Position numbers and translations under genes: made by a program. Positions 1 through 64,000 of a DNA stretch of 64,000 nucleotides are shown one piece after another (positions within the stretch are counted from its first letter, which is position 1; every line of letters starts with the position of its first letter). This DNA comes from an uncultured virus (IMG/VR IMGVR_UViG_3300046692_000582) (Duplodnaviria; Heunggongvirae; Uroviricota; Caudoviricetes): the IMG/VR virus record IMGVR_UViG_3300046692_000582; one strand, given 5' to 3'. The notes beneath the pieces were generated by a model. That model had not been told where the DNA came from. It did not search any database and saw nothing but the letters and a program-made list of their open reading frames with translations.

Positions 1-468
1 ATGAGTGAGACTATGGAACGTAACGACAACCCTAATATGAATGTGATCGTTGATCCTTCTGACTGGATGACTTTGCTTCACCGGGCAGGTGCAGAGTTGG
101 GACTTGAAGGCGCATTTCTTTCACCAGAAAAGAGTTGCGCCATGGCCATTGCATTGGGTGAGAAAATTCGCATTGAAACGCATGAATATGAATACCATTA
201 TCTGACAGTGGATCAGCGCATTCTTATTAAGCTCAATCGATCTGTAGGATTTTATGATGGTCACGGTCTGAATTGGGATTTCGTGAACATCGACTGTTCT
301 GACACGATTATTGTCTCGCCCACCGAAATTCGGGTAAATGCCATTTTGCTGGGCATGACGCATGAATTGTTGGATGAAACTATTGTCCAGGCCACAATGG
401 TTGTAAGCAAAGCCTATGAAATGGCTTTGGAGAATGTGCTTCAGTGGGGATACTTTTGTCCTGATTGA
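1..468 (+). CDS. hypothetical protein (may extend upstream of the window)
   Basis: 155 aa ORF from base 1; no recognised motif. Confidence 0.6.
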   Translation: MSETMERNDNPNMNVIVDPSDWMTLLHRAGAELGLEGAFLSPEKSCAMAIALGEKIRIETHEYEYHYLTVDQRILIKLNRSVGFYDGHGLNWDFVNIDCSDTIIVSPTEIRVNAILLGMTHELLDETIVQATMVVSKAYEMALENVLQWGYFCPD

Positions 469-577
469 GTTTAAAACATTCTTGTTATTGCAAGGCTGAT
501 GACATTTGCATATTATTTATTTATGCAAGAACGCATCCATTTCAAGGAAATGCGTTATAACTATAAAAGGGTATGCA

Positions 578-1483
578 ATGACAGCACTTTTTCCTGCCAC
601 AATTCGATTACTTGATTACGTTAAAAATAATTACTTTCGTGACTTTGATGTGGAACTACTTCGAAAAGAACTTGATGAATCCAAGAAGTGCAACGAAGAT
701 TTTTCCAATTGTCCAAGAGATAAGTCTATTTATGAGGCGGTTGAGGGTTATGTTGCTTGGTATGGAGACAAAAAATATGTAACTCCAACTGAGGAATTGG
801 CGGTCACATCTGGTCACGTCAGCTCCATGATGCGACTGCTTAGAAATAATCACTTCCTAAATACCATTAAATCAGAGCATCGGCATGTTTGGCAAAAATT
901 TATCCGAAAAGTTGCTGAGGGCAGTAACGGAGATTTGAAATCTTGGCTATTTAATTGCATAGAGGATAGTTATTATGTAGGAAATCCATTTGAAATAGAC
1001 GCTGACGTCTTCCAAAGCTTGTTCAGGGAAAAAAGCGATTTTGATAACGACTCACCTGAGGCACTCATTCGCGGCATTAATTTTCCAATCTTTCAGTTTT
1101 CACGAATGCAATGGAATCAATTAAAAGAGTTTATCGCAAATTCCGTAGTTGATTATGCAACTCAAAACAAGCAGTTACCACGCATAGATTCTTTAGTGAT
1201 TGACCGCTATCTTTTTTCATTTGAGAAATATGAAGGGAGTAACTCTTCTTTTAGAATTTTCCTGTCTAGTCACAAATTATGCGACTATCAACCAAAAAAA
1301 GACGGTGATTTCAAAAAGATGCTTAAAGATATTTTGTCAATAAATCGTGCACTTGATGATCAGTTAAATGCTCACATACCATTTTATTTGGATTTATTTT
1401 ACGATGCAGATACAGATCGCTTCAGCAGTGAGGATGATATTGACTCATTCTGGCATATAGACGATGAAATGAAAGCCAGATGA
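578..1483 (+). CDS. hypothetical protein, AT-rich
   Basis: long ORF; ATG 578 after AAGGG; terminator follows. Confidence 0.75.
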   Translation: MTALFPATIRLLDYVKNNYFRDFDVELLRKELDESKKCNEDFSNCPRDKSIYEAVEGYVAWYGDKKYVTPTEELAVTSGHVSSMMRLLRNNHFLNTIKSEHRHVWQKFIRKVAEGSNGDLKSWLFNCIEDSYYVGNPFEIDADVFQSLFREKSDFDNDSPEALIRGINFPIFQFSRMQWNQLKEFIANSVVDYATQNKQLPRIDSLVIDRYLFSFEKYEGSNSSFRIFLSSHKLCDYQPKKDGDFKKMLKDILSINRALDDQLNAHIPFYLDLFYDADTDRFSSEDDIDSFWHIDDEMKAR

Positions 1484-1505
1484 CTGAACTGTGTTATTAA
1501 TATGT

Positions 1506-1536
1506 AAAAAGGAGCCTATAGTGGCTCCTTTTTTTA
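1506..1536 (+). terminator. intrinsic terminator, probably bidirectional
   Basis: AAAAAGGAGCC-tatagt-GGCTCCTTTTTTT between convergent genes. Confidence 0.8.
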
Positions 1537-1582
1537 TTGCGCACTTCTCTTCAAATAATTGACTTGAGTCTGTGCGACAGTT

Positions 1583-1807
1583 TTAACCTTTTTCCTGACC
1601 TTTACGTTCTTCGTTGACCTCGAATGCTGTTTTGCAGCTCGAAGAGCAGAAGGCATGAATGCCTTCAAAGGTCCAGCCTGCTTGTGCGGCTTCCTTCTTC
1701 ATCCCTTTTACATCAATCTTGCTGGCAGCCCACGTGCCAGGGTGGGAATCTGCACAAACGGCGCATACCAATTCAACCCAGAATAGTGTTCTCGTCGGCT
1801 CTTTCAT
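1583..1807 (-). CDS. small zinc-binding hypothetical protein
   Basis: CAVC and FCSSSC motifs; start overlaps the upstream gene's stop. Confidence 0.65.
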   Translation of the reverse strand: MKEPTRTLFWVELVCAVCADSHPGTWAASKIDVKGMKKEAAQAGWTFEGIHAFCSSSCKTAFEVNEERKGQEKG

Positions 1808-2163
1808 AGCGATCCCTCTACTTGAATGCTGGGTCCATTGGTGGAGTAGCTTACAACAACTGCTGGTTTGCGCTCTAGGAGCCTCCAAAATTTTGGCTCT
1901 CCCTCAACCAGCCCCTCTGAAGTAAGCCAGTATTCTGTGCCAATGGTGTTTTCTTTCCAGGTTGGCTCTGTCCATTTGTCAACCAGAGCGTATGTTACTG
2001 GCCGTGACAGCCAGTTCTCGGAAACGAATCCGCAACAGCCGTGGTTTTTACTGCTGACATTGATGTAGGTGCCAACATCTTCAATGAGTATTGGCACATA
2101 AGCGATTGAAAACAGCAGCATAATAACGCCAATTGCATTGATGTTTTTGATAGAGGCTTTCAT
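1804..2163 (-). CDS. hypothetical membrane protein
   Basis: N-terminal hydrophobic helix; AGGA SD. Confidence 0.6.
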   Translation of the reverse strand: MKASIKNINAIGVIMLLFSIAYVPILIEDVGTYINVSSKNHGCCGFVSENWLSRPVTYALVDKWTEPTWKENTIGTEYWLTSEGLVEGEPKFWRLLERKPAVVVSYSTNGPSIQVEGSL

Positions 2164-2210
2164 CGTAAGTCCTATTTCGAATCAGTATTTTAACAGCCGT
2201 GTAAAACTGA

Positions 2211-2522
2211 TTACCACTCCTTACGGGTGACAATCAGGGGAATTCTAAGCCCATGGCTAGCGTCTTCTCTCGGTGTAGGGTCGTATGGAAAGCACATATT
2301 GAGCATGTCCAGTGTTGGCTGAAGCATACTGATCGTGCCGTCCTGAAACCAAGCCCAATGAGTCGCCAGCGCTTCATCGTGAGTGACGTTGGCAACTACC
2401 TTTACGGCTGGCTCGCTGGTGAACATCTCTATCTGTATCAGATGGTGGTGCACACAACGATCATGTTTTTCAGTCGAAAACATGTTCCAGAACATTGTTT
2501 CTGGAGGCAGCGGCATCCTCAT
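2211..2522 (-). CDS. hypothetical protein
   Basis: 103 aa; ATGA coupling to the upstream gene. Confidence 0.65.
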   Translation of the reverse strand: MRMPLPPETMFWNMFSTEKHDRCVHHHLIQIEMFTSEPAVKVVANVTHDEALATHWAWFQDGTISMLQPTLDMLNMCFPYDPTPREDASHGLRIPLIVTRKEW

Positions 2523-2797
2523 TGATCACCCTCTCCGACAATGTTGGTATGGCCGTACTCTACCACATTGTCCCGAGCATATTTACGACAGAAGTTGATG
2601 GCCTTGGCCACGCTTTTTCCCTTCCATACAATCCATCCCTTGTAGGATTTATTGATGCTGTCAATGATCGATTGGCGCTGCTCCGCCGTTTCAGGAAACC
2701 AGCCAGGATGAGAGGACATGTCTGAAAAATTCACATCGGCCACCTTAATTTTGTCGCCTTCTTTGTAAATCAACAAAATGTTATCTGCGCTCATCAT
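2519..2797 (-). CDS. hypothetical protein
   Basis: GGAG SD then MMSADNILL; minus-strand promoter just upstream. Confidence 0.65.
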   Translation of the reverse strand: MMSADNILLIYKEGDKIKVADVNFSDMSSHPGWFPETAEQRQSIIDSINKSYKGWIVWKGKSVAKAINFCRKYARDNVVEYGHTNIVGEGDQ

Positions 2798-2821
2798 TTT
2801 CTCCAATTTCGAAGTGTGCTT

Positions 2822-2884
2822 ATTATGACCACAAAACCAATTGATGTCAACCACCTTGACATTTGTACAAATTATCGATACCAT
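2822..2884. promoter_or_regulatory. divergent sigma70 promoter pair with TTTGTACAAA palindrome
   Basis: minus TTGACA(2845-2850)-17-CATAAT; plus TTGACA(2856-2861)-17-TACCAT; ATTTGTACAAAT 2861-2872 in the spacer. Confidence 0.8.
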
Positions 2885-2911
2885 AGGCTCATCAAAAACA
2901 GGATCTCGATC

Positions 2912-3193
2912 ATGCACACAGCACAGCAAGCTCTTCTCGATGCTCAAGCCGTTCAGGCAAGGCGCCCGGCTGACCATGGGCAAGGCTGGCCATTTTATCG
3001 TCGTAAGGCTGAGCGTACCGAGCACTACCTGAAATACGAGTTTGGCTGGAAACTTAAAACCTGCACCGCTTGCAGTGGATCTGGCTACTACGACAATGAT
3101 GGGAGCCCAGATTGCGGTTCTTGTGACGGTACTGGCAAAGAGCGTTATGCTGGTGAAAAATCGCTGGAAGCCACGCGGACTAAGGCAGCCTAA
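2912..3193 (+). CDS. DnaJ-type zinc-finger small protein
   Basis: CTACSGSG and CGSCDGTG repeats. Confidence 0.7.
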   Translation: MHTAQQALLDAQAVQARRPADHGQGWPFYRRKAERTEHYLKYEFGWKLKTCTACSGSGYYDNDGSPDCGSCDGTGKERYAGEKSLEATRTKAA

Positions 3194-3219
3194 CTGGCTT
3201 CTACATAAGGGATTCAATC

Positions 3220-3729
3220 ATGCACAACTTTAAAAATGGTCACCTGATCGTCGACGGCACAGCAATTAATGACCTGGACTTTTCTTCATTTCATGTGCTC
3301 ACCGATCTGTCGCAATGGTCCGATAAGTTTTGGATTGCGTTCAGGGCAGCAGTAGCTGAAGGTCACGATGTTTCCTTCAGTGAAATTGACATCAAAAATG
3401 TTAGACGCATTGAGGTTCTTGGTGCTGAATTTGAACTGTTGTTCAATCAGGCATATGAACGTATTTCGCTTGACGAAAGCATGAAAAAGCCAGTGGTCGT
3501 AGATAACAAATCGTACTCTATCATTATGATGTTTGACGTTTATCACACCGGCTGGGATTGTGATAATAAGGGCTATATCGTGGCAACGGATGCAGGGCCA
3601 AAGCTGGTGCTCACCGATCATGGCACTGAGTATTTCGCCTCGGCTAATGAGCTAAAATCGCACATTGCGAATTACCAGGATGCCATCAAAGACATGCAGG
3701 CAGCCATCGGGCTGATTGAGCCTCAATAA
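3220..3729 (+). CDS. hypothetical protein, paralog family A
   Basis: FDVYHTGWDCDNKGYIV..GPKLVLTDHG domain. Confidence 0.75.
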   Translation: MHNFKNGHLIVDGTAINDLDFSSFHVLTDLSQWSDKFWIAFRAAVAEGHDVSFSEIDIKNVRRIEVLGAEFELLFNQAYERISLDESMKKPVVVDNKSYSIIMMFDVYHTGWDCDNKGYIVATDAGPKLVLTDHGTEYFASANELKSHIANYQDAIKDMQAAIGLIEPQ

Positions 3730-3741
3730 AGGAGAGTTGTC

Positions 3742-4203
3742 ATGAAAAATTTGCTTAATGGCGTAGTTGTTTCCCTTCGGGCGTTCTGTTCCAAAGTTAT
3801 ATCTCTCAAAGAGAATGCACCTAATGGCAACTGGATTGACCTGAAAAAATTGAACGAGGATCCCGTTTTTTGCGCGGGCCTTAAAAAGCTATTGATCGAA
3901 CATATTAATCGATTGGCACTCGATACGAGCGTAGAGCAAGGTAATGACAAGAGCGTCATTGAAACAACCTACGTTTGGGAGGAGTGCTTCAAAGTCCATC
4001 GATCTTTTCCAATTTACAGTGAGGGATACGAGTTGAAGAACAAGGGATATGTTGTTTCAACGAAAGAGGGCCCGAAATTTGCCTTGCCTGGACATCTAAA
4101 TTGCTCTTTTGCAAAGATTGAGCAAGTAGAGGCGCTCATTCTTAAGGGCGATAAAGATAACGAAGAAATGAAAGCTGCCCTGGCATGGGTTAAGTCCCGG
4201 TGA
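3742..4203 (+). CDS. hypothetical protein, paralog family A (diverged)
   Basis: AAGGAG SD; FPIYSEGYELKNKGYVV..GPK. Confidence 0.7.
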   Translation: MKNLLNGVVVSLRAFCSKVISLKENAPNGNWIDLKKLNEDPVFCAGLKKLLIEHINRLALDTSVEQGNDKSVIETTYVWEECFKVHRSFPIYSEGYELKNKGYVVSTKEGPKFALPGHLNCSFAKIEQVEALILKGDKDNEEMKAALAWVKSR

Positions 4204-4460
4204 ATCGTTTTCGAACCCCTCTGTTGCGAACGGTATACGACTCGATGATGGCGCGCTATCAAGACCGCCATCGCGAGCTGTTTCTTCCGGATGGGGCAAC
4301 TCACAGAGGCAGTGGCCTTGCGCTGCATTTCTGGAATGGATTCGATGGCGTCAGCATGGGCGGTGGCTTTAAATCGCGATCTGAGCGGCAATCCCCTGCG
4401 TACGCAAGTTGGCGTGCAGGCCAGGATTGCAAGGCTCGTCAAATGTCACAGGAGGCGTAA
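4200..4460 (+). CDS. hypothetical protein
   Basis: GTGA coupling; 86 aa. Confidence 0.6.
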   Translation: MNRFRTPLLRTVYDSMMARYQDRHRELFLPDGATHRGSGLALHFWNGFDGVSMGGGFKSRSERQSPAYASWRAGQDCKARQMSQEA

Positions 4461-5227
4461 TGATGGAAATGACCAATGGAAATTTGATTGTGCAGGGTCA
4501 GCGACTCAGCGAGATCGATCTGGATGCCTACACCGACAGTGACCAGATTTTTTACTTGATTGGCGACATCTGGGCGGCAGTGGAAAAAGCTGAGGGTGCT
4601 GGTGAAATGCCAAAGCAGTCTGGCGATGAGTTGGCCGTGGTCTTTGGTCAGTCGTTTGCCGACAAAATCAGCGCCGTGCGTGAGCGACTGATTGAGGAGC
4701 GCGAATCACAAAAGCTGATTTGCGTGAAAGATATCGAGTACGCCCAAGCGCACCGCTTTCCAATTTACCGCGCAGGTTGGGAAATGGATGGCACCGGCTG
4801 GGTGGTCAAAACTGAATCTGGTTTGAAGCTGGTGATGAGCAATCACGGTCAGAATGCGTTTGTTGATGGCACGGCTCGCCTCAAGGAATTGATCGGCGGC
4901 TATGAGGACGTTATCAAAGGCATGGAGCTTGCCTTGCAGTATTTGGACACTCAAGAGCCACCAAAGCGTTTTGCCAAGGCTGCAATTGACGTCGATGGCA
5001 CGCAACGCAAGGTGATTCATGCTTTTGATGTGCTTTGGTCAGGCTGGGCCTCAGATACCAGGGGGTGGGTGGTTAAAATCGGGCAGATGCTGCGCTTGGT
5101 CATGAGCAGTCATGGCATGCGGGCTTTCTCATCGCCTGAGCAGCTGCACGGGCTCATTCAATCGTATCGCCGGGCCATTGAAGCCACTGACAAGGCAATT
5201 GCACTGTTGGACGTTACAGCGGCCTAG
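4460..5227 (+). CDS. hypothetical protein, paralog family A, two domain copies
   Basis: GGAGG SD; GWEMDGTGWVV..LVMSNHG and GWASDTRGWVV..LVMSSHG. Confidence 0.75.
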   Translation: MMEMTNGNLIVQGQRLSEIDLDAYTDSDQIFYLIGDIWAAVEKAEGAGEMPKQSGDELAVVFGQSFADKISAVRERLIEERESQKLICVKDIEYAQAHRFPIYRAGWEMDGTGWVVKTESGLKLVMSNHGQNAFVDGTARLKELIGGYEDVIKGMELALQYLDTQEPPKRFAKAAIDVDGTQRKVIHAFDVLWSGWASDTRGWVVKIGQMLRLVMSSHGMRAFSSPEQLHGLIQSYRRAIEATDKAIALLDVTAA

Positions 5228-5287
5228 GCTGCTGATAGCGCTTGGCCTATCATAAAGCCTGATCGACTATTCGGTGATGCGTGACAA

Positions 5288-5689
5288 ATGCCAAAGAAAA
5301 CCATAGCCCCATCGAATCAAAAGACTGATGAGGATTTTATTGATCTCATGCAGCATGCTTTTCGTTTGAAGAGGCCCTGTGCGGATTGTCCGTTTTTGAA
5401 AGTCGGTGCCATTTCCTTGATGCCAGGGCGACTGGATGGCATCAAGCAAGATCTTCTGGAAAACGATAAACAAGGGTTCCCTTGCCATAAGACAACTCAT
5501 TCGCCACGCGGTGGAGAATTTGATGACGAGGGGGAGTACAAAGCTTCCGGTCACGAATCCATGTGCGCCGGAGCGGCTGCATTTTTGATCAAGCAAGGTA
5601 GGCCGACTGTGGCCATGAGGATGGCCGCTGCGTTTGGCGCAATTGAAATGACTGATTGGGACCAATCGCTCAATCTAATTGCTGACTGA
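5288..5689 (+). CDS. Cys-rich phage/plasmid hypothetical protein
   Basis: PCADCPF, FPCHKT and CAGAA motifs. Confidence 0.7.
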   Translation: MPKKTIAPSNQKTDEDFIDLMQHAFRLKRPCADCPFLKVGAISLMPGRLDGIKQDLLENDKQGFPCHKTTHSPRGGEFDDEGEYKASGHESMCAGAAAFLIKQGRPTVAMRMAAAFGAIEMTDWDQSLNLIAD

Positions 5690-5698
5690 TCAGTTTCA

Positions 5699-5727
5699 TT
5701 GACATGACTGAATTGCAACACTAATAT
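5699..5727 (+). promoter_or_regulatory. sigma70 promoter of leader RNA copy A
   Basis: TTGACA 5699-5704, 17 bp, TAATAT 5722-5727. Confidence 0.7.
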
Positions 5728-5733
5728 TAATCC

Positions 5734-5907
5734 ATTGAATGGATTAATGCAGTCATGCATTAAGACAGCTTTGGCTAGGCGTAGTCACCCTGCTCCCTCT
5801 TTGAGGATGGTTAAAACGCGATTAAACACTCTCCCACATGAATGTCTTCCTGGCCCATGTTGGCGGTAATGAGCAGATCCGGCAAAACATGTGCAATGGA
5901 GCATTAC
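5734..5907 (+). ncRNA. candidate structured 5' leader RNA, copy A
   Basis: collinear homology and covarying stems with 22866-23048(-); shared GGCG tetraloop, GGTTAAAACG and GGCGGTAATGAG. Confidence 0.7.
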
Positions 5908-6792
5908 ATGAACCTAATTGACCGGCTTAATTCCCAAGAAGAGCTTTTTGCTTTTCGTGATCATCTCGCTAACGTCCTTTCTGAAAAGTTGAGTATTCCG
6001 CTTAAGGCGCGCAAGCTTGATGAGTTTGTTTCGGCTGTTGTAGGGGCGGTGAACTTTAACACCGCGTTGGGGATCGTTAATAAGCCCGTGACATCGACGA
6101 TGGATGTCGTAAGGAAATCTGCAATTTCCACAGACAGTAGGGAAAATCTTTTCTCTTCGTTCAATGTTCCTGATGACGTTAGCATTCTTGATGCCTTCTG
6201 GCCAACCAGGAACGACTTGGATGGAGTAACTACTTCAGTCGATGTGATTCATCGCCCAATCATTCAAGCTTTCTTGGTGACCAATGATAATTGCTTGCGC
6301 CAGGAGTTTGATGCAGAGCCGTTCTTTCGAGCGCAGCTCTTGACTGGTGATGAAGAACTTGCTGATACCATTGCTACGTTTATGGCGGCTCGATTCAGGG
6401 TTACTCATGAAGACCTGAATGTGCTTGATTGCCTTGGCCTTCAGAGGTTTGGAATCAATACTATTACAGAGTACGTAAAGTTGAAGGAGTATGTTTCGCC
6501 TACTGCTGAAGAAGCTCCGACCTTCAGTTGGCGCGGTTACTCTGATCGAAATTACGATTGCATCGTTGAGCATGCCTTTCTCATCCAATGGCTGGAAAGA
6601 TGGGGCTATGGAATAATGGCTGATTGGGTTAAATCCGACATGCTGGGGTTTGACTCAATCACCGCTTATCATGAAGACAGTGGTCAAGATCCTGATCTTT
6701 ATTCAAACGCGACTCGGGAAAAGATCATTAAAATGGACTGGCTCCTCAACCGCAAAAAACTCCAACGTCGAGCTAGGTCGATGAGCCGCTGA
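5908..6792 (+). CDS. leader-RNA-associated protein A; N-terminus resembles the PF20066 (Glyoxalase_8)-like helical domain
   Basis: GGAG SD 6 nt before ATG 5908; LKARKLDEFVSAVVGAVNFNTALG; paralog of 22035..22865. Confidence 0.75.
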   Translation: MNLIDRLNSQEELFAFRDHLANVLSEKLSIPLKARKLDEFVSAVVGAVNFNTALGIVNKPVTSTMDVVRKSAISTDSRENLFSSFNVPDDVSILDAFWPTRNDLDGVTTSVDVIHRPIIQAFLVTNDNCLRQEFDAEPFFRAQLLTGDEELADTIATFMAARFRVTHEDLNVLDCLGLQRFGINTITEYVKLKEYVSPTAEEAPTFSWRGYSDRNYDCIVEHAFLIQWLERWGYGIMADWVKSDMLGFDSITAYHEDSGQDPDLYSNATREKIIKMDWLLNRKKLQRRARSMSR

Positions 6793-6897
6793 TCCTAAAG
6801 CACATCGAGCGATCAGCCAGCTGATCGAAGTGGCCAGGGGGCTCCTCTGGTCGCTTCCGGTTCCCTCCTACACCCATCCTCTGAATTGTCATTTACA

Positions 6898-6926
6898 TTG
6901 ACATTTGTACAAAATCTCAATATACT
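6898..6926 (+). promoter_or_regulatory. sigma70 promoter with TTTGTACAAA palindrome
   Basis: TTGACA-TTTGTACAAAATCTCAA-TATACT. Confidence 0.85.
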
Positions 6927-6961
6927 GGCTCCATTCAACGAAATGCATTCAGGAGATGGAC

Positions 6962-7210
6962 ATGAGCAAGACGAACATTACCCTCGCCGAGTACCGTAAG
7001 GCCCTGAAGGCGCTGGGGTATCAAGTGCGCACCAAGCGTAACAGCTCGTTCATCACGGCCACCATCGTGCACAAGGCGTCCGGCGTCAGCTTCCATCCCT
7101 CCGACGTAACCACCGCTGAGTTTCTGGCTGAGCATCGTGCTTTTTACGATTATCGAAATTCTGTCAGCGTGCGTGAAGACGATTCTGATATCGCCATGCG
7201 CGTAATTTAA
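6962..7210 (+). CDS. hypothetical protein
   Basis: AGGAG SD; first gene after the promoter. Confidence 0.7.
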   Translation: MSKTNITLAEYRKALKALGYQVRTKRNSSFITATIVHKASGVSFHPSDVTTAEFLAEHRAFYDYRNSVSVREDDSDIAMRVI

Positions 7211-7220
7211 GGAGAGCATC

Positions 7221-7490
7221 ATGGTTAAGGGCATGACTGAAAGTCAGGCGAAAGGTGTCTATGGCGTACTGGTGAGCATTGCTGGCGCCAACATCGAAGA
7301 CGAAGAGTCTTTTGTGAGCCACTTTAGCCAAAAAGAGACCACCAACGAGTGGCGCTTCCGGGGGCATTTGGGCTTTGGCGGGAAATTCCGCTATCCGAGT
7401 ATCTCGGTGGATTGCTATCCAGAGGATTCAACGCCCGAACGGGAGGTTATCGTCGAAAAAACGAATGCGGCCCTGGCTGAATTTCGATAA
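7221..7490 (+). CDS. hypothetical protein
   Basis: AAGGAG SD; EWRFRGHLGFGGKF motif. Confidence 0.7.
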   Translation: MVKGMTESQAKGVYGVLVSIAGANIEDEESFVSHFSQKETTNEWRFRGHLGFGGKFRYPSISVDCYPEDSTPEREVIVEKTNAALAEFR

Positions 7491-7556
7491 CCACTGCATC
7501 ATCACAAATCACTTCAGCTTGATCGTCGATCAGGCTGATTTTCCAAGGAATCAGGA

Positions 7557-8129
7557 ATGAACATTCTCGATGCTTACAAGCGTGTAATTAAGACCACTGA
7601 AAACATCGGCGATCTGGCCATTGAGCAGCCACTCATGTATCTGTTCGACGTTGATCTGTCGATGTCCTTTGATTGGTTTCAGCAAGAGCGTCGAGAGCGC
7701 TTCGTGGGCTACTGGCTTCGCGTAGAGGCTCAATCGGGGCATTGGATTGGCACGGTGGTGTACTTTCTCGATGACAAGCCGGTTTTGGTGGCTCATCAGG
7801 CGGCGCGCAAGGGTGATGCCAAGGTTTTTTTTATTGACGAAGAAGGCTTTCAGGCAGTGCGTGATTACGTCATCACGTTCCGTCAATTTAACGAAAGGGA
7901 TGCAGTGATGCTCACCAATGATTCCTTTGAGCTAAAGGATTTTGCGGTGTATGGCGACACCGAGCATCATCTGGAAAAGCATGCCGTCTACCAAGAGCAG
8001 CTGGTGCCGGTTGAGCGGCTTCATTATGAAGATCCAAAGAATAGATCTGAAGTGGTGATCACCATCTACGGCGAGAGAAAAAACGTTCACATCAGCGAAG
8101 TAAAATTCCCGCTTCGACTGACTGCATAG
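7557..8129 (+). CDS. hypothetical protein
   Basis: 190 aa ORF with SD. Confidence 0.7.
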   Translation: MNILDAYKRVIKTTENIGDLAIEQPLMYLFDVDLSMSFDWFQQERRERFVGYWLRVEAQSGHWIGTVVYFLDDKPVLVAHQAARKGDAKVFFIDEEGFQAVRDYVITFRQFNERDAVMLTNDSFELKDFAVYGDTEHHLEKHAVYQEQLVPVERLHYEDPKNRSEVVITIYGERKNVHISEVKFPLRLTA

Positions 8130-8262
8130 AACCCATTGCCAATCCCCAGGCGAATAAACGTCGAGCCGGGCAAGGCCAGTGAGCCATAGACACGCTGGCC
8201 TGCCCAATTGCTTAATTTTTACTTTCATATATAATATTCCAATAACAACTGGGATATAACTC

Positions 8263-8907
8263 ATGCATTTCCTTAAAAAAACCATTCTTACCGCCTCATT
8301 ATCTCTCATTGCCGCTTCCAGCGCATGGGCAGGAAGTGCTGCCGCCACGGCAATCGCGACTTCGGCAGCGTCTCAGTCTATCGTGGCAGCGCCTCCCCTT
8401 CACGATCAGGTTGTAAAGCCCGATGCAGTCGGTGAATCGAGTATTGGTAATGGCGTCTATGTTTCTTATCAAATCAAATTGTTTTCAGGCAAAAAACTGG
8501 ATGCTTCACCGAAAGTGTTCACGCGCCTGAAGCAACCTACTCCGTTTTCTTCGTTTGTTTCATACAAATCAACCAAGTGTGTGTTCAAAGATGAAATTTC
8601 GGAAACGTCACTTGAAACCGGCGCTTCAAAAGGCCTGAGCATGTCGATCATTCCATCTGCAATTACAGATGATGGCTTGATGACCGCCTTTGTCGCATCC
8701 TTCAGCACTGCCGATGTCGAAGAGCCCACAACCATCGATGAAAACTGCCAAGTGCGTGTGGGCGACACCAGCACCCTCACAACGACACGGGTCGCCAATC
8801 TCCCTTGGGACAAGGCAACAACGTTCACGCTGAAGGATGGGCGCACCCTGGAAATTACTCCGCACCTTGAAAAAGTTGTTGAGCCCGTTGTTAAAATCAA
8901 AGCATAA
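8263..8907 (+). CDS. secreted hypothetical protein
   Basis: Sec-type signal peptide ending AWA; TATAAT upstream. Confidence 0.7.
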   Translation: MHFLKKTILTASLSLIAASSAWAGSAAATAIATSAASQSIVAAPPLHDQVVKPDAVGESSIGNGVYVSYQIKLFSGKKLDASPKVFTRLKQPTPFSSFVSYKSTKCVFKDEISETSLETGASKGLSMSIIPSAITDDGLMTAFVASFSTADVEEPTTIDENCQVRVGDTSTLTTTRVANLPWDKATTFTLKDGRTLEITPHLEKVVEPVVKIKA

Positions 8908-9353
8908 TCCAATTCAGTACATTTAGGGGATTTTGCATGGCTTATCAAAGACGTTCGAATATTGACCTTATCGTTGATAGTGCGCTTATGTGTATTTTTC
9001 ACTTGATTTGGTGGAGTAGAATCCTGTTTCTAAAGCGAGAGTCTTTCCACATCACCGCAGGTGATTTGCTTGACCTTCCAGGCTTGAATTATCGCGCTCT
9101 CGCAATGGCAACCGATCTGCACAATAGATTGGATTCATCGGTAACTGTGCATGCCTTAAATCGTCCTAGTTGGCGGGAAAGCTGCTACACGTGGACCTTT
9201 CACGTTGGTGATAAGTCCCTCATAATGCACACAATTTACACCATCACAGAAAACAAGGCTTAAATCAAAGAAAATGTCAATTATATTGACATTTTCTTTT
9301 TTGCATTTATAATATTTAAAATTCGTCTTCATCTTCAAAACTGGGATTGACCT

Positions 9354-9794
9354 ATGTCCACATCCAAGCTGTCCATCAATAAAACATTCCTGGTTTCCGA
9401 TTACCTTCATCTTCTGACGCTGTGCAAGGCCGTGAAGGACTGCAATCAGTTCAAGGAAGATTGCCTGCAACGATTTTCTTCGGCTGGTGACAAAATGGAG
9501 GAAATCATTGAAGGCTTGAACGAGCAGGCCAACGACGTCGTCCGAAAAATGGATTTTTACCCTCCCAACATTTCGATCAAATTGGCGCGTTTGCGAGCCA
9601 AATCAGGTGGCGGAGAGGATCTGTACGTATCAGTAAGCGTACCATGTATTATGCGTGATACAGCAATGCGTCGAGATTTGATCACAAAAATCGGTCTACT
9701 GCTGGAAACATCACATCCGGACCACGAGTTTGTGGCGCTGGATGAGGATGGCATTTTTCACGCACGCGCAGACGGTCTGGGAATTAAGCCATGA
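9354..9794 (+). CDS. hypothetical protein
   Basis: downstream of TTGACA(9286)-16-TATAAT(9308). Confidence 0.7.
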   Translation: MSTSKLSINKTFLVSDYLHLLTLCKAVKDCNQFKEDCLQRFSSAGDKMEEIIEGLNEQANDVVRKMDFYPPNISIKLARLRAKSGGGEDLYVSVSVPCIMRDTAMRRDLITKIGLLLETSHPDHEFVALDEDGIFHARADGLGIKP

Positions 9795-10393
9795 CCGCAG
9801 CTCAGACAGTTGAGCAGTTGCGCATGGAACATGTGCGCAATCTTGAAGCGCAGATCGCTGAGCTGACTCGAAAAAATACAGACCTCGCCAGCGAGGCGGC
9901 AATGTTGCGAAAGTACGAAACAGAGATCTGTGCTGTTCTACGTGAAAGTGAGCGGGTGGCTGTTAATGCACACCAGAAGCTGGCCAGCGTTGCTAACGCT
10001 CTCGGCTACAAGCCATATGGCGAAATCGCCAAGGGCATCGACACTTACCTGACCGAAGCGAAGCGTCAGGCCAAGCTGTTTGAGAATTCATCACCTTCAT
10101 TCCCGGACACAGATATGGATGGTGTTACCACCATGGTCTTTGTGCCTAAGGCTGTTCGTAAAATCGAATGTCCTTGTTGTTATGGACGGGGCGCAGTGAT
10201 GATTCGAGATCCGGATCCTGAGGATATTGTGTGTCCGACCTGTAAGGGTGAAAAAACCGTTGAGGTTGATCTTCAGGATGGTCAAAAACTCCAGTGCCCT
10301 CGTTGTTTTGGCCAGGGTAAGGTGATGATTCGCGATCCAGAACCGGAGGACTGTGTATGTCCAACGTGCAAGGGTGCAAAATACGTCCAATAG
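9791..10393 (+). CDS. coiled-coil protein with a duplicated DnaJ-type zinc finger
   Basis: two CxxCxGxG-VMIRDPxPED-CPTCKG units. Confidence 0.75.
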   Translation: MTAAQTVEQLRMEHVRNLEAQIAELTRKNTDLASEAAMLRKYETEICAVLRESERVAVNAHQKLASVANALGYKPYGEIAKGIDTYLTEAKRQAKLFENSSPSFPDTDMDGVTTMVFVPKAVRKIECPCCYGRGAVMIRDPDPEDIVCPTCKGEKTVEVDLQDGQKLQCPRCFGQGKVMIRDPEPEDCVCPTCKGAKYVQ

Positions 10394-10435
10394 CGCCAGT
10401 CAATGCAGTTTTGATCGACGATCCGCTTCCACAGA

Positions 10436-10912
10436 CTACAGGGCAGAGTGAGTCGCTGACTTGCTTTGCTCGTTGTAGAAATGGGCGATGAGATCATTTG
10501 ATATTGGCACATCGTAACCCGCAAATCTAATGGTATCTCTCCAGGGCGTTCCCTCTTTATGCATTGCTGCTGAAAGCGTGATCGCATCAAAACCGGCGTA
10601 TTTTTCGACGACCGACTGCATTACATCCTTTTCGTTTTCAGTGAATTGTCCAGTCCAGCGGTCAGCTTCTGGAATGGATGGAATGGGCTGCGAGCGGTGA
10701 TGGCGCACGGCGTTATAGAGGCAGAGCACAACAGGCCCGAACTCATAGGCCATGACCTGCTCATCGAGCAATGGCCTTCCATGCTTTCCGAGCATGTGGC
10801 CATGCGCGATGTAAGTCATCTTCAAAATTTTCATTGGTGTCGCGCTGGGCCGGGGAGAACTTTTGATCAGATCCAAAAGGTGTTGTGCAACAGCCAGTGA
10901 TTTTAGCCCCAT
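10436..10912 (-). CDS. Panacea/SocA (DUF4065) antitoxin-family protein
   Basis: TPMKILKMTYIAHG..AYEFGPVV..LSAAMHKEGTPW..ISNDLI pattern. Confidence 0.85.
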   Translation of the reverse strand: MGLKSLAVAQHLLDLIKSSPRPSATPMKILKMTYIAHGHMLGKHGRPLLDEQVMAYEFGPVVLCLYNAVRHHRSQPIPSIPEADRWTGQFTENEKDVMQSVVEKYAGFDAITLSAAMHKEGTPWRDTIRFAGYDVPISNDLIAHFYNEQSKSATHSAL

Positions 10913-10930
10913 GGTTATTCGCCTCCGCTC

Positions 10931-11209
10931 TTATTCAAAAGCCCAGTCTTGCCAGTCGTCATGTGTCACAACCTGCTCGCCAGCTTCAACCAGCTCGACT
11001 TCGCTGTATCCTCCGTCCGGGCTCACAGCATATGACGCAGCGATGCAAGCCTGCGAGAGCGTTGGAAAGACGGCAAGTGTGCGTTTTCCTGGATCATTAC
11101 GCTTCGCCGCTATGAGCGCTACTGGGCCGATATAGTCTTCGGGCAGTTCGGTTGTTGCGTAATCGCCACCAATTTCGTCTGGCTGCTTTCCGATTTTTCG
11201 TGTAGTCAT
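10931..11209 (-). CDS. hypothetical protein
   Basis: 92 aa ORF in the minus operon. Confidence 0.6.
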   Translation of the reverse strand: MTTRKIGKQPDEIGGDYATTELPEDYIGPVALIAAKRNDPGKRTLAVFPTLSQACIAASYAVSPDGGYSEVELVEAGEQVVTHDDWQDWAFE

Positions 11210-11269
11210 GCGTCGTTCCGTCCTAGAAAAATGAAGCACCAATACTGATGCTTCATGGTGGGGCTATTT

Positions 11270-11683
11270 TCAGTCTTCATCTGGAAGCATGATTGTCAGA
11301 ACCGGTTCGTGATTATCACCGGGATGACAGATCATCTTGAGCTTTACTTCCTGGGCTTCGGTAGAGCTTCCCTCCCGGTCGACTCGGGCCAAATCCACCA
11401 TGATCATGCTCCCTGGATTTTTGTGGCTCTTAATTGCGTAGTAGGACATGAACGCCACGTCCCAAAGCCGTCCGCTTTGATCTTGATAGGCGCCAGTTCT
11501 GTCACTGTCCGCGTCCGTCCATTCAACGCAGTCCATCCATGCCGCCCGAGTCATGGCCACTGGAAATTTAAATCCTGCCTCCCGAGCGATCTCGCTGATA
11601 TCCACGAGATCACCATCGGCGATCATTTGGGCGCGTGAATGGCTGGAAATTACGTCATCTGGGCCAAAAATCATGGCGTACAT
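11270..11683 (-). CDS. DUF6573-like plasmid/ICE protein
   Basis: SRAQMIADGDLVD..GFKFPVAMT..GRLWDV..EPVLTIMLPDED. Confidence 0.7.
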   Translation of the reverse strand: MYAMIFGPDDVISSHSRAQMIADGDLVDISEIAREAGFKFPVAMTRAAWMDCVEWTDADSDRTGAYQDQSGRLWDVAFMSYYAIKSHKNPGSMIMVDLARVDREGSSTEAQEVKLKMICHPGDNHEPVLTIMLPDED

Positions 11684-11880
11684 CCTGGTGTGTTGTAGAG
11701 ATGAGTCAGTATAGCAAATCCGCCATTAGTGTCAATCATACTGACGATGCTCGCCGATTATTCTATAGGGGATGGTCGGCTTGACGTACTATATCGAGCA
11801 TTCCCACTCCAAATTATCGTCATCAGCATTGACAGTTACTCTCTTATTATTGCATGATTACCTCACATTTTCGATACGTG

Positions 11881-12402
11881 ATGCCGCATATGTTTGCCTA
11901 CAAACACCTCGTTGGTTACCTTGAGCGCTATACGATTCTGCATTTTAAGCGCATGCACGTACGCTTTCACCGAATCAAGCGACCAGACATCACGCCATTT
12001 CTGCACACCCACCCTTTTCATTACCTGAGTATCGTTCTTTGGGGCGGTTACACTGAATTTGTGAAGGGAGAAATGCGAAAGCATGGTTTTCTGTCATTCA
12101 TTCGTCGAAGCGCCAGCGAGGCTCACCGGATTGTCGAAGTGAAACCCGGCACCCTCACCCTGTTTTTCACTTGGAAAACCAAGGATCGGGCATGGTCCCT
12201 TCAGGACGATCCCAGCGGCGTGCCCGCTCCTGAATGGGTAAATTACCCTCAAGGTGTCTACTTGCGCCAGTTGTACGGGCGCACGGTTTACTCAAAATTT
12301 GATCGTTTCTGGCACAAGGCTGCTGATAGCTATGAAGAGGCTCAGGTGCAAACCAGTCCTAGCATTGATCAGAGCACGGCAGGCTTGCTTGCTGCCGCGT
12401 AA
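11881..12402 (+). CDS. phage-type cupin-fold protein
   Basis: LHTHPF..VLWGGYTE..HRI motif. Confidence 0.65.
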   Translation: MPHMFAYKHLVGYLERYTILHFKRMHVRFHRIKRPDITPFLHTHPFHYLSIVLWGGYTEFVKGEMRKHGFLSFIRRSASEAHRIVEVKPGTLTLFFTWKTKDRAWSLQDDPSGVPAPEWVNYPQGVYLRQLYGRTVYSKFDRFWHKAADSYEEAQVQTSPSIDQSTAGLLAAA

Positions 12403-12686
12403 CGGCCAAGGGTTTTCGACCAGACTAGCTGCTGCGATTGACATTTTCTCTTATTATCTGCATCATTACGCTGTTGGTGATGAATGTGGACGACCATTTG
12501 GAGACGACTTCTTATGAATGTCTTATTCGAAGAAGTTGCCCATTCATTACCGACTTTTAGTTTTACACCGCAGTCTTGCACTCGCTTGACTTGCTTTATA
12601 TGGCAGATTTCATCACTGTCATGAATAAGCCGTGAATAATTGGATCATTTTCCAACTAACCAAAATTCAGCGATGAGAGCTTTTTC

Positions 12687-13262
12687 ATGCCAAAAGCCAG
12701 CAAGGGGCCGTTTCAGTACCGCACCCATATTCTGATTTATGCCCCAGCCCTTCTAGCCATGAATGCAGATGAACGCGCTTCATTTGTGCGGGATGACTTG
12801 TACTCATTGCTAAAGTCCGAGTCGCTGCTTCAGCAAGAGCGCGTAACTCGATTCCTGGACGTTCAGATGGGCAATGAAAGCCTTGCTGCTAAGCTTTCTT
12901 ATGAGAAAACCAAAATCTCTGAGCGCGCCGTGCTTGATGAGGCATTTGCTAATGCACAGCTGCTAACTGCGCCAAATGATCTTGTCGATTTCACGTTTGT
13001 CCTCTCCAACGTGGATCCGGAGTTCCGCAAAATTCACCATACTCGCAGGCGCCAGCACCTCTTGCTTGGAATGAATTATGGGATTTTCAGGACAATTTCG
13101 GATTCTCTGATGGAAAAGCTGATGAACAAAATGGCATTGTCTGATGAGGACCTCTTTCCAGGCACGACGCCTCTGGATGACTTCTACAGGGGGTTTCGCC
13201 AGACATATGAGTCGCAATCTGACGATTCAAAGAAATTGATTGCCATCGACTTGATTGGCTAA
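12687..13262 (+). CDS. hypothetical protein
   Basis: 191 aa ORF. Confidence 0.65.
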   Translation: MPKASKGPFQYRTHILIYAPALLAMNADERASFVRDDLYSLLKSESLLQQERVTRFLDVQMGNESLAAKLSYEKTKISERAVLDEAFANAQLLTAPNDLVDFTFVLSNVDPEFRKIHHTRRRQHLLLGMNYGIFRTISDSLMEKLMNKMALSDEDLFPGTTPLDDFYRGFRQTYESQSDDSKKLIAIDLIG

Positions 13263-13455
13263 TTCGGCCAGCGCTGCTTAAGCTGCGCTTCAGCATCCTG
13301 CGTTGCGGTTATGCTTGAGTGTCTGGATCGTTTTTGTTCATAAAAACATTGCAATTCGCCCAATAGAATTTCACTCACCAAACTCACGTCATTTTAATTG
13401 ACATGTTGGTTTTAGTTCATATAATTTTGCTATATCGTATAAGCGGAATTAATTC

Positions 13456-14331
13456 ATGACCACATCCTCACAGCACTCTGCACCCATAAAGCCAAAAACC
13501 AAGTCACTGATGCCTGATTTTGAGTTGATCATTGGGCTGCGCAAAGAATTTTTCACTGACACCCACAAACGTGTGGAGGGTCAGGATTTCGAGGGGTGGT
13601 GTGACCAGATAGATCGCGCATTGGGCACACTGCACGGCAGGCTGCGTTCCTGTGGTTTCACCTACGAAGCGGCTGATGCTCTAGAGAAGCTTTATTCTAA
13701 ATGGTCTGAGGCGGAATTTATCATCAGGGCATATGAAAAAGATCGCCAAGCTGAACGCGTGAATCCGAGCGAGATTTCACAGTACTGTCGTGACAAATTC
13801 ACATTTGATGTGAACAAAGAAAACTGCGCTCTTGAGCTGGGCATTTGTCGTGCACTGCTGGTCTTGCATGGGCATGTCCAGGCACTGGCTCATCTTGATG
13901 AAATCATGCATTTGTTTCAGGAAGCTTATGCCGCCCCCTTCGATGCTGGTTCCAGTAAGAACCCCTCGTTTGAGCTGCTTGGCGATCAAGTACGCGCACT
14001 CTTGAATGCTCCTACAGTGGGTCTAGCCATCACACCAGTGGTGGTTGATTCTCCATGGGCTTCGATTGAGTCCGCGCCAACAGACGGAAAACCAGTGTAT
14101 GTGTTTGATCCAAAAATGGTCGACTTGGATGCCCGGAGTGATGGTGTCTTTGAGGCGTTCTGGCATCGCTGGCTGGATGATGAGCAGGAATTTGAAGGTT
14201 GGGTCACGCTAAAGCCCAGCGCGCCCTCCTCCGACCTGTCAGCACTTCACAGCCTGCCTAGCGCCAAGGTTTTGAACCCAACCCTGTGGATGCGTAGGCC
14301 TGAATCCCCGGTTTTTAAGCAACAGGCCTAA
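13456..14331 (+). CDS. hypothetical protein with a C-terminal DUF551-like domain
   Basis: WASIESAPTDG..PTLWM; promoter TTGACA 13398/TATAAT 13420. Confidence 0.7.
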   Translation: MTTSSQHSAPIKPKTKSLMPDFELIIGLRKEFFTDTHKRVEGQDFEGWCDQIDRALGTLHGRLRSCGFTYEAADALEKLYSKWSEAEFIIRAYEKDRQAERVNPSEISQYCRDKFTFDVNKENCALELGICRALLVLHGHVQALAHLDEIMHLFQEAYAAPFDAGSSKNPSFELLGDQVRALLNAPTVGLAITPVVVDSPWASIESAPTDGKPVYVFDPKMVDLDARSDGVFEAFWHRWLDDEQEFEGWVTLKPSAPSSDLSALHSLPSAKVLNPTLWMRRPESPVFKQQA

Positions 14332-14392
14332 TACCGAAATTTCAGATTAAGCCGCCAGAACTGCGACCCAGAATTTGTTAAGGAAACAAGAA

Positions 14393-15073
14393 ATGAATAC
14401 TCATATTGCAATCAAAGCTGAGACTCTGCGCCAGTGGTGGGGCGCATCGCCGCTGCCTGACTGCCACCTTTTTACACGTAAGGGTGTCTTTGACGCTGAA
14501 GCGCGTGTCGACATGATCCACATTCTGATCACCCGTCAACTGCGAGAACCGACAGAGGATCAGCGGCGAGCAAGTATTAAAATGCAGCTGGATACGCTGG
14601 TGAAAACGATTCAGGCGATGTGCCAACAATGTGTGGCCAAAGAGTACGGCGTGACGTCGACGCTGCTGGGCGTCATTGATGGTCATCTGGTGAGTACCCA
14701 GACTGAAATTTCCGAGTACACGTCCATCAATCAAGAGTACCAGGATGACACGTGGCTGGTCCCAACAACCTTGCTTCAGCGCTGGGCTCAAATCACCTCC
14801 CCTGAAGAGCTGCACGTTGTCAGCAATGAAATGCGAAGCATCCTGGACACACAATGGTTCTCCTGCTGGCTGGCGGAAGATGACCGCAACATCTTCGGCT
14901 TCATTGAAGACACCAAGAGCATTCGCTCATCGCTGGTAAGCGGGGACTATTTTGAGGCTGAGTTCAAGGCTGGTGAGCTGCTGGCGAAAATTACGCAGTC
15001 AATCGAAGCCCCGTATTACGATATCCTTCGCTGCATCCCAAAAGATCAACTTGAACACCGTAATTTTTATTGA
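14393..15073 (+). CDS. hypothetical protein
   Basis: AAGGA SD; long ORF. Confidence 0.7.
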   Translation: MNTHIAIKAETLRQWWGASPLPDCHLFTRKGVFDAEARVDMIHILITRQLREPTEDQRRASIKMQLDTLVKTIQAMCQQCVAKEYGVTSTLLGVIDGHLVSTQTEISEYTSINQEYQDDTWLVPTTLLQRWAQITSPEELHVVSNEMRSILDTQWFSCWLAEDDRNIFGFIEDTKSIRSSLVSGDYFEAEFKAGELLAKITQSIEAPYYDILRCIPKDQLEHRNFY

Positions 15074-15082
15074 GAGTGCGCC

Positions 15083-15274
15083 ATGCATGTCAGAACCCTA
15101 CAGCGCAAAGGTTATTGCTTGAAACACACCGACATTGGCTGGTGGGTCGACGGCGCTTTTGGCTATCTGGTGGCCGGGTACTTCGCTTCAAAAAACGAAG
15201 CCGTGGTGGCAGCTTCTAGGAACATTCGCGCAGCAGCACATACAGCATCAAAACCCGCTTGGTTTTTCCAATAA
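15083..15274 (+). CDS. small hypothetical protein
   Basis: 63 aa within the operon. Confidence 0.5.
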   Translation: MHVRTLQRKGYCLKHTDIGWWVDGAFGYLVAGYFASKNEAVVAASRNIRAAAHTASKPAWFFQ

Positions 15275-15302
15275 CGTCCACAGCATTCAGAAAGGAATCC
15301 GC

Positions 15303-15686
15303 ATGAACGACCCAATTACACAAGGCATTCTCGACCGCTACACTCCAACCACACCTTGCCCAGTCGAAGAAAAAGATTGGGTGATCGAACGTGACGTCCA
15401 ACACCCTCAACTGGGCCGTGTGAAGGAACGCTACTGGGACAGCGCTTGCTCTCAGTGGGTCATGGATGTTGTGTTGTACAGCCCCGATGGCCAGCGCCTG
15501 GGACGGACATCGCCAGCTATGGGTGGTCCGCGCTCGTTCGAGCCTGCGGTGCCCTTTGAGTACTGGCAACGGATCGAGAAGCCCGTTTTTCCGCTGGGAC
15601 GTGATGGGACCGGTTACCGTGATTGGCGCGCAGCAACCACAGCACTGCCTTCGCGAGCTGATGCGCAACAGGTAAACTCAAATTGA
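15303..15686 (+). CDS. hypothetical protein
   Basis: AAGGA SD. Confidence 0.65.
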   Translation: MNDPITQGILDRYTPTTPCPVEEKDWVIERDVQHPQLGRVKERYWDSACSQWVMDVVLYSPDGQRLGRTSPAMGGPRSFEPAVPFEYWQRIEKPVFPLGRDGTGYRDWRAATTALPSRADAQQVNSN

Positions 15687-16027
15687 GAGTGGCTCTGATC
15701 ATGATGGCATTAGCCCTTTCGGGGTGCGATGCCGCCTATGAAATGGAAGCTGAAATCCAAAAAACACTCCCGCCTGTACCGACAATAGTGCCTGCCGGTT
15801 ACTGGGTCAGCGTTGGGGGTGAGCCCGTGCAGGTTTATGGTGAGGACGATTGTGGCAATGAAGGCGCCTTCAAATGCATCGTTATCCTTCCAGAGACAAA
15901 GCAGATCAAAGTCACGATGCGTACGAATGGGCAATTAGTTGAAGAGCAATGGACACTCGAAAGGCAGGGTTTAGTAGTAAATATGCGCAGGCCGGACGGT
16001 ACGTACTCACTCCCCCTATCACAGTAA
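15683..16027 (+). CDS. putative lipoprotein
   Basis: lipobox LSGC. Confidence 0.65.
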   Translation: MRVALIMMALALSGCDAAYEMEAEIQKTLPPVPTIVPAGYWVSVGGEPVQVYGEDDCGNEGAFKCIVILPETKQIKVTMRTNGQLVEEQWTLERQGLVVNMRRPDGTYSLPLSQ

Positions 16028-16264
16028 TGTTTTTTCCCTCCAATCCGTGGGGGCTTGGTAATTCATTTTCTTATTGGAGCGTTGAATCATGATGACCGAA
16101 CTTGAAAAGGCGCAGCTGCTTCTGCTTGAGGCCTGCCAACAGATATTGAAAGAAGAGAATATGATGTACTCGGAGCTGAACGCCTTTCTGCGCGGCGATC
16201 TGTCGCCTTCCGGGGTAATTACGATTCTTGAGGAGCATAAGGCTCTACAAGCATCTGAGGCGCA

Positions 16265-16486
16265 TTGATGGCCAGCCTTGCGGAGATCCGGGAAATTCTG
16301 GCGCGTGGTGAAACAGTCACGCTTCCAAAAAAGTACCTAGCGGTGTTTATGGAGGAGTGCATCAATCAGCCGTGTGGAACTGAATCGTACAAAATTACCC
16401 CATCAGGTAAAAATGTGCTGATTAGTGATGAGCAAGCGATTATGCGTAAGCAGGCTGGCCTTTCCAAGCAGGACCGACAGCACTGA
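16265..16486 (+). CDS. small hypothetical protein
   Basis: 73 aa ORF. Confidence 0.5.
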   Translation: MMASLAEIREILARGETVTLPKKYLAVFMEECINQPCGTESYKITPSGKNVLISDEQAIMRKQAGLSKQDRQH

Positions 16487-16636
16487 CCCATCGCGCAAGC
16501 GCTCCGGAAATTCCCAGGGTGCTAAGGGTTTCCTGGCTCGACAATTTGATTGACATTTCATTATATTAATCATATACTTAAATTATAGCGCAACAAACGC
16601 TATCAAGACTCCAAAATCAATCAGGTAGACATCTAC

Positions 16637-16984
16637 ATGAAGCTGACAAAGAAGCAATCTGCTGAGTACATGAAAAGCGCTTTGGAAATTCTGCGCAGCT
16701 TTGGTTTTCAGCAAGATGAGACTTCGGGTCATGAGTACAGTGCAGACACCATTGCCGGTAAGCTGCATGTGACGATCTACCCAGATTGGACGGCCTGTCG
16801 TTTTGATGACGTCAAAAAGGCTGTCGAGGTAACCCAGGGGGACCGGATTAATCCTCATTCGGGCAAATGGAATTGGATGGAGTTGACTGATTTGCCTTAT
16901 TTTCAAGCTGAGCTGCGCCGATTGATTGCAAACCCCGTCGCCAACCCAGAATTGCTGGCGATTCCCAAAAAATTTGATTCCTAA
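16637..16984 (+). CDS. hypothetical protein, tandem paralog 1
   Basis: DTIAGKLHVTI..SGKWNW; promoter TTGACA 16550/TATACT 16573. Confidence 0.7.
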   Translation: MKLTKKQSAEYMKSALEILRSFGFQQDETSGHEYSADTIAGKLHVTIYPDWTACRFDDVKKAVEVTQGDRINPHSGKWNWMELTDLPYFQAELRRLIANPVANPELLAIPKKFDS

Positions 16985-16996
16985 AATGAGCCTACT

Positions 16997-17359
16997 ATGA
17001 CCCTTAAAAGAACCCCTACCCTGACCCCTGAAGAATCGATTGTCTTCAAGGAAAATGTGCTTCGAGTGCTGCGCAAATTCGGTTTCCGTCGAGATGAATC
17101 GGGAATTCGAGATTACTGCCTGGATACCCCGGCAGGTAAGCTGCATGTGTCAATTCTCAGTCAGACATTGTCCTTTGATCTGCAAGAAAAAATTGACTCT
17201 CCTCGAACGATGGTTGACCGGGTGCACAGTTCTTTTTCGGGTAAGTGGGACTTTTTGGGGCCGGATATTTTGAATATGTTTGAGCATGACATGGAGCGCC
17301 TAATCTGCAATCCTGTGCCGACCCCTGACCTTGAACCGGTATGGCAGAATGTGGCCTGA
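16997..17359 (+). CDS. hypothetical protein, tandem paralog 2
   Basis: DTPAGKLHVSI..SGKWDF. Confidence 0.7.
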   Translation: MTLKRTPTLTPEESIVFKENVLRVLRKFGFRRDESGIRDYCLDTPAGKLHVSILSQTLSFDLQEKIDSPRTMVDRVHSSFSGKWDFLGPDILNMFEHDMERLICNPVPTPDLEPVWQNVA

Positions 17360-17741
17360 CGAATCAGTAGATCGACTTGAACGCGGTAGCCGCGCCGACA
17401 TCAAAATAGGCGACCGCCCTGCTGCTTTCGAGCAATGGGTGCGCCCACAGCTGTGGCTGTCGGCACACGAGAAGCTCGATTGGGGCAGTGCTGAAGTTCA
17501 GCGTTATTTTGCCATGTGGCAGAATCAGCGCGCCCCTGTTGCCGATTCCTGGGCTGGTACTGGCATTGGTACTGGCCCAATTCTCACTGATCGCCCCGAG
17601 GCTTTTGAGCGTTGGTACAGGGATAAACACTGGATTTCAGCGCACATCCCCTTTCAATGGGAAAGCGATCATGTCCGTGGCGAATTTGCGTCCTGGTCAG
17701 AGCTAACTTTTTCCGTGAAACGTCAAGATTCCTGGGATTAA
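17349..17741 (+). CDS. hypothetical protein with an internal duplication
   Basis: two DRPxAFExW..WxSAH..W units. Confidence 0.6.
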   Translation: MWPDESVDRLERGSRADIKIGDRPAAFEQWVRPQLWLSAHEKLDWGSAEVQRYFAMWQNQRAPVADSWAGTGIGTGPILTDRPEAFERWYRDKHWISAHIPFQWESDHVRGEFASWSELTFSVKRQDSWD

Positions 17742-17820
17742 TCCCTTGAACTAATGTCAGTAGCATTGACACTGTCGTTGCGGCGCCGTATACTGTGCTC
17801 ATCATTCAGGAGAACAGAAC

Positions 17821-18060
17821 ATGGTTCCTACTCAGCGCTTCACGGTCAAAAGTGGTCTCAGCACACTGGAACAAAAAATGACACACAAGCAGGCTCTGCG
17901 TTGGGGCAATCAGAACATGCCTGCCGACCTGAAGCGTGCGGGTTTCGAAACCGTCATTTTCACAAGTGATGTCGAAATTCATGGTTCCCTCTTCCTTCGT
18001 GTGAATTATGGTCGGTCGGTCAAGGGCGGAAAATCGCCTTGTTCGCGTATCGCTGCTTAA
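17821..18060 (+). CDS. small hypothetical protein
   Basis: AGGAG SD; promoter TTGACA 17766/TATACT 17789. Confidence 0.55.
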   Translation: MVPTQRFTVKSGLSTLEQKMTHKQALRWGNQNMPADLKRAGFETVIFTSDVEIHGSLFLRVNYGRSVKGGKSPCSRIAA

Positions 18061-18104
18061 CTGCGTCGACCAACAGAATTCTCAGGCAAATTAGGGTGAA
18101 TCCA

Positions 18105-18437
18105 ATGAGTCAAGTCCAGGCTGTATCCATCGAATCCCAAGCTCAGAAAGTTCGGATCGCTTATGCCAAAACTGGCAACGTGAATCCTGAATATGAGCGT
18201 GAGTTTGAGATCCTCTCGAACATGCGACTTGACAGTATGGCTGCCAATTTTCGAGATGGACGCGGCCTGCCTCCTGATGGAAAGACCCCCTATGATCGCC
18301 CCATCAGCGCAAGCCCTGTCGTTGGGTTGGACGCTGAGGCGCGTTCGGACCTGCGTCTCGCCAGTATGGCCGATCAATTCCGTAAATCCCGTGGTCTTCC
18401 TCACAACGCGAAGACGCCGTACGACCCAAGATCCTAA
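18105..18437 (+). CDS. hypothetical protein with an internal duplication
   Basis: two SMAxxFRxxRGLPxxxKTPYD units. Confidence 0.65.
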   Translation: MSQVQAVSIESQAQKVRIAYAKTGNVNPEYEREFEILSNMRLDSMAANFRDGRGLPPDGKTPYDRPISASPVVGLDAEARSDLRLASMADQFRKSRGLPHNAKTPYDPRS

Positions 18438-18508
18438 GCGGGCCCCAGCACACCATTTAGCCTCGTCTTAGCGGGGCTACGTCAGCAAATCAAGGCGAAG
18501 GTTAAAGC

Positions 18509-18724
18509 ATGAGTCTTCCGTTCATCATTTTCCGGATAACCGCCACAGGATCAGGTTTTTTCCTGGCAGGTGATGGTGATCACCCTTCGGAGCTGGACGG
18601 CACTCATGATCCACGAGTAGCACGCGGCTTTAAGTCTAAGATCGCTGCACTCAAGGTTGCAGAGGCGTGTGCCATTAGTCAAAACTCGTCCATTGATAAA
18701 TACCAAGTGTTGAAACGCGTCTAA
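18509..18724 (+). CDS. small hypothetical protein
   Basis: 71 aa ORF. Confidence 0.5.
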   Translation: MSLPFIIFRITATGSGFFLAGDGDHPSELDGTHDPRVARGFKSKIAALKVAEACAISQNSSIDKYQVLKRV

Positions 18725-18752
18725 TCTTGACGATCCCAGGAAGGAGAAAGCA

Positions 18753-19004
18753 ATGCGAATTGAACAGGAAGCCGTTTTTGGCATGGCCGAACCAAGCGCC
18801 GTAGTGTCGACCGTAAGGCTGCTGCATAGCCGCATGGATTTCCTTGGCGGTGCGCTAGAGTACGCTAAAGACACCGATGACGCATTGCCGCTTGAATCTG
18901 AGCGCCGGATCCTTCAGGCTACCCTCGCAGCCATCAAAGCTGAATATGCTCCAGGCTATTTTGATGAGGCATTGCGCCCCTGTGTGAGCGATTATCTGGG
19001 CTGA
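18753..19004 (+). CDS. small hypothetical protein
   Basis: AAGGAG SD. Confidence 0.6.
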   Translation: MRIEQEAVFGMAEPSAVVSTVRLLHSRMDFLGGALEYAKDTDDALPLESERRILQATLAAIKAEYAPGYFDEALRPCVSDYLG

Positions 19005-19098
19005 CAGATTGGCTTTGGGTGTAAAACATTGCTACAGTGGCTCCCCAGTAGATCACTGATCAGCCGTGTTTTTCACCTTACAAGTGAGGTATCAGCGC

Positions 19099-19329
19099 AT
19101 GGACAGTCTTCCTCCGGTTAAGTCCAATGAATGTGACGAAATCGAATTCTGCTACTACTGCGCGCATGCCATTTACACTGATCGGTACTGGGATGAAGTG
19201 CTGGGTTGGTATTGGAATGGTCATTGCCCTAATTGCGCCCGCGACGCCCTAGGTCGGGATGCCCATTTTGATCTAGATGCTGAGTTGAAAGCTGACGAAA
19301 CTGAAAATGAAGATCCGAATGAGGATTAA
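19099..19329 (+). CDS. small zinc-finger protein
   Basis: CYYC and CPNC; GAGG SD. Confidence 0.6.
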   Translation: MDSLPPVKSNECDEIEFCYYCAHAIYTDRYWDEVLGWYWNGHCPNCARDALGRDAHFDLDAELKADETENEDPNED

Positions 19330-19344
19330 GGAAAAATAACTGAA

Positions 19345-19860
19345 ATGTCTATAATTAAATCCGCTTTGTGTGCGGCGCTCCTGGCTGCATTGTCTTTTGC
19401 GATATTGCTATATATTTCTCCATACCAGCTGTCCCAATCGTGGCCGCTTCTTGGGGCGAGTCTTTTCATTTGGTTTATGGTATTTGCAGTTCTGCTCAAG
19501 CCTTCAACCGAAACAAATCCGGAGCGGCTCCAAGAGTACCGTTTTAAAGTTTATTTCGTTTACTTCATTGCTTTCCTAGTCATCATTGGAGCTGCGCTCC
19601 TCTGTGATAGTATGGGAAAGGTCCAGGATTCTACCTCTACCAAGGCATTGAGCGCGGACAGTAATGCTAACCAAGCTCGGTTTGGCGCCGCTCGCGTGCT
19701 GTCGTTCAGCGAAGCGAAGGAGCTGAGAGGGGCTCTTGCTATCAGCGACACGCACGGCTGTGTGTGGGCAGTGCTGGAAGACGACGACCAGCTGAAGCTC
19801 GTTCGATACGTCAATGCTGGCGACTCTGCCCTGTGCGCAAAAAGCCCTGAAGTTAATTAG
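19345..19860 (+). CDS. hypothetical membrane protein
   Basis: three hydrophobic helices. Confidence 0.7.
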   Translation: MSIIKSALCAALLAALSFAILLYISPYQLSQSWPLLGASLFIWFMVFAVLLKPSTETNPERLQEYRFKVYFVYFIAFLVIIGAALLCDSMGKVQDSTSTKALSADSNANQARFGAARVLSFSEAKELRGALAISDTHGCVWAVLEDDDQLKLVRYVNAGDSALCAKSPEVN

Positions 19861-19948
19861 CCTTCAATAACATCAGCCTCCGTCATTGAGGGGCTCTGGC
19901 AGTGCATGGTGCGTATTTAGCGTGCCATATAACACACGAGGTTTGAAG

Positions 19949-20152
19949 ATGAATAGATTGCAAATGCTCAAGAAACGCGCTGCACGGGGTCAGGTTGGCG
20001 TGTGCAAGCTCAGTGATGGCTGGTTTGTCGGAACTGGCCGTGGCGGTTGGGGTGATTGTTCCGGGCCGCATTCGCGACGTGAGGCGATCCAGATTGCTGC
20101 ACGCTGGGCGCTGCCCTCGAAAAAAATTGTTGTTACCATCACAATGGGTTGA
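19949..20152 (+). CDS. small hypothetical protein
   Basis: GAGG SD. Confidence 0.5.
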   Translation: MNRLQMLKKRAARGQVGVCKLSDGWFVGTGRGGWGDCSGPHSRREAIQIAARWALPSKKIVVTITMG

Positions 20153-20248
20153 CTGAGCTATTTCAGGGCTGATTCTATCGTAATTATATTTGACACGCTG
20201 GTGGGCGTGGGTCAATATTTGTTCACAAAATAAGACTCAAGGCCCCCA

Positions 20249-20911
20249 ATGTCGAACGTAAATGCGCACGTCTGCATCCTTAATCCCCCTGATCAACTAG
20301 ATCCTTTCCGCTTTCGCAATTGGCTGCAAACTGAATTTTCGCAATTCATCGCAGGCGTGCCTGTCGGTGATTTGATTTTTGCCGTTGTGTTCGTCCCGCC
20401 AGCCATTCGTAACGGACTTGGCAAAAAACGACTGAACAAAAGCATTGATGTCATGTACGGTAAATTCATTACACTGATCAGTATTTCCAGGCATGACGTC
20501 GAACAGAGGCTGAGTGAAGATCAAGTCGAAAAAGAGCGAGAAAAACACTTGGTCGAGGCACTGGAATACGCCTCCATGTACAACGCTCCCAGTCCTCTTG
20601 GTGAATCTGGCTCCGTGCCAGACAATGGCGAGATCTTCCTGGGCTTTGCCAAAGGCTTCAGCGACGATAAAGCCATGATTGCCGCACCAGACGAAGTACT
20701 GGCGTGTTACGTCAAACAGGCAACCGCTCAGGAAGTGGAAATCTTTCAAAAGCATGACTTCAAGAAGGGCGATTGGTACATCTCCACTGAAGAAAGTGGT
20801 CGATACCTGATTCATGGCCCCTTCCCCACCAAGGATGAAGCCTTCAGTTATGCGTACGAAAAATTCGACGTCAAGCGCTTCGCGGAGATGCCCAGCGGTT
20901 CCCTCTCTTGA
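20249..20911 (+). CDS. hypothetical protein
   Basis: 220 aa ORF. Confidence 0.65.
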   Translation: MSNVNAHVCILNPPDQLDPFRFRNWLQTEFSQFIAGVPVGDLIFAVVFVPPAIRNGLGKKRLNKSIDVMYGKFITLISISRHDVEQRLSEDQVEKEREKHLVEALEYASMYNAPSPLGESGSVPDNGEIFLGFAKGFSDDKAMIAAPDEVLACYVKQATAQEVEIFQKHDFKKGDWYISTEESGRYLIHGPFPTKDEAFSYAYEKFDVKRFAEMPSGSLS

Positions 20912-20984
20912 GCCTTTCTTTCCTCTTCGCAAAAAACACTCACATCGCTCTTGACTTAATATATGATTATTGCAAATAATGTAA

Positions 20985-21063
20985 TCTCCTTTTATTGTTT
21001 GACTGTTGTGTGAAAATCAAGGCCGCATGGTCTTGTGGAGCCGCCTAAACAGCGGCTTTTTTT
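20985..21063 (+). ncRNA. candidate small regulatory RNA
   Basis: TTGACT(20951)/AATAAT(20975) promoter, no ORF, hairpin 21018-21035, terminator 21039-21063. Confidence 0.45.
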
Positions 21064-21162
21064 GATTGTTAATTTTTTAATCAACATCTCAGTTTGTCTT
21101 GTTGACATATTATTAAATTATCAATATACTGATCCCATCAAGACATCGCTAGGTAACGCATC

Positions 21163-21369
21163 ATGAAAAGTGTTGATTTCGAAGCATGTGTCCGTGCAGC
21201 AACCATCGATCAGGCCAAAGAATGGGCCGCGACTGATGAGAAGTTCATTCACTGCATTGATACGTTGGAGATCTCTGCTCACGATGCTGACGCTGATGAT
21301 CGAGTGGTCGCCCTGGAGGCGCACTACATGAAAATGCTGGCTGAGGCGGATATTCCGTTCAGTTACTGA
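21163..21369 (+). CDS. small hypothetical protein
   Basis: promoter TTGACA 21102-17-TATACT 21125; probably co-transcribed with the tRNA. Confidence 0.65.
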   Translation: MKSVDFEACVRAATIDQAKEWAATDEKFIHCIDTLEISAHDADADDRVVALEAHYMKMLAEADIPFSY

Positions 21370-21391
21370 GCGTTGGTCTGAATCAAATTAC

Positions 21392-21476
21392 GCGCAGGTG
21401 GTGAAATTGGTAGACACGCAGCCTTGAGGTGGCTGTGCCGAAAGGCGTGAGGGTTCGAGTCCCTTCTTGCGCACCA
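21392..21476 (+). tRNA. tRNA-Leu (anticodon GAG)
   Basis: acceptor stem GCGCAGG/CTTGCGC, anticodon arm CAGCC-TTGAGGT-GGCTG, long variable arm, GGTTCGAGT T-loop, encoded CCA. Confidence 0.97.
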
Positions 21477-21485
21477 AACCTTTTC

Positions 21486-21511
21486 AATCAGGCTTCGGCC
21501 TGATTTTTTTT
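21486..21511 (+). terminator. intrinsic terminator after the tRNA
   Basis: AATCAGGC-TTCG-GCCTGATT plus T-run. Confidence 0.9.
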
Positions 21512-21663
21512 GCCTGTCATTTGAGAGGCCTAGATCATGGGGTTGAATGAGCTGTCGTGCGCTGAATGTCGCCTGGAAACGCTGCGTCGTGCGTGCCGCG
21601 CAATGGGCTACTGAATGCACTCAGCCATTGCCTGGGTGCGGTGGCAATGGCTGAGCAGAGGTC

Positions 21664-21903
21664 TTACTGAGGGGTTGGTTCTGGGCTTGCGACGAGCCGC
21701 GAAGCCTCATCAATCGTCTTTTTCAGCGTCTCCAGCCAATCCATCAATCGACGTTTGGCCACATGATTGTCTTTGCCAACGGCTGGCGCTATCGACTTCA
21801 TCATCTGTGAATGATCTTCAGGAGTTTCAATGACCTCTGAGGCGACTCACCCCAAAAGCCTGTGCAAGCGATTCATTTCAGTGTCTGTTAACGGCTTATT
21901 CAT
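21664..21903 (-). pseudogene. frameshifted small ORF
   Basis: MNKPLTDTEMNRLHRLLGE continues in another frame as ASEVIETPEDHSQMM...PTPQ*. Confidence 0.35.
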
Positions 21904-22034
21904 TTTTATGGTCAATCAACTACGTTTCTGCGCATCGACAAGGGCAATGGCCAGGGTTGTTAGAGAAGGAGTGGACGAGCGAGGAAGAAAGCGCTGGACA
22001 AATCCGAGGGAGCTTGGCTCCCTCGGTTCTTCGC

Positions 22035-22865
22035 TCACTTTCGGCCAAGGGAGTCAAGAAATTCTACAATCGCGCCCATCTGGGTTGAGTGCACGTCCTC
22101 GCCGATTTTCCCATTGTAGGACCATTGGAAGAGGAGGCCCCTGCGCCCTTCGTTTATGTGTTTGATCACAAACTCAGGTCCCATCATGTACTTGAAGGAG
22201 GCGATGTCCGGCTCATCATCGGAATGGTACAGGGCGTGACTGAACTCATCAACATACTCTTTGAAGCTGGTGACCGGATTAGGATCGTTACGCATCTCCA
22301 ATGCATCCAGCCAGCTCATCATCACTGTGAATCCGCGACTCATGAGCCAATCACGCAGCGCACCCCGATCAATGAAGACCTTGTAGGTGATGTTTTTCGC
22401 ATGGCATTCATCCAAAACGCCAGCAATGATCGCATTCGTTGGGCGTGCAAAGTTGGCTGCCCCAATGCCGGGTGCATTTTCTGGATGATCCAGCCAGGAA
22501 ATCATGAGGTGGAGGTGATTCATTTCTACGCAGTTGTTGAAGAACTCAACGGCGTCGAATGTTGTGGTGCGACCGGCGCCGTTATTGAAGCCGCCGACAC
22601 CTGTCATCAGGGTGGCTGGAATTTGGAAGTACAGCTCCCCTGCTTGCGGAATCACTACTGGGAGCGGGTCAGCAGGCGTAGGTACTTTTGCTGCACACAG
22701 GCCCATGGCCGTGTTGAAATCCGCTGCACCGGCCAATATGGCTGCCAGCTCGTCAACCTTACGAGGTTTGAGGGTCAACATCATTTTTTCAGCCATGACT
22801 TTTTTCACATGGTCACGAAAGTGCAGGAACTCGTCTTGCGATTCAAAGCGTTTGATCATGGTCAT
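22035..22865 (-). CDS. leader-RNA-associated protein B; paralog of 5908..6792
   Basis: GGAG SD; LKPRKVDELAAILAGAADFNTAMG; FDAVEFF; LRDWLMSRGF. Confidence 0.75.
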   Translation of the reverse strand: MTMIKRFESQDEFLHFRDHVKKVMAEKMMLTLKPRKVDELAAILAGAADFNTAMGLCAAKVPTPADPLPVVIPQAGELYFQIPATLMTGVGGFNNGAGRTTTFDAVEFFNNCVEMNHLHLMISWLDHPENAPGIGAANFARPTNAIIAGVLDECHAKNITYKVFIDRGALRDWLMSRGFTVMMSWLDALEMRNDPNPVTSFKEYVDEFSHALYHSDDEPDIASFKYMMGPEFVIKHINEGRRGLLFQWSYNGKIGEDVHSTQMGAIVEFLDSLGRK

Positions 22866-23048
22866 GCTCATTCTCCAGTGCACGCTGATTGTCGGTTCCA
22901 CTCATTACCGCCTGCATGCTTGAGGAAAAAAGCAAGAAAGGAGGAGGATGCAATCCACGTTTTAACCGTCCATCAATGATGGTGAGTGGGGCAGCTTCGC
23001 CAAGCTATCATTGTCCTAAGCTGAACTTGTCAGTCAGTCCTGTTTGAT
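22866..23048 (-). ncRNA. candidate structured 5' leader RNA, copy B
   Basis: homologous to 5734-5907 with compensatory changes; promoter TTGACA(23078-23083)-17-TATTGT. Confidence 0.7.
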
Positions 23049-23131
23049 GGGCTTACAATAGCAGCACCAGCGCTCTCTGTCAACCACAGTGACATTTGTT
23101 AAAATTAAATGAAGAAGAAGTGTTTTTGTCA

Positions 23132-23160
23132 TTGACAGATAAAGTGTATTTTTGTACAAT
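23132..23160 (+). promoter_or_regulatory. sigma70 promoter with TTTGTACAAT overlapping the -10 box
   Basis: TTGACA-17-TACAAT. Confidence 0.75.
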
Positions 23161-23197
23161 TTTGGAACTCAAGCAGCATTACCTACGAGGATTTAGC

Positions 23198-23431
23198 ATG
23201 ACCCAGTCTACCGTTGAGCACACGCTAATTGTCCCGCCGACTTATGTCGCAGAAATCATTGGCGTCAAGCTGATTCGCGTGGGCCCGCGTAAGGTCTGGG
23301 CAACGCTCCAGAATGGCGCTGTCATCAGCGTGAAGCGCAAAGACGTGGCCACCGAGTTGGAAGGTGATTTCTTGCCCTTGGCCAACAAAGTGATCACTCA
23401 ATACCGGGAAGATAAAGCAAAGGCTGCGTAA
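23198..23431 (+). CDS. small hypothetical protein
   Basis: GAGG SD after the promoter. Confidence 0.6.
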   Translation: MTQSTVEHTLIVPPTYVAEIIGVKLIRVGPRKVWATLQNGAVISVKRKDVATELEGDFLPLANKVITQYREDKAKAA

Positions 23432-23567
23432 GCGCCTTTGACCCTGGATTACAGGTCAAATGTGACCCGTTAATGGCCTTATATCGCCTTAATGGGTCAC
23501 ATCTGACCCGTCTTTGAATTAAGAAAACCCTGAAGATTCGTGCCATGAAGGCCGGTAGGAGAGCAAT

Positions 23568-23756
23568 ATGAGCAATGCCCGTCTGGAGTTGCAGCAACTG
23601 GTTTCCAAGTTCCAAAAATCCGATACGCTGGTCTCGGAAAACCATGCTATCAACGTCGTTGAGTCGTTGGTAACAAAATCCTTTACCGGCAAGCTGGATC
23701 CGGAGCAGCAGGCTTTTTACGAGCTACTGCAAGAGAAGGGTTTTATCAGCAAGTAG
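23568..23756 (+). CDS. small hypothetical protein
   Basis: AGGAG SD. Confidence 0.55.
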   Translation: MSNARLELQQLVSKFQKSDTLVSENHAINVVESLVTKSFTGKLDPEQQAFYELLQEKGFISK

Positions 23757-23878
23757 CCTTCGGTAGATGTAAATGGCCGTGCGGATTGTCATTGAGTCCT
23801 CACACGGCCACTCATATTGCTTGAGGCAAGCCCCGGCAGCGCGAATGGCTGCCAGGGATTATTATTTCTTATTGAAGT

Positions 23879-24262
23879 TTATGCGCCGGAAGACTCCTTG
23901 CTGTAAATTTCTGCGCTTTTAAATATTCCCTTCGTAAAGCGCTGCTTTCTACCTGTCTTTCCCCAGCCGTTAAGTCCCATGATGAGGGCAGTCACGGTGC
24001 CTACGAACTGCTTTTCATGTGAACTGAGAGGATCAATTTCCCCGCTCTCAATAGCTCCGCTTATTTTTGTTTCAAAGACTGAAACCGGAGAGTTTCCGGT
24101 GCCTTCTGCAATAGTGATGGCTTCGTTGATATGCGTCGGCAGGGTGATAAGCTTGAAAATGGCTTCTTTCTGAGGGGTATTGCAGGGGGACCTAGGGTAA
24201 AGGGCCTCGTAGTCAGCGAGTTCGGGCTGATTAAGGCTAATCATCAGTTCGACTTGTTTCAT
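23879..24262 (-). CDS. hypothetical protein
   Basis: GAGGT SD. Confidence 0.65.
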   Translation of the reverse strand: MKQVELMISLNQPELADYEALYPRSPCNTPQKEAIFKLITLPTHINEAITIAEGTGNSPVSVFETKISGAIESGEIDPLSSHEKQFVGTVTALIMGLNGWGKTGRKQRFTKGIFKSAEIYSKESSGA

Positions 24263-24441
24263 GAAACACCTCATTTAGACAGGCTTGCATGCGATCCAGA
24301 CCGCTCCTAACGAGATGGAAAATAGCGCATGTCGATCAGCTTGTAAACAAGGTGCGTTTATTTACACCTTGATCCAAGGTTGCCATCAGCTGTTTAGAGA
24401 CTGTTGGACTGCACCCTGCCCTGCCCTGCCTAATCCAGTGC

Positions 24442-25020
24442 TCACTGCTGAAGCCAATACGCCAGTTTCGGGTAGACGGGCAGATTGCGATTTGGGTTAG
24501 CGCGATTTACACAGAACCCGGCGTGCATCAGGCCATGAATGCCGTAGTAGGCCCTGGCCATGAGCATGGATCTAACCTCGGCCCCGTCGTTGTCGTACTC
24601 AGAGTCCAGGATTGCCACATCAGGTGGAATATCCAGGTGTTCTCCCACTGCCCAAGCCCAGGCCGTGGCCTCTACTTCAGAAGCCTGCATGGCGGATCGA
24701 GACAATGGATGATCGGGATGCAGGCCCATTTTTTCAATCTCATCAAACATGCGCTTGATGCCCTCATCCAGATTTCCTGTCATCAAGTGACGAAATGCAG
24801 AGGGAACAGTGGCGAGATGACCGGCTTCATGAAGGATATTGGATACGGGGCAAAGAGGATCAATTTCCAGGCGACCTTCAACAATGCGAATCAGCTCCAG
24901 GAAAGCTGAGGCTCCAGGGACGACTGCGATTGGCAAGCCAATCTCATTCAAGAAGGCCATCGTCTTCTCTACGTACGGTTGGAGTTCCGTCGTTTCGCTC
25001 TTAAGGTCAGCTTGGTGCAT
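24442..25020 (-). CDS. HExxH putative metallopeptidase
   Basis: ILHEAGHL and downstream EVEATAWA. Confidence 0.6.
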   Translation of the reverse strand: MHQADLKSETTELQPYVEKTMAFLNEIGLPIAVVPGASAFLELIRIVEGRLEIDPLCPVSNILHEAGHLATVPSAFRHLMTGNLDEGIKRMFDEIEKMGLHPDHPLSRSAMQASEVEATAWAWAVGEHLDIPPDVAILDSEYDNDGAEVRSMLMARAYYGIHGLMHAGFCVNRANPNRNLPVYPKLAYWLQQ

Positions 25021-25023
25021 GGA

Positions 25024-25320
25024 TTATCCTTGGTCGAGTATTCTGGAATGCAGCAGATCGTACAGGAATTTGGGAAATTCGCTTTCCAATTCGGTGGGTG
25101 CAATCAAGCAGTATTGCCCTTTAATCGGGGAGTCTTTGATCAACAGCACGGTGTTCTGAGGAAAGGGTCTCAGGCCTTCTAGCGTTTTCGCAATGGCCTG
25201 ATCTGCCCCTTCAGTAATGACTGGCGTGAGCCCATTTTTTCGAATCCAGGCAACCACTTCTTCAATGGGAGGCTGCTCAATTCGTTCGGGTTGTGTGTTT
25301 TGCTTTTTTGCCACTGTCAT
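25024..25320 (-). CDS. hypothetical protein
   Basis: ATGA coupling with the XRE gene. Confidence 0.6.
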   Translation of the reverse strand: MTVAKKQNTQPERIEQPPIEEVVAWIRKNGLTPVITEGADQAIAKTLEGLRPFPQNTVLLIKDSPIKGQYCLIAPTELESEFPKFLYDLLHSRILDQG

Positions 25321-25766
25321 ACGCCCCGGCTGGTCGCTCGTTTGACGATATCTTCCATGGCCTGAACCTCAGGTTCAAACAATTGATTGTCAAACACGGC
25401 CTGCGTGAGATTGAGAGCGGCTGTCTGAGCCCTCAAGCGCAAACTGGAACGATCCACGGCGGACTTTGAGACTTGCGATGGCGAGGCCGACAAAAGCTCG
25501 AAGATCATGTCGGCTTCAGCGGCCAGCCGCTCACTGAAGGCCGAAATAGGGACTTTCAGTTTGCTGGCCAGGAAGGCGGCGACTTTGAGATTGAGTGGGG
25601 TGTAGGCATTGAAATAGCCGCTGATAGCCCCTTGGGACACACCATAGTCGGCGGCTAGGGAGCGATGGCTGAGGTTTAGGCGCCCTTTGTGCTCTTCAAA
25701 GAGCTGCTTTAGCGCCTCAGCTTCTGCCAAGTTCTCATCAGACACTTTCACTTTTGCTTCAGCCAT
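25317..25766 (-). CDS. XRE/CI-like HTH regulator lacking an S24 peptidase domain
   Basis: LSHRSLAADYGVSQGAISGYFNAYTPLNL..FSERLAAE resembles the lambda CI N-terminal domain. Confidence 0.8.
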   Translation of the reverse strand: MAEAKVKVSDENLAEAEALKQLFEEHKGRLNLSHRSLAADYGVSQGAISGYFNAYTPLNLKVAAFLASKLKVPISAFSERLAAEADMIFELLSASPSQVSKSAVDRSSLRLRAQTAALNLTQAVFDNQLFEPEVQAMEDIVKRATSRGV

Positions 25767-25799
25767 TGCTGCATTTCCTCTTGATGGGGACTGTGACGA

Positions 25800-26096
25800 T
25801 CAGACGGATCGTTTTTGGGCAGTCTCAAAATCTTCAAAGGCCTGCCACAGTTCCCGATCTGCCTTATACGTCAGGATCAATCCGGTCCCCGCTTCTTTTT
25901 TTTGAGCGAAATGACTCACCAGCAGAATTCGGCCACTTGGCTGACGACGCAGCGTTCCTGCTTGATCGCCGAAAAAAAGTGAGTCGCGAGTCAGTTTCAG
26001 AAAGCAGTTACTTTGAACTCGCTGTTCAAGCGCACTGAACTGCATCTTGGTGATGCTGATCAGATTATCTTGATCGTACACTTTGGCAAGGCTCAT
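25800..26096 (-). CDS. hypothetical protein
   Basis: first gene of the minus operon. Confidence 0.55.
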   Translation of the reverse strand: MSLAKVYDQDNLISITKMQFSALEQRVQSNCFLKLTRDSLFFGDQAGTLRRQPSGRILLVSHFAQKKEAGTGLILTYKADRELWQAFEDFETAQKRSV

Positions 26097-26311
26097 GAGT
26101 TGCTCTCATATGTTTTGAATATGAATACTGTACCAAAAATCCCTGAAAAGTCAATATATGTTTGTCACGCTGACGAATATGGATACTATTCCGTCAAAGG
26201 ATTTGCAGCTATCGGCGCTGGCTTTTTGCTTTGACATATTTTCCATTTATGTATTGACGTTGTAATACGATGTCGATACACTTCTCTCCAAATTAAATTT
26301 GAGGGGGCATC

Positions 26312-26575
26312 ATGGAAACACCAATAATGAGTATGCGTGTCGCCCCCGAGATGCGGCAGCTATTTGACCGGGCGGCTGATATTCTCGGTAAGAACCGTAC
26401 GGATTACATGCTCGGTGTTTGCGTACAGGACGCCAAAAATGTGATTCTAGATCAGTGCCACTTCACCCTTCGTGACGAAGAATTTGATCGATTTACCGCT
26501 GCACTGGAGGCATCTGAAGATCATCCAAACGAAGCTCTGTTGGCCCTTCTCAGCCGTCCATCGCGCTGGTCGTAA
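26312..26575 (+). CDS. DUF1778 (TacA/AtaR-type) RHH antitoxin
   Basis: MRV..LFDRAADILGKNRTDYM..FTLRDEEFDRFTAALE..PNEALLALL. Confidence 0.85.
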   Translation: METPIMSMRVAPEMRQLFDRAADILGKNRTDYMLGVCVQDAKNVILDQCHFTLRDEEFDRFTAALEASEDHPNEALLALLSRPSRWS

Positions 26576-26603
26576 GTCCCTCCTTAAGTCTTCTGGATAT
26601 CTC

Positions 26604-27080
26604 ATGTCGAGTCTTGCACAAGTAAAGTGGCGGTCAGCGGCATTCATGGCGCCAGTGGTTCTCGAAAAAGAGCATGCAACGGGAGCGTTCAACTCTGGTG
26701 ACCCAGAAATGGACAATTGGTTGAAAACTGATGCCCTGCCCGCTCAGAACAATCGCGCTGGAATGACCTATGTAGTTCAGGATTTACTGGGGGAAATTGC
26801 CGGTTTTTACCGTATTTCTTCAGGATCCGTTGAGTGCCGAGATCGGATTGTGCCCGCCCTGGTACTCAATCGCATTGCGGTTGATACGGAATGCGTTGAC
26901 GATGATTTGTACTCAATGCTGCTGGCCCATGCCTTGGTCAAGTCGTTGCGACTGGCACAGCTCAATGGTGCACGACTGTTGATCGCAAGTGATCTTAATC
27001 CGGCCCGAATTTTTACTGAAAACAATCTCGCGTGGGAAAAAATCGGTGGCCTTTATTGCCTGCCGATCCCAGCGCTTTAA
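26604..27080 (+). CDS. TacT/AtaT-type GNAT toxin, degenerate
   Basis: FNSGDPEMDNWLK, IAGFY, PALVLNRIAVD; acetyl-CoA Gly motif absent. Confidence 0.75.
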   Translation: MSSLAQVKWRSAAFMAPVVLEKEHATGAFNSGDPEMDNWLKTDALPAQNNRAGMTYVVQDLLGEIAGFYRISSGSVECRDRIVPALVLNRIAVDTECVDDDLYSMLLAHALVKSLRLAQLNGARLLIASDLNPARIFTENNLAWEKIGGLYCLPIPAL

Positions 27081-27110
27081 CCCTACATGCCCATTACTGG
27101 AGCTGCGTTG

Positions 27111-27563
27111 ATGAGTTCAATTGTTGAGATTTTTACCGATGGCGCCTGCAAGGGAAACCCAGGCCCAGGCGGTTGGGGTGCCTTCCTGCTGTGCAACGGG
27201 GTTGAAAAGGAGTTGTGGGGCGGCGAAGCAGATACCACCAACAACCGTATGGAGCTGTTGGGTGCAATTAATGGCCTCGCGGAGCTGAAACGGCCTTGCG
27301 AAGTGGTTCTAACCACCGATTCGCAGTACGTGATGAAAGGCATCAACGAGTGGATGGCTAACTGGAAAAAACGTGGCTGGAAGACCGCCAGCAAGGAACC
27401 GGTGAAGAACGCCGACCTGTGGAAGTTGCTCGATGAGCAGGTTAATCGGCACACTGTGACCTGGAAGTGGGTGAGAGGCCACACGGGGCACCATGGCAAC
27501 GAAAAGGCTGACCAACTGGCCAACCGTGGAGTTGACGATGTGCGCGCAGCAAAACGCGTCTGA
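27111..27563 (+). CDS. rnhA: ribonuclease HI
   Basis: [44 protein letters not shown]. Confidence 0.97.
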
Positions 27564-27924
27564 TCTCTGGATGACGAGGATTCTTTATGCGCGATAATAA
27601 TGACGACGATGATAACGACATGTTTGATCCAGAAGATCGCGAATGCAAACATGATATTCTGCTGAGCGAGTGTCACGAATGCCAGGATCACCTTGATAAT
27701 CTGGCGGAGCGTCACCGTGAACAGGCGGATTGGAACTTCTTTCATTCCGATTAAATGACCTGCCGAATTCCTGTCGATCACCCTAAATAGGCCGCTCAAA
27801 AAGCGGCCTATTTATTTTCAATCTATCTATAGACGACCCATTATTTTGCAAATATTATGTCGCTTATACCAAGCAAACAGCCACATATAGGCTGTAGCTC
27901 TTATAAGACGAAGGACGATGTAAT

Positions 27925-28545
27925 ATGAATTCAAGAGATTTGATCAAAGACCACGTGCTGCTCAATGTAACTGATCGCGTGAAAGAGCTGTTTGAACTTG
28001 GAACTCTTGAGCAAGAAAAGAATTTTGATGGGAAATTCAACTGCAAGCGCGCTCTCCGTGAAAATGGCTGGGTTTGGGACGAAGTCGGAGAGTACTTTTT
28101 TAGCGCAGGTGGTGGAACCAGCTTTGCGGAATTTGAACGTGACCTGTGTGAAGATCTGGGCCTGATCCCTGCTGAGCACTTTACGCTGCCATTGGAGTAC
28201 CACCTTGTAAGTCCACTACTGGCGGAAGCGCTGCTCAATCGCCGCGAGACTGTACTGTCACCGGCAGGCACGGACGAGCAGTTTTGGGGGCGCATGGCGA
28301 CCAATCGTGCGATTCACCTTGATCCTATCATTCGCTCCATTGCCGAACTGATGGACGCAGTGGATCTCTCATATGTTGAGGACTCTGAGCTGGTTGATCT
28401 GGATCTTGAGGATGAAACCGTGGTGGCCAGCGATACCCGAGACAATGACGAATCTTCTGAAGACATCCCTGATGACGAGGATGAGGATGAGGATGAGGAT
28501 GAGGAATCAGATTCAGCTCAATCGGAAAAGGCATTCGTGGCCTAA
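27925..28545 (+). CDS. hypothetical protein with an acidic tail
   Basis: AAGGA SD; DE-repeat C-terminus. Confidence 0.7.
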   Translation: MNSRDLIKDHVLLNVTDRVKELFELGTLEQEKNFDGKFNCKRALRENGWVWDEVGEYFFSAGGGTSFAEFERDLCEDLGLIPAEHFTLPLEYHLVSPLLAEALLNRRETVLSPAGTDEQFWGRMATNRAIHLDPIIRSIAELMDAVDLSYVEDSELVDLDLEDETVVASDTRDNDESSEDIPDDEDEDEDEDEESDSAQSEKAFVA

Positions 28546-28555
28546 TTCTATGGAC

Positions 28556-28588
28556 ATAAAAAGCCCAGGCAGCGCCTGGGCTTTTTAT
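28556..28588. terminator. bidirectional terminator
   Basis: ATAAAAAGCCCAGGC-agc-GCCTGGGCTTTTTAT between convergent genes. Confidence 0.85.
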
Positions 28589-28597
28589 TTGCGGTGA

Positions 28598-29629
28598 TCA
28601 GTAACCCCGGTGATTCATTAGGCGTCCCCAGGCGTTCACCAGTGCAGTCTCCAGAACGGTCGTGGCCGTCAGCCCCATGCGATTCATCAGGCCCTTGGTC
28701 TTCGGCGCCTTGTAGGTCAGAAGAAGCAGATCACGCGATTTTGCACATTTGGCCAAGTATTCATCACTGGTGCCGATTTCATCGGACAGATTCTTATCAA
28801 TGGCTTCCAGACCGAACCACGCTTCACCGGTCGACACATCTTCGATGTTCACGGATGGGCGATATTGTGTGACATGAGTTTTGAACAGTTCGTGGACGGT
28901 ATTGATCTCTTGCTGGAACTTTTCTCGACCGGCAACCGTGTTTTCACCCATGGTGGTCAGGGTTCGCTTGTGCGCGCCAGCGGTCATCAACTCAACATCA
29001 ATTTCATGCTTTTTCAGCAGGCGATTAATGTTCGGAATTTGCGCCACGACACCAATAGAGCCCAAAACTGCAAAAGGAGCGCTGATGATTTTGGTGCCAA
29101 TACTGGCCATCATGTACCCGCCGCTGGCTGCAATTTTGTCAACGCAGATGGTCAGGGGGATGCCCGCATCACGAATGCGCGCCAATTGACTAGAAGCAAG
29201 GCCATAAGCATGTACCGCGCCACCTGGAGATTCCAGTCGGACAACGACTTCATCTTTGTTCGTGGCATTGCCAAGCAACGCGGTGACTTCGTGCCGCAGG
29301 TTTTCTAGACTGGAGGCTTGGGTATCCCCAACGAAGTCCAAAACAAAAACACGAGTCTTTTCAGGCTCGCTGACTTTCTGTTTTTTTGCCAATTTCTCGG
29401 CTTTTTTGAGTGCTTTGAAATCCGCACTTTCAAACCGGGAATGCGTAATGGCGTCGTGCAGATGCTTATAAAAATCGTTGAGGGAAGTCACCTTCAACGT
29501 GCCGGTTTTCTTGTTTCCACCCTTGATAAACGACCCGGTTATGATCGCAGCCACAACAATAAAGGCAATGACAAACGTGATGGTTTTGGCGAGAAAGCCC
29601 GCGTAGCTATACAGAAATTCCAAAGTCAT
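28598..29629 (-). CDS. sohB: SohB, S49-family protease
   Basis: N-terminal TM helix, RLESPGGAVHAYGLASSQL, AASGGYMMA, GSIGVV, TAGAHKRTLT. Confidence 0.93.
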   Translation of the reverse strand: MTLEFLYSYAGFLAKTITFVIAFIVVAAIITGSFIKGGNKKTGTLKVTSLNDFYKHLHDAITHSRFESADFKALKKAEKLAKKQKVSEPEKTRVFVLDFVGDTQASSLENLRHEVTALLGNATNKDEVVVRLESPGGAVHAYGLASSQLARIRDAGIPLTICVDKIAASGGYMMASIGTKIISAPFAVLGSIGVVAQIPNINRLLKKHEIDVELMTAGAHKRTLTTMGENTVAGREKFQQEINTVHELFKTHVTQYRPSVNIEDVSTGEAWFGLEAIDKNLSDEIGTSDEYLAKCAKSRDLLLLTYKAPKTKGLMNRMGLTATTVLETALVNAWGRLMNHRGY

Positions 29630-29745
29630 ATCCTTGTAAAAGAAAAGCGCGCAAGGAGTGCGCGCTGTATTTGGCTTAAATTATAGTAAGCAACACTGAC
29701 ATTTGTCAATATTATTGTACGAAACTCAAGTCCATGGACCCCGCC

Positions 29746-30549
29746 TTACATTTCAAAAAATGACGACATGTCAAAGGCGCGGGGCTTAGAAAGCCTTGGT
29801 TGCTCGGGGATTGGATTGCCAACAAAGCCGGGCTGGTAGGTGAACAGATCGTTCTCAAGGCGGTACGAAACGGCATCAAGCTTCATAACATCGCCGCTTT
29901 GAATGGATCGGACTTCAGTCACGCCCGGCTCCAATTTAACAAAGGGCATTTCGTACCAGGGCTTGATGGTGTTGCTGTTAAAGTGATCCTGACCAATTAG
30001 CTGTACGGTCTTGCAGTCCAGTTCATGAACAAACTTGGTTGGAATGGTGATTTCTGCAACCTTCTTGAAGTAGCCCTGCTCATCAAGTTGTTTGGTCGCT
30101 TCATAATTGCCAGCCTGCACTTTTTCAACCAGCTTGTCATCCGGTGCCAAGGGGTCGTGCTGATAAATACTGATGGTTTGTGTGTACAGTTCCTGAACAG
30201 CTTTGTCGAACAGAGAAGCTTTGTCAGGGCTAAAGCCAAACGCACCTTCTGCCAGCAATGCAACTTTCTGAAGCATGCTCACCAGCTCTGGCGAAGATTC
30301 TTGTTGAACATAACGAAGGTTCAGGTTCCCAGAGACAAGACGCCGTGCCACAGAAATTTCTTCTGGCTCATGATCTTTAACTTTAGCTACGTACTGACTG
30401 GCGGTATCAGTTGTATTGTCCGTGAGAAAATAACGCACAATGGGTCCATTCTTTTCGTCCGCAGAAACATGGCGAGTATGTGCTTGACCATTGACCAAAC
30501 TTAATTTTACAAGGTCGATGATTTCTTGAATTTCTTGATGTTGGCTCAT
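29746..30549 (-). CDS. hypothetical protein, tandem paralog
   Basis: EPEEISVARRLVSGNLNL..PELVSMLQK. Confidence 0.7.
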   Translation of the reverse strand: MSQHQEIQEIIDLVKLSLVNGQAHTRHVSADEKNGPIVRYFLTDNTTDTASQYVAKVKDHEPEEISVARRLVSGNLNLRYVQQESSPELVSMLQKVALLAEGAFGFSPDKASLFDKAVQELYTQTISIYQHDPLAPDDKLVEKVQAGNYEATKQLDEQGYFKKVAEITIPTKFVHELDCKTVQLIGQDHFNSNTIKPWYEMPFVKLEPGVTEVRSIQSGDVMKLDAVSYRLENDLFTYQPGFVGNPIPEQPRLSKPRAFDMSSFFEM

Positions 30550-30609
30550 TAAATGCCCCTGTCTTTTTGTACATTATAGCACGATGACCGTGGCTTCAAA
30601 AAACAGGCA

Positions 30610-31341
30610 TTAATTAAAGCTTGGACCTGAAAACGCTAATTGTGCAATTAATATCTTTGGATCATACAACCCAACAAACTTTTTCAATTTCCTTCCCTCT
30701 CGGCAATAAGCCATTCCATCTACTTTGATAACATCGGCCCATGAGGGGCGCCTTAATTTTGTGCTGTTTGGAATCTGTTGAAGTTCCTTATTGGCATATG
30801 CCTTCTCTAAGGCAATCCGATATGTATCGCGATGATTGAGTTGGTCCAGCATGGCATACGTTCCGACATGCTGATAATAACCGAGTCGATCCAGCTTGTT
30901 GATTTCTCTGGGATGACCCCACGGGTGGTGCTTAATCACCTTGTTGATCAATGCTTTTCGCTCATCCAAAACATAGACGTCAATGTTTTTTCCATAAATG
31001 CTCCAGACGGCCTCATTGAACATGGACTTGTCCAAAATGGTTTGTAGGCTTTCATCACGGGACAACTCTTCAATTTTTCTCAATGAATTAACAAGCTCGG
31101 GATTTAGCTCTTCCGCAATTCGATCCAGGTCCAGACGCCCTGCCAATAAGCGTCGGGCAATGGCCACTGCTTTCGGTTCTTCTGGTCGCAGATCACAAGC
31201 GTATTTAAGTGACTTATTGCTGTTGGACAGGCAAAACAAAACCTGTTCATCGCGTTTTTTAAGAGAAGGAGCTTGAGTCCATGCCAACTCACTGGACAGG
31301 CAGTTTGAAACAAGTTCAATGGCGTCTTTGATTGCTTGCAT
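30610..31341 (-). CDS. hypothetical protein, tandem paralog
   Basis: EPKAVAIARRLLAGRLDL..PELVNSLRK. Confidence 0.7.
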   Translation of the reverse strand: MQAIKDAIELVSNCLSSELAWTQAPSLKKRDEQVLFCLSNSNKSLKYACDLRPEEPKAVAIARRLLAGRLDLDRIAEELNPELVNSLRKIEELSRDESLQTILDKSMFNEAVWSIYGKNIDVYVLDERKALINKVIKHHPWGHPREINKLDRLGYYQHVGTYAMLDQLNHRDTYRIALEKAYANKELQQIPNSTKLRRPSWADVIKVDGMAYCREGRKLKKFVGLYDPKILIAQLAFSGPSFN

Positions 31342-31445
31342 GAAATTACTCTCCTGGGTAATCCATTATACCATTCAATATTAATTAACTAAAAACAAAG
31401 CCCGCATCGAGGCGGGCTTTGTGTTAAATCGGTTAAATTTTGAAA

Positions 31446-31781
31446 TCAATCGTTCGGGTACAAATCGTCGTCATCGTCACTGCCAGGACGAATCAAGCTC
31501 CATGGGATCACGATTTGGTCATCCACCACCTCGAAGCCACTGTTATTGTTCATTACATAGGCCTGACGCAACGTGCCCTCTTCAATATCGACGTAGTATT
31601 CAATGTCGAAATCTGGATTCGAATGGAAGGCCTTGTAAATGGAGCTGGACTCTTCACCGAATTCAGAGCCCTGAATTCGAAAGTCTTCCCACTCCAGTTT
31701 AGTCGGCCCGTTATCCTGATTCGGGTCTACTGGCACTTCTACTTCGACCCGAACATCAATATAACCTTCAAGACTCATCAT
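31446..31781 (-). CDS. acidic hypothetical protein
   Basis: GGAGG SD; hairpin 31398-31420 downstream. Confidence 0.65.
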   Translation of the reverse strand: MMSLEGYIDVRVEVEVPVDPNQDNGPTKLEWEDFRIQGSEFGEESSSIYKAFHSNPDFDIEYYVDIEEGTLRQAYVMNNNSGFEVVDDQIVIPWSLIRPGSDDDDDLYPND

Positions 31782-31887
31782 TGCCTCCGGTACTGGATAG
31801 GAGATGCATTATCGCGATAACACATCATAGGTCGGAAAGGGCTGATGTCAAAAATGGCTTCAGCAAACGCTGAAATACACTCACTGA

Positions 31888-32083
31888 CTATTCTCCCTGG
31901 GTGGATTGCAGAAAGGCAGCTATTTCATCGGATGACAGAATTCGAGATTCCACATGGCGAATCGAGTTGTCCGACATGATTTCAATATAGCGCCACTTGG
32001 TGCTTTCAATTTGTTGCCCAGGCTCAAGCGCTAGGGCCCAATAAGGAAATCGTTTTTTTCACGGTGAGCTGTTGTTGGACCAT
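31888..32083 (-). pseudogene. small gene broken in an A7 run
   Basis: promoter, GGAGAGG SD, MVQQQLTVKK, then a one-base shift into RFPYWALALEPG...QGE*. Confidence 0.45.
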
Positions 32084-32722
32084 GACAAAGAACCTCTCCG
32101 CTGATGTTTGCCGGGTCGGTGATCATAAAGCCCCGCTCTGGGATGTCAATGCGAATTCATCGGTCAAAGCGGTCACAATGAGGTCGTAGGCATGGGCCTG
32201 TCATTGGGGCCATTTACTCATTGCGTGCTCAATGGAAGAGACTGACATTGATATGTGTATAGACTTGCCGTCTCAGTCGGTCAGAGCGCTGTTGCGAGCG
32301 TGTCAGAGGATGAAGAGGCAGAACCCAGATCGTCCGCACTGGAAAAGTCGTGTGTGAGCCTTGCAGCTCGATTGGAGTCGCTTCGCCACAGCAACTGCTG
32401 GAAAGGCAGTGGTGCTGTATATGTATCCTTCAGCAATCTGTTCTGCGTCTGAGGATTAATCGGGTGAGTGTCTTTCGGAGTAATGGCAACCAGATTCAGA
32501 TAGAGTACGGACGATGATCTTGAATAACCTAATTTTAGCCACAATTTCAAGCGATTCCCATGCATCGAGTAATGCCTAGTATATCAATGCCGGTGCCGGT
32601 GCCTTAATCGGCAATCTACTACATCGCTCCGTTGTCGCGGAATATCCCAGTGTTTACGTCTTCCTTAGTGGCAATCATGAGCTTGGTCTTATATAATTTT
32701 TCAAACTTATGGAAAACCACCT

Positions 32723-33571
32723 ATGCATGCATATCTCTCTCTTCTTTTAACTGTAGCCGTATTTGCTTGCGGTGCATTAGCGCTGATCGACATCTTCATC
32801 TTGGCTCCTCGCAGGAAAGCCGCAATTGCTAAATACCAGAGTATCGTAACAACGCAGGATGCTGGTGCACTGGAAAAGCTTCGTCACACTCCAGCTGTAT
32901 TTAAGTTAGGAAAGGCATATTTTCCCGTACTGGCTATCGTCTTTCTGATTCGCTCATTCGTGGCAGAACCTAACGTAATTCCTTCAGGATCGATGATACC
33001 AACGCTTGAGATTGGCGATTTCATATTGGTCAACAAGTTTGCTTATGGAATTAGGCTGCCTGTAATCAACAAGAAGGTAATACCGATTGGCGATCCTCAA
33101 CGCGGAGATGTAATGGTCTTTCGTTTTCCATCCGATCCAAGCGTGAACTACATCAAACGAGTCATTGGGCTTCCTGGTGACAGGATTCGCTATACTTCTG
33201 ATAAGCACCTATTTGTGAATGATCAGTTGATCACTGATGACCTCATCAGCACCTACTCTGACAGCATAATGGGAAAGATTGATGTCTTCAAAGAGAAGAT
33301 TGGCAACGCTGAACATCTGATTCATAAGTCGATGCGTGCAACACCAGCAGGAGAGTGGGCTGTTCCAGAAGGACATTATTTCATGATGGGAGATAATCGC
33401 GATAACTCCAATGATAGCCGGTTCTGGGATGACCCGAGCATACCCAAGGAAATATTGGGCATGGTTCCTGACAAAAACATTGTGGGTAAAGCCTCACTTG
33501 TTTTGTTTAACTGGCCAAATCCGAAGCTTAGCCATCTGCCAACGCTTTCGAGTGCAGGCCTGATCAAATAA
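32723..33571 (+). CDS. lepB: signal peptidase I
   Basis: two TM helices, IPSGSMIPTL (Ser), YIKRVIG (Lys), MMGDNRDNSNDSR. Confidence 0.96.
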   Translation: MHAYLSLLLTVAVFACGALALIDIFILAPRRKAAIAKYQSIVTTQDAGALEKLRHTPAVFKLGKAYFPVLAIVFLIRSFVAEPNVIPSGSMIPTLEIGDFILVNKFAYGIRLPVINKKVIPIGDPQRGDVMVFRFPSDPSVNYIKRVIGLPGDRIRYTSDKHLFVNDQLITDDLISTYSDSIMGKIDVFKEKIGNAEHLIHKSMRATPAGEWAVPEGHYFMMGDNRDNSNDSRFWDDPSIPKEILGMVPDKNIVGKASLVLFNWPNPKLSHLPTLSSAGLIK

Positions 33572-33700
33572 GCTAATCCAGCGCTCATATCAAATTTGAA
33601 CATGCAAATAAAATAGGGTGGCTTACTAGCCTCCCTATGTTATTCAATAACAGTGGTGCACACCTAACACATTTATTGGCCCCACTTAATCTTACTTCCT

Positions 33701-33937
33701 TTACGATTGGCGATAAGTGACGTTGCGGCTGTCGTCAGGATCAATCCTTAACAGGTATTTTTCCCGACACGACTCAAAACCACGCGGCAGACGGTTGTTT
33801 GGAGAAAGGCGTTCCAAGTGCTTTGTCCAATATTCTTTCCATGTGCCCTGCGGCCTCGTCAATTCTTCGACTACCATTCCAGACACGATGGTTTTGCCTG
33901 AACCGATTTTGTCGAATCTGATGCTATTTTTTTGCAT
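33701..33937 (-). CDS. small protein of the PNNRLPRGF family
   Basis: AAGGAGG SD; paralog of 52272..52574. Confidence 0.65.
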   Translation of the reverse strand: MQKNSIRFDKIGSGKTIVSGMVVEELTRPQGTWKEYWTKHLERLSPNNRLPRGFESCREKYLLRIDPDDSRNVTYRQS

Positions 33938-33960
33938 TTTGACCTCCTTTCAATGCCGAT

Positions 33961-34806
33961 CTAGCTGAAGAATGCTTTCCAAATCCCTAGTCCAACCATG
34001 CCTGCGACCAGCAATGGAACAGACCATGCAGCTATCTTACTGGCCCACTGACTCAATGCCCAGCGAAGCGGTTTGGACTCAATACGGCGGATGCTGTAGA
34101 TCAGATGATCCGCTGCCCGCTGTCGATGGGCGAGTTCGGCGCAGGCATGATCAGCCTTATGGGCCAATGCACCCAGGTAAGCCATAACATCCACTTCTTG
34201 AATGTTCTGTTTCCAGGTCTCGACGTTCACTAGATCTCTGGCCAGCATAGGCCTGGACAAGCCCTCCTCGTGCTCAGGGTCCTTGTAGTCAAACACGATA
34301 TTGAACCGTTCATAAAAACGATTACGTCGCGCCTTGTTGGATTTAGTCGCCTGACCACTCAACAACTCAATAGAGTTGACCTGGGCGTCTGGCCATTGCT
34401 TGACCCACTGGACAATTTCGTTGAAAAAAAAGGTGCCAATGCGCTGACCTTTCAGCTCTGAAAAATCCAGTGCAACCAGCCCCTTAGCATTGGAACCTGA
34501 AGTCAAAGATACGGTGTTTGTTCTGCGGGTATACGAGGCCATAAATGGATTGCGGTGCGCTGCATCTTTACTCGCCCGATGCGTCAGTCTCTCGTAACTG
34601 ATCGTCAGCTGAGCGCCCTCAAGAACGCCATCTTGGTCGTACTTAAGCACCTCTTCTCGCTCATAAATGATTTGTGCCAGCGGATCAACGCTTTTGGCAT
34701 CCTGCTTATCGCGTACTTCGAGGATTTGCATGCGAGGTTTGATCGACCCCTCGGCGCTCCAGGTTGTTTTGAACGATGGCAGGATCATGACTGATTGCGA
34801 CCTCAT
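33961..34806 (-). CDS. GNAT-like protein with a C-terminal membrane anchor
   Basis: LKGQRIGTFF and RRNRFYERF motifs; terminal hydrophobic helix. Confidence 0.6.
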   Translation of the reverse strand: MRSQSVMILPSFKTTWSAEGSIKPRMQILEVRDKQDAKSVDPLAQIIYEREEVLKYDQDGVLEGAQLTISYERLTHRASKDAAHRNPFMASYTRRTNTVSLTSGSNAKGLVALDFSELKGQRIGTFFFNEIVQWVKQWPDAQVNSIELLSGQATKSNKARRNRFYERFNIVFDYKDPEHEEGLSRPMLARDLVNVETWKQNIQEVDVMAYLGALAHKADHACAELAHRQRAADHLIYSIRRIESKPLRWALSQWASKIAAWSVPLLVAGMVGLGIWKAFFS

Positions 34807-34911
34807 AGTCTTTGGCGGGAATCGAGGGTAGCATCAATTTGCGATGCTGTACGGATAGCCAGTTATGAGTCTGGTAGGGGTGATGGTTTGGGCACCACGT
34901 CACCGAGTTAC

Positions 34912-35112
34912 TTATTCGGCGAAGTCGGCGCATTGCTCAGGACTGAACCACTGGAACGACAAGCGCCGCCAAGGTTTGAACTGCCAGTATTTACCTTTTA
35001 GGAAGCAGTAACGCACTCCAAACCTTTTGATCTGGAGTTCGTAGCACGTTGCTCCCTTCATAACGATGGATGGACGCCAAAATTGCTTCCACAGGTTTCT
35101 GATCAACTCCAT
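34912..35112 (-). CDS. small hypothetical protein
   Basis: GAGGAG SD. Confidence 0.5.
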   Translation of the reverse strand: MELIRNLWKQFWRPSIVMKGATCYELQIKRFGVRYCFLKGKYWQFKPWRRLSFQWFSPEQCADFAE

Positions 35113-35142
35113 ATAATGCTCCTCGACATCACACTCATAGAC

Positions 35143-35688
35143 TCAATGGCGCGCACTGCTGACTTCGCCTTCAATGTAAATGCCATGACTCATAATCTCA
35201 TCGATTTGACGAGCACTGGAGCGGTAACCACTCCAGAAGGCGTTCATCAAATTGACTACAAAGGGCGTATTGTCATCCTGCATGCTGTCGAGAATGGACA
35301 GGCTAAAGGTAGACAGAACATCTTTTCGAATTGACTCGCGCAAGTGCACGCGACGTTGATGCTCGTCCACCACATCGTAGTCGGGCTGATTATTTTCATG
35401 ACCGAAAGAAAAATCGACCAGACCATTGCCCAGGTTAGTCAGTGTCCAACTGTCTCGTGCGTAGGTCACGCGTGCTGCTTGCTGAGAAACAAACAACTTG
35501 GACGCGAACATGTCTTGCGCCTGCTCAGTCTCTGCCTTCAGCAGTTGCCGGGCGGTCTTATGTGCATGATTGGTCACTACTGGGTGCAGTATTGTCGCCA
35601 GAAAGCGCTCCAGCGAATCGTTATCCATGGTGCTCAACAGTTGAGACTCGAACACGAGGTGGATACGAAAAGGGCTGTTATTGCGCAT
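35143..35688 (-). CDS. hypothetical protein
   Basis: AAGGA SD; no YoeB/RelE-like features seen. Confidence 0.65.
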   Translation of the reverse strand: MRNNSPFRIHLVFESQLLSTMDNDSLERFLATILHPVVTNHAHKTARQLLKAETEQAQDMFASKLFVSQQAARVTYARDSWTLTNLGNGLVDFSFGHENNQPDYDVVDEHQRRVHLRESIRKDVLSTFSLSILDSMQDDNTPFVVNLMNAFWSGYRSSARQIDEIMSHGIYIEGEVSSARH

Positions 35689-35715
35689 GAAAATTCCTTA
35701 AGACGACAAATGAGA

Positions 35716-35997
35716 TCAGTGAGAAGCGACTGGTGCGGCCAGGGAGCCCACTGGTAGTTCAATGGACATGACATTACCAGATTTGTGCTGCTCGATGGAC
35801 TTAGTCAGGCGCTCAGCATTGGCTGGAGACTTCATCAAGTGCTCGGTCTCTTTCATGCTGTTGTACGTGGCCAGTGAAATGAGCACAACTGGCTCACCGC
35901 TTGGACGGGTGATGACGAGTGGCTCGCCTGAGGCGCAAACATCGTCCATGTGTTGCTTCAGGTTGGCGCGTGCGACGCTGATTCGTACAGTTTCCAT
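35716..35997 (-). CDS. yefM: YefM/Phd-family antitoxin
   Basis: ARANLKQHMDDV..PLVITR..VVLISL..ETEHLMKSPANAERLTKSI. Confidence 0.88.
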   Translation of the reverse strand: METVRISVARANLKQHMDDVCASGEPLVITRPSGEPVVLISLATYNSMKETEHLMKSPANAERLTKSIEQHKSGNVMSIELPVGSLAAPVASH

Positions 35998-36057
35998 AAT
36001 GATGTGATTCCGTGCTGTGAAAATGTGATGGATAATTGAGATAATTTGCTGCTGGTG

Positions 36058-36366
36058 TTATTGGATGATCCCTGCTGCTCGACATGCTTTTTGCCAATAG
36101 CGTTGAGATCGAGCATCTTTTCCTGGGTGTATCGAATCAGTGTTCCAGTCGCCTGTACGCATGTTTTGCTCCGCTTCAGAGCTAAGCCAGCGTGGCGTAC
36201 CAGTCGAATCAGAAGGGTAAACAAAGCCGCGATTCTGAATCAGATCCACGACCTCTTTGAACGAGTGCGGCTCATCTTGCCAGTGAAACCCACGGTCGCA
36301 AGCATCGCCATTGGCGGCACTCTCTTCACTCACCGTTTCGAAGGTTTTGGACAAAAGAATTGGCAA
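36058..36366 (-). CDS. hypothetical protein
   Basis: KTFETVSEESAANGD motif; promoter TTGACA(36454)-17-TATATT. Confidence 0.65.
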   Translation of the reverse strand: MPILLSKTFETVSEESAANGDACDRGFHWQDEPHSFKEVVDLIQNRGFVYPSDSTGTPRWLSSEAEQNMRTGDWNTDSIHPGKDARSQRYWQKACRAAGIIQ

Positions 36367-36495
36367 GCTAACCCCCTGGTTTTATCTTCCGAGCATCACC
36401 TGCCGATAACGGCAGCGCTATTTGATTGAAAATATACCAGGGAGCACTACTTATGTCAATATTAATGGCGAATAATGTACAAGTTTTTTGTACAA

Positions 36496-37380
36496 TTAGA
36501 CAAACATCAGTGTGCGGTGCCCTTGCTCGTCCGGCACGACCTTGTTGGTCATCTTCAGAAGATCATCTTCGCTCGGGCAGCAATTGCGTCTCCAAGACTC
36601 AATAGCCCATGGGTTGCTGACCACCACGAGGGTAGGTTCTGCGCGGTGCAGTGTGCGTACGACCTCTTTGACGTCCGGGTGTGAAGGCGGCAGTGAGACA
36701 AAATACACGTCAGATGCATCGTAGTCTGACGTGACAATGGTTTCTTTATGAATGTCAAAATTATGCAGCGGCAGATTCGAGTGAACGACATCGAACCCTA
36801 TGCCTTCCAAAAACTCAATCTGGTGAAGTGCATGATGAATCTGTTGCATTATATAACAATGCATTTCAAGAATTTTACTCCTTTCCTTTTTTAATCCATC
36901 GTGGGTTTCATTAAGGTATTCAAAGTATTCTGTCAGTGCTTGATACACTTTGTCTTTTTCGATTTCAGTATGGCGCCGCTCTATCCAATCCAAAGTTCTC
37001 TCTAAGCCTTCATACTGCATGCGGGTCATCCATTCCATGCTGTTGGCATTCACACGCGCATGGTCGCGTGCGTTCATGCCCATCATCAGCGTTAACTCGG
37101 CTACCTTTAGAATTCGGGGCTTAAGAATTGGCGTGTGAGTCTCAAGTCGCAAGAATCTCACAAAAATATCGAGGGCCTTGGCTTTGTTCTTCAGGTAGAA
37201 AAAACTTTTGACGTGTCGGGGAAGTGTATCTCGCTCGGTCAGTACCATATTCATGACGTTATCGCTCGCCTTTGATGTGTTTAAGTTCAGGTGTCTGGTT
37301 TTTATTTTTAGAATGGAGCGGCATGTAGTAATACCTTCATCATCTTCCATAATTATATTCGATTGAGCACAACGATCCAA
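36496..37380 (-). CDS. hypothetical protein (start uncertain)
   Basis: long ORF. Confidence 0.65.
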   Translation of the reverse strand: MDRCAQSNIIMEDDEGITTCRSILKIKTRHLNLNTSKASDNVMNMVLTERDTLPRHVKSFFYLKNKAKALDIFVRFLRLETHTPILKPRILKVAELTLMMGMNARDHARVNANSMEWMTRMQYEGLERTLDWIERRHTEIEKDKVYQALTEYFEYLNETHDGLKKERSKILEMHCYIMQQIHHALHQIEFLEGIGFDVVHSNLPLHNFDIHKETIVTSDYDASDVYFVSLPPSHPDVKEVVRTLHRAEPTLVVVSNPWAIESWRRNCCPSEDDLLKMTNKVVPDEQGHRTLMFV

Positions 37381-37469
37381 GTATTGAAGTCATCTGTTCT
37401 TCCGTATTGAAAGCAAAAACGCCATCAACTTACTTAGGCTGATGGCGTTATGGCTGCATATTTAATTAA

Positions 37470-38552
37470 TTATTGCGTCTTGTGTCTGCACACTTCCCAG
37501 ATCGAGGTGGTTGCTTTTTCACTTTTTAAGATTCCACGAGTGTACACATACCCCCCATTTACCGTTTGACGGTCCGATTGAGCGGCTTCTGAATAATAAA
37601 TCTTCGCTCCAGCCCAAGTTATTAAATAGGATGTATTTTGTTTTGAGAAATTAGAAGTGATTCCTGAGGTTAAATCATATCGGCACTCTTCTGTCATGGT
37701 TCCCACCGCTAACTGTGTGCGTTTGTCATTAGCCACTGATCGAGTCTGCGTTTTTGCCGGAAACGCTGGATCTAGACCCGAGCTGCCGCCCACGTAGCCA
37801 CTGACAGTTCTTGCTTGAAGGGTTGTGCACGTTTGGGTTTGCTGAAAGGTGCTACCAGCAGGAATATTTGATGCCCGTGGTGACCATTCAGTGCAATTAT
37901 CGAAATTGCCGGTATTTGCCCAATCAGAAAACTTGACTGTATAAAGGCGAGAGTTGTTTTGGTTGCTCACTGTCCGCTTTTCATAAACCGGATTTCCGGA
38001 TTCCCTGATCGCTTGAGTTTGCTTTTCCTGATCTAGATTCGTTCGCATTCTTGTTTGGTCAATAAGGCAAGATGCGGTTTGCTGAAAGGTTTTGTTATCC
38101 AATATAGTGGACGCTGAAGGTGTCCAGGCGCCGCAATTATAAGGATTGCCGGAATTTACCCATTGTCCATATTTGGGTGCAATCGGTGTCCACTGCTCTT
38201 TGATCCCAATTGCTTGTTTTGAGTTTTTCGCTGCAATCGTCCTGCTTTCCCATTGCGGCTCGCCTGCATTTTTAATTTCATACGTTTGATTGTTTTTTAC
38301 TCGATGTTGCACCGAACGATCTTGTTCAACAATGCAATCCGTTGCTGTTTGCAAGAATGAAACGCCCTTTACGATACTTGAGGTTGGAGGAGACCAGTTG
38401 GTGCAGTTGATCGGGCCTTTCACGGTTTTCCATGGACTGATTAATGACTCATAGTCCACCCAGTTGGCTTTAATCGGAGGTTTTTCACTGGCAATTGAAC
38501 CTTGTGAAATACATGCAAGGCCCAATAAAAAGGCAGCGTTTAAAATTTTCAT
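37470..38552 (-). CDS. secreted protein with three Cys/Trp repeats
   Basis: signal peptide; three W..NCxxWxP..FxQTxxC..QxR units. Confidence 0.75.
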   Translation of the reverse strand: MKILNAAFLLGLACISQGSIASEKPPIKANWVDYESLISPWKTVKGPINCTNWSPPTSSIVKGVSFLQTATDCIVEQDRSVQHRVKNNQTYEIKNAGEPQWESRTIAAKNSKQAIGIKEQWTPIAPKYGQWVNSGNPYNCGAWTPSASTILDNKTFQQTASCLIDQTRMRTNLDQEKQTQAIRESGNPVYEKRTVSNQNNSRLYTVKFSDWANTGNFDNCTEWSPRASNIPAGSTFQQTQTCTTLQARTVSGYVGGSSGLDPAFPAKTQTRSVANDKRTQLAVGTMTEECRYDLTSGITSNFSKQNTSYLITWAGAKIYYSEAAQSDRQTVNGGYVYTRGILKSEKATTSIWEVCRHKTQ

Positions 38553-38566
38553 CTTATCAATCTCGT

Positions 38567-38592
38567 TTGTTATTGTTATTGTTATTGTTATT
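38567..38592 (-). repeat. (AATAAC)4 tract in the 5' UTR, CA/ARN-like motif
   Basis: TTGTTA x4 on the plus strand, about 15 nt before the ATG at 38552. Confidence 0.6.
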
Positions 38593-38794
38593 AACCACAC
38601 TATGTATTCTACATGAAAAAAAGTTACAAACCATTCTAACTAATGGTTGTTTGATAAATTTTCATTGTCGATTAATAGCTTTAATTAAGCGAGCGCTAAG
38701 TGGTTAATCGGTTTATTAATGTAATGCTGAGGGAGGTAGACCTTGCAGAAGAGCAAGGGTTAAGACAAGGCGTGGCCAATCCGGCAAAAGCCGG

Positions 38795-39088
38795 TTAGCT
38801 GAGTACCGCGATGATTGGTGAAGGCGGATCATTGGCAAGAAGGCTTGCGGACTCCACGGCGCTGCTGATGAGCTTTTCAGTTCTGGCAACACGATTGCGC
38901 ATGATTTGAATCATTTGCAGGCAACCGCGCTGGTAAGCGCTGCCCTGCCCCGCTACATCAGAGTCGTCTACACCTGCTTCGTTTTGCATCTCTTCCAGAA
39001 TCGCTTTCTGATCCTTCAAGATGGACCGTAGGCGTTGGATATTGCCGTTACCTTGACATGAATTTTGACACATGTTGTGAAGCTCCAA
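38795..39088 (-). CDS. hypothetical protein
   Basis: 97 aa ORF in the minus operon. Confidence 0.5.
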   Translation of the reverse strand: MELHNMCQNSCQGNGNIQRLRSILKDQKAILEEMQNEAGVDDSDVAGQGSAYQRGCLQMIQIMRNRVARTEKLISSAVESASLLANDPPSPIIAVLS

Positions 39089-39103
39089 AGGGCGCAGCCC
39101 CCG

Positions 39104-39709
39104 TCAGGGCTGCTTGTTCAACTCTTCCAGGTTGCGCTGAGCCTTTTCCAGGGCGGCTTCCGCGTCTTTGACCTGCTTAACTCGCTTCTCTTCAGCAAGT
39201 TTGCGGTAGAGATCATTGAGGAAATCCTCAATAAGCACCGGATAGTTATCCGCATGGAGCCAGTGCTCTGGGATTAGGAAATCCATCTTGTCGACACCGC
39301 CGTTGTAGATGAACTCCATTTCCAGATGCTCACCCCCCTCTTTGTGGTTGGGGTAGTGCTCGACAATATGACCACCAGAAGACCAGTTGTGGCATTCGGG
39401 GTGGGCAAGCGGGCGTTGTTCTATCGGGGTGTTGTAGTGATAAGTCGGGGCCAGCAACTTGGCAATGTCACGTACGCGTTCGGCGCGACGTTCATTTTCC
39501 AGGCGTGGGTTCAATTGGGCGTTCAGCTGCGCAATTTGTCGCTGAAGCTCCTGTACCTCATTGTCGTGCGCTACAGCTTGCTCCGCAGCCATTTCAGCGG
39601 CGGCATGGCGGGCGGTCTTGTGACCAAGCTTATAAGCCAAATTTTCGGCTTCCGTCGCAAACTCAGGATTGGCCTGAAGGTGCATGATGTTGTCATGAAG
39701 CTTGCTCAT
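39104..39709 (-). CDS. hypothetical coiled-coil protein, tandem paralog
   Basis: LLAPTY..HPECHNW..FLIPEHW. Confidence 0.7.
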   Translation of the reverse strand: MSKLHDNIMHLQANPEFATEAENLAYKLGHKTARHAAAEMAAEQAVAHDNEVQELQRQIAQLNAQLNPRLENERRAERVRDIAKLLAPTYHYNTPIEQRPLAHPECHNWSSGGHIVEHYPNHKEGGEHLEMEFIYNGGVDKMDFLIPEHWLHADNYPVLIEDFLNDLYRKLAEEKRVKQVKDAEAALEKAQRNLEELNKQP

Positions 39710-39826
39710 TTGATGTCCTTTCCGCATGGCGCTGAACTGTTGTTTGTTGAGAACAGGCGTTTTAACCTTTCCTGAGTATTATTATTTTAGCCAACACCAT
39801 CAAAGGTGTCAATGGCGTAAACACTT

Positions 39827-40354
39827 TTATTCCTGAAGATCCCAGGCCATTTGGCAATACTCTTGCACCATACCCTTCAGATCGGAAATGCTCTCCACTA
39901 CGAACCATTCATTGGGTAGGAAAAAGTCTGCGTCATGCCAATTACGCCCATCGTGCCAATCCACGTCAATGTGATAGCCCTTTTCGACTTGCAACTCTCT
40001 GACCAGATTGGCGCCCTTATACCAGCCATGGCAGTTTGGGTGACGCACGGGATACTGATCGTGAGGGATGTCCTTGGGATGGGTTGGCGCTAGGATGGCC
40101 AGGATATTGAGGAGTCGCTGATGATGATTCAGCTTTTCCGCGTATTGGACATCCTCAGGAATTTGGGCCTTCAGGGATTGCAACTCGTCCTTCAATGCCT
40201 GAATTTCCGCCTCTTTCTCCGCGCTGAACTTTGCGACAAGGTCTGCAATGACTTGCTTGGCTTTATTGAAGCCTGCGTCAAATCGAGGGCTGTCTTCAAA
40301 ATGAGGGTTTTGAGTCGGCTGAAGGCTGGCAATAGCTTTGAGAATCTGGGTCAT
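39827..40354 (-). CDS. hypothetical coiled-coil protein, tandem paralog
   Basis: ILAPTH..HPNCHGW..FFLPNEW. Confidence 0.7.
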   Translation of the reverse strand: MTQILKAIASLQPTQNPHFEDSPRFDAGFNKAKQVIADLVAKFSAEKEAEIQALKDELQSLKAQIPEDVQYAEKLNHHQRLLNILAILAPTHPKDIPHDQYPVRHPNCHGWYKGANLVRELQVEKGYHIDVDWHDGRNWHDADFFLPNEWFVVESISDLKGMVQEYCQMAWDLQE

Positions 40355-40386
40355 AAGGTAATCCTGCTGTAGATGTTTGGTTGCGT

Positions 40387-40863
40387 TTAGCGTTCGCTAA
40401 GCGACAATGCTTCGACGCATTTGAGCAAGCTCGCAGGCGTGATGTAGCTGAGCCTTCGCCCTTCAAATACCTCATCATTTCGAATTACGGGTTGCTCGCC
40501 CGCCTCGTCCAAATGATAGTTGTGATCGTCGTAAATGGCCGACAGTAGGTTATGCAGCGAATACAGGCCATTCATGGAGGAAATGTCAGCACAAAAGCCT
40601 GTTGGGGCCAACAGGGCTTTGTAAGTGGCCACATGGTGTGTCGCCAGGATCAGCAGCTTTTCCGTCAGCAGGTCCATCCCCTGATACGAAGGGTTACTGA
40701 CAAAATGATCGTTATTGAGCCACTGAAGCAAACGCTCGTAACTGCACTCAACGCTGCTCGCGTTCACCAGATACTCGCCATTTTTGAATATCGCTGGGTC
40801 TGCAAAAGCGCACGCCTTTACGCCTTCCAAAATAGTGAATGCCAGTACTTTTTGCTGTGACAT
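40387..40863 (-). CDS. hypothetical protein
   Basis: GGAGG SD; TTGACA..TATAAT promoter. Confidence 0.7.
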   Translation of the reverse strand: MSQQKVLAFTILEGVKACAFADPAIFKNGEYLVNASSVECSYERLLQWLNNDHFVSNPSYQGMDLLTEKLLILATHHVATYKALLAPTGFCADISSMNGLYSLHNLLSAIYDDHNYHLDEAGEQPVIRNDEVFEGRRLSYITPASLLKCVEALSLSER

Positions 40864-40930
40864 AAAACCTCCCAGTTCATAGGGGGTTATTATATGTTAA
40901 ATCTCGCCAATGTCAATCACACTAACATAA

Positions 40931-41413
40931 TCAGAAAATCATTATCCAATTGATCCCTGATGAGGTGTCTTGGCCTTCACTCCCAAAAGCGGTTCCGCCG
41001 TTGTCATCAGACATGGCGTCCGGACAAAGTAGCTTGCCTAGGTGGCCATTACTCACGGTGTACTCGATGTCCTCTTCTGAAAAAAGAGAGGTTTTTCGAC
41101 CAGTTATTTCTTGAACGGAAAACTCCTGACCTGCCGTAGCCTCAAGTTTTTCTACGCAAGTCGAGTACGCTGGAAGGGTCGGAGCTGCATCGTGAATCTT
41201 ACCGCTCTGATCCCTTACCTTGATCAACACGACGTTGCTCTTAAGATAAAGTGCTTTAGTACTGACCAGTCGGAGCTTTACCTCTTTGGATTGCATTATC
41301 TGCATTGACGACGTAGGGTCGCCAAACCAAAAGAATGCTGAAATTATTGCAGCCAAGAACATGGCTGAAATAATTTTTAGTGTGATTTTTGTTCCGTTGG
41401 CGGAATTTCTCAT
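40931..41413 (-). CDS. membrane-anchored hypothetical protein
   Basis: N-terminal TM helix. Confidence 0.65.
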   Translation of the reverse strand: MRNSANGTKITLKIISAMFLAAIISAFFWFGDPTSSMQIMQSKEVKLRLVSTKALYLKSNVVLIKVRDQSGKIHDAAPTLPAYSTCVEKLEATAGQEFSVQEITGRKTSLFSEEDIEYTVSNGHLGKLLCPDAMSDDNGGTAFGSEGQDTSSGINWIMIF

Positions 41414-41439
41414 AAGTATTGAAATTTCTTAAATGGTTA

Positions 41440-41958
41440 TTATTTGGAAAACACAAGCTGTTCTGGAATCGAGCTGTATTCAACGTCAACCGTCAGTGTT
41501 GTTCTAAATTTTCCTTCGGGACACACTGTATTATCCAGATAAGCAACTTTTTCTTCATCTGATGCAGAGTCAGAATGCAATGGCGAGCTGTCGGGCTTTT
41601 TCTCAAAAAAAGACAGTGAATATGCTTGATATTTGAAGCGAGATTGGCATTTCAAAAAACTTTTTGTTGGATCAAAGCTCAATGAATGATAGGTATCAGG
41701 ATCGATTGTGAGGCTGTAGTTGACCACCGATTTTTTATTGTCGAGAAATACATTTACAGTCGAAAAATCGCTAACTTCAGGATACTTAGACTTTTCCACG
41801 ACGTTGTACTGATTAAATGATGGGTCTGGGGTGAAAATAGCGACTGCGCCCCAAATTATCAATGCAACGATAGCGCTCGCGAATGTTACGCATGCAATTA
41901 TTCCTGGGATGTTTTCCTTTTTCTTTTCATCTTCCTTTTCACTTTCATTGCTGGCCAT
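41440..41958 (-). CDS. membrane-anchored hypothetical protein
   Basis: single TM helix. Confidence 0.65.
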   Translation of the reverse strand: MASNESEKEDEKKKENIPGIIACVTFASAIVALIIWGAVAIFTPDPSFNQYNVVEKSKYPEVSDFSTVNVFLDNKKSVVNYSLTIDPDTYHSLSFDPTKSFLKCQSRFKYQAYSLSFFEKKPDSSPLHSDSASDEEKVAYLDNTVCPEGKFRTTLTVDVEYSSIPEQLVFSK

Positions 41959-42016
41959 GACATTTTCCAATTTTTTAGTTATAGGCTTAATATTGTCATG
42001 GAAGCTTTGAAAATAA

Positions 42017-42310
42017 TCAACCATCAATAGTAAGTTCATTGTCCTCTTGCTGACAGCGGCTATTTTTAATCAACCGCTTGAGAGCCATCCCTTCGTGAAA
42101 GCGTGACCGTGAAGCTCGATATTTTTTTGCTCCGGCCTTATCTCGGGCTATGCCGCGTTTGCCATTGGTGTGATCGCCTGTTGTAGCACCAGCTGATATT
42201 TTTCGATCAGCTAGCGCCAACGTTACGGGGGATCCAAGCAATTGATAATGCGTGAACACCGCATTGGGATCACGCTTGTCCTTGAAGCCACGACGATGAT
42301 TGGTTTTCAT
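42017..42310 (-). CDS. basic hypothetical protein
   Basis: ATGA coupling. Confidence 0.6.
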   Translation of the reverse strand: MKTNHRRGFKDKRDPNAVFTHYQLLGSPVTLALADRKISAGATTGDHTNGKRGIARDKAGAKKYRASRSRFHEGMALKRLIKNSRCQQEDNELTIDG

Positions 42311-42804
42311 TGAACAGTCTCAGCTGCGACTGCGGGCACGTATTGGCGCTCATTCACGCCACTTGTGTAAGCCGCACGCAAATCGTTTATGGAAAAGGTG
42401 TTTGGTGACGGCTCGTCCCGATCTCGGGTGTGTGCGTTATACCAGCCTCCAAAATTGGTCTCTCGGGTCGTTATTTTCTCACTGGCGCCGAGCAGTCTCA
42501 CCTTCTCTTCAGTCTCTTTGATTATTTCAGTCAGCCGATGGCGTGTCTCAGGGAGCGCATTGAGGCGCTGTGCCTCTTGTTTCACATCCGCCATAAGCTG
42601 ATCCAGGGCGATGTGTTCAGTCGTTTTGGGGGCGCTGGCACGACCAAGAAACTCCATTTCACTCAGCACTGGCTCGTCGACAGTTTTGGCGATCCGAATC
42701 AGCTCGCGGGCGATTTCATCTGAGTGACTTTGGTTCAAGTCGCGCAAAAGTCGCTTGATGCGTTTGCGCACGTAGTCCACGTCCACGTTATGGGTGTTGA
42801 GCAT
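42307..42804 (-). CDS. hypothetical protein
   Basis: operon position. Confidence 0.65.
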   Translation of the reverse strand: MLNTHNVDVDYVRKRIKRLLRDLNQSHSDEIARELIRIAKTVDEPVLSEMEFLGRASAPKTTEHIALDQLMADVKQEAQRLNALPETRHRLTEIIKETEEKVRLLGASEKITTRETNFGGWYNAHTRDRDEPSPNTFSINDLRAAYTSGVNERQYVPAVAAETVQ

Positions 42805-42807
42805 TGA

Positions 42808-43545
42808 TCATTTTTCCGTTGGAGTTGAAGTGGTTGAGTTGGGCTGCTGAGAGGCGCCTTGAAGCTGCTCGACCATGGAGTTAGTTCTTGCCAAGGCATC
42901 CTGTTGAATTTTCTTGAGGATTGAAACCTCCAACTCCAGGATGGCCGCTTTTGATTGCGCAGCATCAAAAAGATCCGCCCGTACGTAACGGACGGGTTCG
43001 TCCTTGATGTCGCTTTCTACCCATATTTCTTCGGGATCTGCTGATGTGGCTGTCAAAACGCAATCTTCTGATGTCGGTCCAAGAGTGTCATTCAGTTCCT
43101 CGCTGCTGATAGGCGCTGGCTGACCTGCTCGCTCGCGTTCGCCCACATAACAAAGTTCCATAAGGGAGTGAATCAGCGTTGTAATCGAGCGAATCAATTT
43201 GTCGATTGAGGCAATGTTGGTTTTGTTGCCAAAAATGAATCTGAGTGAGGTGCGAACGTTGTCCGCCGCACCCAAAGTTTTGCTTATAAGCGAGCGGTTC
43301 TGCTTGAGATCAAAATCCCTTTGATCAGCCAACACATCGATGCATTGGTGCAGGTGGATAATGGTCGCCCGGCTCCTGCCAGAGAAACGCACGCCGACCG
43401 GTTCGGAAGTAATCAGCCTGTCCAATTCGTGAAGTTGCAGTGAAATGTCTTTAGCATTCATAGTTATGGCTGTATGAGGCCCAATGATCATGGCGGCAAC
43501 CGCTGGCTTTGCCTGATCGTTTCCGAATTCAAGATCTTGGCGCAT
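42808..43545 (-). CDS. hypothetical protein
   Basis: AAGGA SD. Confidence 0.65.
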   Translation of the reverse strand: MRQDLEFGNDQAKPAVAAMIIGPHTAITMNAKDISLQLHELDRLITSEPVGVRFSGRSRATIIHLHQCIDVLADQRDFDLKQNRSLISKTLGAADNVRTSLRFIFGNKTNIASIDKLIRSITTLIHSLMELCYVGERERAGQPAPISSEELNDTLGPTSEDCVLTATSADPEEIWVESDIKDEPVRYVRADLFDAAQSKAAILELEVSILKKIQQDALARTNSMVEQLQGASQQPNSTTSTPTEK

Positions 43546-43631
43546 GTGTGAATCCTTTCCGGTTATCCGCCCTAATAGGGGTCGGCATTCATAAAAACAC
43601 GCTCATTGACTGGCGTGACGATCACTGCGCT

Positions 43632-43943
43632 TCAGCGCAAAACTTCAAATTCTGTAATAACGTCGTAGCAGGTGACCCCGCCCAGCCACTCCAGCGAGAA
43701 CTCAAGGTCATCCTCGTCCGGATAATCCTCAATATCCCCACTTTCATAGAGTGCATTCACCATCAGCATGCTGGCGCTCAGGTCATTGCGATCAATATGC
43801 GCTCTAATCACAATGCCTTGTTTCCCAAACCCCAGGCTACGCTCAAGGGCTTGCTGGTAGGTTCCCCAATACGATGGCGCAAGGACGCCTTCTTCAAGAA
43901 GGTCTGGCAAAACATCGACTGACGTTCCGTGGAACAAAATCAT
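43632..43943 (-). CDS. small protein with an ADP-ribosyltransferase-like HGTS motif
   Basis: MILFHGTS..LLEEG..SYWGT..A. Confidence 0.5.
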   Translation of the reverse strand: MILFHGTSVDVLPDLLEEGVLAPSYWGTYQQALERSLGFGKQGIVIRAHIDRNDLSASMLMVNALYESGDIEDYPDEDDLEFSLEWLGGVTCYDVITEFEVLR

Positions 43944-44034
43944 ACTGACTCACCAGCGCCTATTTACTAACACATAAAATAGCAATAATATTAACTAATG
44001 TCAATATTTTTGTACAAATCTAGGAGTCGCTTGA

Positions 44035-44256
44035 ATGGCAAAGCAATCTCAAGCTGATCGTGTCAAACGGCTGTTGAAGGGGGGCTGCCCTATCCACGGC
44101 ATGGGTATGACGCAAGTGGGTATCCTTCCTTCGAGGGGGCGTCAAATTGATCTAGTTGAATGTTGCCGAAAGGATTGTAGCATTCAAGCAACTGTTCGCC
44201 TTCCTGACACTGAGGCCACCCTCTTGCCCCGATTTTCGCACTTGATAGGCGATTGA
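44035..44256 (+). CDS. small zinc-binding protein
   Basis: CPIHG and CCRKDC; AGGAG SD. Confidence 0.6.
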   Translation: MAKQSQADRVKRLLKGGCPIHGMGMTQVGILPSRGRQIDLVECCRKDCSIQATVRLPDTEATLLPRFSHLIGD

Positions 44257-44401
44257 AATCCGCTCTGCGGGAGCCCCCAGCGGGTTGTTTGGTGCCTTCA
44301 ATCGGTTTATTTCAACTTTTAATTTGATACAATTAACAGCCCATTGACTTCAATTTTTGGGCTGATAGCCTGTGCGCTCTTTCCCCAGAACTGGATACAT
44401 A

Positions 44402-44677
44402 ATGAGCGTGCTGAACATCAAATTGATCGAATTTAAGGCCTTGGGCTCGACTGACGTTAAATGCGGCTATCTTGCGGATCTCGACGGCCTCCAGGTGGTG
44501 CACATGGATGATTCCTGGGCGTCGTTCAAGGAAGAATTCCCGACAAAGGAATTGATCGCCAAGGCCGCAATGGCGCAGTTGTATTTTATGCAAAGCAAGT
44601 CGATTTTGTGTGATGACGATGAGGCTCCGGTCTCGATTGATCACTGTGAAATCGAAGGGGCACAAGCGCTCTATTGA
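44402..44677 (+). CDS. hypothetical protein, tandem paralog
   Basis: EFKALG..SWASFKEEFPT. Confidence 0.65.
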   Translation: MSVLNIKLIEFKALGSTDVKCGYLADLDGLQVVHMDDSWASFKEEFPTKELIAKAAMAQLYFMQSKSILCDDDEAPVSIDHCEIEGAQALY

Positions 44678-44793
44678 GTGTGCCGTGGGGGGTGATATTC
44701 ACCCCCGTCCGGCCATTTGAAATGGTTTGTGTTATTGACGCATGATTGATCTCAACATATAATCTGTCGCATCAACTTAACGAGAAATCCCGC

Positions 44794-45117
44794 ATGTCGA
44801 ACCTTCGCATCGAATTTACTGAATTTAAGATTTTGGGGTGCAGAGAGTCTTCCGTTGGTTTTATTGCCACGGATGAAACTAACGAGACCTATTTCCGTAG
44901 CGCCAAGTCGTGGGATGAGTTTCGTCGTGAATTTCCGACACCGCAGGCGGTGCTTGACGTAATCCTGGAATCCCCAACCATGGACTTCGCGGTTTGTAAT
45001 TATGACGTAGTAAACGGTTGTCCAGTATGGAGGCGTGAGGGTGACGACGAGGATGACGAGGTTTCGACCGTTGACGGCCTTGTCTTCCAGGGTGTTGCTG
45101 AGGTTTATGGGCTCTGA
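44794..45117 (+). CDS. hypothetical protein, tandem paralog
   Basis: EFKILG..SWDEFRREFPT. Confidence 0.65.
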   Translation: MSNLRIEFTEFKILGCRESSVGFIATDETNETYFRSAKSWDEFRREFPTPQAVLDVILESPTMDFAVCNYDVVNGCPVWRREGDDEDDEVSTVDGLVFQGVAEVYGL

Positions 45118-45175
45118 TGGGGCATGGGGCGAGCATTGGTTTGCGCGCCCCTTTTAAAGATCTGGCCAATCACGC

Positions 45176-45203
45176 TTGACTTTTTGTACAAAAAGCAAAT
45201 AAT
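45176..45203 (+). promoter_or_regulatory. promoter with the 16-bp palindrome CTTTTTGTACAAAAAG
   Basis: TTGACT 45176; palindrome 45180-45195. Confidence 0.7.
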
Positions 45204-45269
45204 AAGGCCATATTAAATATCTTCAGATGGCGTTATCATAGTCGTGACGCATCTCAGAGGATAATAAAA

Positions 45270-45680
45270 ATGACTTTACATAAGCTTTTGATGGCGACAT
45301 TGCTGTCATCGTGTTTTTTGCTCACAGGATGTCCAGCCACACCGGAAGAAATTGCTACCGCCAGATCTCAAACCATGTCCAGCCTCTCCAATCCAGATCT
45401 GGTAGGAAAGCTGGCTGATGGGCGTTCGATACACCGCGTCGTTGTGGTCATGCCGGGCGCAAATGCGCATAATCATTATGTCTATTTTGTAGACAATGCC
45501 ACTGTCTCTAGCAATTACGCTGTGCAGGAAGGGAAAGTAACCGTCAACAACACCCGTGTGTCGTTGCCAGCCAATATGACAACAGATGAAGTCATTGCAG
45601 CTGCGGAAGAACTGAAAAAACAACAGCGCGCTACTGAAGAAGCAGAATATTCTCGTTTGAAACAGAAGCTAGGCAAATAA
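45270..45680 (+). CDS. putative lipoprotein
   Basis: lipobox LTGC. Confidence 0.7.
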   Translation: MTLHKLLMATLLSSCFLLTGCPATPEEIATARSQTMSSLSNPDLVGKLADGRSIHRVVVVMPGANAHNHYVYFVDNATVSSNYAVQEGKVTVNNTRVSLPANMTTDEVIAAAEELKKQQRATEEAEYSRLKQKLGK

Positions 45681-45737
45681 ATGTATTTTCGGTGGCCGTG
45701 GCGGTCATCTCTTTTTTAATCCGTTCAGGGGTTTCTC

Positions 45738-46283
45738 ATGTCTCAAGCAGTTCCATTCAACGATGTTGTAGGTAAAGACGTTTCGATCATCCGGTTTTCG
45801 GACTTGTCGATCTCTCACCAGATGGCCGTTGTATGGTTCTATGCCGTAGATCTAGGTCGCTGGGATAAGGTATCCCTGGACTCGGTAGAGTCTGACCTTG
45901 ATGCCGCCCCTGAAATGGCCAAGAAAGAAATTCAGGAATTGCTACCAGAGTTTTCGCAACATTACGGACGTGAATACTTCGTGGTGGCGTCCATTCCGGT
46001 TGATCGCTTGAAGGCAGCGGCCTTCGAATACATCCAGAAAGCAGATCTCGTTTTTTTGCTGCCAAAACCAGTTGAAAACGGTGAGTTCAGTGACTGGAAC
46101 GATTTCCATGCATGGAGTCTGGCCCATACTCGCGTGCCTGACCACGGTGATGATGCGCGCTGGCCTGTTTTGCTGACCGGTGAACAGAGCGTGATCCACG
46201 ATGGCTGGAAGCGGCTCCACAGCTATGTCCGATCTGGGCACACCCACATCCCAGTCATTCATATCCCCCACCTGTACGACTAA
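45738..46283 (+). CDS. ParB/Srx-fold-like protein
   Basis: RWPVLL..IHDGWKRLHSY..IPV. Confidence 0.65.
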   Translation: MSQAVPFNDVVGKDVSIIRFSDLSISHQMAVVWFYAVDLGRWDKVSLDSVESDLDAAPEMAKKEIQELLPEFSQHYGREYFVVASIPVDRLKAAAFEYIQKADLVFLLPKPVENGEFSDWNDFHAWSLAHTRVPDHGDDARWPVLLTGEQSVIHDGWKRLHSYVRSGHTHIPVIHIPHLYD

Positions 46284-46316
46284 CCCAGGCTGATTGTCCT
46301 AAAGCGAGAGTGAATC

Positions 46317-46820
46317 ATGAGCATTTTTAACCGACACGGCCCCTATGAGTGTGTGGCGCCCTTCAGTGGACTTTCTGAAGCCAAGAAGATGGCGCTGATA
46401 TTCAACGGATTTGGTCGAATCGGCGTGCAGGAGGTTCACACCACGCTGAAAGAAACCAGTCAGGGGTTTTATGAGCGAATTTCTGATGCGATCCGCCCTC
46501 ATATGCCACGGTTGAACTTGGCCTATTACAGTCGACTGATTGTCATTGAGCGCGTACCGTTGACCGTAATTGAGTCGGAATTGATGGGAGACCCATCTTT
46601 TGCTCAGCAATTCCCAAGCCTTGCTGATTACCATGGGTGGTGGGCATCTGAATTCGGTCTGATCGAAAGCTTGCCGGAAGAGCCCTGGCCGCTGGTACTG
46701 GCTGATCCGGCAAGCGTTGTCGCCAATCCTTACGAAAAGTTTGCTGACTGTTATGACCGCCTGCATGCCTATATTGCCAGCGGGCGTCAGACGATACCGT
46801 GCCTCCGTCTTCTTGAATAA
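46317..46820 (+). CDS. ParB/Srx-fold-like protein (diverged)
   Basis: WPLVL..DCYDRLHAY..IPC. Confidence 0.6.
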   Translation: MSIFNRHGPYECVAPFSGLSEAKKMALIFNGFGRIGVQEVHTTLKETSQGFYERISDAIRPHMPRLNLAYYSRLIVIERVPLTVIESELMGDPSFAQQFPSLADYHGWWASEFGLIESLPEEPWPLVLADPASVVANPYEKFADCYDRLHAYIASGRQTIPCLRLLE

Positions 46821-46912
46821 AGAGAACGCCTAGCTGTCAACTGCATTGACACTTGGTCTTTGTGCGACTATAATTACTCCATTACAGCGCACTTCCAAAA
46901 CAGGATTATTCA

Positions 46913-47197
46913 ATGAAAATGACCGCCGCCGATGTCGCTCGTCTGACTGATGCATTGAACGCAGTTGTCGAACGCGAAGGTGTGGAGAAAATCCAGCGGT
47001 ATCACGCCCAAGGGCTGGGAATTGATACGGCCAAGAGATTTCGTTGGGATTTGCTCTGGGCAATTAATGCAGCCGCTCGCAAGCCTTTGATGGATGATTT
47101 CTACGTCTACATGGACGACACGCACATTGATACGGCTCTGCGGGCCTATGTTGCCAGTCGCCCAGAACTGACCCAGGCCCCTGTGAAAGAGGTCTAG
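46913..47197 (+). CDS. hypothetical protein
   Basis: KRFRWDLLW..DDTHIDTALR; promoter TTGACA..TATAAT. Confidence 0.7.
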   Translation: MKMTAADVARLTDALNAVVEREGVEKIQRYHAQGLGIDTAKRFRWDLLWAINAAARKPLMDDFYVYMDDTHIDTALRAYVASRPELTQAPVKEV

Positions 47198-47257
47198 TTT
47201 ATTCCCTGGCCCTGACGGATTGTTGGGGTTTTCCTGCTTTAAAACTGCGGAGTCCTA

Positions 47258-47899
47258 ATGAACAATATGCGAAAAAAAGAAAAGCCCGGTTTTAATCGCG
47301 GCCACTTTCCTGAAGGTACAGTCGCCGTCGTCAAGGTGTTCGACGATTCGTCAAAAATCATTACGGTCACGGGCGTGTTCGAAAATGGACCGAATTCCTG
47401 GGTATTGGAAACCGACCTGCCAAACCTGCACAGCAAAGGCCAGTATCACGGGTATAACCTGTCACATGTGACGCAGATTCTGAAGCGCGGTGATGGCCCT
47501 TGCCGTGTGCGTGAGAGCGGAACTCCCGCCCTTTTCTACAAGGAAGAAAATTACCCAGGCCGTTGTCAGGTGGCATCGAAAAACAAGGGCGAATACGTTT
47601 TTCTTAACCTGCGTCACGTTGTAAGCACGATTCTGAAGAGCAATCCACGGTACGCCTTTCTGAAGGAAGATCATATCGTCGATATGGATGCAGTAGTCTC
47701 AGCACTAGTGAAGTCGGGGATTGTTCAGCGAGTCACTGAATGGGGCTTGAGCAAGGTCAACAAGCGCCAGCTGCACAAGCGCCTTATCAAGCTGATTGCC
47801 CGCCACAAGCTCAAGCGTCGTGTCCAGCAGGCTCTGGAAGACAAGGAAATGGAGCGAATTTACGTAGAGGATATGGAGCGCGAAAGCGCCTTTGCGTGA
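47258..47899 (+). CDS. hypothetical protein
   Basis: GGAG SD; 213 aa. Confidence 0.65.
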   Translation: MNNMRKKEKPGFNRGHFPEGTVAVVKVFDDSSKIITVTGVFENGPNSWVLETDLPNLHSKGQYHGYNLSHVTQILKRGDGPCRVRESGTPALFYKEENYPGRCQVASKNKGEYVFLNLRHVVSTILKSNPRYAFLKEDHIVDMDAVVSALVKSGIVQRVTEWGLSKVNKRQLHKRLIKLIARHKLKRRVQQALEDKEMERIYVEDMERESAFA

Positions 47900-48003
47900 A
47901 GAGCTGCAAGGCTCTGTCTAACGCATTCATAATCCATTAAGGGGATGGCAAGCATGCATCCCCTTGAAGCGCCCCGTGTTTCCCTGGCGTGGTTTGGGAG
48001 TCT

Positions 48004-48894
48004 TCAGCCTAATGGGCCAAACTTGAGTTCGAAGTCTTTCGGATCAACCCTCCCACTAAACATGGCTTCAAGCGCTTTTTGCCGGTGTGAGGTGCTGTTG
48101 TGACTTTCGTATAGCTCCAACAACTCATTAACCATGTAGTGAAGTTCGGCATCTTCAGCGTCTATTTCATCAAAAATATCCACTTCAAATGTCCACATTA
48201 GTTCATTCTTTTTGGCTGGGCCCGGAAGCAGGTAATCCAACCACTCCAGTCCGTCTTGATGGCTCGTGATGAAGTCCATGGGCATCAGCTCGACTAATTT
48301 TTTATGACTGAGTTGCTCGCGACTCTTCTTTCGGAAGCGAATGGCTTCAGCATTGCGAAAACCAGCAGCTTTTAGTATCCGTTGTTTCAGCTTTTGGTTT
48401 TCCAGCGAAAGACTGTGGAGTTCCTGATATTCATTCCAGGTATAGAATTCAGCTCCGATGGTGTTGATGACTGATACGTTAACCAATACAGATCCTGATT
48501 TGACGACATTGATCTGCATATCCAATGGTTCATGGTCACACCTTTTGCCATCACACGATGATATGCACAAGTCATAGAGTCGTTCCAATGCCTTGATGTT
48601 GGTAGTGGCGTGTATTGTCGTGTAGACCGGCACGCCGGATTCTGCCAGCGCACACGCTTTCTGGCCTGATAGACAGTCCCGGATCTCTATAGGCGATTGG
48701 TAGGCTGCGTCGATCAATCCAAGTCTTGCACATATTCTATTGAGCAGGGCCTTTTTCCCGGATCCGATGACACCTGAAATAAGGGTGATTCTTTGCCCTG
48801 GAGATTTGTTCGACAAACGTAGGCTGGGGCGGCGCAGGCTTTCTATAACCTGCACAAGCTCGTCTTCAGTTTCTATTTGCAAGCGCTTCATCAA
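48004..48894 (-). CDS. degenerate GspE/PilT-like ATPase domain plus an unknown C-terminal domain
   Basis: ISGVIGSGKK, EIRD, TTIHA..ALERL. Confidence 0.6.
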   Translation of the reverse strand: MMKRLQIETEDELVQVIESLRRPSLRLSNKSPGQRITLISGVIGSGKKALLNRICARLGLIDAAYQSPIEIRDCLSGQKACALAESGVPVYTTIHATTNIKALERLYDLCISSCDGKRCDHEPLDMQINVVKSGSVLVNVSVINTIGAEFYTWNEYQELHSLSLENQKLKQRILKAAGFRNAEAIRFRKKSREQLSHKKLVELMPMDFITSHQDGLEWLDYLLPGPAKKNELMWTFEVDIFDEIDAEDAELHYMVNELLELYESHNSTSHRQKALEAMFSGRVDPKDFELKFGPLG

Positions 48895-49085
48895 ATATCC
48901 TTGTTATTGGGCATCTTCGGCCCGCCTAATATGCCGATATTATAGATAAAACTTCAACATGACAAATTTCGCATATACGTCATTTTGATTGACATAATCT
49001 CACTAATCCAATATAATCTGTACCATAATCCACTCATCGCAAACGACCATGAGTGGCCCTTGATCTTTAATACGGAAGTACAATT

Positions 49086-49616
49086 ATGGGCGGCGTCAGC
49101 GGTTCGAATCACCTTCAGGTTCAGGTCGGCACATATCGCAATAAACCTGTGTTCAAGCCATTGTGCCACCCCGATGAGCTGGGTTACATGTGGTCGCGTG
49201 AAGTATTCGACCGGCTTGTTGCCTCCACTGACGGACTGCTGCCCTGTACCGCCTGCATTCGCACCCTGGAACGCGACAAGGCGATGGCGGAACTGGAGCA
49301 GGCACGGGCGCTGATTGCCCATCTTCAGGGCGAGACTGCGCCACACGATCCTGAGCTGATCATTGGCGAACTGGTGCTGGGGCTGTTCACTCCGTCCGAT
49401 AAGGTCTGGCCTGATTGCGCGAAGGCTGTTGCACAAGCGTGCGCAGGCGATGATCCAGAACGCATGGGTTTTGCCCTGGAAGCTGCCGAACAATTCGGCG
49501 CCATGTCCTTGCCGGACACGGGCCTCGTGGTTTTCAAGGAGCAGGATTTGTACGGCATGATGCGTGCCTTGAGCGTTCGCTCACCGGAAGAGCGCGGTCA
49601 GGGCAAGGGCGAGTAA
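49086..49616 (+). CDS. hypothetical protein
   Basis: 176 aa; promoter TTGACA..TATAAT upstream. Confidence 0.65.
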   Translation: MGGVSGSNHLQVQVGTYRNKPVFKPLCHPDELGYMWSREVFDRLVASTDGLLPCTACIRTLERDKAMAELEQARALIAHLQGETAPHDPELIIGELVLGLFTPSDKVWPDCAKAVAQACAGDDPERMGFALEAAEQFGAMSLPDTGLVVFKEQDLYGMMRALSVRSPEERGQGKGE

Positions 49617-49684
49617 TCTCTGGTGGGAGGGCGGCTTAAGCCGCCCTCCCAGCCGAACCCAATCACTTTAAAGAGGCTTCCTTC

Positions 49685-49984
49685 ATGGGTAGACGAGTCA
49701 ATTACGAAATCGGCCATTTGCCATCGGCAATCCTGTACTCAAACAGCAGTCACGCAACTGAAGATCCGGAAGATATTTTTCGGGATCTGGTCAAGGAGTA
49801 CGGCTACTCCGCCACCATGCTGGTGCGAAAGATGATTCTGGCGGAATACAAAACAGATTCCAGCATCCACAAGCGTGGCGAACCAATTTTCTACATTGAT
49901 CTGAGCGCAGAAGATCGAGAGGCTGTGCTGAAGGTAGTAGAGGCTGAAGACAGCAATCTGTTGGTTTTTGTCCACAACAAATAG
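49685..49984 (+). CDS. hypothetical protein
   Basis: GAGG SD. Confidence 0.65.
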   Translation: MGRRVNYEIGHLPSAILYSNSSHATEDPEDIFRDLVKEYGYSATMLVRKMILAEYKTDSSIHKRGEPIFYIDLSAEDREAVLKVVEAEDSNLLVFVHNK

Positions 49985-50007
49985 TCACTCACATTAGGAA
50001 TCAGCCT

Positions 50008-50502
50008 GTGCGCGAAAATTCTCGCTTTAAGTCCTTGATTGGTGATGCTCACACCATCATGCCGCTATCGCAGCTGCCTAAGCCTTTTCAAATGGCCATC
50101 GTGTGGTACATGGCTGTGGATGGATGTGCGTGGGAGGATATTGAGCTTCCAGAGACCCAAGAGGACATGGTTGCTTTCAAACAGGCCGTAGAAGATGCCA
50201 TTCCAGAGTTTGTGCGTCGTTATGGCGACCGCAAGTTTGGAATCGTGAACATTCCTGTGGAGCAGTTCAAGCAGTCGATGATGCAGGGCACCGAGATTGG
50301 CGAAGACTTCAGTACTTTTGACGAATATCATCAATGGTATTTGTCACATGGCGATACGCCTGAGTATGACAGCGAAGATCGCTGGCCGGTGATCCTTTCG
50401 GACTTCGGAGACGAAGTCACCCAGGATGGCGCACATCGCTTGCACAGCTACATTCGTGCGCAACATACCGACATCCCGGCGCTATTCTTCCCTTCCCCAT
50501 AA
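50008..50502 (+). CDS. ParB/Srx-fold-like protein; paralog of 45738..46283
   Basis: QMAIVWY..RWPVIL..QDGAHRLHSY..IPA. Confidence 0.7.
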   Translation: MRENSRFKSLIGDAHTIMPLSQLPKPFQMAIVWYMAVDGCAWEDIELPETQEDMVAFKQAVEDAIPEFVRRYGDRKFGIVNIPVEQFKQSMMQGTEIGEDFSTFDEYHQWYLSHGDTPEYDSEDRWPVILSDFGDEVTQDGAHRLHSYIRAQHTDIPALFFPSP

Positions 50503-50518
50503 CCAAGGATGACCTGAC

Positions 50519-50812
50519 ATGCAAGATGGCGATGACGATCCAACAATATGCAAACTGGAAGAGATGTTTGGCACTTTGCAGCGCCAACAAGCGCAGGCGG
50601 AAGATCGCCTGAAAGATCTGGAGATTCTCTGCTACTTCAGTCGATTTTGGCTGATGCGGCGATATTACATCTGGAAGATTCGTCGAATGAGTGCGCGCAT
50701 CAATCAATGTATTGAGTTTCAAGTGTCATTGCGCAATCATCAGATTACCAGAACGAGAAGTCTCGTTGCAGAAATGAAAGACGATCAGCCTTATTTTTCA
50801 GCACAATCGTAA
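50519..50812 (+). CDS. hypothetical protein
   Basis: AAGGA SD. Confidence 0.5.
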   Translation: MQDGDDDPTICKLEEMFGTLQRQQAQAEDRLKDLEILCYFSRFWLMRRYYIWKIRRMSARINQCIEFQVSLRNHQITRTRSLVAEMKDDQPYFSAQS

Positions 50813-50860
50813 AGCTCTCGCAAAGGGCGCCAGCGTTGACTCCCGGCGCTCAATTACGTG

Positions 50861-51337
50861 TCATGAATAATAGGAAAATGAGCCAAACTTCAGCTGTACT
50901 GCATCATTTCCATACTTTTCCTTCATATAATTCATGATTTCCACGACGTCTGGATTTGCTTTAACGCACTCATAGTCGCTAAGAATTTTATCGGGTATTA
51001 TTTCATGATCGGTCCCGCGATAATGCTCATGGTAGTTCCAATTCAGGATGTCTCCGTCACCATTTTTTAAGTCAAAATTAAATTTCCAGAATGGCTTGCC
51101 TTCAATGCTATACACGTTTTCTGAAAGATCATCACTCAGTAGCCAATTTGACGAGTCTGTTACGCGCTCAGTTGGGACAGTGCATTCTTTGTTCGGCTCA
51201 CCGCAATGGGGATTAAACGCGGATTTTTTATTCGACTCAATTCCGTGGGAGCATCCATAAAATTGTTTCTGATAAACGACTTTTTGCGGTTTTACTTCTA
51301 AATAAAACCCAACATGCACCTGAAAATTCATGCCCAT
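50861..51337 (-). CDS. zinc-ribbon hypothetical protein, tandem paralog
   Basis: VGFYLEV..FNPHCG..YMKEKYG..LKFG. Confidence 0.65.
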   Translation of the reverse strand: MGMNFQVHVGFYLEVKPQKVVYQKQFYGCSHGIESNKKSAFNPHCGEPNKECTVPTERVTDSSNWLLSDDLSENVYSIEGKPFWKFNFDLKNGDGDILNWNYHEHYRGTDHEIIPDKILSDYECVKANPDVVEIMNYMKEKYGNDAVQLKFGSFSYYS

Positions 51338-51395
51338 TGAATGGCCCTTATTGTTAATTATTACATGCGTTCATGTTAACAAAATGACGTGTTAA

Positions 51396-51872
51396 TTACC
51401 AATGACAAACCGCGCCGTACTTCAGCTCAATTGATTGCTCTCCGTAAGTGGATTTCATATAAGACAGCAGAGCTTGCAACTTTTCACACTTGTCGGCGAT
51501 GTGAAAGGCTTCTTTCAGGCCATTCATATCGACACCCATGGCATGAATGCGACTTTCATCCCCCATGGTGACATTTAGGAATTCGCCATTGGCCTTGAAA
51601 ATTGGCACGTCTAACAGCCAGATATCCCGATCAACGCCCTCCATTTGGAACGCGCAGCTCTCAAACTCCGCAGGTAACAAGTTACTGGGCGATGAATCAG
51701 TTATCTTGCGTTTTTTGTGGATTGCTTCGATTTTCGTACCGCATTGTGGGCAAAACTTGATCGTTTCATTTGCCTTCTTCCCGCATGCCGGTGCTGGACA
51801 CACGTGGCTGGTTACTGTTTCAAAGACTTCCTGAGCATTGACTTTGCAATAAAGACCTACGACAACTTCCAT
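51396..51872 (-). CDS. zinc-ribbon hypothetical protein, tandem paralog
   Basis: VGLYCKV..FCPQCG..YMKSTYG..LKYG. Confidence 0.65.
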   Translation of the reverse strand: MEVVVGLYCKVNAQEVFETVTSHVCPAPACGKKANETIKFCPQCGTKIEAIHKKRKITDSSPSNLLPAEFESCAFQMEGVDRDIWLLDVPIFKANGEFLNVTMGDESRIHAMGVDMNGLKEAFHIADKCEKLQALLSYMKSTYGEQSIELKYGAVCHW

Positions 51873-51999
51873 AACAAAACCTCAATTATTATTCTCACAT
51901 CATATCAAACAATCTTCTTAGGTCAATATTATTGATTTGAATCCTGGGAAGAAGTCTGCTTTACTGGTGATCACGTAAATAGATGCGAGAAGGCCTGCT

Positions 52000-52209
52000 A
52001 TGGACAAATACTACATCCGTCTTGGTGAAGGTGAATATCGGGAAGTTCCGCGTGCTGAATGGATCTCTGCGGAGCGCTCTGCGGAGCGCTCTGCGGGCTT
52101 TCGTCCCAAGCTCTCTTCCACCGATCCCCGGTACAACGACACATGCGCCACAGGTGGATTCTCCGGCAACGGTATTTCCGGTCGAATCGAGTACGCCAAG
52201 ATCGGCTAA
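52000..52209 (+). CDS. small hypothetical protein with an in-frame 12-bp tandem repeat
   Basis: CTCTGCGGAGCG x2.7 at 52065-52096 (SAER SAER SA). Confidence 0.6.
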   Translation: MDKYYIRLGEGEYREVPRAEWISAERSAERSAGFRPKLSSTDPRYNDTCATGGFSGNGISGRIEYAKIG

Positions 52210-52271
52210 GCCTCAACTGCATGCAGCCTGGGTGATCCTCAGGCTTTTTTCCACCCCTACTAGAACTCACT

Positions 52272-52574
52272 ATGCACGACGAAAAATCCACCTCCCAACT
52301 CTTTTTTCCAGCTGAAGAACTCCGAGAGCACACCTATAAATTTGGCCGTGGCGGCGTAGGCAAAACCGAGTTTTCCTACCTCCTGCGTAAATACCGAATT
52401 CAGGCCCCTCCTCCCAAGGGTAATTGGATTGAGTTTTGGACAGGAAAACTCATGAATGAGGATCCTAACAACCGACTGCCAAGAGGCTTTCCTAAGCCTG
52501 TAAGGCTGTCCTGGGTACAGCGCACGCTTGCGCAAGAAATTGCGAAGAGAGAAGCTATTTTGCAGCAACTGTAG
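52272..52574 (+). CDS. small protein of the PNNRLPRGF family
   Basis: paralog of 33701..33937. Confidence 0.65.
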   Translation: MHDEKSTSQLFFPAEELREHTYKFGRGGVGKTEFSYLLRKYRIQAPPPKGNWIEFWTGKLMNEDPNNRLPRGFPKPVRLSWVQRTLAQEIAKREAILQQL

Positions 52575-52670
52575 AAAGTCAATGTGATTGACACCGGAGT
52601 TGTCAACTAGTACACTTTGCCTACAATGCATCAGCTCGCCTATGCAGGCATATCACTCGGGAAGCCCAAC

Positions 52671-52847
52671 ATGCTGGATTATCAAAAAAAGATCGTTGAA
52701 GAACTTCGTGCTAGCGGTCATGCCGTGGTAATTTTTGAAATCGAAGAACTCAACGGCGTGCAGGCCAAGGCGTTTGAAAGCGAGCTGGTTCGTCTGGGTA
52801 ATGACCATATTGAGCAAATGGATGGTTATGTCGCTGATCCCGAATAA
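52671..52847 (+). CDS. small hypothetical protein
   Basis: ELRASGHAVVIF..EEL; terminator 52868-52891. Confidence 0.55.
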   Translation: MLDYQKKIVEELRASGHAVVIFEIEELNGVQAKAFESELVRLGNDHIEQMDGYVADPE

Positions 52848-53096
52848 CGCCTGATACCACTTCCATGAAAACCGGCAGTGCCGGTTTTTTTGTGCCTGGA
52901 AATATTGATTCCATTTTTGTAACAGTGTTTTATTGAATTCAAACTGTTTCGTTTGCACACATAAGCCTAATATTAATTGTGCCAGTACGGCAAACGCAGC
53001 GACACCAAGCTCCCATCTAGAGGCGATCCCTGCGTTAACTTTAGCGAGTGATGCGCCCCTCTTAATCGCGCAAAGCTCGCCTTTTTCAAGGTGATT

Positions 53097-53369
53097 ATGA
53101 TGGAAATGTTTCAGGTGGTAATGGCCGCTTTATTGACCGGCATCGTATTCAATGTGATGGCTGCCGATGCTGCGCCGGGTACATCGGCGAAGGTGGACAC
53201 GCAGGAATATTCTTATTCTCAAGAATTGGACGTGGCCAAAGTCATTTCCATGTCCCAAGTTCCAGACATCTGTGCCGTAGTTCCGGCAGAAATGGTCTAC
53301 GAAGACTCCACAGGGCAACGCCACACGCTGACCTACAAAGTGATGGGCAATGGCTGCTCAAACGGCTGA
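53097..53369 (+). CDS. DUF2790-family secreted protein
   Basis: YSYSQELDVAKVIS..CAVVPAEMVYEDSTG..H.L.Y.VMGNGCS. Confidence 0.85.
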   Translation: MMEMFQVVMAALLTGIVFNVMAADAAPGTSAKVDTQEYSYSQELDVAKVISMSQVPDICAVVPAEMVYEDSTGQRHTLTYKVMGNGCSNG

Positions 53370-53393
53370 GGCGCCTTGGAGGGGCTGTACGCC

Positions 53394-53696
53394 TTAGGCG
53401 ATGAGCGTTGCTCGGCCAGGGTTGCTCTTGGCGTCTTCATGCTCGCGAACTTGCTGCTCATATTGCTTGTAGGAGCGATGCAGTTGAAGCATGCCATAGG
53501 CGGTGGCAACAAACGTAATCGCCATGAAATTTCTGAAGATCGACATGACGAGCGCCAGCCCGAGCGCGATGAACATCATGTGCAGGCTCGCCCTGGCAGT
53601 TTTAAATCTCTTTATGCCCCACGTCAGGCCCAAAAAGCCGCCAATCATGAGCAAAAAGTTGATAATCAGCAGCCAATGATCGAGTTGCATTAACAA
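53394..53696 (-). CDS. small membrane protein
   Basis: hydrophobic helices. Confidence 0.55.
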   Translation of the reverse strand: MLMQLDHWLLIINFLLMIGGFLGLTWGIKRFKTARASLHMMFIALGLALVMSIFRNFMAITFVATAYGMLQLHRSYKQYEQQVREHEDAKSNPGRATLIA

Positions 53697-53833
53697 ATTC
53701 CGGAATGGAGGCGTTGTCGCTAAAATGAGGGGCGCATAATAAATGAGGATGGGTAAGGAGGCCAGAGGGAGGAGAAACCGCTGGGCGGATTCAAAGCCAA
53801 CGGCTTTGGTTATCAGATCGTCCCTGAACCGGG

Positions 53834-54103
53834 TTAATGCAGGGTAAGAAGCCTTTGGACAACAAAGGTCTCAGCGCGCATGGGCCGATGCACCGCTTCA
53901 ACCGTCAATACTCCGTTTACCAATCGAAATGCATGGCCTTGACCGTGTTGATCGTAACCAATGGCCGTATTACCGCCATGCAGTATCTCTTGGAACCGCA
54001 TTCTCCCTGAAATTAGTGTAAAGCCCAATCGACGCAGCATTGTTTCCAATTCATTGATCCTCAGATTAATGAGCCTTCCCTGGTACTTTAGAGCATGAAA
54101 CAA
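53834..54103 (-). CDS. hypothetical protein
   Basis: 89 aa ORF. Confidence 0.5.
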   Translation of the reverse strand: MFHALKYQGRLINLRINELETMLRRLGFTLISGRMRFQEILHGGNTAIGYDQHGQGHAFRLVNGVLTVEAVHRPMRAETFVVQRLLTLH

Positions 54104-54130
54104 AGTGGCTTCTAAGTGATCTTGTCAGAC

Positions 54131-54373
54131 TCAGTGCTTATTTTTGAGATAGCCAGTCTGGACAATTTCACGAGCAAGGCGTTGCTGCTCGGGCGTAATG
54201 ACGAGTCGCTTGGAATCTACCATCCCGTTTTTCCAACCGTGATAGAAGCTGCGGCTACGGTCGCTCCCAGGCTCTGCGTCGCCCTTGTACCCTGAGTTGT
54301 ATCCGGCCATGATATCGGCTTCATCAAGACTTGAAAGGTCTTCAATGGTTTCTGCGGTTTGAAATTCGCTCAT
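54131..54373 (-). CDS. small hypothetical protein
   Basis: GAGG SD; GY..EPGSDRSRSFYHGWKNG. Confidence 0.65.
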   Translation of the reverse strand: MSEFQTAETIEDLSSLDEADIMAGYNSGYKGDAEPGSDRSRSFYHGWKNGMVDSKRLVITPEQQRLAREIVQTGYLKNKH

Positions 54374-54496
54374 CTGTTGTTCCTCGCCTTGCTGTTGATC
54401 CAGTATCAGTCATTAGCCATGGGTGATCAAGCAGCGCCTCAGGTAAGAAATGTCTTCTATCGAGCATCACTCATTGCCGCAACTGGTGCCCTTGCC

Positions 54497-55162
54497 TTAC
54501 GCGTCGACCACCTTACATCCGGCTTGGGACAGCGCCTTGCACAGGAAGTTGAATCCAACAGAAGTGCCCAGCCATTGAATCGCAGTCGCCGCAGCAGTGG
54601 CCGCAGCTTGGTTGTAAGGAGACTTCATCTTCATGGCCCAGACCGACGTCTCATTCGGGTTTTCGGCCAACAGATAAGCCAGTGTATTGCCTCCGTATTC
54701 TTCGTTGTTCATTTCTTCCCAGGAGGTGGCAAACGCCAATTCTCTGGATTCGGCCTTGTATTCGGGCACGACTTTCAATCGATGCTGATTGGCGCCTCGA
54801 TGCACCAAGTTCTCTTGGTAACTCAGATCATCAGTGGAAAGCGTCACTGCGCCGCCGAGAATTTGCATGACGCTTTCTTTCAGTGCTTGGAGAGCTTGCT
54901 CCGGAGATGAAAAGTCGCTCAATTGATGTTGTTCAATGGCATTTGCCACAGCCCGGCTTTGTTCCTGAAGCGCATCGCGCTCAGTTTGCAGGATCACCGC
55001 CTGAGTGTGTAGCGACTCAAAGGCCTCAAACCTCACGTAATCGCCTATTCGGAAACAGGTGTGCCACGGCTCGTACATGCCCGTCTTGCTCCATTCAAAC
55101 CGGTGCGTGTCGGTTATTGAGGCAACATTCACCGCAGCGTCGTTTGCAATTACTTTGTCCAT
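54497..55162 (-). CDS. hypothetical protein
   Basis: AATAIQWLGTSVGFNFL motif; AGGA SD. Confidence 0.7.
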   Translation of the reverse strand: MDKVIANDAAVNVASITDTHRFEWSKTGMYEPWHTCFRIGDYVRFEAFESLHTQAVILQTERDALQEQSRAVANAIEQHQLSDFSSPEQALQALKESVMQILGGAVTLSTDDLSYQENLVHRGANQHRLKVVPEYKAESRELAFATSWEEMNNEEYGGNTLAYLLAENPNETSVWAMKMKSPYNQAAATAAATAIQWLGTSVGFNFLCKALSQAGCKVVDA

Positions 55163-55297
55163 GTCGGGTTTCCTGTAAGCTTATGTGCAGGCATTGGGCC
55201 TATGCTGAACACTGATCGATCCAGCGCCATTTGTCAGTCAGTTTCGTGCGGGTTTCAACACTGAGGGATTCCCCTCAGTAAATTGGCCAGTGGGTCG

Positions 55298-55762
55298 TTA
55301 CTCGGGTTCTGCGATTCCGTTCGCAGCAATGGCACGTTTGTGCACTTCGCTGCCATTTCGGCTCATGTGGCGCACGAACGCTTCAGCCTCGTAGTCGGAC
55401 TTGAAGTTGTCCATATCGTCATCGGTTTCGATCACGTACTTCCCGTCCCATTCTCCACCGCTGTTGAGCGACAGGCACCAGCCTTCCAGCTCACCCACAC
55501 TGTTAATCAGCGAAACATCTTTATCGCTGATAGTGACCACCGAAGCTTCTGTTTTTGCAATGACAATCTGTTCTTCACGCATGCTGTAGTGTGGGAAACC
55601 CACGGCTTCCAGGATCTCGTCGTTATCGAGCAGTCGTTTTGCTCGCGTCACAATGGCGTCGTACATCTGTTGTGCTGAGAAGTCCTGCCCCTCTGGATCG
55701 CTAGATCCGCCCATTTGGAAAATGAGCTGAAAATCATGATTGTAGGTTTTTCCTGTGGTCAT
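55298..55762 (-). CDS. hypothetical protein
   Basis: AAGG SD. Confidence 0.65.
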   Translation of the reverse strand: MTTGKTYNHDFQLIFQMGGSSDPEGQDFSAQQMYDAIVTRAKRLLDNDEILEAVGFPHYSMREEQIVIAKTEASVVTISDKDVSLINSVGELEGWCLSLNSGGEWDGKYVIETDDDMDNFKSDYEAEAFVRHMSRNGSEVHKRAIAANGIAEPE

Positions 55763-55913
55763 GTTATCGCCTTTCGATGTATTTAATATGGGCAAATCAT
55801 AGACGGGAACTCATTTAAGCGCAATGTTTTTTGTACAAATTTTAATTTTGTTTGCTGAAATGACATTTATTGCTTATAATCAGTCATCGAAACGAATTCT
55901 CAAGGTAACCAGC

Positions 55914-56315
55914 ATGTCCCTTAAATTTGCGCATCTGAGCTTTGGTTCTGGGCTAATTCTTGTCAAATCAAGTGACGCCTGCCCTCTTCCAGCTGAATTT
56001 GATTTCAGTGATCCTGAAGAGTGTGCACGAACCATTTTCGCGATTATGTCCTGCCAAAGTGGAGGATTCACCCTGCGTGATTGCAAGCTGGCCTACGATC
56101 CAGAGCGTCGATCAGCCAACTTGACCTGCGGAGGTATGCACGTCTACTACCAGGACGATGCTGTCCCTGAGATGACTGGCGAGCAGGCTGTGGCGTACGC
56201 CGGTAACTATCCGGGTCTGGTGCGACATTTGGGAAATGTACGGTCTGAGGGTTACGGTGATGGCTGGAAGCGCGCCCAATGGAGCTACATACAGCGTGTG
56301 GCGTTGGTAGGATGA
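55914..56315 (+). CDS. hypothetical protein
   Basis: AAGG SD; promoter upstream. Confidence 0.65.
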   Translation: MSLKFAHLSFGSGLILVKSSDACPLPAEFDFSDPEECARTIFAIMSCQSGGFTLRDCKLAYDPERRSANLTCGGMHVYYQDDAVPEMTGEQAVAYAGNYPGLVRHLGNVRSEGYGDGWKRAQWSYIQRVALVG

Positions 56316-56469
56316 CTGGTAAGCAGGGAGGATCAATGGACGACGAAGACTATGCCCATATTGAGCAAGGTGACAGAATACCTTCACTGAGTTTTATGCA
56401 TGGGTCTACTGTTTTGTTGGTTGCAGCGTTCTGTTGGCTGGTGACGTGAACGGTATTTTTTCCGACATA

Positions 56470-56515
56470 TTTTTGTACAAAAAATATTGACAAAAACTGT
56501 TAGTGTTTGCATAAT
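56470..56515 (+). promoter_or_regulatory. promoter with TTTTTGTACAAAAA just upstream of the -35 box
   Basis: palindrome 56470-56483; TTGACA 56487-17-CATAAT. Confidence 0.8.
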
Positions 56516-56538
56516 AAACAAATCAAACATGATTCGGA

Positions 56539-57174
56539 ATGAATACGATGGCCACCAAAAGCAAAGAGCAGGAAGAGCTTGATCGTCAGCGCTGGATTGC
56601 CAAAGGCGAGGCGTTGAGCGCGATCATCATGCCCGTTGCTCAACGCGAACGTGACTTTGACTATCGCTGGCAGGATGTTGAGCGATACATGCTCAAAACC
56701 GCTGAGGATTTTGGTCCTCTTGAAATGGATCCTGATTTTCAGCGCGGCCATGTATGGACTCAGGAGCAGCAGCTGTCCTTTGTCCAAAACGCTCTTCGTG
56801 GCACGGTTTCAACCTCGGGTTTCATTCTTCAGTTCAACTGCCCTAATTGGAATGACGAGCAATACGACGGCGAGCTTCCGCTTGGCTTGCAGTGCCTTGA
56901 TGGGCTACAGCGCTACACGGCAGTCCAGGCATTCATCAAGGGTGAGATCAAGCCTTTTGGGCTGACGGTTGAAGACCTGAGCATGAGCCGATTTGCCGTG
57001 CACCACTTGTACTTCAAGATTGCGATGTACACCTATGGTGACCGCGTGTCGCTGCTGGATCACTACCTCGCGTTTAATGATGGTGGCGTTGCTCACAGCC
57101 AAGAAGAGTTGCAGCGTGTGCGCGCACTCCGTGATGAGGCCATGGCCAAATTTCGCCAAAATCAAGGTAAGTAA
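56539..57174 (+). CDS. stand-alone DUF262 (ParB-like) domain protein
   Basis: PDFQRGHVWT, CLDGLQR, FNDGG. Confidence 0.8.
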   Translation: MNTMATKSKEQEELDRQRWIAKGEALSAIIMPVAQRERDFDYRWQDVERYMLKTAEDFGPLEMDPDFQRGHVWTQEQQLSFVQNALRGTVSTSGFILQFNCPNWNDEQYDGELPLGLQCLDGLQRYTAVQAFIKGEIKPFGLTVEDLSMSRFAVHHLYFKIAMYTYGDRVSLLDHYLAFNDGGVAHSQEELQRVRALRDEAMAKFRQNQGK

Positions 57175-57250
57175 GGTAAAGTCAGCGCGTCAGTCTTGCG
57201 GGAATGATGCGCTGCTTGCACTTTGGATTTTATGGAACAGAGATTTGCTC

Positions 57251-58024
57251 ATGTATGAGTTGACCGGCATCCAGGCACTTCATGAAGAAGTTGAATACTT
57301 TGATTACGCTGAGTCGATCAAAGATGTTCTCCCTGCCATGCTCATATTGCGTGATTCTGTCCGGGCTGTTCAGGCCGTCATGCTGCGAGCCAAGCAAGCG
57401 CGTGACTCGATTGTTGAACTCAATGCTTCGCGAATTATTCAGCGTCTGCGCGATGAGATGTTTTATCGAACTGAAATCTGCATTCACACCAGTGTATTGG
57501 AGGCGTTGCGGACGCTGCATGGGGAAGACGTGGCTGTCCAGGTGCTGATGCATCACCGTCAGTCAGTTGAACACAAGCGCTCCCGGCTTCCGGCGCAACA
57601 GGTGTTGCCATCCGCCAACTTCCCGAAGCTGAATGCGGGCTGGATTGATCGAATCAAGCAGGTCAAGGCGCTCAGCCATACCGACGCATTTTTCCATGTG
57701 GCCAGAACGACCCCTGACCTTCTTGAGGGCCTGGATATGTGCCGTCGCGCCGTTCATGCAGTGAAGCGAATTCAGATCGAAGCATTGGCAGATCAGTTGC
57801 CAGACGTTGCGTTGCAATGCACATTGATGACGCTCACGCTTAAGGAAGAAATTCGGTGCATTGCCGAGCTACATGGCTCGTCAGCACTCAAGCACTCTCT
57901 AAAGCCGGTGCTTGGTCATGATCGGCGCATGGAAGTCATTCGCTGGACTGAATTGCACAGCCCAATCATTGAAGTTGAGCAGATCAACCTCCAGGGCCGG
58001 GTGAGTTTGAGACGAGCAGGATAG
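57251..58024 (+). CDS. hypothetical protein
   Basis: long helical ORF. Confidence 0.65.
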   Translation: MYELTGIQALHEEVEYFDYAESIKDVLPAMLILRDSVRAVQAVMLRAKQARDSIVELNASRIIQRLRDEMFYRTEICIHTSVLEALRTLHGEDVAVQVLMHHRQSVEHKRSRLPAQQVLPSANFPKLNAGWIDRIKQVKALSHTDAFFHVARTTPDLLEGLDMCRRAVHAVKRIQIEALADQLPDVALQCTLMTLTLKEEIRCIAELHGSSALKHSLKPVLGHDRRMEVIRWTELHSPIIEVEQINLQGRVSLRRAG

Positions 58025-58463
58025 CCTCCCGCTCAGCTCAAGTTTAAGCTGAAGAATCTGAAGGTGAATTGTTAAGCCTGATTTTGTCTGGAGCTACATC
58101 TGTAATCACATTTGTGTGTCTATTTTTAGGCTGATCATCACAATCCTGCCATGTACAATGTGATTGACATTTTATTTATTCATGCCATAATCAGCGTACA
58201 TACGAAAGACAGGTCATTTAAATGTCTGTGATTATTGGCCACAAGTGTCTGCATTGCGGGAAGGAAAAGGGTCGTCATCGTGCACTTACCTATGCGTGCC
58301 CTATTCCATTGAACAGTCGATCATTTCCGCATTTTTCCCCAACAGACGTTTATGAGCCCAATCCTAAAAAGCCGGTGACGGTTCCATTTGTCCTCTGAAT
58401 GATGTCGCAGCGTTTTGCTGCGATTGAGTTACTATTTGGCCATTGATGCCACCCCACAAGGAT

Positions 58464-59042
58464 ATGAACATGACCAAACTCCTTCACGCAAACGGCCCAA
58501 TCGTACAGGACTTGGCCTATGAGGCTGCACGTGCTGCTTGCCAAGTGCTTGATCAGGCCTTTCCGGACAAAGAGGCTGGGGGCATTACCTCTAATTTCCA
58601 GGGGCTGTTGGAGGAAGTCATTATCCACATGCTCAAGGGTCGTTCGGTGCTTGATGCGTCGCGTGGTCACGCCACGTCCCTCAATCGACTGGTGATTGAT
58701 GACTCCGTGTTTGGTGAACCCATGGTGCGTGGCTCGGCATTTTTGGTCACCCTCGGTGTGGATGAAGTCCTGGTGCTTGATCCTGGGCAAGGTGATGCCC
58801 TTCAGATTGAGGACGCTGCCGATCCGTGGTCTGCTTTCCGTCCCATTGAGCAGGCGACCGATGCGTGGATTTCTTTCGAAGTAGCGGCTGAAGCGGCCTT
58901 GAAGTTCTGCCGAATGGCAGGCATGTCGACGTTCGATGTCATCCATTCTCGCATTACGGTGAAGCCGGTTGTGCCTCGCGCCAACGCAGAGTGTGGTTAT
59001 CTGCTCGCTGATCCCTTCAGCAAAACCGAGGAGTCTCGCTAA
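58464..59042 (+). CDS. hypothetical protein
   Basis: AAGGA SD; GITSNFQGLL. Confidence 0.65.
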   Translation: MNMTKLLHANGPIVQDLAYEAARAACQVLDQAFPDKEAGGITSNFQGLLEEVIIHMLKGRSVLDASRGHATSLNRLVIDDSVFGEPMVRGSAFLVTLGVDEVLVLDPGQGDALQIEDAADPWSAFRPIEQATDAWISFEVAAEAALKFCRMAGMSTFDVIHSRITVKPVVPRANAECGYLLADPFSKTEESR

Positions 59043-59566
59043 TGAGTCAGTCGCTGCGCATCCCCAAGCGCCTGTTTCAGGGCGAAGTCATGAACTCAAT
59101 GCTGCTGTCCATGCATGGTTCGTGGGAGCGCCAAAACGAAGCGCTCGACAAATTGGGTTACACTGGTCGCCGGGTTCTTGGTTACAAGTTGCCAGTTTGG
59201 CAGCGAGAAGAAGAGTGGTCGCAAGAGCAGTCCATTCGTTTTATTCAAAGCGTGTATCTGGGCATTGGCTTGGGCACGTTCATGGTCAACCGCTCTTTTC
59301 TGCATGAAGATCTGGATTTGCTGCTGCTGGATGGCCAGCAACGTCTCAGGGCTCTTGAGCGCTACTGGTCGGGCGAGCTGGCCGTTCCGGGCGAGGATGG
59401 TAATGCCTACACATGGAACGAGCTGACCAAGGAAGAGCAAGCTCATTGCTTCCGTATGACCTTTCCATGGATTGACACCAAGTATGAGACTGAGGCCATG
59501 GCGCGTCTGGCTTATAACCTGCTTAACTTTGGTGGCACGCCGCATCGTGAGGATCAGCGCGCTTGA
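59042..59566 (+). CDS. stand-alone DUF262 domain protein
   Basis: LPVWQREEEWS, LLDGQQRL, LNFGG. Confidence 0.8.
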   Translation: MSQSLRIPKRLFQGEVMNSMLLSMHGSWERQNEALDKLGYTGRRVLGYKLPVWQREEEWSQEQSIRFIQSVYLGIGLGTFMVNRSFLHEDLDLLLLDGQQRLRALERYWSGELAVPGEDGNAYTWNELTKEEQAHCFRMTFPWIDTKYETEAMARLAYNLLNFGGTPHREDQRA

Positions 59567-59796
59567 AGAACGAGCAAATCATTGCCGAGTTCGCACGATA
59601 CAGCGAATTCGGCGTATTTGATCTCCAGTGCTTTGCACAGTGGGGATTCAAGCAGGCATCCAGGAAGCTCGAAGAGCTGGTGAGGTCGGGCGATTTTATT
59701 CGCGTGCCCGGTAAGCCTTGGCGCTTTAGCCCTGTTCAAAAGATAACGGCTCGCGAGTTTTTTGCAGCAAATGGAATTTCCATCGTAAAAAAATAA
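59563..59796 (+). CDS. small hypothetical protein
   Basis: TTGA coupling; GAGG SD. Confidence 0.5.
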   Translation: MKNEQIIAEFARYSEFGVFDLQCFAQWGFKQASRKLEELVRSGDFIRVPGKPWRFSPVQKITAREFFAANGISIVKK

Positions 59797-59893
59797 CTTG
59801 GTGGAAAGCCACCTCACACAATCGTCAACTGCATTGACATTAGTGCGCTTGGCATTTATCATTGGCCAATCGAAACCAATTGAGCGAATCGTC

Positions 59894-60232
59894 ATGTTGA
59901 TCGCGGTAGAGTACGAAATATTGCGCAACGTCGAGGCGAACGGAACACGCAAAATTCCTTTGCTCCGCGAACCTGTGCGGGTGGCGACGATTATGGATGA
60001 GGCTGCATTTCTAGAGAAGTCTGAATTGCGGCACAATGAAACCGTCTTTCTTGAAGACAAGCGTAGCGATTGGCAGTGGCTGGATGGAGCTTTCTATTAC
60101 TACAGTCGAGTCGTTGCGATTGGTGATGTTGTCGTTGTTTACGAATTGGTCGAGCGTGTGAATTGCAGCTCCTGCGGGGTTGAACACGACAAAATCAATC
60201 GCAAGCGATTGTGCCAATCTTGCAGCCAATAA
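59894..60232 (+). CDS. hypothetical protein with a C-terminal zinc finger
   Basis: CSSC and CQSC. Confidence 0.6.
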   Translation: MLIAVEYEILRNVEANGTRKIPLLREPVRVATIMDEAAFLEKSELRHNETVFLEDKRSDWQWLDGAFYYYSRVVAIGDVVVVYELVERVNCSSCGVEHDKINRKRLCQSCSQ

Positions 60233-60273
60233 TCGCCGTGCGTACCAATTGAAATTTTCCACGAGGCGTAAAG

Positions 60274-60651
60274 ATGAGCAAGTCCCAGGATAAACAGTTC
60301 ACCATCAAGGTACTACTGACCATTACCGCTAAAGCGGCGAATTATGTGTCGGCCAGACGGGCTACTCGCTCCATGATGGCTCGCATTCGCACGGTGGAGT
60401 CCTACGGCGGTCACGGAAACATGCATGCCTACGTCGGAGTCAAGGGAGCACGCATCGTTCCGGACAAGCTGCTGGATAACGCAGCCTTTGATGCAGATGA
60501 ATTGGGTGACTTGCTGGTGGCCGTGGGTTGCTTGATTGCAACCGATCCAACCATCAAGGATATTCATGATCCAAGTGAGCCTTTGGTGGCCCTTAAGCAC
60601 AAGCTGAGCGCTCAATTGGCTCTGATCCAGGCCAAGGACAAAGCAGCTTAA
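60274..60651 (+). CDS. hypothetical protein
   Basis: GAGG SD. Confidence 0.6.
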   Translation: MSKSQDKQFTIKVLLTITAKAANYVSARRATRSMMARIRTVESYGGHGNMHAYVGVKGARIVPDKLLDNAAFDADELGDLLVAVGCLIATDPTIKDIHDPSEPLVALKHKLSAQLALIQAKDKAA

Positions 60652-60944
60652 CGCTTGGCGCCTTGATACGCCTGCCGAATGATTTCGGCAACGATCTTCA
60701 CCATTCCCTGTCGTTGCGACTCTGACAGTTCGTCCAGCTCAGTGCTAATGCCGGGGCGATCAATCAATTCGTAAAAAATGCCCCGTGCGGCTGTATGAGC
60801 CCAATCAGGAGAGGCTGGTCGAAGACTATCACTCTCTGGACACTCAAAGGCGTGGGCCTCCCCTTCAATTAGTAGTTTACGCGCACGATCTTTCAGCGCC
60901 TTGCTCTCTGCTGATTGTAAATCTGTGATGTTCATTCGGCTCAC
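60648..60944 (-). CDS. hypothetical protein
   Basis: DWAHTAARGI..ELDE..AEIIR motif. Confidence 0.65.
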   Translation of the reverse strand: MSRMNITDLQSAESKALKDRARKLLIEGEAHAFECPESDSLRPASPDWAHTAARGIFYELIDRPGISTELDELSESQRQGMVKIVAEIIRQAYQGAKR

Positions 60945-61128
60945 CTTTTTAAATATTATCAGTGATTCCCTCTCTGCCCGTCAATTCAAGGCTTTTGAAT
61001 TTGTATTTGACAGTTTATGATTTTGTCGATATTATTGTACAAATTACAGAGTAAGCGCTCAATCAAAAAGCTGGTTCGTAGAGCCATGCTGAGTGCCAAC
61101 TGGTTAACGAAATTGAACGGATTATGTC

Positions 61129-61341
61129 ATGAGCAATGAACGCGTTGAGCCTTCGACTTCTTCCCGCCGTCAAGAGCTGGAGCAAAAGCTCAAAGAGCTA
61201 GATTCTCGCTACAACACGGAACGCTGCTTCTGGGGAGCGGACGCGAACCTTTACGGTGTAGATTTCGCCAATGCCTACATTGAAAAAACTGAGAAAGAAA
61301 TAGCTGAAGTCAAACTTGAGCTGGAGGCGCTGCCAGTATGA
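61129..61341 (+). CDS. small coiled-coil protein
   Basis: promoter TTGACA 61007-17-TATTAT with ATTGTACAAA. Confidence 0.6.
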   Translation: MSNERVEPSTSSRRQELEQKLKELDSRYNTERCFWGADANLYGVDFANAYIEKTEKEIAEVKLELEALPV

Positions 61342-61934
61342 ACCATCAAAACAAGCCGACCCTTTCGGTCGAAGGTGCCCAGGGGCTCCTTGCGTTGCTC
61401 GCCGAGATCGATTTGGTGAAAACCGCCGACGATTACCGAGACTTTATAAATGACGTTTGTACGGTTCGCGAGAAGCTGTCTGAGGATATTACGGTTCAAC
61501 TGCGTGCCATTGCTGGCCTGAATGAAAGCGGCAAGGCGGTGCCTGCTGAGGGGCCGGACTACTCCATAGTGTTTTCGCGTGTCGATGAGCTTGTTGCCAA
61601 CGGTGATGGCCGTACCGGCGCCGAAGGAGAGAAGCGGCTGGTCGACGCTGAATCTGCCGAATTTGCCAAAACCTTCCTGAATTCATGCATTGAAGCGGGC
61701 TTGTCTGAGCCTGAAGTCAAAATGAACTCCTCAGACGGCATTGACGTGTTTTGGAAAACAGAAGGCGTCATCGTTCAGGCCGGAATGTTTGTCGACATTC
61801 CGCGCATGGGCCAGAGCTACATGTTCAAAATTGATGGGACACGAGACGGCTGGTACAGCAGCGGAGAGGAAGGCCACCTGATCAATGAAAAAATGATCCA
61901 GGCAGTGCGAGAGTACTTTCCGCGCACCAATTGA
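61338..61934 (+). CDS. hypothetical protein
   Basis: ATGA coupling; GGAGG SD. Confidence 0.7.
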   Translation: MNHQNKPTLSVEGAQGLLALLAEIDLVKTADDYRDFINDVCTVREKLSEDITVQLRAIAGLNESGKAVPAEGPDYSIVFSRVDELVANGDGRTGAEGEKRLVDAESAEFAKTFLNSCIEAGLSEPEVKMNSSDGIDVFWKTEGVIVQAGMFVDIPRMGQSYMFKIDGTRDGWYSSGEEGHLINEKMIQAVREYFPRTN

Positions 61935-61946
61935 ATGTCATCATTA

Positions 61947-61975
61947 TTGACATTTGTACAAAATATCCTTATACT
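61947..61975 (+). promoter_or_regulatory. sigma70 promoter with TTTGTACAAA; near copy of the 6898 promoter
   Basis: TTGACA-TTTGTACAAAATATCCT-TATACT. Confidence 0.85.
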
Positions 61976-62003
61976 GGCACCATCAACAACAGATAGGTGC
62001 CGT

Positions 62004-62246
62004 ATGAACATTCTTAGTGGCGTAGCAACTTCTCTTCGCAACGCAGTGAATCGCGTGAAAGCGTTTGTCGCTGCTCGCCATGAGCATGCGGAAGATCGCG
62101 CTCTGTTCGCCATCGCGTGCGATGATGAGGCCTGTGATCACTACAGAATTGTGCAATCCCAGCTTGAGCTGGCCATTCGCGACATCCGGATTTTCGTTCC
62201 AACGTATGTGCGGGCTTTCGTTAAGTTGCCCCCTGCCGATATTTGA
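62004..62246 (+). CDS. small hypothetical protein
   Basis: AGGT SD after the promoter. Confidence 0.55.
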   Translation: MNILSGVATSLRNAVNRVKAFVAARHEHAEDRALFAIACDDEACDHYRIVQSQLELAIRDIRIFVPTYVRAFVKLPPADI

Positions 62247-62259
62247 TGAGGTCGTAAGC

Positions 62260-62469
62260 ATGAGTTGGCTGTCGGTTAAAGACAATCCGCCCACAATGAC
62301 AAACGATGGCAGTCAGCGCTTCGTTTCAGCGCGAGTGCTGATTAAAGTCGATGGCATCGTGTACATCGGCACACGCTTCACGTTCGATGAGGACGAGGCT
62401 GATGTCACTTGGGCCACCGATGGTGGTTTCACGGTCAAGCCTCAATTGTGGCAGCCACTGCCCCTCTGA
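62260..62469 (+). CDS. DUF551-like small protein
   Basis: MSWLSVKDNPP..WQPLP. Confidence 0.65.
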   Translation: MSWLSVKDNPPTMTNDGSQRFVSARVLIKVDGIVYIGTRFTFDEDEADVTWATDGGFTVKPQLWQPLPL

Positions 62470-62528
62470 TTGCCTTCGCCTGATACGATGGGCTGCTGGC
62501 CCCTGATATGCCCAATTAAGGATCTGTA

Positions 62529-62831
62529 ATGCCTACTGAAAGCACTCTGCCCTCTTCTTTGAAGCCGTCTGATGATGACTTGGCAGCGGCTGTGCGTCAT
62601 ACGCTGGATTGGATTGATAAGGTCCCCAGCGAACTGCCATTGCCCGCCATGCCTGGATTTGATCGCGACTGGGTTGAGAGCTTGCTGATTGGAAATCTTC
62701 AACCGGAAGATGAGCCAATCACGCTCTCGGATGCGCTGTCCATGGCGCTGGAGTGGGTCGATGCAATTCCCCGGAGCATGATGGATGAGTTGCCACCATT
62801 CACTCGGCCTGCGACCGCAAGCCCTCTCTAA
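62529..62831 (+). CDS. hypothetical protein with an internal duplication
   Basis: LDWIDKVP..LPAMPGFDRD and LEWVDAIP..LPPF. Confidence 0.65.
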   Translation: MPTESTLPSSLKPSDDDLAAAVRHTLDWIDKVPSELPLPAMPGFDRDWVESLLIGNLQPEDEPITLSDALSMALEWVDAIPRSMMDELPPFTRPATASPL

Positions 62832-62850
62832 TTATCAGGATGATTACGCC

Positions 62851-63288
62851 ATGCTTGAACACACTCCGCCGTCCATGAGAGCCCTTTCCGGCATTGAACT
62901 TGCCTTGGAGCATGTCAATTTGGTCAAGCCGTTGACCAAACAGGATTTGCTTGGTTTGCAGGGCCAGTGCGTCGACGCTCCTTTGCCGTTTCGTATCCGT
63001 GTGGCGCCTCGTAGTGCGCGCAACGCTATCGAATTGGCAGCCGTGGTCGTGGACAAGGAGGATCTCTGGAATTGGAATAATGAGATCATCTTCATGCTCG
63101 ATGTCACCAAGGGTGGCATCCAAAATATTGAATGCGGTTCTCTTAGAGATCATCAGGACAGTTTTGCTGGTGCCCAAATGATCAGCTTGGCGATGACGGT
63201 GCTTTTGCGTAAAGCGGCTTTTTTCGCAGCCGATTTTGAACGCAGTTTGGTGCAATTTCCTGAAAAGCGCTTCCTGGAGTCGGTGTAA
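62851..63288 (+). CDS. hypothetical protein
   Basis: AGGA SD. Confidence 0.6.
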   Translation: MLEHTPPSMRALSGIELALEHVNLVKPLTKQDLLGLQGQCVDAPLPFRIRVAPRSARNAIELAAVVVDKEDLWNWNNEIIFMLDVTKGGIQNIECGSLRDHQDSFAGAQMISLAMTVLLRKAAFFAADFERSLVQFPEKRFLESV

Positions 63289-63575
63289 TGACTCAGAAAG
63301 TCGATTTGTTGATTTTGACGGGCGGCGGCGCTGAATTGCTTCAGAAAATGGCCCGTACAACTGCTGGTAACGACTTGCTTCAGCGAGCAGCGAGTGTTGT
63401 TCTGCGTGAGGCGTTGGATGACATCACAGTGCATCCTTGTGATGAGGGTGATGACCGTGTGTCGTCCCGCCAGCTTCCGATGTCCATGCAGCAATTGCTG
63501 TTTGCTTTGACGGGATACGAAACGCCAGGAATGGCGCCAATCGAAAACTTGCCGCCCATCAAAACGACATTTTGA
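63288..63575 (+). CDS. hypothetical protein
   Basis: TAATG coupling; GGAG SD. Confidence 0.55.
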   Translation: MTQKVDLLILTGGGAELLQKMARTTAGNDLLQRAASVVLREALDDITVHPCDEGDDRVSSRQLPMSMQQLLFALTGYETPGMAPIENLPPIKTTF

Positions 63576-63661
63576 TTGACTTAAATAACGGTCAACCTAT
63601 AATAAACATCTATGTATATTGGCCTGCCTCATGGCTAGCTTGGCTATTTTTTGGAGTTGCT

Positions 63662-63886
63662 ATGAGCGTGTACTGTAATTGTCGTCAATGCGGCGGCACA
63701 AGCGATTCGATGTGGTGTGAAAGCGGGATGATGGATGCACAGGAATCTGTATGGAAGGCCGAGCGCCGACTGCGCCAGTTCAATTACATCTTGTTTGGCA
63801 TCATTGTCTTGTTTGTGGCCGCTGCAAGCTTTACTTCTCCTGAGCGCCCGCCTCAACCTGCAAATGCAGCCCATGCCAGTCGATAA
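63662..63886 (+). CDS. small zinc-finger membrane protein
   Basis: GGAG SD; CRQC; TM helix; promoter TTGACT..TATAAT. Confidence 0.55.
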   Translation: MSVYCNCRQCGGTSDSMWCESGMMDAQESVWKAERRLRQFNYILFGIIVLFVAAASFTSPERPPQPANAAHASR

Positions 63887-64000
63887 CAAGGATATTTGAA
63901 CAAGCTTGAATCCCCTGTGTTTGCTGACACTGAAGCGGTCAAGTGCCCGATTTGCAGCTTGTTCAAATATCCTTGCAAAACCATCGGCAGCACACCATTT

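Follow-up and report, generated by a model that had tools for sequence, protein, structure and literature searches.

In the window, the 64,000-nucleotide stretch of DNA that was analyzed, a leader RNA of about 175 nt that has not been described before, acts in cis and has its own strong sigma-70 promoter probably controls the translation of the gene downstream of it. Translation control is the most likely role of this leader. A sequence-only reading had proposed an unannotated, structured cis-regulatory leader with covarying stems at this site, and the proposal was borne out: two more sequence types were found, no Rfam family matched, and leader and gene were linked 1:1 in six of six loci. As just four lineages support it, the leader is a strong candidate and not a proof. 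Megaplasmids of the pMPPla107/pBASL58 type carry mostly genes of unknown function, and to our knowledge almost nothing is known about the control of such genes. The leader, a regulatory RNA, is compact and lends itself to testing; its compensatory changes are clear, and the one gene family to which it is linked evolves fast. Its trigger, once found, would give a first handle on the role of the gene family and on when the plasmid switches the family on, and the known structured RNAs of bacteria would gain a new family.

Two copies of the leader, A and B, were present in the window, 17 kb apart and on opposite strands (Table 1). Both were directly preceded by a near-consensus sigma-70 promoter; that of copy A, which had been recognized before, matched 10 of 12 positions in the promoter scan. 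From the position of this promoter, transcription of copy A would start at about 5734. A perfect 9-bp inverted repeat lies over the -10/start region of copy A. An RNA-library contig spanned positions 5750-6198 without a break, with no listed differences in the leader (from 5750) and six in the coding part, DNA carry-over being possible; the parts of 5400-7000 left uncovered in runs X2-X4 carry no weight, and from the small share of X4 nothing follows about habitat. A single-stranded DNA promoter of the Frpo type, as in the leading region of conjugative plasmids, was rejected by reasoning only, the copies lying on opposite strands and having ordinary double-stranded promoters outside the fold.

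Table 1. Features of the two leader copies and their genes in the window.
Feature	Position	Strand	Description and basis
Copy A promoter and leader	5699-5910	+	Same arrangement in copy B
Copy A sigma-70 promoter	5699..5727	+	-35 TTGACA 5699-5704, 17-nt spacer, -10 TAATAT 5722-5727
Copy A P1	5744..5763	+	Variable 5' hairpin TTAATGCA-GTCA-TGCATTAA; sequence, fold
Copy A P2	5772..5787	+	Hairpin TGGCTA/TAGTCA, GGCG loop 5778-5781; alignment
Copy A P3, 5' strand	5790..5795	+	CTGCTC, pairs with 5871-5876; invariant CCC just 5'
Copy A P4	5796..5806	+	Hairpin CCTC-TTT-GAGG, abuts P3; alignment, fold
Copy A unpaired block	5809..5818	+	Conserved, GGTTAAAACG; alignment
Copy A anti-SD strand	5837..5850	+	CATGAATGTCTTCC, CU-rich; pairs with GGAG, spacer CATT and ATG in the minimum-energy fold
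Copy A P6/P6b	5856..5891	+	Upper 3' hairpin (CATGTT..AACATG, CGG..CCG); apical loop TAATGAGCAGAT 5867-5878
Copy A P3, 3' strand	5871..5876	+	GAGCAG, inside apical loop of 3' hairpin
Copy A SD and start codon	5898..5910	+	GGAG 5898-5901, spacer, ATG 5908-5910; sequence, unpaired probability
Protein A, 294 aa	5908..6792	+	N-terminal helical domain (residues 1-65) conserved, rest divergent
Copy B promoter and leader	23083-22863	-	Same arrangement in copy A
Copy B sigma-70 promoter	23055..23083	-	TTGACA-17-TATTGT, near-consensus; promoter scan
Copy B P1	23016..23037	-	Hairpin CTGACTGA...TCAGCTTAG; sequence, fold
Copy B P2	22992..23007	-	TAGCTT-GGCG-AAGCTG, loop 22998-23001; alignment
Copy B P3, 5' strand	22984..22989	-	CCACTC; alignment, pair count
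Copy B P4	22970..22982	-	CCATC-ATT-GATGG; sequence, fold
Copy B unpaired block	22958..22967	-	GGTTAAAACG; alignment with copy A
Copy B anti-SD strand	22924..22934	-	TGCTTTTTTCC; fold
Copy B P6/P6b	22880..22919	-	Hairpin (GCATGC..GCGTGC); apical loop holds P3 3' strand GAGTGG 22898-22903
Copy B SD and start codon	22863..22876	-	GGAG 22873-22876, ATG 22863-22865; sequence, unpaired probability
Protein B, 276 aa	22035..22865	-	Paralog of A; comparison with protein A

The leader was found 5' of all six family loci read at the DNA level. The loci represent four independent sequence types: window copy A (type A), window copy B (type B), pBASL58 with two metagenome variants (type C) and the metagenome locus L004 (type D). 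The leader-gene link was judged on these six loci, the family having roughly 50 further protein members. Covariance model R1 detected just the six leaders in the window and the loci (next best E 0.16) and a single match across all 904 kb of pBASL58 (next best E 0.31), and the profile of the N-terminal part of the protein detected exactly two ORFs in the window and one in pBASL58. This plasmid of the cultured, non-pathogenic strain Pseudomonas sp. Leaf58 was also the sole match when plasmids were searched by tblastn with A, B and P0005. Neither the locus nor 20 kb of the window had any blastn match among plasmids and phages. The exact motif GGTTAAAACG...GGCGGTAATGAG had no match in viral_contigs or genome_contigs. 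Protein-pattern scans gave 526 stretches in metagenome_contigs, of which three were confirmed, and none was confirmed among 80 stretches in genome_contigs or among 59 and 86 stretches in viral_contigs. A looser RNA pattern gave at least 118 stretches in viral_contigs; these are chance matches, since none of the 80 loci fetched fitted model R1. The distribution is very narrow, comprising one gene family on megaplasmid-sized replicons; contigs of 0.94 and 1.06 Mb are among those that encode other family representatives.

The leaders of copies A and B were collinear, as had been noted from the letters of the DNA, over 248 alignment columns with a mean column identity of 76%. Helices P2, P3 and P4 stood where they had been placed and hold in the two further sequence types, which come from other records. 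P2 has six pairs, of which five were changed on both sides, and 97.2% of the cells in the six-row alignment were paired. Its GGCG loop was identical in all six loci, in the context UUGGCG in types B and C, AGGCG in type A and UGGCG in type D. P3, which was selected unprompted by RNAalifold, reads CTGCTC/GAGCAG, CCACTC/GAGTGG, CCGCCC/GGGCGG and CCGCTT/AAGCGG in the four types; 100% of cells were paired, and four of six pairs were changed on both sides. For P4 (four pairs counted) the values were 87% of cells and two pairs.

Other elements of the 5' domain had to be revised. Each of the four types had a hairpin at the position of P1, but neither the sequence nor the length of this hairpin could be aligned, and the flanks GGA and GACA ascribed to it hold for A and B alone. 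P5 (AACA/TGTT and TGCA/TGCA), taken for a conserved helix, was given up; its positions are unaligned between types, and the better-supported P6 has the 3' strand of P5 as its own 5' strand. GGTTAAAACG and GGCGGTAATGAG, which had been called invariant, are the same in both window copies, the exact 12-mer occurring at just these two sites in the window, but they differ in other types (GGTTCAAACG and GGCCAAAACG at the position of the former, GAAGTGAAATGGG and GGGCAACAAG at that of the latter). The consensus of the unpaired block across types is GG(U/C)(U/C)(A/C)AAACG. Judged from the sequence, CG(C/T) of the GGTTAAAACG block could contact GCG of the P2 loop; this putative contact shows no covariation.

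Taken together, P2, P3 and P4 had 95.8% of cells paired over six rows, compared with 28-43% when the 3' partner was slid by one to three columns. Pairs changed on both sides amounted to 11 of 16, a number reached by none of 500 shuffles; this covariation rests on four independent lineages, and the shuffle control ignores relatedness. The earlier statement that the leader is better conserved than the proteins was half right. Identity between types was 52-65% for the leader, compared with 54-58% for the part that encodes the N-terminus and 28-50% for the remaining gene, and shuffling gave a baseline of 47%. Among three close variants the leader was 96-98% identical and the flanking coding DNA 80-95%, which we read as purifying selection on the leader. 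Whole-leader folding energy was ordinary (z -0.62 for A and +0.59 for B).

That promoter, leader and first 65 codons form one conserved unit while the rest of the gene diverges could also be explained without any functional RNA, by a constraint at the DNA level such as operators, to which the inverted repeat of copy A would fit, or recombination between paralogs that share the gene 5' end. Such conservation does not predict two-sided compensatory changes, however, and pairing was kept at the doubly changed pairs despite the low identity of the leader between types. The window copies are moreover far apart and in opposite orientation, and we regard this explanation as very improbable.

The 3' half of the leader is predicted to form a single long hairpin, at the base of which a CU-rich tract pairs with the SD and the spacer. 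This hairpin and the P3 helix reaching into its apical loop are a feature additional to the first reading. The AUG is paired by the CU-rich tract in types A and C, whereas only its A is paired in type B and it is unpaired in type D. The architecture was alike in all four types, each folded independently, and as the 3' strand of P3 lies in the apical loop, P3 is a pseudoknot or a long-range switch helix. In a model-fitted alignment 85.2% of the cells of the 3' hairpin paired, compared with 37-51% when slid, and 5 of 15 pairs were changed on both sides, a number reached by 1 of 500 shuffles; as that alignment was fitted to the structure, these counts lean towards structure. The top helix P6b was poorly kept (64.7% of cells paired). 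Compared with shuffles, the fold of the 3' hairpin gave z values of -1.2, -1.9, -4.4 and -1.25 in the four types, which is modest in three of four.

The calculated probability that the SD is unpaired was 0.013 for A and 0.006 for B, compared with a median of 0.38 over 77 control genes of the window, about 5-6% of which had an equally buried SD. The predicted cost of opening SD and AUG was 5.7, 3.6, 4.9 and 2.2 kcal/mol in the four types. In the default fold the ribosome would be kept off the SD (OFF). In an alternative fold, predicted to lie 2-6 kcal/mol higher, the 5' strand of P6 would pair locally, the anti-SD tract would lie in a loop and P3 would close the domain; when the SD was forced open in folding, P3 formed a nested long-range helix in types B, C and D. 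This fold, a thermodynamic prediction that no covariation backs, would free the SD (ON). The sensing surface may be formed by the P2 loop together with P3 and the AAACG block, a surface that tips the balance between OFF and ON. As to the trigger, a protein is our leading guess, a tentative one, and the conserved N-terminal domain encoded by the gene itself would be the first to consider (autoregulation). Alternatively, the leader may respond to a small ligand or to temperature, or may simply damp expression constitutively.

The anti-SD helix is imperfect, with many U-G and U-A pairs, and is predicted to open for just 2-6 kcal/mol. Together with the 5'-terminal hairpin found in all types, and with no trigger having been found for the leader, this would suit a constitutive structural element that protects the 5' end, sets the half-life of the mRNA and damps translation from a very strong promoter, or acts as an RNA thermometer. 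Such an element would leave unexplained the invariant GGCG loop and the AAACG block as well as the six strictly covarying pairs of P3 that join the 5' domain to the apical loop, and it is unlikely to be the right interpretation.

The encoded proteins belong to an ORFan family with 60 matches in the representative search, of which two are probably repeats. Conservation in the family covers the N-terminal 65 residues, and the remainder diverges. The limited likeness of proteins A and B that had been noted was confined to the N-terminal part, where 28 of 66 residues were identical (E 1e-16). Pfam gave no family for either protein at E up to 1, and nothing usable on function was obtained from Pfam, PHROGs, NCBIfam or PADLOC. 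A word-index homology search returned the query protein itself as its sole match, the ESM Atlas just 'hypothetical' clusters with scores of at most 0.78, and Foldseek no PDB match at E up to 0.001. The resemblance to PF20066 (Glyoxalase_8) that had been suggested for the N-terminal domain was weak: 4 of 57 family members aligned in register with profile positions 4-62, but at 17.7-20.0 bits they were all below the curated cut-off of 23.7, A and B had no match, and hhalign of the N-terminal alignment with a true PF20066 protein of pBASL58 gave a probability of 0.4%. VIA-align reached a best Z of 5.1 with the whole model and of 4.0 with the N-terminal domain, in which no RNA-binding fold was recognized. 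A link to RtcB, which is encoded two genes upstream in pBASL58, was dropped; none was present among the scanned ORFs of the window.

The leader and the 65-residue domain might be a dedicated pair, in which a new pseudoknotted RNA fold is recognized by a new helical RNA-binding domain, or the 5' domain might serve as aptamer in a riboswitch class that is new and limited to megaplasmids; we consider this possible but on balance doubtful. If the RNA-protein pair were true, each member would govern its own translation, leaving its C-terminal part free to evolve.

The leader was compared with the 4227 models of Rfam 15 by cmscan, as had been recommended, and no family reached its gathering score. 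The sole match in the whole window was a tRNA (21392-21473). At E up to 10 the region 5650-5960 gave three matches, all with E of at least 1.4 and at most 16.4 bits compared with gathering scores of 40-57, and no self-cleaving ribozyme family was among the matches at this threshold. The pBASL58 locus gave three matches, none of them in the leader. The best SAM/SAH score was 13.3 bits (gathering score 40), and one match to ROSE_3 (12.5 bits, gathering score 43) lay at 5655-5709, upstream of the transcribed leader.

The absence of a known family is what a new class of small-molecule or ion riboswitch would show, and the leader has the generic layout of one, with a conserved domain supported by covariation and a predicted expression platform. 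P2, P3, P4 and the unpaired blocks would then be the aptamer, and ligand binding would determine whether the 3' half adopts the SD-sequestering or the open fold. The pseudoknotted 5' domain, the invariant purine-rich unpaired blocks and the small predicted gap between the two folds would suit such a function. The genes concerned, however, are fast-evolving ORFans without a metabolic or transport signature, their context points to no ligand, and the narrow distribution on megaplasmid-sized replicons also speaks against a riboswitch, which we hold to be rather unlikely.

In the repZ/repA leaders of the I-complex plasmids (IncI, IncB, IncK) and IncL/M plasmids a long-range pseudoknot activates translation. 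The GGCG (UUGGCG) loop of stem-loop I pairs with CGCC near the RBS, a leader peptide opens the inhibitory hairpin, and the antisense RNAI/Inc RNA binds the hairpin with the GGCG loop. Papers by Asano and Mizobuchi (1998) and by Athanasopoulos (1999) on this system are cited in PMC10724649. The leader described here is likewise plasmid-borne, with the RBS buried in a stem, a GGCG hairpin loop in all six loci (in the same UUGGCG context in types B and C) and a long-range helix joining the 5' part to the RBS-proximal hairpin; in addition, pBASL58 is typed MPF_I, and short upstream frames in types A, B and C run through the anti-SD strand and terminate within the apical loop. Unlike in the repZ/repA leaders, the long-range helix uses the strand 3' of the hairpin and not its GGCG loop, for which the sequences of all four types contain no CGCC partner between P6 and the SD. 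Simple promoter scans showed no opposite-strand promoter-like site within either window leader, and no replication initiator is encoded by the gene that follows. No conserved leader peptide was found either: the upstream frames (40 or 20, 17 and 9 codons, without an SD) differ in frame and length between types, and a peptide that would terminate at TAATGA in A and B was rejected, these frames being different and type D having no stop there. Control in the manner of these plasmids is improbable.

With RNA thermometers (ROSE, fourU) the leader shares the U/C-rich tract imperfectly paired with the SD, whereas thermometers have no covarying long-range helix and no conserved loops. The translational riboswitches SAM-II/SAM-V, preQ1-II/III and guanidine-III likewise combine a pseudoknotted conserved domain with an SD-sequestering helix in a 5' UTR directly behind the promoter; the present leader differs from these in being larger and two-domain, in matching no Rfam family and in preceding genes that are not metabolic. 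The leaders of E. coli rpsO/S15 and phage T4 gene 32, which bind protein, serve autoregulation and contain pseudoknots, differ from it in the protein, as the N-terminal domain here has no recognized RNA-binding fold. They resemble it in the two alternative folds and the pseudoknot near the RBS, which are predicted here, and in the present family the leader is accompanied by the conserved part of the encoded protein.

The leader is a real, conserved and structured 5' leader RNA that matches no known family; the case for it is limited chiefly by how few independent sequences there are. The promoter-to-start-codon regions of copies A and B aligned collinearly over 248 columns with a mean column identity of 76%, as the sequence-only reading had proposed. 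Four extra loci were found by tblastn and pattern scans, namely one on plasmid pBASL58 (L001), its close metagenome variants L002 and L003, and a divergent metagenome locus (L004). In all four, the leader and a promoter-like site were located immediately upstream of the gene. Together the copies represent four types of independent sequence: A, B and D (L004), and C, which comprises pBASL58 and its two variants. R1, a covariance model for the leader, matched six leaders at E <= 1e-29 and found no further leader in the window (next best E 0.16) or across the entire pBASL58 record (next best E 0.31). A profile of the N-terminal protein domain identified two ORFs in the window and one in pBASL58. 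Leader and gene are thus linked 1:1 across all sequence examined.

Features of the leader and its gene in the four sequence types (helices as 5' strand/3' strand)
Feature	A	B	C	D
Strand	+	-
Sigma-70 promoter	TTGACA-17-TAATAT, 5699-5727, near-consensus	TTGACA-17-TATTGT, 23083-23055
GGAG (SD)	5898-5901	22876-22873
ORF	294 aa, ATG at 5908	276 aa, ATG at 22865, stop at 22035
P2 stem (loop GGCG in all)	GGCTA/TAGTC	AGCTT/AAGCT	CGCTT/AAGCG	GATCT/AGATC
P3	CTGCTC/GAGCAG	CCACTC/GAGTGG	CCGCCC/GGGCGG	CCGCTT/AAGCGG
P4 (abutting P3)	CCTC/GAGG	CCATC/GATGG	GACCA/TGGTC	TACCC/GGGTA
P6 (middle of 3' hairpin)	CATGTT/AACATG	GCATGC/GCGTGC	GCATGC/GCATGC	GTTGC/GCAGC
Tract/spacer pairing	AATG/CATT	TGCTT/GAGCA	GGCT/AGCC	GGCTT/AAGCT

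In copy A, TTAATCCAT-TGA-ATGGATTAA is a perfect 9-bp inverted repeat (5727-5747) that adjoins P1 and overlies the -10 box and the inferred start site, a possible protein operator that is lacking from copy B. Further near-consensus sigma-70 promoters with 11 of 12 matches were present at 6898-6926 (+) and 23132-23160 (+), ahead of neighbouring small ORFs; strong stand-alone promoters seem usual in this region.

Searching the window with cmscan against Rfam 15 gave a tRNA-Leu(GAG) gene as the sole match, and only chance-level matches were obtained over the leader and over the pBASL58 locus, in agreement with the earlier failure to assign the leader to a known RNA. In the six-row alignment, 95.8% of the P2, P3 and P4 cells formed standard pairs, compared with 28-43% when the 3' partner was slid by 1-3 columns. 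Both sides had changed in 11 of the 16 pairs, a count reached by none of 500 shuffles, although this control leaves relatedness in and only four lineages are represented. P3 was 100% paired, with covariation in 4 of its 6 pairs, and was picked unprompted by RNAalifold. The covariation first noticed between A and B in these three stems thus held over four lineages, and is strong for the sample size, short of formal proof. P1, a hairpin near the 5' end, varied in sequence and length. The unpaired conserved elements were CCC between P2 and P3 and GG(T/C)(T/C)(A/C)AAACG after P4; in every type the CG(C/T) of the latter is capable of pairing with the GCG of the P2 loop, a putative contact that shows no covariation. 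Type C also has a linker hairpin of its own, GTGTA...TACAC (L001 2871-2888), in which A-T is replaced by a compensatory C-G in L002, among the few differences between the type C leaders; L003 is a half-changed intermediate.

The 3' half, when folded alone, gave the same rod-like hairpin in all four types, which the sequence-only reading had overlooked. At the foot of the hairpin, GGAG and the spacer between SD and AUG, which varies in sequence among types, are both paired with a CU-rich tract. The AUG is paired completely in A and C, by its A only in B and not at all in D. P6 forms the middle, P6b is a short, poorly kept top helix, and the apical loop contains the 3' strand of P3. With an alignment fitted to the structure by a second model (R2), which inflates the pair count, 85.2% of the cells were paired (37-51% when slid) and 5 of 15 pairs had changed on both sides, a count reached by 1 of 500 shuffles. 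Because P3 links a strand upstream of P4 to this apical loop, it either forms a pseudoknot or takes the place of P6. P5, proposed earlier as a further helix, had to be dropped from the main fold: it overlaps the 5' strand of P6 and is unaligned between types. It may be part of the alternative, open fold described below.

The probability of the SD site being unpaired was 0.013 in copy A and 0.006 in copy B, compared with a median of 0.38 for 77 other window genes, 5-6% of which had equally low values. The predicted cost of forcing SD and AUG open was 5.7 (A), 3.6 (B), 4.9 (C) and 2.2 (D) kcal/mol. In the predicted open fold, P3 appeared as a long-range helix in types B, C and D, and a local hairpin looped out the anti-SD tract, e.g. 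CCGGGC/GCCCGG in D. From these costs and folds, two predicted folds of similar energy result, one with the SD buried and one with it free, an arrangement that in the models corresponds to a translational switch. Since the leader was not followed by any terminator-like stem bearing a U run, translational control is likelier than attenuation. The best-supported role is translational control by burial of the SD, in which P3 and the conserved loops would probably do the sensing. As trigger, a partner protein, perhaps the N-terminal domain encoded by the gene itself, was ranked first, a small ligand second and a constitutive or thermal role third of four.

The three type C variants were 96-98% identical in the leader, 90-93% in the upstream gene, 88-94% in the promoter, 92-95% in the N-terminal coding part and 80-95% in the remainder of the gene. 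When types were compared, leader identity (52-65%) equalled that of the N-terminal coding part (54-58%) and exceeded that of the remaining gene (28-50%; shuffled baseline 47%), whereas the sequence-only reading had the leader better conserved than the proteins as a whole. A metatranscriptome contig spanning 5750-6198 had no listed differences in the leader and six in the coding part; it bridges leader and gene but cannot show the transcript start, and DNA carry-over is possible.

The A and B proteins share their first 66 residues (28 identical, E 1e-16), with only scattered motifs beyond. An exhaustive profile search with this domain gave 60 proteins at E <= 1e-3 (43 at <= 1e-10), in which, save for two probable repeat proteins, it occupies the extreme N-terminus. 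Lengths were 53-390 aa, nearly all 151-390, and the C-terminal parts diverged strongly, with common motifs such as FDAxxYF and DWL. All source names seen were 'hypothetical protein'. In an AlphaFold2 model of A (pLDDT 80.3), the N-terminal domain is made of four helices and the rest mixes alpha and beta structure. Foldseek returned no solved fold at E up to 0.001 for the complete model or for the domain alone, and the best Z values in structural alignment were 5.1 and 4.0, respectively. RNA binding by the domain is hypothetical. Its suspected likeness to PF20066 stayed below threshold, and no paper mentioning PF20066 was found in the library searched, work on pMPPla107 included. Plasmid pBASL58 encodes three true PF20066 proteins elsewhere (L007, L008 and L009; 147, 328 [261 from the first start codon] and 433 aa), whose genes lack the R1 leader. 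They match only the first ~50-65 of the 143 model positions and have unrelated C-termini, which suggests that the N-terminal helical module is a mobile domain.

The window has a G+C content of 48.7% and is packed with small ORFs in both orientations. The few Pfam families among 87 ORFs scanned were SohB-type S49 peptidase, S26 signal peptidase, SocA/Panacea, DUF6573, DUF2790, an HTH and the GmrSD N-terminal domain. No DNA-level similarity to plasmid or phage records was found. The SohB homologue had its closest counterparts (52.7%) on Pseudomonas megaplasmids of 480-640 kb, and the only plasmid encoding an A/B relative was pBASL58, a 904-kb megaplasmid of Pseudomonas sp. Leaf58. Other family members were on contigs as long as 0.94 and 1.06 Mb, and a single 1.06-Mb contig carried two of them. 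For these reasons the window was read as part of a megaplasmid-like replicon. A paper titled on a family of Pseudomonas megaplasmids reportedly treats pBASL58 together with pMPPla107.

The tRNA-Leu(GAG) gene of this megaplasmid-like stretch (21392-21476, +) lies about 560 bp past the stop of the copy B gene. Three adjacent ORFs without Pfam match (3220-3729, 3742-4203 and 4409-5227, +) look like a tandem paralog array; they share a module, made up of roughly GW..D..G(Y/W)VV.T..G.KLV...HG and a helical tail behind it, which occurs twice in the third. The SocA/Panacea antitoxin-domain protein (10436-10912, -), two genes from the DUF6573 protein (11270-11683, -), may form a toxin-antitoxin-like pair with it. 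A type IV restriction enzyme, in fragmentary or split form, may be encoded by the short ORF at 59042-59566 (+), which has the GmrSD N-terminal (DUF262-type) domain at E 2.5e-11. In the ORF at 9791-10393 (+), a repeated motif PxCxGxG...MIRDPxPED accompanies two zinc-finger repeats of the DnaJ type (CxxCxGxG) that score under the Pfam cut-off. Upstream of the type C copy, at a distance of two genes, is an RtcB RNA ligase gene (L001 865-2085, L002 663-2084); none was seen in the window, and its association with the leader is probably due to chance.

To our knowledge, the closest known system is the I-complex/IncL/M rep leader. Unlike that leader, the window leader has no CGCC partner, no conserved leader peptide and no Rep protein downstream, and an antisense promoter was not found for it; an antisense or leader-peptide scheme of the I-complex kind was ranked last of the four candidate triggers. 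The features common to both leaders are the GGCG loop and a long-range helix.

Follow-up and report, generated by a model that had tools for sequence, protein, structure and literature searches.

The gene family described here is headed by a conserved, pseudoknotted mRNA 5′ leader that probably acts in cis to control translation of these uncharacterised megaplasmid genes, a reading to which we give a rough probability of 0.6. Promoter, folded leader and gene form a cassette, with two copies (A and B) in the window, as we call the whole 64-kb stretch of DNA analysed, and a third on the Pseudomonas plasmid pBASL58. Both genes in the window are of unknown function and lie on a Pseudomonas-type megaplasmid. 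Replicons of this kind (~1 Mb, pMPPla107/pBASL58 type) carry mostly function-unknown genes, and their regulation is nearly uncharted. Here they provide a candidate structured RNA with a covarying pseudoknot, not in Rfam and tied to one gene family, which by comparison of its sequences looks like a new translational control element. If this is true, the leader would offer a handle on the regulation of the gene family and represent a new architecture for sequestering the Shine-Dalgarno (SD) sequence, with a protein, a small RNA or a ligand as the possible trigger.

Cassette organization and promoters

Copy B occupies the minus strand, with its promoter at 23083-23055, leader at ~23048-22866 and gene at 22865-22035. 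Copy A lies on the plus strand (promoter 5699-5727, leader up to 5907, gene 5908-6792), and the two have promoter, leader blocks and gene family in common. A first-pass annotation of copy B had proposed a minus-strand promoter, TTGACA-17-TATTGT, followed in order by a fold, an SD and a gene, and every sequence feature that it named was found where it had been placed. The copy B promoter combines TTGACA (23083-23078) and a TG-extended TATTGT (23060-23055) across a 17-nt spacer, matching 10 of 12 positions. In copy A, a promoter scan gave TTGACA, a 17-nt spacer and TAATAT; the score is 10/12 in all three cassettes, and the arrangement is alike. Between 22700 and 23250 the scan returned three promoter-like sites versus 0.7 expected. 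From the −10 box, the copy B transcript is predicted to start at ~23048, and all conserved blocks lie downstream of this inferred start. A metatranscriptome contig from a relative with 95% identity spans 22638-23017 and ends at 23017, in a library that may contain DNA.

The module had also been described as duplicated in the form of an intact cassette. Two copies, with a third on another megaplasmid, bear this out, although the duplication is ancient rather than recent, because the A and B proteins are only 29% identical overall. Despite this protein divergence, leader architecture is the same in A, B and pBASL58, with an identical order of elements in the pBASL58 leader.

Architecture and conservation of the leader

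Covariance model R1 scored the copy B leader (22866-23048, minus strand, ~183 nt from the predicted start) at 187.3 bits and the copy A leader (5734-5907, plus strand) at 164.4 bits. Reading 5′ to 3′ along the minus strand of copy B, the leader opens with P1 (23016-23037), a hairpin of variable sequence that holds the same place in all three leaders. P2 (22992-23007) was correctly annotated as a 6-bp hairpin with a GGCG loop; it reads UAGCUU-GGCG-AAGCUG, which includes UUGGCG, and its loop is invariant. The linker after P2 holds the 5′ strand of a putative pseudoknot, CCACUC (22984-22989), and is followed by the P3 hairpin CCAUC-AUU-GAUGG (22970-22982). P3 (4-5 bp) keeps its position in A, B and pBASL58, each with a stem sequence unrelated to those of the other two. 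Two nucleotides further lies an invariant 12-mer, GGUUAAAACGUG (22956-22967; consensus GGUUMAAACGYG), and then a small hairpin, P4 (GGAU-UGC-AUCC, 22946-22956), which is variable: pBASL58 has another hairpin here and copy A none that is clear. The 3′ part of the leader consists of a pyrimidine tract (22917-22947) and the long hairpin P5 (22862-22937), which has SD/start-codon pairing at its base (P5a), GCAUGC/GCGUGC in its middle section (P5b) and GGCGGUAAUGAG at its apex, where the apical loop supplies the 3′ pseudoknot strand GAGUGG (22898-22903). The SD, GGAG (22873-22876), is 7 nt 5′ of the ATG. Corresponding plus-strand positions in copy A are 5772-5787 for P2, 5790-5795 and 5871-5876 for the pseudoknot strands, 5796-5806 for P3, 5809-5820 for the 12-mer and 5898-5901 for the SD.

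Exact blocks of 10 and 12 nt are kept between the A and B leaders. These are GGTTAAAACG (22958-22967) and GGCGGTAATGAG (22901-22912) on the minus strand, both correctly singled out in the first-pass annotation, with exact repeats in copy A at 5809-5818 and 5862-5873 (plus strand). As judged from substitutions, conservation of the leader is far above neutral. The 95% identical relative, found in contigs of one RNA run and one DNA run, differs from copy B at 1 of 125 upstream leader bases versus 12 of 76 third codon positions (Fisher p = 4e-5). When every covered leader base is counted, 6 of 152 are changed versus the same 12 of 76 (p = 0.003). All six changes spare P2, P3, both strands of the pseudoknot and the 12-mer; the single upstream change is in the P4 loop at 22950, and one in P5b makes a U.G pair into U-A. 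Runs X2-X4 contain just small shares of the stretch.

Covariation and a putative long-range pseudoknot

An alignment of the three leaders has 94.9% of 78 cells paired, versus 37-45% when partners are slid by 1-3 columns, and eight pairs changed on both sides versus 0-2 in the slid controls. P2 (helix 1 of the alignment) is 100% paired, with two pairs changed on both sides, and pairing in P5 reaches 87.5% in helix 3 and 94.4% in helix 4; P5 is in a slightly shifted register in A relative to B, and 4 of the 78 cells lack a pair. Covariance model and pair counts were built on the same three leaders, and the slide and shuffle controls are not probabilities. With only three independent leader sequences, the fold is therefore provisional.

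The pseudoknot between the P2 linker and the apex of the SD hairpin, which the first-pass annotation had overlooked, is on this alignment evidence the best-supported structural feature. It is a 6-bp long-range helix with Watson-Crick pairs in 18 of 18 cells and in all three leaders, and three of its six pairs covary (CUGCUC/GAGCAG in copy A, CCGCCC/GGGCGG in pBASL58). An exhaustive scan of the alignment found P2 and the pseudoknot as the sole 6-column helices paired in every leader, and none of 200 column-shuffled alignments gave one. Single-sequence folding energies, from models that ignore pseudoknots, were no better than those of shuffles (z = +0.60 for B and −0.61 for A). Adding 30 nt of coding sequence altered the minimum-energy fold of copy B, leaving its AUG only partly paired.

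The same covariation bears on whether the conserved blocks might be DNA operators for a transcription factor and not RNA structure at all. Each leader has several CATG palindromes, such as the GCATGC present twice in pBASL58, and a strong promoter lies near the blocks. Binding to DNA would not, however, need compensatory changes across 85-95 nt or those in P2 and P3; copy B retains the outer P5 pairing without the 5′-side CATG, and all blocks are 3′ of the inferred transcript start. We regard operators as highly improbable.

Predicted closure of the ribosome-binding site

The most divergent part of the leader had been described as a ~30-nt pyrimidine loop closed by P5. Both quoted pyrimidine-rich sequences (A and B) are present, yet the tract is not one loop: its 3′ half, UUUUUUCC, is predicted to be the anti-SD strand, that is, the 5′ strand of the SD-sequestering helix, and the part of the description that holds is the 5′ half, which is predicted open. 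This 5′ half (CCUCCUCC, CUCUCCC and CCUCUCUUCC in the three leaders) has predicted unpaired probabilities of 0.78, 0.58 and 0.67, versus leader means of 0.38-0.44. The accompanying suggestion that the pyrimidine region pairs with its own GGAG agrees with RNAalifold and the pair counts, which put UUUUCC/CUUCC opposite the SD. At 37 °C the SD is predicted to be unpaired with a probability of about 0.06-0.30 (0.055 in A, 0.14 in B, 0.28 in pBASL58) and the AUG with a probability of 0.028, 0.38 and 0.004, respectively. The models thereby predict an expression platform that pairs SD and start codon, as in translational riboswitches. An RNA thermometer would open its SD on warming. In silico folding between 15 and 45 °C, with the pseudoknot ignored, kept the SD's unpaired probability at 0.05-0.10 for A and at 0.27-0.29 for pBASL58; for copy B the value drops from 0.66 to 0.05.

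These features suggest the following mechanism of cis-acting control. The near-consensus sigma-70 promoter would yield a transcript with ~180 nt 5′ of the start codon. P5, at the 3′ end of the leader, would pair the SD GGAG and the AUG region with the CU-rich strand, and the ribosome-binding site would therefore be closed by default. Some 85-95 nt separate the P5 apical loop from the linker 3′ of P2, and pairing between them would form a pseudoknot. The P2 GGCG loop, P3 and the 12-mer GGUUMAAACGYG together constitute an upstream domain, which may serve as sensor and to which the pseudoknot would anchor the expression hairpin. A protein, small RNA or small ligand would bind the conserved unpaired bases and shift the balance between closed and open ribosome-binding site. 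The sequences show conservation, covarying helices and confinement of the leader to this gene family, whereas we infer that translation is the controlled step, that a trigger exists and which way it throws the switch. The open CU-rich stretch 5′ of P5 may be an alternative anti-SD or a ribosome standby site.

The exposed tract could also be read, following the second idea of the first-pass annotation, a seed or guide for other mRNAs, as the business end of a trans-acting small RNA, which the leader would be or release, with its CCUCC-like stretch pairing to the ribosome-binding sites of other mRNAs. In line with this, predictions for A, B and pBASL58 alike leave the 5′ half of the tract mostly unpaired, and the tract differs between copies on a fixed scaffold. 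Scans of A and B nevertheless found no terminator or processing signal between leader and gene, the tract runs on without a break into the strand opposite the cassette's own SD, and a standby site would be just as likely to show an open CU-rich stretch beside a closed ribosome-binding site. A small RNA thus seems very unlikely to us.

A conserved AUG in the context AAUGRG lies 39 nt 5′ of the start codon and in frame in A and pBASL58, and 40 nt 5′ and out of frame in B; the peptides read from it are unrelated among the leaders, which have no conserved leader peptide. Pairing of the 12-mer or the P2 loop with the coding region was rejected: the best site is at nt 155 in A and pBASL58 and differs in B, and the energies were no better than those of shuffled queries (fractions 0.05, 0.5 and 0.455).

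Comparison with known leader RNAs

In IncI-alpha/IncB-type rep control, a pseudoknot forms between a GGCG loop and a CGCC adjoining the ribosome-binding site. The title of a paper cited in PMC10724649 reportedly names the 5′-rUUGGCG-3′ loop motif. Translation of rep in IncI1 and IncB plasmids requires a pseudoknot, whose formation is blocked by an antisense RNA bound to the mRNA leader, as described in PMC8053102. The leaders described here resemble those of repZ/repA (IncI-alpha ColIb-P9, IncB pMU720, IncL/M) in being plasmid-borne, long and structured with a closed ribosome-binding site, and in having an upstream (U)UGGCG hairpin and a long-range pseudoknot between a loop and a single strand (mechanism from PMC8053102). 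By analogy, the leader could be the target of a trans-acting or antisense RNA, with the (U)UGGCG loop as kissing site and a regulator that blocks an activating pseudoknot. The P2 sequence UUGGCG, present in B and pBASL58, is replaced in A by UAGGCG. Several differences lead us to consider this unlikely. The pseudoknot here joins the P2 linker to the SD-hairpin apex and leaves out the GGCG loop, and neither A nor B has a CGCC near the ribosome-binding site. A consensus scan, itself weak, found no sigma-70-like site and no terminator on the strand opposite either leader, and no complement of GGCGGTAATGAG within one mismatch occurs elsewhere in the window. The upstream AUG frames are not conserved, and the conserved, translationally coupled leader peptide of the IncI-alpha/IncB type has no counterpart here; the cassette genes are not replication initiators and have at least two paralogues per replicon.

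With translational riboswitches and other SD-sequestering leaders, the leader has in common a conserved upstream domain, invariant unpaired bases (here the 12-mer and the GGCG loop), a helix that takes in SD and start codon, and a linking pseudoknot. It differs in that it matches no Rfam 15 family and is represented by three examples only, and a gene of unknown function suggests no ligand. In Frpo-type single-strand promoters of plasmid leading regions, a hairpin on the transferred strand itself forms the promoter, and every copy has the same orientation. The cassette differs in having copies on opposite strands and an ordinary duplex promoter 5′ of the conserved blocks.

Distribution of the leader

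The leader is restricted to the gene family. R1 gave two matches in the 64-kb window and one in the 904-kb pBASL58, each directly 5′ of a family gene. A search of the window for further copies, which the first-pass annotation had recommended, used a pattern of hairpin loop and 10-mer and returned two matches versus 0.00 in 100 shuffles. A third exact GGTTAAAACG at 39758 was rejected as a leader copy, with only 5.3 bits (E 8.4) from R1. Across the whole window, tRNA was the sole Rfam 15 match, and copy B gave none at E up to 10; SAM/SAH riboswitch and Zeta-pan matches in copy A were dismissed as noise (E 1.3, 13-16 bits versus gathering scores of 40-57).

Beyond the window, tblastn with proteins B, A and P0003 found pBASL58 alone, blastn of cassette or leader gave no relevant match among plasmids and phages, and protein patterns run against genome, metagenome and viral contigs brought up no relative that could be confirmed. 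The hairpin and 10-mer DNA pattern matched 37 stretches in genome contigs from unrelated taxa, none in Pseudomonas, with several tens expected by chance. A stricter three-block pattern had no match in metagenome and viral contigs; it needed TAATGAG, a motif that in pBASL58 matches at a non-homologous place, and relatives lacking TAATGAG therefore escape it.

The encoded protein family and possible autoregulation

Genes B (22035-22865, minus strand, 276 aa) and A (5908-6792, plus strand, 294 aa) encode members of the same family. Protein B opens with an N-terminal helical domain (1-60), followed by a middle domain with FDAxxYF...W and, at its C-terminus, an alpha-beta3-alpha unit. By BLASTP, the A and B N-termini have 28 of 66 identities (E 1e-16). 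The similarity claimed beyond this region is real but weak: a second segment, with 7 of 28 identities (E 0.023), covers LRDWLMSRGF/LIQWLERWGY, and FDAVEFF/FDAEPFF falls within a column block conserved across the family. No Pfam, PHROG, PADLOC or PDB-sequence match pointed to a function, the sole PADLOC row, HEC-01A (E 0.0097), being taken as noise. Foldseek gave no match at E <= 0.001 for either model, and a whole-protein language-model search gave none that was usable.

Conservation within the protein peaks in the N-terminal domain (42-54% identity), which stands at the N-terminus in all 65 cluster representatives, many of them on contigs of 0.9-1.06 Mb. This 60-residue domain might bind the unpaired bases of its own leader and so repress or activate translation, an idea that fits the occurrence of the leader at all three loci with the domain and its absence from both examined middle-domain-only loci, where tblastn found no match to the N-terminal domain. 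With so few loci, however, co-inheritance alone would give the same pattern. The domain also matched no RNA-binding family, and structural comparison of its model, a small helical bundle, was uninformative (best Z 4.2, Foldseek E above 4), so that we rate such autoregulation as quite unlikely. Equally long odds attach to a bolder version, in which leader and domain form a self-contained feedback module whose new RNA-binding fold reads the GGCG loop and the 12-mer and gates its own translation. Were the domain the trigger, a function would be at hand for a small domain with possible phage or plasmid relatives, and such a module could occur joined to a range of C-terminal domains on different megaplasmids.

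In sequence, the first 60 residues of the family weakly resemble the start of PF20066 (Glyoxalase_8). Fifteen of 60 members match its N-terminal segment over positions ~4-62 at E up to 0.1 (best 7.6e-4), and no other family was matched by more than two members; a language-model search with residues 1-62 led to small PF20066-labelled clusters (score 0.84), which is a lead only. Against the likeness, the best member score, 20 bits, is below the curated cut-off of 23.7 bits, B has no match, and the model shows no glyoxalase/VOC fold after the N-terminal domain. Small phage and plasmid proteins likewise gave faint, sub-threshold signs of similarity to this domain.

At the other end of protein B, residues 213-276 form an alpha-beta-beta-beta-alpha unit reminiscent of double-stranded RNA-binding domains (dsRBDs). 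About half of the 50 structural matches listed for it are to such proteins (PKR, DRB3, ADAR1, Dicer, RNase III), at Z 3.2-4.5, which is under the tool's meaningful range, and there is no Pfam dsrm match at E up to 1. The unit is missing from copy A and pBASL58 and therefore cannot account for the common leader.

Sequences at the 3′ ends

The first-pass annotation had also placed a GC hairpin and a pyrimidine-rich tail 3′ of each gene. Both elements are present in A and B, where the C-rich, G-poor tail is 78-80% pyrimidine, and the tail is lacking in pBASL58. In copy B, the hairpin CCGAGGGAG-CCAAG-CUCCCUCGG (22004-22026, minus strand) is followed by AUUUGU and a C-rich, G-poor tail (21955-21997, minus strand) with up to 78% pyrimidine in 40 nt; only 0.2% of 40-nt windows across the 64 kb reach 75%. 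Neither the A nor the B hairpin passes a strict terminator scan. The pBASL58 cassette ends in a hairpin and a T run.

Duplicated cassettes of promoter, leader and gene

Two cassettes in the window share an mRNA leader that is a new candidate for a structured element, with a pseudoknot that covaries; the leader is specific to one uncharacterised family of megaplasmid genes. Copy B (22035-23083, minus strand) begins with a near-consensus promoter (TTGACA, 17 nt, TG-TATTGT; 23083-23078 to 23055, minus), 3' of which lie a leader of ~183 nt, a GGAG Shine-Dalgarno sequence (SD; 22876-22873, minus) placed 7 nt 5' of the ATG, and a gene of 276 codons (ATG at 22865, end at 22035). Copy A repeats this layout on the opposite strand, with a promoter at 5699-5727, a leader up to 5907 and a gene at 5908-6792. 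The first-pass annotation, made from sequence alone, had proposed a duplicated promoter-RNA-gene module. Its quoted motifs are exact in both copies, and the combined pattern of hairpin loop and 10-mer occurs twice in the window versus 0.00 times in 100 shuffles, which confirms the observation.

A third exact GGTTAAAACG was found at 39758-39767 (minus), just 3' of a promoter-like site (TTGACA-17-TAAAAT) and in the 5' region of an ORF (39104-39727). As an extra leader it scored only 5.3 bits (E 8.4) with R1, a covariance model built on the leaders of A, B and a third cassette from the Pseudomonas plasmid pBASL58, and it is probably a chance match. Promoters close to a strong consensus seem to be frequent on the element: near-perfect sigma-70 promoters (11/12 matches) also stand beside the cassettes at 6898-6926 (plus), serving the gene after copy A, and at 23132-23160 (plus), divergent from copy B.

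A predicted shared leader fold with a covarying pseudoknot

Each of the three independent leaders (A, B and pBASL58) was folded piecewise. P1 is a variable hairpin in each; P2 has 6 bp and a GGCG loop (UUGGCG in B and pBASL58, UAGGCG in A) and is followed by a linker. P3, a hairpin of 4-5 bp with stems CCUC/GAGG, CCAUC/GAUGG and GACC/GGUC across the three leaders, ends exactly 2 nt before an invariant 12-mer, GGUUMAAACGYG. Beyond a variable stretch, where B and pBASL58 each have a small hairpin (P4), the leader 3' end is formed by a pyrimidine tract and a long hairpin, P5. RNAalifold predicted 44 pairs for the three leaders, 15 of them with compensatory changes, and set UUUUCC/CUUCC opposite the SD, bearing out an earlier suggestion that the loop pairs with its own SD.

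Competing folds are predicted for the copy B leader, and an alternative one first revealed a pseudoknot between CCACUC, located after P2, and its complement GAGUGG in the P5 apical loop. At those alignment columns, A has CUGCUC/GAGCAG and pBASL58 CCGCCC/GGGCGG; the pairing is 100% Watson-Crick, and 3 of the 6 pairs covary (n = 3 leaders). Across P2, the pseudoknot, P5a (the SD/AUG-end helix) and P5b (the middle helix), 94.9% of 78 cells are paired versus 37-45% when partners are slid by 1-3 columns, with 8 pairs changed on both sides versus 0-2 in the slid controls. The observed percentage paired was reached in 0 of 500 shuffles and the covariation score in 1 of 500, counts that by the tool's own warning are not probabilities; three sequences are also very few. 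An exhaustive scan of the alignment turned up just two helices of six columns that pair in every leader, P2 and the pseudoknot, and no such helix arose in 200 column-shuffled alignments. Single-sequence folding energies were unremarkable (z = +0.60 and -0.61 for copies B and A). For so small a number of sequences, the comparative evidence for several of the predicted helices is good.

Conservation of the leader

The three leaders can be aligned end to end with an identical order of elements, whereas neutral upstream DNA would be expected to be unalignable because the encoded proteins are so diverged. Proteins A and B are 29% identical in a multiple alignment, and their BLASTP similarity is largely limited to the N-terminus, with 28/66 identities there (E 1e-16). 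Sequencing data add an independent line of evidence: a ~95%-identical relative appears in contigs from two runs, one of RNA and one of DNA, the RNA-run contig being metatranscriptomic, ending at 23017 and no proof of transcription. Over the 228 coding bases covered, this relative carries 13 changes, 12 at third codon positions, and its leader has a single change, in the loop of the small hairpin P4, over the 125 bases at 22893-23017 (1/125 versus 12/76 third codon positions; Fisher p = 4e-5). Its other five leader changes all fall within 22877-22892. In P5b, a U.G pair becomes U-A; in the small apical stem, two neighbouring changes give a 3' strand of CCGUU in place of CCGAC, a strand that on our reading can still pair with GGCGG; a further change is immediately 5' of the SD, and the last disrupts a predicted G.U pair. 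Such sequence comparisons argue that the leader is under selection, on evidence that is good for a sample of this size.

An uncharacterised gene family of megaplasmids

Pfam gives no match at E up to 1 for either protein A or protein B. When 1.84 billion representatives were searched with a profile, 65 proteins were returned at E <=1e-3 (38 at <=1e-10 and 11 at <=1e-30), nearly all with the N-terminal domain at residues 1-60; a second conserved block, FDAxxYF ... W, lies C-terminal to it. The five close relatives found at E <=1e-3 by word-indexed search, one of them named Pseudomonas syringae pv. actinidiae, lie on contigs of 0.94-1.14 Mb. Among annotated plasmids, the only N-terminal-domain homologue is on pBASL58 (904 kb, Pseudomonas sp. 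Leaf58), assigned to the pMPPla107 family of megaplasmids in a paper whose main text does not contain the words 'UTR', 'noncoding' or 'paralog' (PMC6482414). The middle FDAxxYF...W block alone was matched by tblastn with two family members on large plasmids of Vibrio (0.88-0.94 Mb), Azospira, Acetobacter and Azonexus, including an 882-kb Vibrio parahaemolyticus plasmid (locus L041, 1465-1980) and an Azospira plasmid (locus L042, 1270-2319). Within the window, the family HMM detects the genes of copies A and B and no others. The pBASL58 gene (130724-131944; 865-2085 of its locus, L001) has an annotated RtcB family (RNA ligase) gene two genes upstream of it and a lytic transglycosylase gene after it.

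The first ~60 positions of PF20066 were matched below threshold by 15 of 60 family members (best E 7.6e-4), every other Pfam family by two at most, and a language-model search with residues 1-62 also indicated PF20066 (score 0.84). A literature search found no mention of PF20066 or Glyoxalase_8. Modelled alone, the N-terminal domain is a predicted small helical bundle (pLDDT 87.8), with no informative structural match. The AlphaFold model of full-length protein B is confident (mean pLDDT 90.6, pTM 0.70), gave no Foldseek match at E <=0.001, and retrieved no chain reaching Z 5 in an all-against-representatives structural search. About half of the 50 matches listed in that search are double-stranded-RNA-binding domains, aligned to residues ~213-276 at Z 3.2-4.5; at such low scores, the likeness of this predicted C-terminal alpha-beta3-alpha unit (residues 213-276; 22035-22226, minus) is no more than a lead. 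The unit is missing from the A and pBASL58 proteins.

Probable translational control by the leader

The SD and the AUG are predicted to be largely paired at 37 °C, with unpaired probabilities in A, B and pBASL58 of 0.055, 0.14 and 0.28 for the SD and 0.028, 0.38 and 0.004 for the AUG, and the CU-rich sequence immediately upstream is predicted to be largely unpaired (0.78, 0.58 and 0.67 in the three leaders). Because a strong promoter goes together with a closed ribosome-binding site and with an upstream domain of invariant unpaired bases, the leader is probably a translational control element. The regulatory logic we infer is that it would hold translation low in cis, and that something acting on the upstream domain would relieve this. 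Temperature alone did not open the SD in silico, in folding models that ignore the pseudoknot, and a weak consensus scan of copies A and B gave no sign of an antisense promoter on the opposite strand of the leader. No leader peptide is conserved: the AUG that the leaders have in common shares the reading frame of the gene in A and pBASL58 but not in B. The conserved blocks have no second, complementary copy in the window.

Across 64 kb plus 904 kb, R1 finds the leader three times, once before each of the three genes that encode the N-terminal domain, and the leader is absent at both examined middle-domain-only loci (L041 and L042). The leader travels with the N-terminal domain rather than with the middle domain, a pattern compatible with autoregulation, in which the N-terminal domain would act on its own leader, although co-inheritance would account for it just as well in so small a set of loci.

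By analogy, the nearest known mechanism for such translational control is that of the IncI-alpha/IncB replication initiator, where, as described in PMC8053102, the leader of the initiator mRNA is bound by an antisense RNA, which blocks a pseudoknot that translation requires. Common to both are a plasmid setting, a UUGGCG-bearing hairpin, a closed ribosome-binding site and a long-range pseudoknot. The loop motif 5'-rUUGGCG-3' is named in the title of a paper cited in PMC10724649. Three features that define IncI-alpha/IncB control are an antisense gene, a GGCG-CGCC pseudoknot and a coupled leader peptide; the megaplasmid leader has neither of the latter two, and its gene is not a replication initiator. 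The leader may work somewhat like that system, yet it is no member of it. Rfam 15 holds no family that matches the leader.

Gene ends and genomic surroundings

As the first-pass annotation had noted, the genes of copies A and B both end in a GC hairpin and a pyrimidine-rich tail, here a C-rich, G-poor stretch (C 18/G 4 and C 19/G 5 in 40 nt) of a kind rare in the window. Neither hairpin passes a terminator scan, and the tail may be a Rho-utilisation-like region, a plausible and ordinary reading. The pBASL58 gene ends in a hairpin with a T run and without the C-rich tail, so the tail is no part of the conserved module.

The window has a G+C content of 48.7%, and most of its ORFs have no Pfam match. 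Its single tRNA, a tRNA-Leu (anticodon GAG; 21392-21476, plus) ~560 bp past the copy B 3' end, agrees with the description of pMPPla107 and pBASL58 as megaplasmids rich in tRNA genes. Housekeeping-type genes encode an RNase H (27087-27563), a SohB-type S49 peptidase (28598-29629) and an S26 signal peptidase (32723-33571). Toxin-antitoxin-like genes comprise a SocA/Panacea domain gene near a DUF6573 gene (10436-11683, minus), a TacA-like antitoxin overlapping a 202-codon ORF (26312-27080, plus) and a Phd/YefM antitoxin (35716-35997, minus). Directly upstream of copy A, the motif GW..D..GYVV.T..GPKLVL..HG is repeated across adjacent ORFs (3220-3729, 3742-4203 and 4409-5227, plus; twice in the last), which look like another paralogous family. 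Two tandem small ORFs of 115 and 120 aa (16637-17359, plus) are also clearly similar to each other, with ...FGF..DE.....Y..DT.AGKLHV... in common.
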